This document shows positions 1-16,643 of a stretch of 16,643 bases of DNA, one piece after another. The notes below the pieces were generated by a model, which ran no database searches, was not told the origin of the DNA, and worked only from the letters and a program-made list of their open reading frames with translations. Numbering within the stretch: position 1 is the first letter of the stretch; each line of letters opens with the position of its first letter. This DNA is from a virus (Duplodnaviria > Heunggongvirae > Uroviricota > Caudoviricetes): the IMG/VR virus record IMGVR_UViG_2548876934_000006, positions 1-16,643 of that record. One strand, written 5' to 3'. The translations under genes were made by a program, and so were the position numbers.

Positions 1-81
1 TAATTTGTGCCACGCATCATCCCCCTGTTCGACAGCTCTCACGTCGATCCCGGTACGCTGCAGGATAATGTCCGGTGTCAT
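1..81 (-). CDS. exo: lambda-type exonuclease Exo (Red-alpha), 5' end only; gene continues beyond the window start
   Basis: Reverse complement of 1-81 translates [27 protein letters not shown], which I recognise as the lambda Exo N-terminus. The ATG (81..79) overlaps the bet stop TGA (80..78) in an ATGA arrangement, as in lambda. Confidence 0.8.
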
Positions 82-863
82 GCTGCCACCTTCTGCTCAG
101 TGGCTTTCTGTTTCAGGAATCCAAGAGCTTTCACTGCTTCGGCCTGTGTCAGTTCTGACGATGCGCGAATGTCGCGGCGAAATATCTGGGAACAGAGCGG
201 CAATAAGTCGTCATCCCATGTTTTATCCAGGGCGATTAGCAGAGTGTTAATCTCCTGCATGGTTTCATCGTTAACCGGAGTGATGTCGCGTTCCGGCTGG
301 CGTTCTGCAGTGTATGCAGTATTTTCGACAATGCGCTCGGCTTCATCCTTGTCATAGATACCAGCAAATCCGAAGGCCAGACGGGCACACTGAATCATAG
401 CTTTATGCCGTAACATCCGTTTAGGATGCGACTGCCACGGCCCCGTGATTTCTCTGCCTTCGCGGGTTTTGAATGGTTCGCGGCGGCATTCATCCATCCA
501 TTCGGTAACGCAGATCGGATGATTACGGTCCTTGCGGTAAATCCGGCATGTACAGGATTCATTGTCCTGCTCAAAGTCCATGCCATCAAACTGCTGGTTT
601 TCATTGATGATGCGGGACCAGCCATCAACGCCCACCACCGGAACGATGCCGTTCTGCTTATCAGGGAAGGCGTAAATTTCTTTCGTCCACGGATTAAGGC
701 CGTACTGGTTGGCGACGATCAACAATGCGATGAACTGCGCATCGCTGGCATCGCCTTTAAATGCCGTCTGGCGAAGAGTGGTGATCAGTTCCTGTGGGTC
801 GACAGAATCCATGCCGACACGTTCAGCCAGCTTCCCTGCCAGCGTTGCGAGTGCTGTACTCAT
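78..863 (-). CDS. bet: single-strand annealing recombinase Bet (Red-beta), 261 aa
   Basis: ORF translation [64 protein letters not shown]... matches lambda Bet over its full length as far as I can recall it. Confidence 0.95.
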
Positions 864-868
864 CCGTT

Positions 869-1285
869 TTATACCTCTGAATCAATATCAACCTGATGGT
901 GAGCAATGGTTTCAACCATGTACCGGATGTGTTCTGCCATGCGCTCCTGAAACTCAACATCGTCATCAAACGCACGGGTAATGGCTTTTTTGCTGGCCCC
1001 GTGGCGTTGCAAATGACCGATGCATAGCGATTCAAACAGGTGCTGGGGCAGGCCTTTTTCCATGTCGTCTGCCAGTTCTGCCTCTTTCTCTTCACGGGCT
1101 ATCTGCTGGTAGTGACGCGCCCAGCTCTGAGCCTCAAGACGATCCTGAATGTAATAAGCGTTCATGGCCGAACTCCTGAAATAGCTGTGAAAATATCGCC
1201 CGCGAAATGCCGGGCTGATTAGGAAAACAGGAAAGGGGGTTAGTGAATGCTTTTGCTTGATCTCAGTTTCAGTATTAATATCCAT
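869..1285 (-). CDS. gam: Gam, RecBCD inhibitor (138-aa long form; shorter form would start at the internal MNAYYIQ Met)
   Basis: Translation [79 protein letters not shown]... matches lambda Gam. Position between kil and bet is conserved. Confidence 0.9.
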
Positions 1286-1383
1286 TTTTTATAAGCGTCG
1301 ACGGCCTCACGAAACATCTTTTCATCGCCAATAAAAGTGGCGATAGTGAATTTAGTCTGGATAGCCATAATTGTTTGATCCAT
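1240..1383 (-). CDS. kil: Kil (FtsZ inhibitor), 47 aa
   Basis: Internal start of the 89-aa ORF gives [47 protein letters not shown], matching lambda Kil. ATG at 1383..1381. Overlaps the cIII 3' end and gam 5' end as in lambda. Confidence 0.8.
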
Positions 1384-1516
1384 TTTTTGGGACTCCTGGC
1401 TGATTAAGTATGTCGATAAGGCGTTTCCATCCGTCACGTAATTTACGGGTGATTCGTTCAAGTAAAGATTCGGAAGGGCAGCCAGCAACAGGCCACCCTG
1501 CAATGGCATATTGCAT
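1352..1516 (-). CDS. cIII: cIII (FtsH/HflB protease inhibitor), 54 aa; absent from the ORF track because of its size
   Basis: Reverse complement from 1516 reads ATGCAATATGCCATTGCAGGGTGGCCTGTTGCTGGCTGCCC..., translating [54 protein letters not shown], then stop (TAA, 1354..1352). A GGAG Shine-Dalgarno sits just upstream on the minus strand. Confidence 0.85.
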   Translation of the reverse strand: MQYAIAGWPVAGCPSESLLERITRKLRDGWKRLIDILNQPGVPKNGSNNYGYPD

Positions 1517-1588
1517 GGTGTGCTCCTTATTTATACATAACGAAAAACGCCTCGAGTGAAGCGTAATTGGTATGCGGTAACGCCGCGC

Positions 1589-1957
1589 TCAGGCGGCCTT
1601 GATAGTCATATCATCTGAATCAAATATTCCTGATGTATCGATATCGGTAATTCTTATTCCTTCACTACCATCCATTGGAGGCCATCCTTCCTGACCATTT
1701 CCATCATTCCAGTCGAACTCACACACAACACCATATGCATTTAAGTCGCTTGAAATTGCTATAAGCAGAGCATGTTGCGCCAGCATGATTAATACAGCAT
1801 TTAATACAGAGCCGTGTTTATTGAGTCGGTATTCAGAGTCTGACCAGAAATTATTAATCTGGTGAAGTTTTTCCTCTGTCATTACGTCATGGTCGATTTC
1901 AATTTCTATTGATGCTTTCCAGTCGTAATCAATGATGTATTTTTTGATGTTTGACAT
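1589..1957 (-). CDS. ea10: Ea10-like early protein (lambda ea10/ssb region), 122 aa
   Basis: Translation MSNIKKYIIDYDWKASIEIEIDHDVMTEEKLHQINNFWSDSEYRLNKHGSVLNAVLIMLAQHALL... is recognisable as lambda Ea10. Sits between cIII and the N-proximal region as in lambda. Confidence 0.75.
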   Translation of the reverse strand: MSNIKKYIIDYDWKASIEIEIDHDVMTEEKLHQINNFWSDSEYRLNKHGSVLNAVLIMLAQHALLIAISSDLNAYGVVCEFDWNDGNGQEGWPPMDGSEGIRITDIDTSGIFDSDDMTIKAA

Positions 1958-1976
1958 CTGTTCATATCCTCACAGA

Positions 1977-2003
1977 TAAAAAATCGCCCTCATCTTGGAG
2001 GGC
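1977..2003 (-). terminator. candidate intrinsic terminator on the leftward transcript (tL-like), between the 293-aa gene and ea10
   Basis: Minus-strand reading gives stem GCCCTC, loop CAAGAT, stem GAGGGC, followed by GATTTTTT (plus-strand coordinates 1986-1991 and 1998-2003, T-run from 1977-1985). Six-bp GC-rich stem plus U-tract; would be read through under N antitermination. Confidence 0.45.
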
Positions 2004-2145
2004 AAAGAAGATTTCCAATAATCAGAACAAGTCGGCTCCTGTTTAGTTACGAGCGACATTGCTCCGTGTATTCACTCGTTGGAATGAATACACAGCGCTG
2101 TGTTTATTCTGTTGTTTGCGTGAAAATGAAATCCGCCTGAGCGGG

Positions 2146-3027
2146 TTATGACCACTTTTTGTTTGGGTTTCGTTGGTGAGCGTGGTTTACAGGATTATTT
2201 GATATACCCCATAACTCTGACTCGCTTATCTCTACACGAGAGAAAGACCTGCTTTCTTTCAGTTCTTTTATAAACCTAGAACCTAAGATGACATCTATTG
2301 TACCAGAAAGTTCTTGTAAAAGATCTATGTTTTTTCTGAGGAAGAAAATATCTTCTTTATATTTAATTTTTACATAGAATTTATTCTGTATTTTTAATAT
2401 ATCAAAGCATGGCAGATATCTATATCCCTCATATTTTCGCCACTGCTTAACAATTATAACATCTTTTTCATTTACTGCATTAATCAGCCCAAGACCAAGT
2501 ACAGGTATGAATATTCTATTGTCTGCCGAAAGCGTACAATTATCACCACCAGGCAAATATGTATAAATCATGTCGGAATTTTTATACGCATCAACGAATG
2601 CACGTAAGAAGCGTACATATTTTTGCCATCCGTTTATACCGAATTTACCATATAAGTATTCTTTATTTGTTAGAAGAAAACTATTTGTATCAGGATCCTT
2701 ATCTACAGACCTGTCGATAAGATCTCCAACTACGTTTACAAAGTCAAAGACAGAGTTTAATAAGAACAATTGTCTTTCAGTAGGGCGAATTTCAATTATG
2801 TAGCCAGGATGAAGACGATATTGCATCTGCTTACGAAGTATACCGAACGCTTGGGTCCGAGCATCTGAAAGCAACTTCTTGTCGCCATCGCCGTGAGCAT
2901 TGTTTCTAATAAAACTGATATAATTTGCTAATTTTTCAGCCTCTTTTTTGTGTTTTTTTCGCTCTGATGCTGAGTCTATTGGTTTTGGTATGGACTTGTA
3001 ATCAATCTTCTTCATTACGTACCTCAT
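2146..3027 (-). CDS. hypothetical protein, 293 aa, AT-rich moron in the slot where lambda has sieB/ral; candidate superinfection-exclusion or abortive-infection factor
   Basis: Long ORF with ATG at 3027..3025 overlapping the N stop (TGA 3026..3024), suggesting translational coupling to N. Base composition is visibly more AT-rich than the flanking lambda-like genes. No ral-like ORF is present anywhere in 1958-3027. I recognise no protein family; no clear transmembrane segment. Confidence 0.7.
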   Translation of the reverse strand: MRYVMKKIDYKSIPKPIDSASERKKHKKEAEKLANYISFIRNNAHGDGDKKLLSDARTQAFGILRKQMQYRLHPGYIIEIRPTERQLFLLNSVFDFVNVVGDLIDRSVDKDPDTNSFLLTNKEYLYGKFGINGWQKYVRFLRAFVDAYKNSDMIYTYLPGGDNCTLSADNRIFIPVLGLGLINAVNEKDVIIVKQWRKYEGYRYLPCFDILKIQNKFYVKIKYKEDIFFLRKNIDLLQELSGTIDVILGSRFIKELKESRSFSRVEISESELWGISNNPVNHAHQRNPNKKWS

Positions 3028-3347
3028 GCCAATGGAATGGATTCCCCTTTAACCTTTTGTCTTCCTTGACAAGTTATACCGAACTCACCTGGCTTGCTAT
3101 ACCAAACTCGATGATTCTTGCGCTCAATACGTTGCAGGTTGCTTTCAATCTGTTCGTGGTATTCAGCCAGCACCGTAAGGTCTATCGGATTCAGTGCGCT
3201 TTCTACTCGTGATTTCGGTTTGCGATTCAGCGAGAGAATAGGGCGGTTAACTGGTTTAGCGCTTACCCCAACCAACAGGGGATTTGCTGCTTTCCATTGA
3301 GCCTGTTTCTCTGCGCGACGTTCGCGGCGGCGTGTTTGTGCATCCAT
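3024..3347 (-). CDS. N: antitermination protein N, 107 aa
   Basis: Internal start of the 151-aa ORF gives MDAQTRRRERRAEKQAQWKAANPLLVGVSAKPVNRPILSLNRKPKSRVESALNPIDLTVLAEYH..., matching lambda N including the N-terminal arginine-rich motif. ATG at 3347..3345; the leader is nearly identical to the lambda pL leader. Confidence 0.9.
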   Translation of the reverse strand: MDAQTRRRERRAEKQAQWKAANPLLVGVSAKPVNRPILSLNRKPKSRVESALNPIDLTVLAEYHEQIESNLQRIERKNHRVWYSKPGEFGITCQGRQKVKGESIPLA

Positions 3348-3504
3348 CTGGATTCTCCTGTCAGTTAGCTTTGGTTGTGTGTGGGAGTCGTAGTCCTGAA
3401 CGAAAACACCCCGCAATGGCACATTGGCAGCTAATCCGGATTCGCACTTCCGGCCAATGCTTCGTTTCGTATCACACACACCAAAGCCTTCTGCTTTGAA
3501 TGCT

Positions 3505-3535
3505 GCCCTTCTTCAGGGCTTAATTTTTAAGAGCC
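3505..3535 (-). promoter_or_regulatory. nutL: nutL (boxA plus boxB) N-utilisation site
   Basis: Minus strand reads GGCTCTTAAAAATTAAGCCCTGAAGAAGGGC: a boxA-like GCTCTTA followed by the boxB hairpin GCCCTGAAGAAGGGC, the lambda nutL boxB as I remember it (plus coordinates 3505-3519). Confidence 0.8.
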
Positions 3536-3575
3536 TCACCTTCAATGGTGGTCAGTGCGTCCTGCTGATGGCTTA

Positions 3576-3648
3576 AAATTACAAGGAAGATTGTATGTTG
3601 TAAACAAGAAATATTGTAAAAAGGGGCGTGAAAAACAAACTCCATTGT
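3576..3648 (-). promoter_or_regulatory. pL promoter with three 434-type OL operators
   Basis: Three 14-bp ACAA-N6-TTGT sites: ACAAGGAAGATTGT (3581-3594), ACAAGAAATATTGT (3604-3617), ACAAACTCCATTGT (3635-3648). On the minus strand a -35 TTTACA (plus 3599-3604), 17-nt spacer and -10 TAATTT (plus 3576-3581) precede the lambda-like start ATCAGCAGG (about 3569). Confidence 0.6.
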
Positions 3649-3698
3649 TTTTAAACGGAAAATAGTTTGTTTTTTTGTTATCGAGATTGAGGTGGGGA

Positions 3699-5051
<1,353 letters not shown>

Positions 5052-5059
5052 GACATTCC

Positions 5060-5091
5060 CGCTCTTACACATCCCAGCCCTGAAAAAGGGC
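5060..5091 (+). promoter_or_regulatory. nutR: nutR (boxA CGCTCTTA plus boxB GCCCTGAAAAAGGGC)
   Basis: CGCTCTTA at 5060-5067 and the hairpin GCCCTGAAAAAGGGC at 5077-5091, the lambda nutR arrangement; followed by the tR1-like AT-rich region before cII. Confidence 0.8.
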
Positions 5092-5170
5092 ATCAAAATA
5101 AACCACACCTATGGTGTATGCATTTATTTGCATACATTCAATCAATTGTTATCTAAGGAAATACTTACAT

Positions 5171-5464
5171 ATGGTTCGTGCAAACAAACGCAACGAGGCT
5201 CTACGAATCGAGAGTGCGTTGCTTAACAAAATCGCAATGCTTGGAACTGAGAAGACAGCGGAAGCTGTGGGAGTTGATAAGTCGCAGATCAGCAGGTGGA
5301 AGAGGGATTGGATTCCAAAGTTCTCAATGCTGCTTGCTGTTCTTGAATGGGGTGTCGTCGACGACGACATGGCTCGATTGGCACGACAAGTTGCTTCGAT
5401 TCTCACCAATAAAAAACGCCCGGCGGCAACCGAGCGTTCTGAACAAATCCAGATGGAATTCTGA
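5171..5464 (+). CDS. cII: cII transcriptional activator, 97 aa
   Basis: From the ATG at 5171: [97 protein letters not shown], matching lambda CII. Shine-Dalgarno TAAGGAAAT upstream. Confidence 0.9.
5180..5193 (-). promoter_or_regulatory. pRE -35 region with CII-binding TTGC-N6-TTGC repeat (leftward promoter inside the cII 5' end)
   Basis: Minus strand reads TTGCGTTTGTTTGC (plus 5180-5193, GCAAACAAACGCAA), the CII recognition repeat overlapping the cII start as in lambda. Confidence 0.5.
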
Positions 5465-5496
5465 GGTTATTACTGGAACTATCAACAGGAGTCATT

Positions 5497-6153
5497 ATGA
5501 CAAATACAGCAAAAATACTCAACTTCGGCAGAGGTAACTTTGCCGGACAGGAGCGTAATGTGGCAGATCTCGATGATGGTTACGCCAGACTATCAAATAT
5601 GCTGCTTGAGGCTTATTCAGGCGCAGATCTGACCAAGCGACAGTTTAAAGTGCTGCTTGCCATTCTGCGTAGAACCTATGGGTGGAATAAACCAATGGAC
5701 AGAATCACCGATTCTCAACTTAGCGAGATTACAAAGTTACCTGTCAAACGGTGCAATGAAGCCAAGTTAGAACTCGTCAGAATGAATATTATCAAGCAGC
5801 AAGGCGGCATGTTTGGACCAAATAAAAACATCTCAGAATGGTGTATCCCTCAAAACGAGGGAAAATCCCCTAAAACGAGGGATAAAACATCCCTCAAATT
5901 GGGGGATTGCTATCCTTGTGATAAATACGAGTTTGGAAAGCCAGTTGATCATCAGCAGGTAATCTGGAACCGCGAACGAATCAGCAACTCACAAGACGGG
6001 ATCGTGAAAGAAATCAAAGGCGCGGACACGTTCATCTTTGGTCATACGCCAGCAGTGAAACCACTCAAATTTGCCAACCAGATGTATATCGATACTGGCG
6101 CAGTGTTCTGCGGAAACCTCACATTGATTCAGGTACAGGGAGAAGGCGCATGA
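5497..6153 (+). pseudogene. in-frame fusion: replication initiator O N-terminal about 139 codons joined to the C-terminal about 79 codons of the nin-region Ser/Thr protein phosphatase; deletion scar that removed O 3' end, P, ren and most nin genes
   Basis: N-terminal part [136 protein letters not shown] matches lambda O. C-terminal part [76 protein letters not shown] matches the lambda phosphatase C-terminus as I recall it. The stop overlaps the Q start (ATGA at 6150-6153), the normal phosphatase/Q arrangement. Confidence 0.8.
5846..5915 (+). repeat. ori-lambda iterons (three intact copies plus a truncated fourth) inside the O remnant
   Basis: TCCCTCAAAACGAGGGA (5846-5862), TCCCCTAAAACGAGGGA (5866-5882), ATCCCTCAAATTGGGGGA (5889-5906), then TTGCTATCC (5907-5915), where the lambda fourth iteron would continue CTCAAAACAGGGGGA. 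The lambda AT-rich ori segment is absent. Confidence 0.75.
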
Positions 6154-6773
6154 GACTCGAAAGCATAGCTAAATTTCATTCGCCAAAAAGCCCGATGATG
6201 AGCGACTCACCACGGGCCACGGCTTCTGACTCTCTTTCCGGTACTGATGTGATGGCTGCTATGGGGATGGCGCAATCACAAGCCGGATTCGGAATGGCTG
6301 TATTCTGTGGTAAGCACGAACTCAGCCAGAACGACAAACAAAAGGCTATCAACTATCTGATGCAATTTGCACACAAGGTATCGGGGAAATACCGTGGCGT
6401 GGCAAAGCTTGAAGGAAATACTAAGGCAAAGGTACTGCAAGTGCTCGCAACATTCGCTTATGCGGATTATTGCCGTAGTGCCGCTACGCCGGGCGCAAGA
6501 TGCAGAGATTGCCACGGTACAGGCCGTGCGGTTGATATAGCCAAAACAGAGCTGTGGGGGAGAGTTGCTGAGAAAGAGTGCGGAAGATGTAAAGGCGTCG
6601 GTTATTCAAGAATGCCAGCAAGCGCCGCATATCGCGCTGTGACGATGCTAATCCCAAACCTTACCCAACCCACCTGGTCACGCACTGTTAAGCCGCTGTA
6701 TGACGCTCTGGTTGTGCAATGCCACAAGGAAGAGTCAATCGCAGACAACATTTTGAATGCGATCACACGTTAG
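6150..6773 (+). CDS. Q: late gene antiterminator Q (lambda-type), 207 aa
   Basis: Translation [98 protein letters not shown]... with the CRDCHGTG and CGRCKG zinc-binding cysteines, matching lambda Q. Confidence 0.9.
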
Positions 6774-6815
6774 CGCCATGATTGCCACGGATGGCAACAT
6801 ATTAACGGCATAATA

Positions 6816-6850
6816 TTGACTTTTTGAATAACTTTGGGGAAACTTGACAC
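6816..6850 (+). promoter_or_regulatory. late promoter pR' with overlapping qut region
   Basis: TTGACT (6816-6821), 17-nt spacer TTTTGAATAACTTTGGG, then GAAACT (6839-6844), followed by TTGACACCAATAATGGGC. Layout parallels my recollection of lambda pR' (TTGACT, 17 nt, TAAATT). Lies about 45 bp downstream of the Q stop. Confidence 0.6.
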
Positions 6851-7052
6851 CAATAATGGGCGTTTTTTACATGTCATTGATGAGTCTCAATAACCTGCCG
6901 CCGAGTAGTTTTTATGCCCTGAGTTGTACTTGTACGGTAAACATGCTGGCTGCTATGTAATAGAGTTTTTTTAGCCTGTAACCTCTTGACGGCATTGAAT
7001 TGCTTTTGTTATGAGTTGTAAGCCAATGTTATCATCTTGTATTGGGGTGGTT

Positions 7053-7769
7053 ATGAAGGATGGTGCGCTGCTCAGGAGTTCTTCACTTTTTATTGCCTAC
7101 ATGGGATGCCTTGGATGGGGGAGTGCTTATTTCTATGGATGGGGTACTTCTTTTTACTACGGCTTCCCATGGTGGATTGTAGGTGCAGGTGTTGATGATG
7201 TTGCCAGAAGTTTATTTTTTGCAGTTATCGTCATTGCTATATTTCTTATCGGTTGGGGTATTGGTGTTGTATTCTTTTTCGCAGTGAAAAGAAAACATTC
7301 TATGCAAGAGCTAAATGTATTTCGCCTTTATTTTGCTGTGGAATTATTGTTTGTGCCGGCAATTATTGAGTTTTCTATATTGAGACAGAAGATTCAGGTA
7401 CCTCTTTTGCTACTGTCAGCAGCGATTGCGCTGGCGGTTACAATTTCGATAAGATCTTATGGGCGATTTTTATCGGTATCATGCTTCTATGATAAGCCAT
7501 TTATAAAAAAACATTTTTTTGAGATTGTGATGATTGCTTTTGTGGCATATTTTTGGCTTTTTTCATTTCTGACAGGATATTACAAACCACAGTTTAAGAA
7601 AGAATATGAAATGATTAATTATAATGATGGTTGGTATTATGTTCTTGCTCGTTATGATAATTGTCTGGTTTTGTCTACTTCTTTCAATGCAGGTAGTAAA
7701 AGGTTTGTCATTTATCAATCAGCACAAGATAAGAATCTTCAGGTTGATATTGTAAGGACCAGAATTTAA
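7053..7769 (+). CDS. hypothetical polytopic inner-membrane protein (about 5 predicted TM helices plus a roughly 60-aa hydrophilic C-terminal domain); AT-rich moron in the post-Q slot
   Basis: Long ORF; preferred start ATG 7053 (MKDGALLRSS...) preceded by GGGG at 7044-7047; alternative ATG at 7011. Hydrophobic stretches such as SLFFAVIVIAIFLIGWGIGVVFFFAV, VFRLYFAVELLFVPAIIEFSIL, VPLLLLSAAIALAVTISI and FFEIVMIAFVAYFWLFSFLTGYY. AT-rich relative to Q. I recognise no family. Confidence 0.6.
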   Translation: MKDGALLRSSSLFIAYMGCLGWGSAYFYGWGTSFYYGFPWWIVGAGVDDVARSLFFAVIVIAIFLIGWGIGVVFFFAVKRKHSMQELNVFRLYFAVELLFVPAIIEFSILRQKIQVPLLLLSAAIALAVTISIRSYGRFLSVSCFYDKPFIKKHFFEIVMIAFVAYFWLFSFLTGYYKPQFKKEYEMINYNDGWYYVLARYDNCLVLSTSFNAGSKRFVIYQSAQDKNLQVDIVRTRI

Positions 7770-8198
7770 TTGGCTGCATAAATAATATTTTAAGTTGCAA
7801 GTTGGCTATTCGTAGGAATAGAACCTTAGGCATGCTGAATGCGTTTTCTGAACATTGTTTTATAAACTGTGTCTGCTTGCTGTTGTGATCCTGCTTTTAG
7901 TGATGGTGATGATGGATTTCACCAGCAGGATAATGTTGGTACTGACTGATGGCGCTCTGGTCTGCGGCATTGTGGTATTGCTGTGGCCGATGATGAAAGA
8001 ACAGAATGAATAATTCTTGACTTTTTTGTTTACTGTTTATTAAAAAATCAACCGCATGGTGAATCCTCCTTGGAGGGGCTAAATGATCGAGTTTTAAGGG
8101 CACGTAGCGAGTTCTGTTTGATCATTGCAGAACTTAGCGGGAGGCGCCATGCGTACATCACTAGTGTTATTCCTTTTATCATTTTCCTTGTGAGTTCT

Positions 8199-8225
8199 GG
8201 CTGCGCATTGCGCAGCCTTTTTTTT
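8199..8225 (+). terminator. strong intrinsic terminator (perfect 9-bp palindrome plus T8)
   Basis: GGCTGCGCA-T-TGCGCAGCC (8199-8217) followed by TTTTTTTT (8218-8225). Lies upstream of the esterase gene and downstream of a 14-codon mini-ORF. Confidence 0.7.
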
Positions 8226-8311
8226 ATGACCTGCCACTGGCAGATGGTCATCCAGTGATTTGATTCCGCTTCCGGCTTTTTAACTCTGTTCCTCTACACG
8301 GGAGAAATTCG

Positions 8312-16262: not shown

Positions 16263-16643
16263 ATGAATGAAATACGTAGTAACCCTGTAAAATTTCTGGA
16301 AGAGCATTTAATTCTTAATACACAGCGCTATGCCCATCATGATGAGACATCTTTAATTACAGTTAATATTACAAGAGAGGATGGCTTGTTAAGACTAAAA
16401 GAAACGGAATATGATATGGCTGGTAGTGATTATATTCTGTTTACAGCTATGCGTGATACTGATAGTCCGGAGCGCTTTGATGCACCTGCAGTTGTAAGCT
16501 TGAGTAATCAGTGTATAAGCCTCCGGCGAAATGATATTTCTCAAACTATCCAGCAAAGTTCACCGTTATGGCTAACTAATCAGCAAAGCGGCTGTAGTGT
16601 TCTTATTGTTCGCCATGGATTATCAGAATCTGGAGAACAGTAG
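16263..16643 (+). CDS. hypothetical protein, about 126 aa, in the effector island; function unknown
   Basis: ORF with ATG at 16263 (MNEIRSNPVKFLEEHLILNTQRYAHHDETSLITVNITREDGLL...), ending at the TAG that closes the window. AT-rich like the neighbouring effector genes. I recognise no family. The track start at 16233 is a GTG. Confidence 0.45.
   Translation: MNEIRSNPVKFLEEHLILNTQRYAHHDETSLITVNITREDGLLRLKETEYDMAGSDYILFTAMRDTDSPERFDAPAVVSLSNQCISLRRNDISQTIQQSSPLWLTNQQSGCSVLIVRHGLSESGEQ

What the first reader, a model, noticed from the sequence alone, without database searches (positions are those of the whole stretch)
2146..3027. AT-rich 293-aa unknown gene coupled to N in the sieB/ral hotspot: candidate single-gene anti-phage or exclusion function
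Seen in sequence: a 293-codon ORF whose ATG overlaps the N stop (ATGA at 3024-3027), with much lower GC than the flanking lambda-like N and ea10, and no ral-like ORF anywhere between ea10 and N. Established knowledge: in lambda this slot holds sieB (superinfection exclusion) and ral (anti-restriction), and equivalent slots in lambdoid prophages are known to carry exchangeable defence cargo. Inference: this is a horizontally acquired moron expressed from pL, possibly also from its own promoter in lysogens, and most plausibly an abortive-infection or exclusion protein. It has no obvious membrane segments, so it is not a SieB-type protein. I recognise no family, so it may be undescribed.
Basis: partly seen in the sequence, partly recalled or inferred. 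Interest (0 to 1): 0.8.

Follow-up and report, generated by a model that had tools for sequence, protein, structure and literature searches.

The report
Long Nun-tailed protein of phage 434
The gene after N in this 434-like prophage encodes a 289-residue protein that joins a TnpB/Cas12-like nucleic-acid-binding body (no nuclease half) to the exact C-terminal peptide that phage HK022 Nun uses to jam RNA polymerase, so it is most likely a new, larger kind of Nun-type transcription-arrest (exclusion) factor whose target is unknown.

The parts
2146..3015 (-). CDS of the 289-aa 'long Nun' protein (stop codon 2146-2148); identical or nearly so to phage 434 CPT_434_48 / UMO75312.1
   Evidence: start supported
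3016..3027 (-). Four extra in-frame codons (MRYV) from the upstream ATG that overlaps the N stop (ATGA, 3027-3024); probably not translated. The span contains the GAGGT Shine-Dalgarno (3025-3021) for the ATG at 3015
   Evidence: sequence; homologue starts; PHROG alignment from residue 5
2821..3015 (-). Residues 1-65: basic (pI 10) two-helix N-terminal extension found only in the Nun-tail clade; conserved LP[KR]P..D...R[KR]...K......N[CY][IL]SFI[KR]. Possible RNA-binding or ARM-like element, unproven
2356..2820 (-). Residues 66-220: conserved core with TnpB/Cas12-like WED-REC-WED topology (strand 71-77, four helices 80-145, strands 152-218); the invariant C160-S161-x-S163 motif lies here
2242..2355 (-). 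Residues 221-258: two C-terminal helices ending in the superfamily-wide motif E-S-[RK]-S-[FY]-[SA]-R-[VI]-[ED]
2191..2241 (-). Residues 259-275: acidic linker predicted disordered (pLDDT below 50)
2149..2190 (-). Residues 276-289, VNHAHQRNPNKKWS: identical to HK022 Nun residues 96-109, the RNA-polymerase arrest peptide. DNA identity to HK75 and mEpX1 nun begins at the first of these codons
   Evidence: residue roles from PMC5386594
1974..2145 (-). Structured 3' untranslated region: hairpin 2093-2066 and the intrinsic terminator tL (stem 2005-1984 plus a T run). It is shared at 91-98% identity with short-nun phages and with over 2200 E. coli genomes, so it is not specific to this gene
3024..3347 (-). 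Lambda-type antiterminator gene N (107 aa), immediately upstream and co-transcribed from pL
3505..3519 (-). nutL boxB hairpin of lambda type (GCCCTGAAGAAGGGC on the minus strand): the phage's own nut specificity

Best explanation
The gene encodes a modular transcription-arrest factor, a 'long Nun'. [quoted passage not shown] This is shown for Nun and inferred here. A roughly 30-residue disordered linker joins that peptide to a folded body. The body is a TnpB/Cas12-like WED-REC module with no RuvC/zinc-finger half, plus a basic two-helix N-terminal extension. I infer that the body replaces Nun's arginine-rich motif as the targeting device. It would bind a specific nucleic-acid feature (a structured nascent RNA or a DNA motif) of the transcription complexes to be stopped, raising the local concentration of the tail. 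The gene is transcribed with N from pL, upstream of tL, so it is made immediately after infection or induction. Whether it is also made in lysogens is unknown. Its most likely role is to stop transcription of competing phages or mobile elements whose recognition feature differs from 434's own lambda-type nut. Shown: identity and selection of the tail, fold of the body, modularity, genomic slot. Inferred: RNA-polymerase arrest, nucleic-acid targeting, exclusion role.
For: Tail.
- Residues 276-289 equal Nun 96-109 (6alg_N, phrog_5632).
- In six homology-found lineages (body identity 68-36%), V96, N97, H98, A99, H100, R102, K106, K107 and W108 are invariant. Changes fall only at positions 101, 103, 104, 105 and 109.
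- Tail codons differ from 434 at 6-8 synonymous sites in the three homologues whose DNA was compared (L004, L002, L007), so the peptide is kept by purifying selection and not by recent transfer.
- The invariant residues are those that contact RNA, DNA and beta' in the cryo-EM structure, while N103A is near wild type (PMC5386594).
- The tail lies at the extreme C-terminus after a disordered linker, as in Nun.

Modularity.
- The same tail ends 38 distinct short proteins (83-123 aa). Many have recognisable ARMs of HK022, lambda-N, phage-21-N or P22-like type.
- DNA breakpoints flank the tail codons.

Body.
- AF2 model with pLDDT 75.6 and pTM 0.73.
- Foldseek top PDB hit is ISDra2 TnpB with reRNA, probability 0.96.
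- Giant-virus TnpB-type 'transposases' are ranks 1 and 4 in BFVD.
- I predicted this fold from sequence motifs before the fold search (note).

Slot.
- The gene lies directly after N in 434, L004 and L007, and directly after the repressor with no N in L002, which is the HK022 nun position.
- Stx1a phages carry N followed by a short nun.

Context.
- It remains intact in this replication-defective prophage.
- Distant relatives sit on mobile elements, one lineage inside a BREX-like operon.
Against: - There is no experiment on this protein. No paper on it was found.
- Nun residues H93 and R94, which contact upstream DNA and matter for binding, are not conserved here (N-N-P instead).
- The TnpB link rests on one AF2 model built from a 14-sequence alignment (the other four models had pLDDT 57-67). 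Sequence does not confirm it: no Pfam hit, no PDB profile hit, hhalign probability below 3%.
- With the tails removed, there is no significant similarity between the N-terminal extension and Nun ARMs.
- 434 has lambda-type N and boxB, so the target cannot simply be lambda-type nut without self-harm. No target is identified.
- No promoter for lysogenic expression is predicted, whereas exclusion by a prophage needs such expression.
- PADLOC recognises nothing.
Confidence: 0.55

Rival explanations
1. Self-regulation. The protein acts on 434's own pL/pR elongation complexes as a built-in antagonist or timer of N antitermination, tuning early transcription or the lysis-lysogeny decision. It is not an exclusion factor.
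For: It is made from the same immediate-early transcript as N, with the genes 8 nt apart and upstream of tL. Three of four lineages keep it glued to a lambda-type N (Pfam N36). No lysogenic promoter is predicted. 434's own nut is lambda type.
Against: L002 carries the gene without any N. Only 83 of 5426 E. coli genomes carry it, although lambda-type N regions are far more common, so it is dispensable cargo. It is AT-rich and mosaic like a moron. For HK022, nun mutants grow and lysogenise normally (PMC4124055).
Confidence: 0.15
2. The tail is incidental. The Nun peptide is kept as a recombination linker or as a docking tag for something other than RNA polymerase arrest, and the body works through another mechanism shared with its plasmid and BREX-associated relatives, for example sensing or binding foreign DNA, or abortive infection.
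For: Relatives with the same body carry a different tail, GGLPSLGKRR, and sit in a BREX-like operon or on plasmid backbones. Mosaic joints flank the tail codons. Nun H93 and R94 are missing.
Against: Synonymous divergence with strict conservation of exactly the polymerase and nucleic-acid contact residues argues for selection on Nun-like function. Within this clade the tail is never lost or replaced.
Confidence: 0.12
3. RNA-guided arrest. Like TldR, the TnpB-derived body uses a guide RNA to find complementary DNA, and the tail then arrests polymerase at that programmed site.
For: TnpB/Cas12-like fold, with the best Foldseek hit being TnpB bound to its reRNA. TldRs are prophage-borne, nuclease-dead and sometimes C-terminally truncated TnpBs that repress transcription with adjacent guide RNAs (bioRxiv 10.1101/2023.11.30.569447). 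The 3' UTR is strongly structured (z = -5.1).
Against: The whole RuvC half is absent. From general knowledge of TnpB structures, that half helps hold the omega RNA scaffold and the heteroduplex. The structured 3' UTR is shared with short-nun phages and thousands of prophages that lack this gene. Flanks differ between lineages: 46 nt to the next gene in L002, 35 nt in the BREX-like operon. Rfam finds no associated RNA.
Confidence: 0.08

Closest known systems
HK022 Nun (P18683; PDB 6ALG chain N; phrog_5632 'Nun-like transcription termination factor')
   Same: Identical C-terminal 14 residues (Nun 96-109) at the extreme C-terminus after a flexible acidic segment. Same pL-proximal slot in lambdoid genomes. 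Shared downstream DNA with HK75 and mEpX1 nun. Modular logic of a targeting part plus an arrest peptide.
   Different: 289 aa against 109 aa. Nun's targeting part is a roughly 25-residue arginine-rich helix that binds boxB RNA. Here it is a folded body of about 255 residues with a TnpB-like core and no detectable ARM homology. Only 27 residues align (E = 1e-3). Nun H93 and R94 are absent. The gene sits next to a lambda-type N instead of replacing it. Expression in lysogens and the target are unknown.
TnpB / Cas12f-type RNA-guided nucleases and their nuclease-dead derivatives (TldR, Cas12m/c)
   Different: There is no RuvC or zinc-finger half at all; it is missing, not merely mutated. It is not recognisable by Pfam or profile searches. 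No adjacent guide RNA is evident. It carries an RNA-polymerase arrest peptide, which no TnpB, Cas12 or TldR protein is reported to have.
Lambda N-slot morons (Ral, SieB) and other prophage exclusion genes
   Same: Same hotspot between N and ea10; AT-rich exchangeable cargo.
   Different: No sequence or architectural similarity. The protein is soluble and not membrane-bound like SieB. Mechanistic clues point to RNA polymerase, not restriction alleviation or membrane-based abortive infection.
Unnamed plasmid/BREX-operon relatives (P0010-P0035)
   Same: Same core domain and the same S-x-S-[YF]-[SA]-R-V-[DE] motif before a short basic C-terminal peptide.
   Different: The tail is G-G-L-P-S-L-G-K-R-R instead of the Nun peptide. 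They lack the 65-residue N-terminal extension or have a different one. They are found in Betaproteobacteria (Dechloromonas, Burkholderia) and in metagenomes, between BrxC and PglX or beside TrfA/ParB genes. Function is unknown, and PADLOC has no model.

Membership tests
HK022 Nun family | C-terminal arrest peptide with N97, H98, H100, R102, K106, K107 and W108 at the extreme C-terminus | tested here: met
   Identical over Nun 96-109. Invariant across the long-form lineages with synonymous divergence.
HK022 Nun family | N-terminal arginine-rich motif that binds the boxB RNA hairpin | tested here: inconclusive
   A basic helix (residues 16-38, pI 10 for residues 1-65) exists. With tails removed there is no significant similarity to 38 short-Nun N-termini (best E about 0.014 in that tiny set, 5-7 bits). 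The lambda-N-like 'AEKLANY' is not conserved in homologues. RNA binding is not testable here.
HK022 Nun family | Small (about 85-125 aa) protein homologous over its full length | tested here: not met
   289 aa with a folded core. Only residues 267-293 of the 293-aa ORF align to Nun. It belongs to a separate PHROG, phrog_12139.
HK022 Nun family | pL-proximal position (N slot or directly after N) | tested here: met
HK022 Nun family | Arrests E. coli RNA polymerase; excludes a heterologous phage; expressed in the lysogen | not testable with these tools
   Needs in vitro transcription, plaque assays and lysogen RNA-seq. The simple promoter scan found no sigma-70-like site upstream within N.
TnpB / Cas12 superfamily | WED-REC-WED N-terminal fold | tested here: met
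   [not shown]
TnpB / Cas12 superfamily | RuvC nuclease domain with the D-E-D triad (or a recognisable dead remnant) and a zinc finger | tested here: not met
   After the WED-like strands (up to residue 218) only two helices and a disordered tail remain. About 120-135 residues align to TnpBs of 257-579 residues.
TnpB / Cas12 superfamily | Sequence-profile membership (Pfam OrfB_IS605 / HTH_OrfB_IS605 or a significant profile-profile match) | tested here: not met
   No Pfam hit for any of 20 members at E up to 10. PDB profile search empty. hhalign against TnpB N-terminal halves gives probability below 3%, although the two proposed local matches are the structurally expected ones.
TldR (TnpB-like nuclease-dead repressors) | Adjacent non-coding guide RNA gene | tested here: inconclusive
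   No Rfam family. The flanks are not conserved between lineages. The structured 3' UTR is generic to lambdoid tL regions. An RNA encoded inside the ORF is not excluded.
Known anti-phage defence systems (PADLOC-DB v2) | Match to any defence-protein model | tested here: not met
   0 hits for the 434 protein and for 8 distant relatives.
SieB / Ral (lambda genes of this slot) | Sequence similarity; membrane segments for SieB | tested here: not met
   No Pfam, PHROG or NCBIfam match to these. No hydrophobic segment.

The most novel reading that the evidence does not exclude
The protein is a natural 'addressable transcription terminator'. A RuvC-less relic of a TnpB-type RNA-guided protein would still recognise a specific nucleic acid, through a bound RNA or through TAM-like DNA/R-loop recognition, and would deliver the Nun peptide into RNA polymerase at that address. 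More broadly, the body family with interchangeable C-terminal peptides (the Nun tail in phages, GGLPSLGKRR in BREX-like and plasmid loci) would be a previously unrecognised class of adaptor proteins. These adaptors would couple nucleic-acid recognition to different effector machines.
Probability: 0.12. Interest if true: 0.9.

Novelty: new variant of a known kind. Interest (0 to 1): 0.68.

Why it matters
Nun has been treated as a single oddity: one small protein, one target (lambda nut), one phage group.

This gene, together with the survey of tail-bearing ORFs, suggests the Nun C-terminal peptide is a portable RNA-polymerase-arrest peptide. Phages appear to attach it to many different targeting modules. 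One of these is a large folded domain that looks like the non-catalytic half of TnpB/Cas12.

If confirmed, this would:
1. Extend Nun-type exclusion well beyond lambda/HK022.
2. Add a new fate for TnpB-like domains, namely loss of the nuclease half and fusion to a polymerase inhibitor.
3. Provide a compact natural scaffold for site-specific transcription arrest.
4. Give a handle on an uncharacterised component embedded in a BREX-like operon.

The gene sits in classical phage 434, so clean genetics is immediately available.

Tried and rejected
- Pfam, NCBIfam and PADLOC scans of the protein gave nothing.
- The first AF2 run, with 4 sequences, gave pLDDT 42.6 and was unusable.
- Profile search of the PDB with the 20-sequence alignment gave nothing.
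- Pfam scan of all 20 superfamily members at E up to 10 gave only scattered single chance hits.
- hhalign of the family against TnpB N-terminal halves was not significant.
- Lambda-N/Nun-like ARM in the N-terminus: it looked attractive by eye ('AEKLANY' against 'AEKQAQW'), but it is not conserved in homologues and shows no significant similarity once the tails are removed. I rejected it as a claim and kept it only as a possibility.
- Guide-RNA idea: no Rfam hit, and the structured 3' UTR is generic.
- A uniform defence-island association for the distant clade was softened. The BREX-embedded members are one closely related lineage, and the others sit on plasmid backbones.
- The afdb50 fold library was unavailable.
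- King et al. 2000 on the nun promoters (PMC94296) and the 2026 TldR structure preprint were not held.
- Literature searches found no paper that discusses this protein.

Full report
**1. Observation**

The window carries a minus-strand ORF at 2146..3027 (293 codons). Its first ATG overlaps the TGA of a lambda-type N gene as ATGA. A GAGGT Shine-Dalgarno (3025-3021) lies 5 nt before a second in-frame ATG at 3015. The first ATG has no such signal. All homologues begin at the second Met, the PHROG profile aligns from residue 5, and GenBank starts the CDS there. The product is therefore most likely 289 aa.

- GC is 0.346 (GC3 0.30), against 0.488 for N, 0.523 for bet and 0.385 for ea10.
- No other credible ORF lies between ea10 and N, and there is no hydrophobic segment.
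- The gene is real. Full-length homologues exist at 68, 48, 46, 42 and 36% identity, and 83 of 5426 complete E. coli genomes carry it.

**2. Identity of the locus**

The region matches phage 434 (OL657226), 99.7% at the protein level and 100% over a 351-nt DNA stretch. The record annotates CPT_434_48 as 'Nun C-terminal peptide-containing protein' with BLASTp similarity to HK022 Nun. The genome announcement does not discuss the gene (PMC9119081). All other sources call it 'hypothetical protein', and I found no paper on it.

The gene lies between N and the tL hairpin (2005-1984). It therefore belongs to the immediate-early pL transcript. 434's own nutL boxB is of lambda type (3519-3505).

**3. 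The tail**

Residues 276-289 (VNHAHQRNPNKKWS) are identical to Nun 96-109 (PDB 6ALG chain N; phrog_5632). [quoted passage not shown]
- N97, H98 and H100 contact RNA, template DNA and the rudder.
- R102 to S109 contact beta', RNA and DNA.
- W108 sits in a pocket that includes beta' D329.
- N103A is near wild type (PMC5386594).

In six homology-found long-form lineages V96, N97, H98, A99, H100, R102, K106, K107 and W108 are invariant. Only positions 101, 103, 104, 105 and 109 vary. In the three homologues whose DNA was compared (L004, L002, L007), the tail codons differ from 434 at 6-8 synonymous sites. The peptide is therefore maintained by purifying selection and is not merely copied. AF2 predicts residues 252-289 as disordered, as expected for a peptide that must thread into the polymerase. 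Nun H93 and R94 are not conserved.

**4. Modularity**

DNA identity to HK75 and mEpX1 nun starts at the Val96 codon (window about 2190) and continues about 200 nt through the terminator. Against the Stx1a-phage nun, identity covers only the tail codons plus about 10 nt.

The motif lies at the C-terminus in all but one chance hit (L098). Two architectures appear:
- **Short proteins (83-123 aa).** Many have recognisable arginine-rich N-termini of several kinds: HK022 type, lambda-N type MDAQARRREKRK..W, phage-21-N type and P22-like.
- **The 289-293-aa form**, in several divergent lineages.

The search pattern fixes the contact residues, so this survey speaks to architecture and not to conservation.

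Stx1a phages carry an N gene directly followed by a short nun. In L004 and L007 the long form directly follows a lambda-type N. In L002 it follows the repressor with no N, which is the HK022 arrangement.

**5. The body**

An exhaustive profile search found about 17 distant relatives (213-326 aa). They share residues about 73-225 and the motif S-x-S-[YF]-[SA]-R-V-[DE], but they end in G-G-L-P-S-L-G-K-R-R instead of the Nun tail.

From the sequence pattern I predicted a TnpB-like WED-REC module (note) before running the fold search. An AF2 model from a 14-sequence alignment reached pLDDT 75.6 and pTM 0.73, with residues 10-220 mostly at 80-95. Its topology is:
- two N-terminal helices;
- a strand, four helices and a strand-rich subdomain;
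- two helices;
- a disordered tail.

Fold searches gave:
- **Foldseek against the PDB.** The top hit is ISDra2 TnpB with reRNA, probability 0.96.
- **BFVD.** Ranks 1 and 4 are giant-virus TnpB-type transposases.

Only about 120-135 residues align, and nothing corresponds to RuvC or the zinc finger. Sequence methods do not confirm homology. hhalign's only two proposals are the expected, collinear ones: the first strand with the start of REC, and the P-x-L-G hairpin. I therefore describe the body as TnpB-like in fold, not as a TnpB family member.

**6. Distant clade context**

P0031, P0033 and P0027 are one lineage (59-70% identical). They lie between a BrxC-sized protein and a PglX-type methyltransferase, downstream of BrxB, in an operon that continues with two unknown genes, an Hsp70 and a second methyltransferase. 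P0028 lies beside NYN/OST-HTH, RelA_SpoT and PLD/MZB/helicase genes. Members in Dechloromonas and Burkholderia lie on plasmid-like backbones with TrfA, RepB/ParB and a resolvase. PADLOC has no model for any of them.

**7. Mechanism**

The best-supported reading is a targeted RNA-polymerase arrest factor. The body would take over the role of Nun's ARM, and the tail would do what it does in Nun.

434 uses lambda-type N and nut, so the target is probably not lambda-type boxB. The target remains unknown. Exclusion of competitors is the most likely role. Regulation of the phage's own early transcription is the main rival. An RNA-guided mode is unlikely for three reasons: the RuvC half is missing, the flanks are not conserved, and the structured 3' UTR (z = -5.1) is generic to lambdoid tL regions.

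**8. Comparison and novelty**

The protein shares Nun's arrest peptide and genomic slot. It fails the Nun tests for size, full-length homology and a demonstrable ARM. It shares the TnpB WED-REC fold but fails the tests for RuvC, sequence-profile membership and an evident guide RNA. TldRs are the nearest conceptual precedent for a prophage-borne TnpB derivative that acts on transcription.

The Nun-tail resemblance was already recorded in GenBank. New as far as I can tell:
- the TnpB-like body;
- the superfamily with alternative tails;
- the selection analysis of the tail;
- the breadth of tail-bearing architectures.

Verdict: a new variant of a known kind, interest 0.68.

Noticed in passing
[not shown]
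   Followed up: partly
L008, L009, L011, L012, L013 (gene at 6001-6831 in L008): Distant relatives with a GGLPSLGKxR C-terminus are embedded in a BREX-like operon: a 259-276-aa protein, BrxB, a BrxC-sized protein (~1150 aa), the family member, a PglX-type methyltransferase, 376-aa and 423-aa unknowns, an Hsp70 and a second methyltransferase. PADLOC does not recognise this component. The role of the conserved tail is unknown.
   Followed up: partly
L044, L047, L058, L059, L099, L037 (viral contigs): 88-aa ORFs combine a lambda-N-type arginine-rich motif (MDAQARRREKRKEKQEEWK) with the Nun arrest tail. L037 carries two tail-bearing ORFs (79 and 88 aa) about 300 bp apart. Their genomic context was not examined.
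   Followed up: no
L005 1802-2546 (Stx1a-converting phage LC645429): An unannotated N-like ORF is followed directly by a bona fide HK022-type nun (ARM SRDRRRIARWEKRIAY plus tail), then a 156-aa unknown ORF and ea10. The record has no feature annotation here.
   Followed up: partly
P0008 (96 aa; from the representative search): A chimeric protein joins the first 23 residues of Bet to the last 73 residues of the long-Nun protein. This implies a prophage deletion spanning from this gene to bet in some E. coli.
   Followed up: no
window 1970-2150 (-), hairpin 2093-2066 and terminator 2005-1984: The region from the stop codon to tL folds far better than shuffles (z = -5.1), with a long perfect hairpin ahead of the terminator. 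It is conserved in more than 2200 E. coli genomes and in short-nun phages, so it is a generic lambdoid tL/ea10-leader element of unclear role.
   Followed up: partly
window 1471-1529 (-): Rfam Lambda_thermo (cIII thermoregulator) at 88.5 bits, as expected for a lambda-like cIII leader.
   Followed up: yes
window ~2527-2538 (residues 160-163 of the 289-aa protein); alignment A2: A C-S-[IL]-S motif (C160, S161, S163) in the WED-like subdomain is invariant or nearly so across the whole superfamily, including the members of the distant GGLPSLGKxR-tail clade. I know of no counterpart in TnpB. Its function is unknown.
   Followed up: no
window 3699-4175 (-): The ORF overlapping the 3' end of the 434 cI gene is Hex. 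The GenBank record describes it as protecting the repressor from RecA-dependent cleavage and says a wrong start codon was inferred in the literature. No minus-strand terminator-like site was found between hex and nutL in the simple scan, so read-through of the pRM transcript towards N is not excluded.
   Followed up: no

Follow-up and report, generated by a model that had tools for sequence, protein, structure and literature searches.

The replication origin of phage lambda (ori-lambda) is composed of four iterons and then an A+T-rich region of ~40 bp; opening of this origin depends on O bound to each iteron, and the minimal replicon requires pR-cro-cII-O-P (reviewed in PMC5043065). Here we describe a locus in a prophage remnant of Escherichia coli, at which the gene O with its intragenic origin has been cut short and joined in frame to the end of ninI, the phosphatase gene of the nin region. 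As in lambda and 434, the native ribosome-binding site of O, iterons 1–3 and the neighbouring oop/pO are kept at this locus; unlike in those phages, however, residues 141–299 of O, iteron 4 and the A+T-rich element are missing, and the prophage has no P. Also, the last 80 residues of the fusion correspond to residues 142–221 of 434 NinI and, like lambda NinI (PDB entry 1G5B), include the GHT motif, but the N-terminal 141 residues are lacking, and the set of metal-binding motifs is accordingly incomplete.

Among the described deletions, those of the lambda nin region (nin5) are comparable in that the tR2 equivalent and the nin genes between P and Q are gone here as well; O, P and ori are nonetheless retained in the nin5 phages, which are viable, whereas the present deletion starts inside ori. 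The defective lambdoid prophages of attaching/effacing E. coli such as the Sp prophages of O157 Sakai, of which PMC2669165 describes the defects in general, are likewise multiply deleted carriers of type III effectors, but the O–NinI junction is undescribed there, and in our remnant every morphogenesis gene is gone. Finally, the oop-ori plasmids and the exclusion phenomena of Hayes et al. (PMC3349717) resemble our locus, where oop-pO-tO and iteron DNA are present, the A+T-rich segment is not, and the cryptic prophage lacks P. The differences are that ITN4 has been lost here and that the locus is a single chromosomal copy with the repressor present.

The O–ninI reading frame and its parent genes

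The window, i.e., the whole stretch of 16,643 nucleotides analysed here, contains the following features around the fusion (no strand is assigned to the iterons and the junction).

4100–4732, minus strand: 434-type cI repressor, 210 aa, intact (434 annotation)
4780–4808, plus strand: pR, TTGACA-17-GAAAAT, within the OR operators (434 annotation and promoter scan)
4836–5051, plus strand: 434-type cro (434 annotation)
5171–5464, plus strand: cII (positions 11675–11968 of locus L001 minus 6504)
5411–5497, minus strand: oop antisense RNA gene, kept beside the truncated ori (434 annotation)
5497–6153, plus strand: O'-'NinI fusion ORF, 218 aa (RefSeq WP_024222065.1, "replication protein")
5497–5915, plus strand: O-derived segment, O codons 1–140, containing the complete Pfam Phage_rep_O domain
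5845–5862: ori iteron 1 (ATCCCTCAAAACGAGGGA), intact (OL657226.1 annotation transferred via the 99.9% alignment)
5865–5882: ori iteron 2, intact (OL657226.1 annotation transferred)
5889–5906: ori iteron 3, intact (OL657226.1 annotation transferred)
5911–5915: TATCC microhomology, the deletion junction; 5912–5915 are the sole remaining bases of iteron 4
5916–6153, plus strand: ninI-derived segment, which together with TATCC makes NinI codons 142–221 and the stop; 100% identical to ninI of phage 434
6150–6773, plus strand: lambda-type antiterminator Q, 207 aa, the start of which overlaps the stop of the fusion ORF in ATGA

The fusion ORF begins with ATG and has an AGGAG ribosome-binding site upstream. 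When compared base by base with the gene O of phage 434 (OL657226.1), nucleotides 1–419 of the ORF have a single mismatch (nt 176, giving K59R), and the last 243 nt have none against ninI of the same record. Exactly 5 nt, TATCC at 5911–5915 of the window, belong to both matches. The first-pass annotation of this DNA had read the ORF as the N-terminal part of lambda O followed by the C-terminus of the phosphatase, and had placed the switch inside the fourth iteron at TATCC, with TTGCTATCC at 5907–5915; the alignment to 434 O and ninI confirms both the composition of the ORF and these coordinates, and resolves the overlap to 5 nt. It is the parent that has to be revised: the genes are indeed a lambdoid O and a lambdoid phosphatase, but those of a 434-like phage instead of lambda. 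Also, TATCC is present in both parents as supposed, whereas the continuation TATCC-TTT is not found; the window reads TATCC-TTG as 434 does, and lambda has TATCCC-TTT. More precisely, both the window and 434 continue after the junction with TTG-TGA-TAA (Cys-Asp-Lys), and lambda has CTTTGACGAA there. At the level of the protein, residues 1–140 are those of 434 O apart from K59R, and residues 139–218 are those of 434 NinI 142–221. The Tyr-Pro encoded by TAT-CCx is common to O and NinI, with no difference in codon phase between the two, and the fusion is hence in frame; the prior for an in-frame outcome is 1 in 3.

A megablast search with positions 5000–7000 of the window against 50,697 phage records gave matches split in two parts, namely 5000–5915 to cro-cII-O of phage 434 at 99.9% and 5911–7000 to ninI-Q of lambdoid phages (97.2% for phage 2B8 and 96.3% for lambda), and no contiguous match across the O/ninI junction was found in any of these records. 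The tail is thus phosphatase-derived, no phage record has the fused gene, and relatives keep the arrangement O-P-ren-nin genes-ninI; the two observations that would have spoken against a fusion, namely a tail of other origin or intact phages encoding the protein as a single gene, were not made.

In the fusion protein, the Pfam domain Phage_rep_O (PF04492) is matched by residues 22–115 over profile positions 2–95 of 95 (E=6e-36), and the score of 123 bits against the cutoff of 28.7 bits identifies the origin-binding domain of O. We take the boundaries of this domain to be 19–139, but the limits used here rest on Pfam. The half of O comprising residues 141–299, which presumably recruits P-DnaB, is not represented; the alignment to O ends at residue 140, ahead of the C-terminal P-recruiting domain (~160–299). 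As for the tail, no metallophosphoesterase (Metallophos) domain of Pfam was detected in the fusion even at E≤1, and the sole real match in a PDB sequence search, which found no solved structure of O, was the lambda phosphatase 1G5B. The tail aligns to residues 142–221 of 1G5B with ~95% identity, GHT motif included, and the identity begins at Tyr142-Pro143, three residues after His139 (VICHADYP). The ligands of 1G5B, which we take to be Asp20, His22, Asp49, Asn75 and His139, and the catalytic His76 are in the missing part, as are presumably the DXH, GDXXDR and GNHE motifs within the N-terminal 141 residues of NinI; among the active-site residues, only His186 (GHT) and Arg162 would, on the same assumption, be left in the tail. 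Because most of the active-site residues lie in the missing part, the NinI tail of ~80 residues is to be regarded as catalytically dead, in agreement with the first-pass annotation. An AlphaFold2 model based on a 14-sequence alignment has a mean pLDDT of 42, with four helices only, all within residues 22–101, and a pLDDT of ~30 in the tail, and is of too low quality to be used. O is short-lived as a substrate of ClpXP, the recognition being at its N-terminus, and this end is preserved in the fusion. Most likely, the product of the fusion ORF is a functionless by-product, and it is probably unstable when made.

Extent of the deletion and its consequences

In the genome of 434, the two copies of TATCC are at 35538–35542 (O) and 39416–39420 (ninI), so that 3,878 bp, the interval 35543–39420, are missing from the window. 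While the equivalent points in lambda (39100–39104 and 43647–43651) span 4,547 bp, we take the shorter figure as the size of the deletion because the parent is 434-like (imm434), as indicated by the bases after the junction that match 434 and not lambda. The undeleted order in 434 is O-P-ren-terminator-ninB-dam-ninE-ninF-ninG-ninI; the undeleted arrangement is also found in lambda, and the sibling prophage of strain TB4019 has the same gene order up to ninG. What has been lost is O codons 141–299, P, ren, ninB, the Dam-type methylase gene, ninE, ninF, ninG and ninI codons 1–141, together with a small ORF and the annotated terminator, the tR2 equivalent (434 37035–37065). An early reading that the C-terminal part of O, P, ren and most of the nin genes had been deleted is therefore borne out by the comparison with 434. 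Furthermore, the deletion reaches into the origin. The 434 record OL657226.1 annotates four 18-bp gpO sites, which we transferred to the window with an offset of 3872 from locus L002; iteron 4 would be expected at 5912–5929, but only ATCC (5912–5915), the start of the iteron, is left. Accordingly, 14 of its 18 bp and the A+T-rich segment have been lost from ori, with ninI DNA in their place.

The junction is seamless, without inserted bases. A deletion mediated by an insertion sequence or by site-specific recombination was considered and rejected, as neither IS, att nor filler sequence is present at the junction. When 200,000 random pairs of breakpoints were drawn from the 434 sequence (the left one in O, and the right one downstream to Q), a junction homology of at least 5 bp was obtained in 0.59% of the pairs (P = 0.0059). 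Also, the single strand of the parental ori is prone to form a hairpin at the breakpoint (dG −12.2 kcal/mol, z = −5.4 against shuffled sequences), and the breakpoint is at the loop/stem boundary of the hairpin in which the facing halves of iterons 3 and 4 pair. The hairpin and the microhomology would fit either slipped mispairing or short-homology end-joining, without being proof of either. The shared TATCC, the lack of filler and the presence of undeleted relatives are in any case what characterizes a short-homology deletion, as which the event can be classified from its sequence features.

In terms of replication, three iterons and 4 nt are what remains of ori-lambda. The remnant should be unable to initiate theta replication, and we strongly infer the loss of autonomous replication, as the first-pass annotation had also proposed, since the C-terminal half of O, P, iteron 4 and the A+T-rich region required for it are all absent. 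It is nonetheless plausible, as was suggested there, that the residual O domain and the iterons could still bind DNA. Given that head and tail genes are missing as well (see below), the loss of replication is one of many defects of this prophage. As regards transcription, the sole annotated intrinsic terminator between P and ninB has been removed, as in nin5-like deletions, and no intrinsic terminator on the plus strand is predicted between cII and Q (5000–6800 of the window); transcription from pR may therefore get to Q without N, as it does in nin deletions.

Between pR and Q, only cro, cII and the fusion ORF are now present. The immunity region (3873–5915) is 99.9% identical to that of 434, and a pO-like promoter (5522–5494) and the tO hairpin (5440–5413) were located at oop by the 434 annotation and a promoter/terminator scan. 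Transcription of the fusion ORF would start at pR; since repressor, operators and pR are all intact, the ORF should not be expressed in the uninduced cell as long as the 434 cI is active.

Several further features were noted in this part of the window. A scan with Rfam found no family at the junction, the only match at the gathering threshold being the cIII thermoregulator (Lambda_thermo; 1471–1529, minus strand, 88.5 bits). The gene next to cI (3699–4175, minus strand; 8203–8607 in L003/L004) corresponds to the "repressor protection" gene (hex) of 434; it is annotated with 103 aa in the closed genome described below versus 134 aa in most other assemblies, its start site being uncertain. Downstream of Q, the pR'/qut region (6800–6850) is lambda-type with the −35 sequence TTGACT kept, and GAAACT is read at the position of the lambda −10 sequence TAAATT. 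The lambda homology stops near the start of pR', and the sequence is again 434-like from 6909.

Distribution of the fusion and the continuing decay

The window is 99.99% identical, with two differences, to the closed chromosome NZ_CP148385.1 of E. coli Z1323HEC0011 (human, South Korea), and none of the others among 5,426 complete E. coli genomes has the full ORF. The exact protein nevertheless occurs on 107 indexed contigs and in 197 collection blocks (NCBI, ENA and Logan), one of the sources being a metagenome scaffold, and only four single-residue variants exist, three of them with Lys59 as in 434 O. We read ten of these loci, and all of them have the same decayed lambdoid remnant, adjoined by torS in nine; the tenth (L010) ends at the contig edge on the torS side and differs at its right end. 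The remnant, of ~22 kb, is arranged as int-xis-exo-bet-gam-kil-cIII-N-cI-cro-cII-fusion-Q, followed by a SASA esterase, lysis remnants and the effector genes nleB2, nleC', nleH, cif, an NleG-like gene and espJ, in this order. Beyond fragments of tail fibres, no head or tail genes were found in the remnant, and all the morphogenesis genes are gone. A laboratory construct, such as one of the imm434 nin vectors, was rejected as the source because the remnant is integrated beside torS and carries effector genes, and because its carriers are of clinical and animal origin.

In the window, the effector cargo extends from 11007 to 16062 and beyond, and is interleaved with fragments of tail-fibre and tail-fibre-assembly genes: nleB2 at 11007–11987, a truncated nleC at 12021–12311, nleH at 12620–13510, cif at 13734–14558 and the NleG-like gene (DUF1076) at 15451–16062. 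In L001, espJ and an IS1 lie directly past the end of the window. At 14545 within cif, a run of 8 A is read versus 7 in NZ_CP148385.1, giving a Cif of 274 aa versus the annotated 282 aa; the cause is either a sequencing difference in the homopolymer or a true frameshift close to the 3' end. A C/A difference from the same chromosome is located at 8773 in the esterase gene.

The ORF is identical in 10/10 loci. Over the surrounding 6.2 kb, six of the ten have no difference and one has a single difference; in the other three, higher ungapped counts coincide with mapped indels or rearrangements. The exact parent, i.e., a sequence with 100% identity at both flanks and an intact interval, was not found in the 5,426 complete E. 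coli genomes and the 50,697 phage records; relatives match either the left side (434 and TB4019) or the right side (434 ninI, and 2B8 ninI-Q with 97%), and never both at 100%. The right flank of the fusion pairs a 434-type ninI with a lambda-type Q, for which phage 2B8 offers a match of no more than 97% identity.

Among the loci sharing the fusion, furthermore, the late region has suffered separate deletions with junction overlaps of 0, 2, 2, 3, 4, 6 and 10 nt. Since these deletions differ from locus to locus, the O–ninI event is older and ancestral in the clonal lineage, and the same process of decay has continued since then. The second deletion in the window itself is an example: 1,261 bp are missing in comparison with locus L004, and the SASA esterase is joined to rrrD at 9835–9840 (ORF 8312–9892) with an overlap of 6 nt, whereby the 3' end of the esterase gene, the holin gene and the 5' end of rrrD have been lost and the esterase is 526 aa versus 616 aa. 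Also, the sibling prophage in strain TB4019 (L013, NZ_AP038817.1), the flanks of which are 100% identical, has retained O, P, ren and the genes from ninB to ninF, while ninG continues directly into the middle of Q (...CGCTGGACT|ATCGGGGAAATACC; L013 ~9290–9300); an independent deletion has removed ninI and the N-terminus of Q there.

Damage to the replication module is, furthermore, common in other E. coli prophages. The examples, all of them outside the window, are the proteins P0025, P0012, P0014, P0015, P0051, P0069 and P0072; in P0025, an in-frame fusion of O to the Dam methylase (370 aa, 6 contigs) lacks the C-terminus of O, P, ren and ninB, and in many other O genes iteron units have been gained or lost, with a frameshift or a longer gene as the result. 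The iteron array within O thus looks like a recurrent site of rearrangement.

Explanations of the fusion

Taken together, the ORF is most probably the scar of one short-homology illegitimate deletion in a 434-like prophage of E. coli. A RecA-independent deletion would have joined TATCC at the left edge of iteron 4 in O to TATCC 3.9 kb downstream in ninI, and it took away the remainder of the origin, that half of O which binds P, the gene of the helicase loader P itself, ren, tR2 and ninB through ninG. An in-frame chimera was left, with the complete origin-binding domain of O, a linker encoded by the iterons and 79 residues of a phosphatase devoid of most of its active site. This would have been a single event early in a clonal E. 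coli lineage of the attaching/effacing type; further, independent short-homology deletions then hit the late region, and the remnant would persist because of its cargo of type III effector genes. The O–ninI fusion is, in other words, a real but ordinary product of prophage decay: chimeric ORFs made by short-homology deletions in cryptic prophages are well known as a kind, and the O–NinI junction is an undescribed instance of it. What speaks against this reading is that the exact parent was missing from the complete genomes and phage records searched; also, an in-frame ORF, the kept ribosome-binding site, the overlap with Q and a protein invariant in most assemblies would be expected under selection as well, the lineage being too clonal to tell.

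Selection might, for example, have favoured the deletion itself because it disarms a trapped prophage while the effector cargo is kept: in-situ replication on SOS induction, which is lethal ("replicative killing"), and the sequestration of DnaB by P would both have come to an end. Indeed, replication of an induced, trapped lambda fragment was described as "very lethal to the cell" (PMC3349717), and the same module has been hit independently elsewhere, as in the O::Dam-methylase fusion of P0025 and the iteron-frameshifted O genes. The prophage is, however, not necessarily trapped with its int and xis intact; the sibling in TB4019 keeps O and P while other genes have been lost, and kil, as well as the holin and lysozyme genes in some lineages, persisted after the deletion. 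We regard an adaptive loss as plausible but less likely than a neutral one.

Far less likely is the domestication of the fusion locus as a decoy against phages, in which the O domain devoid of P binding would occupy the iterons of incoming or co-resident rep-lambda phages or oop and the iterons would silence them in trans; with pR derepressed, the O domain or the cassette of oop and three iterons would then act as a replication decoy and block the theta replication of superinfecting or co-resident phages with lambda/434-type iterons, a co-option that we rate as about equally improbable. Such a use would be in line with the completeness of the Phage_rep_O domain, with the preservation of the native ribosome-binding site and of the reading frame, and with the intact oop, pO and tO, but the frame would be kept in one of three cases anyway, and O is expected to be short-lived through its N-terminus (ClpXP). 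The carrier genome, furthermore, has no second copy of this type of O to act on, and the locus, placed downstream of pR in a 434 immunity region that is intact, should be off unless SOS is induced. According to Hayes et al. 2012 (PMC3349717), plasmids with oop and ori iterons, in which the A+T-rich part is dispensable, block rep-lambda phages, and derepressed P-defective cryptic prophages exclude such phages ("non-immune exclusion"). The block by the plasmids required ITN3-4 and multicopy (PMC3349717), however, whereas ITN4 has been destroyed and the locus is single-copy here, unlike what is described for the oop-ori inhibition phenotype (IP).

An artefact of assembly, considered since mis-assembly is frequent in the repeat-rich lambdoid prophages, or a modular gene that some living phage carries naturally is hardly credible: no evidence for either was found, the same junction is present in a closed chromosome, in many independent assemblies of NCBI, ENA and Logan and in a metagenome scaffold, and a contiguous match across it occurs in 0 of 50,697 phage records.

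In conclusion, the O–ninI fusion, when explained as the scar of a short-homology deletion, raises no new biological question; it would do so only if the locus acted as a decoy, in which case nature would have its own version of non-immune exclusion and of the "inhibition phenotype" described for plasmids. To name a chimera unable to support replication a "replication protein", as RefSeq does (WP_024222065.1), is misleading, which matters for automated calls of prophage "intactness". The locus also provides a clean marker, and one that can be dated, for a single clonal lineage of E. coli with effector genes, and it documents a step-wise decay of the prophage, the replication module having been lost first and the lysis region then by lineage-specific deletions with junctions of 0–10 bp.
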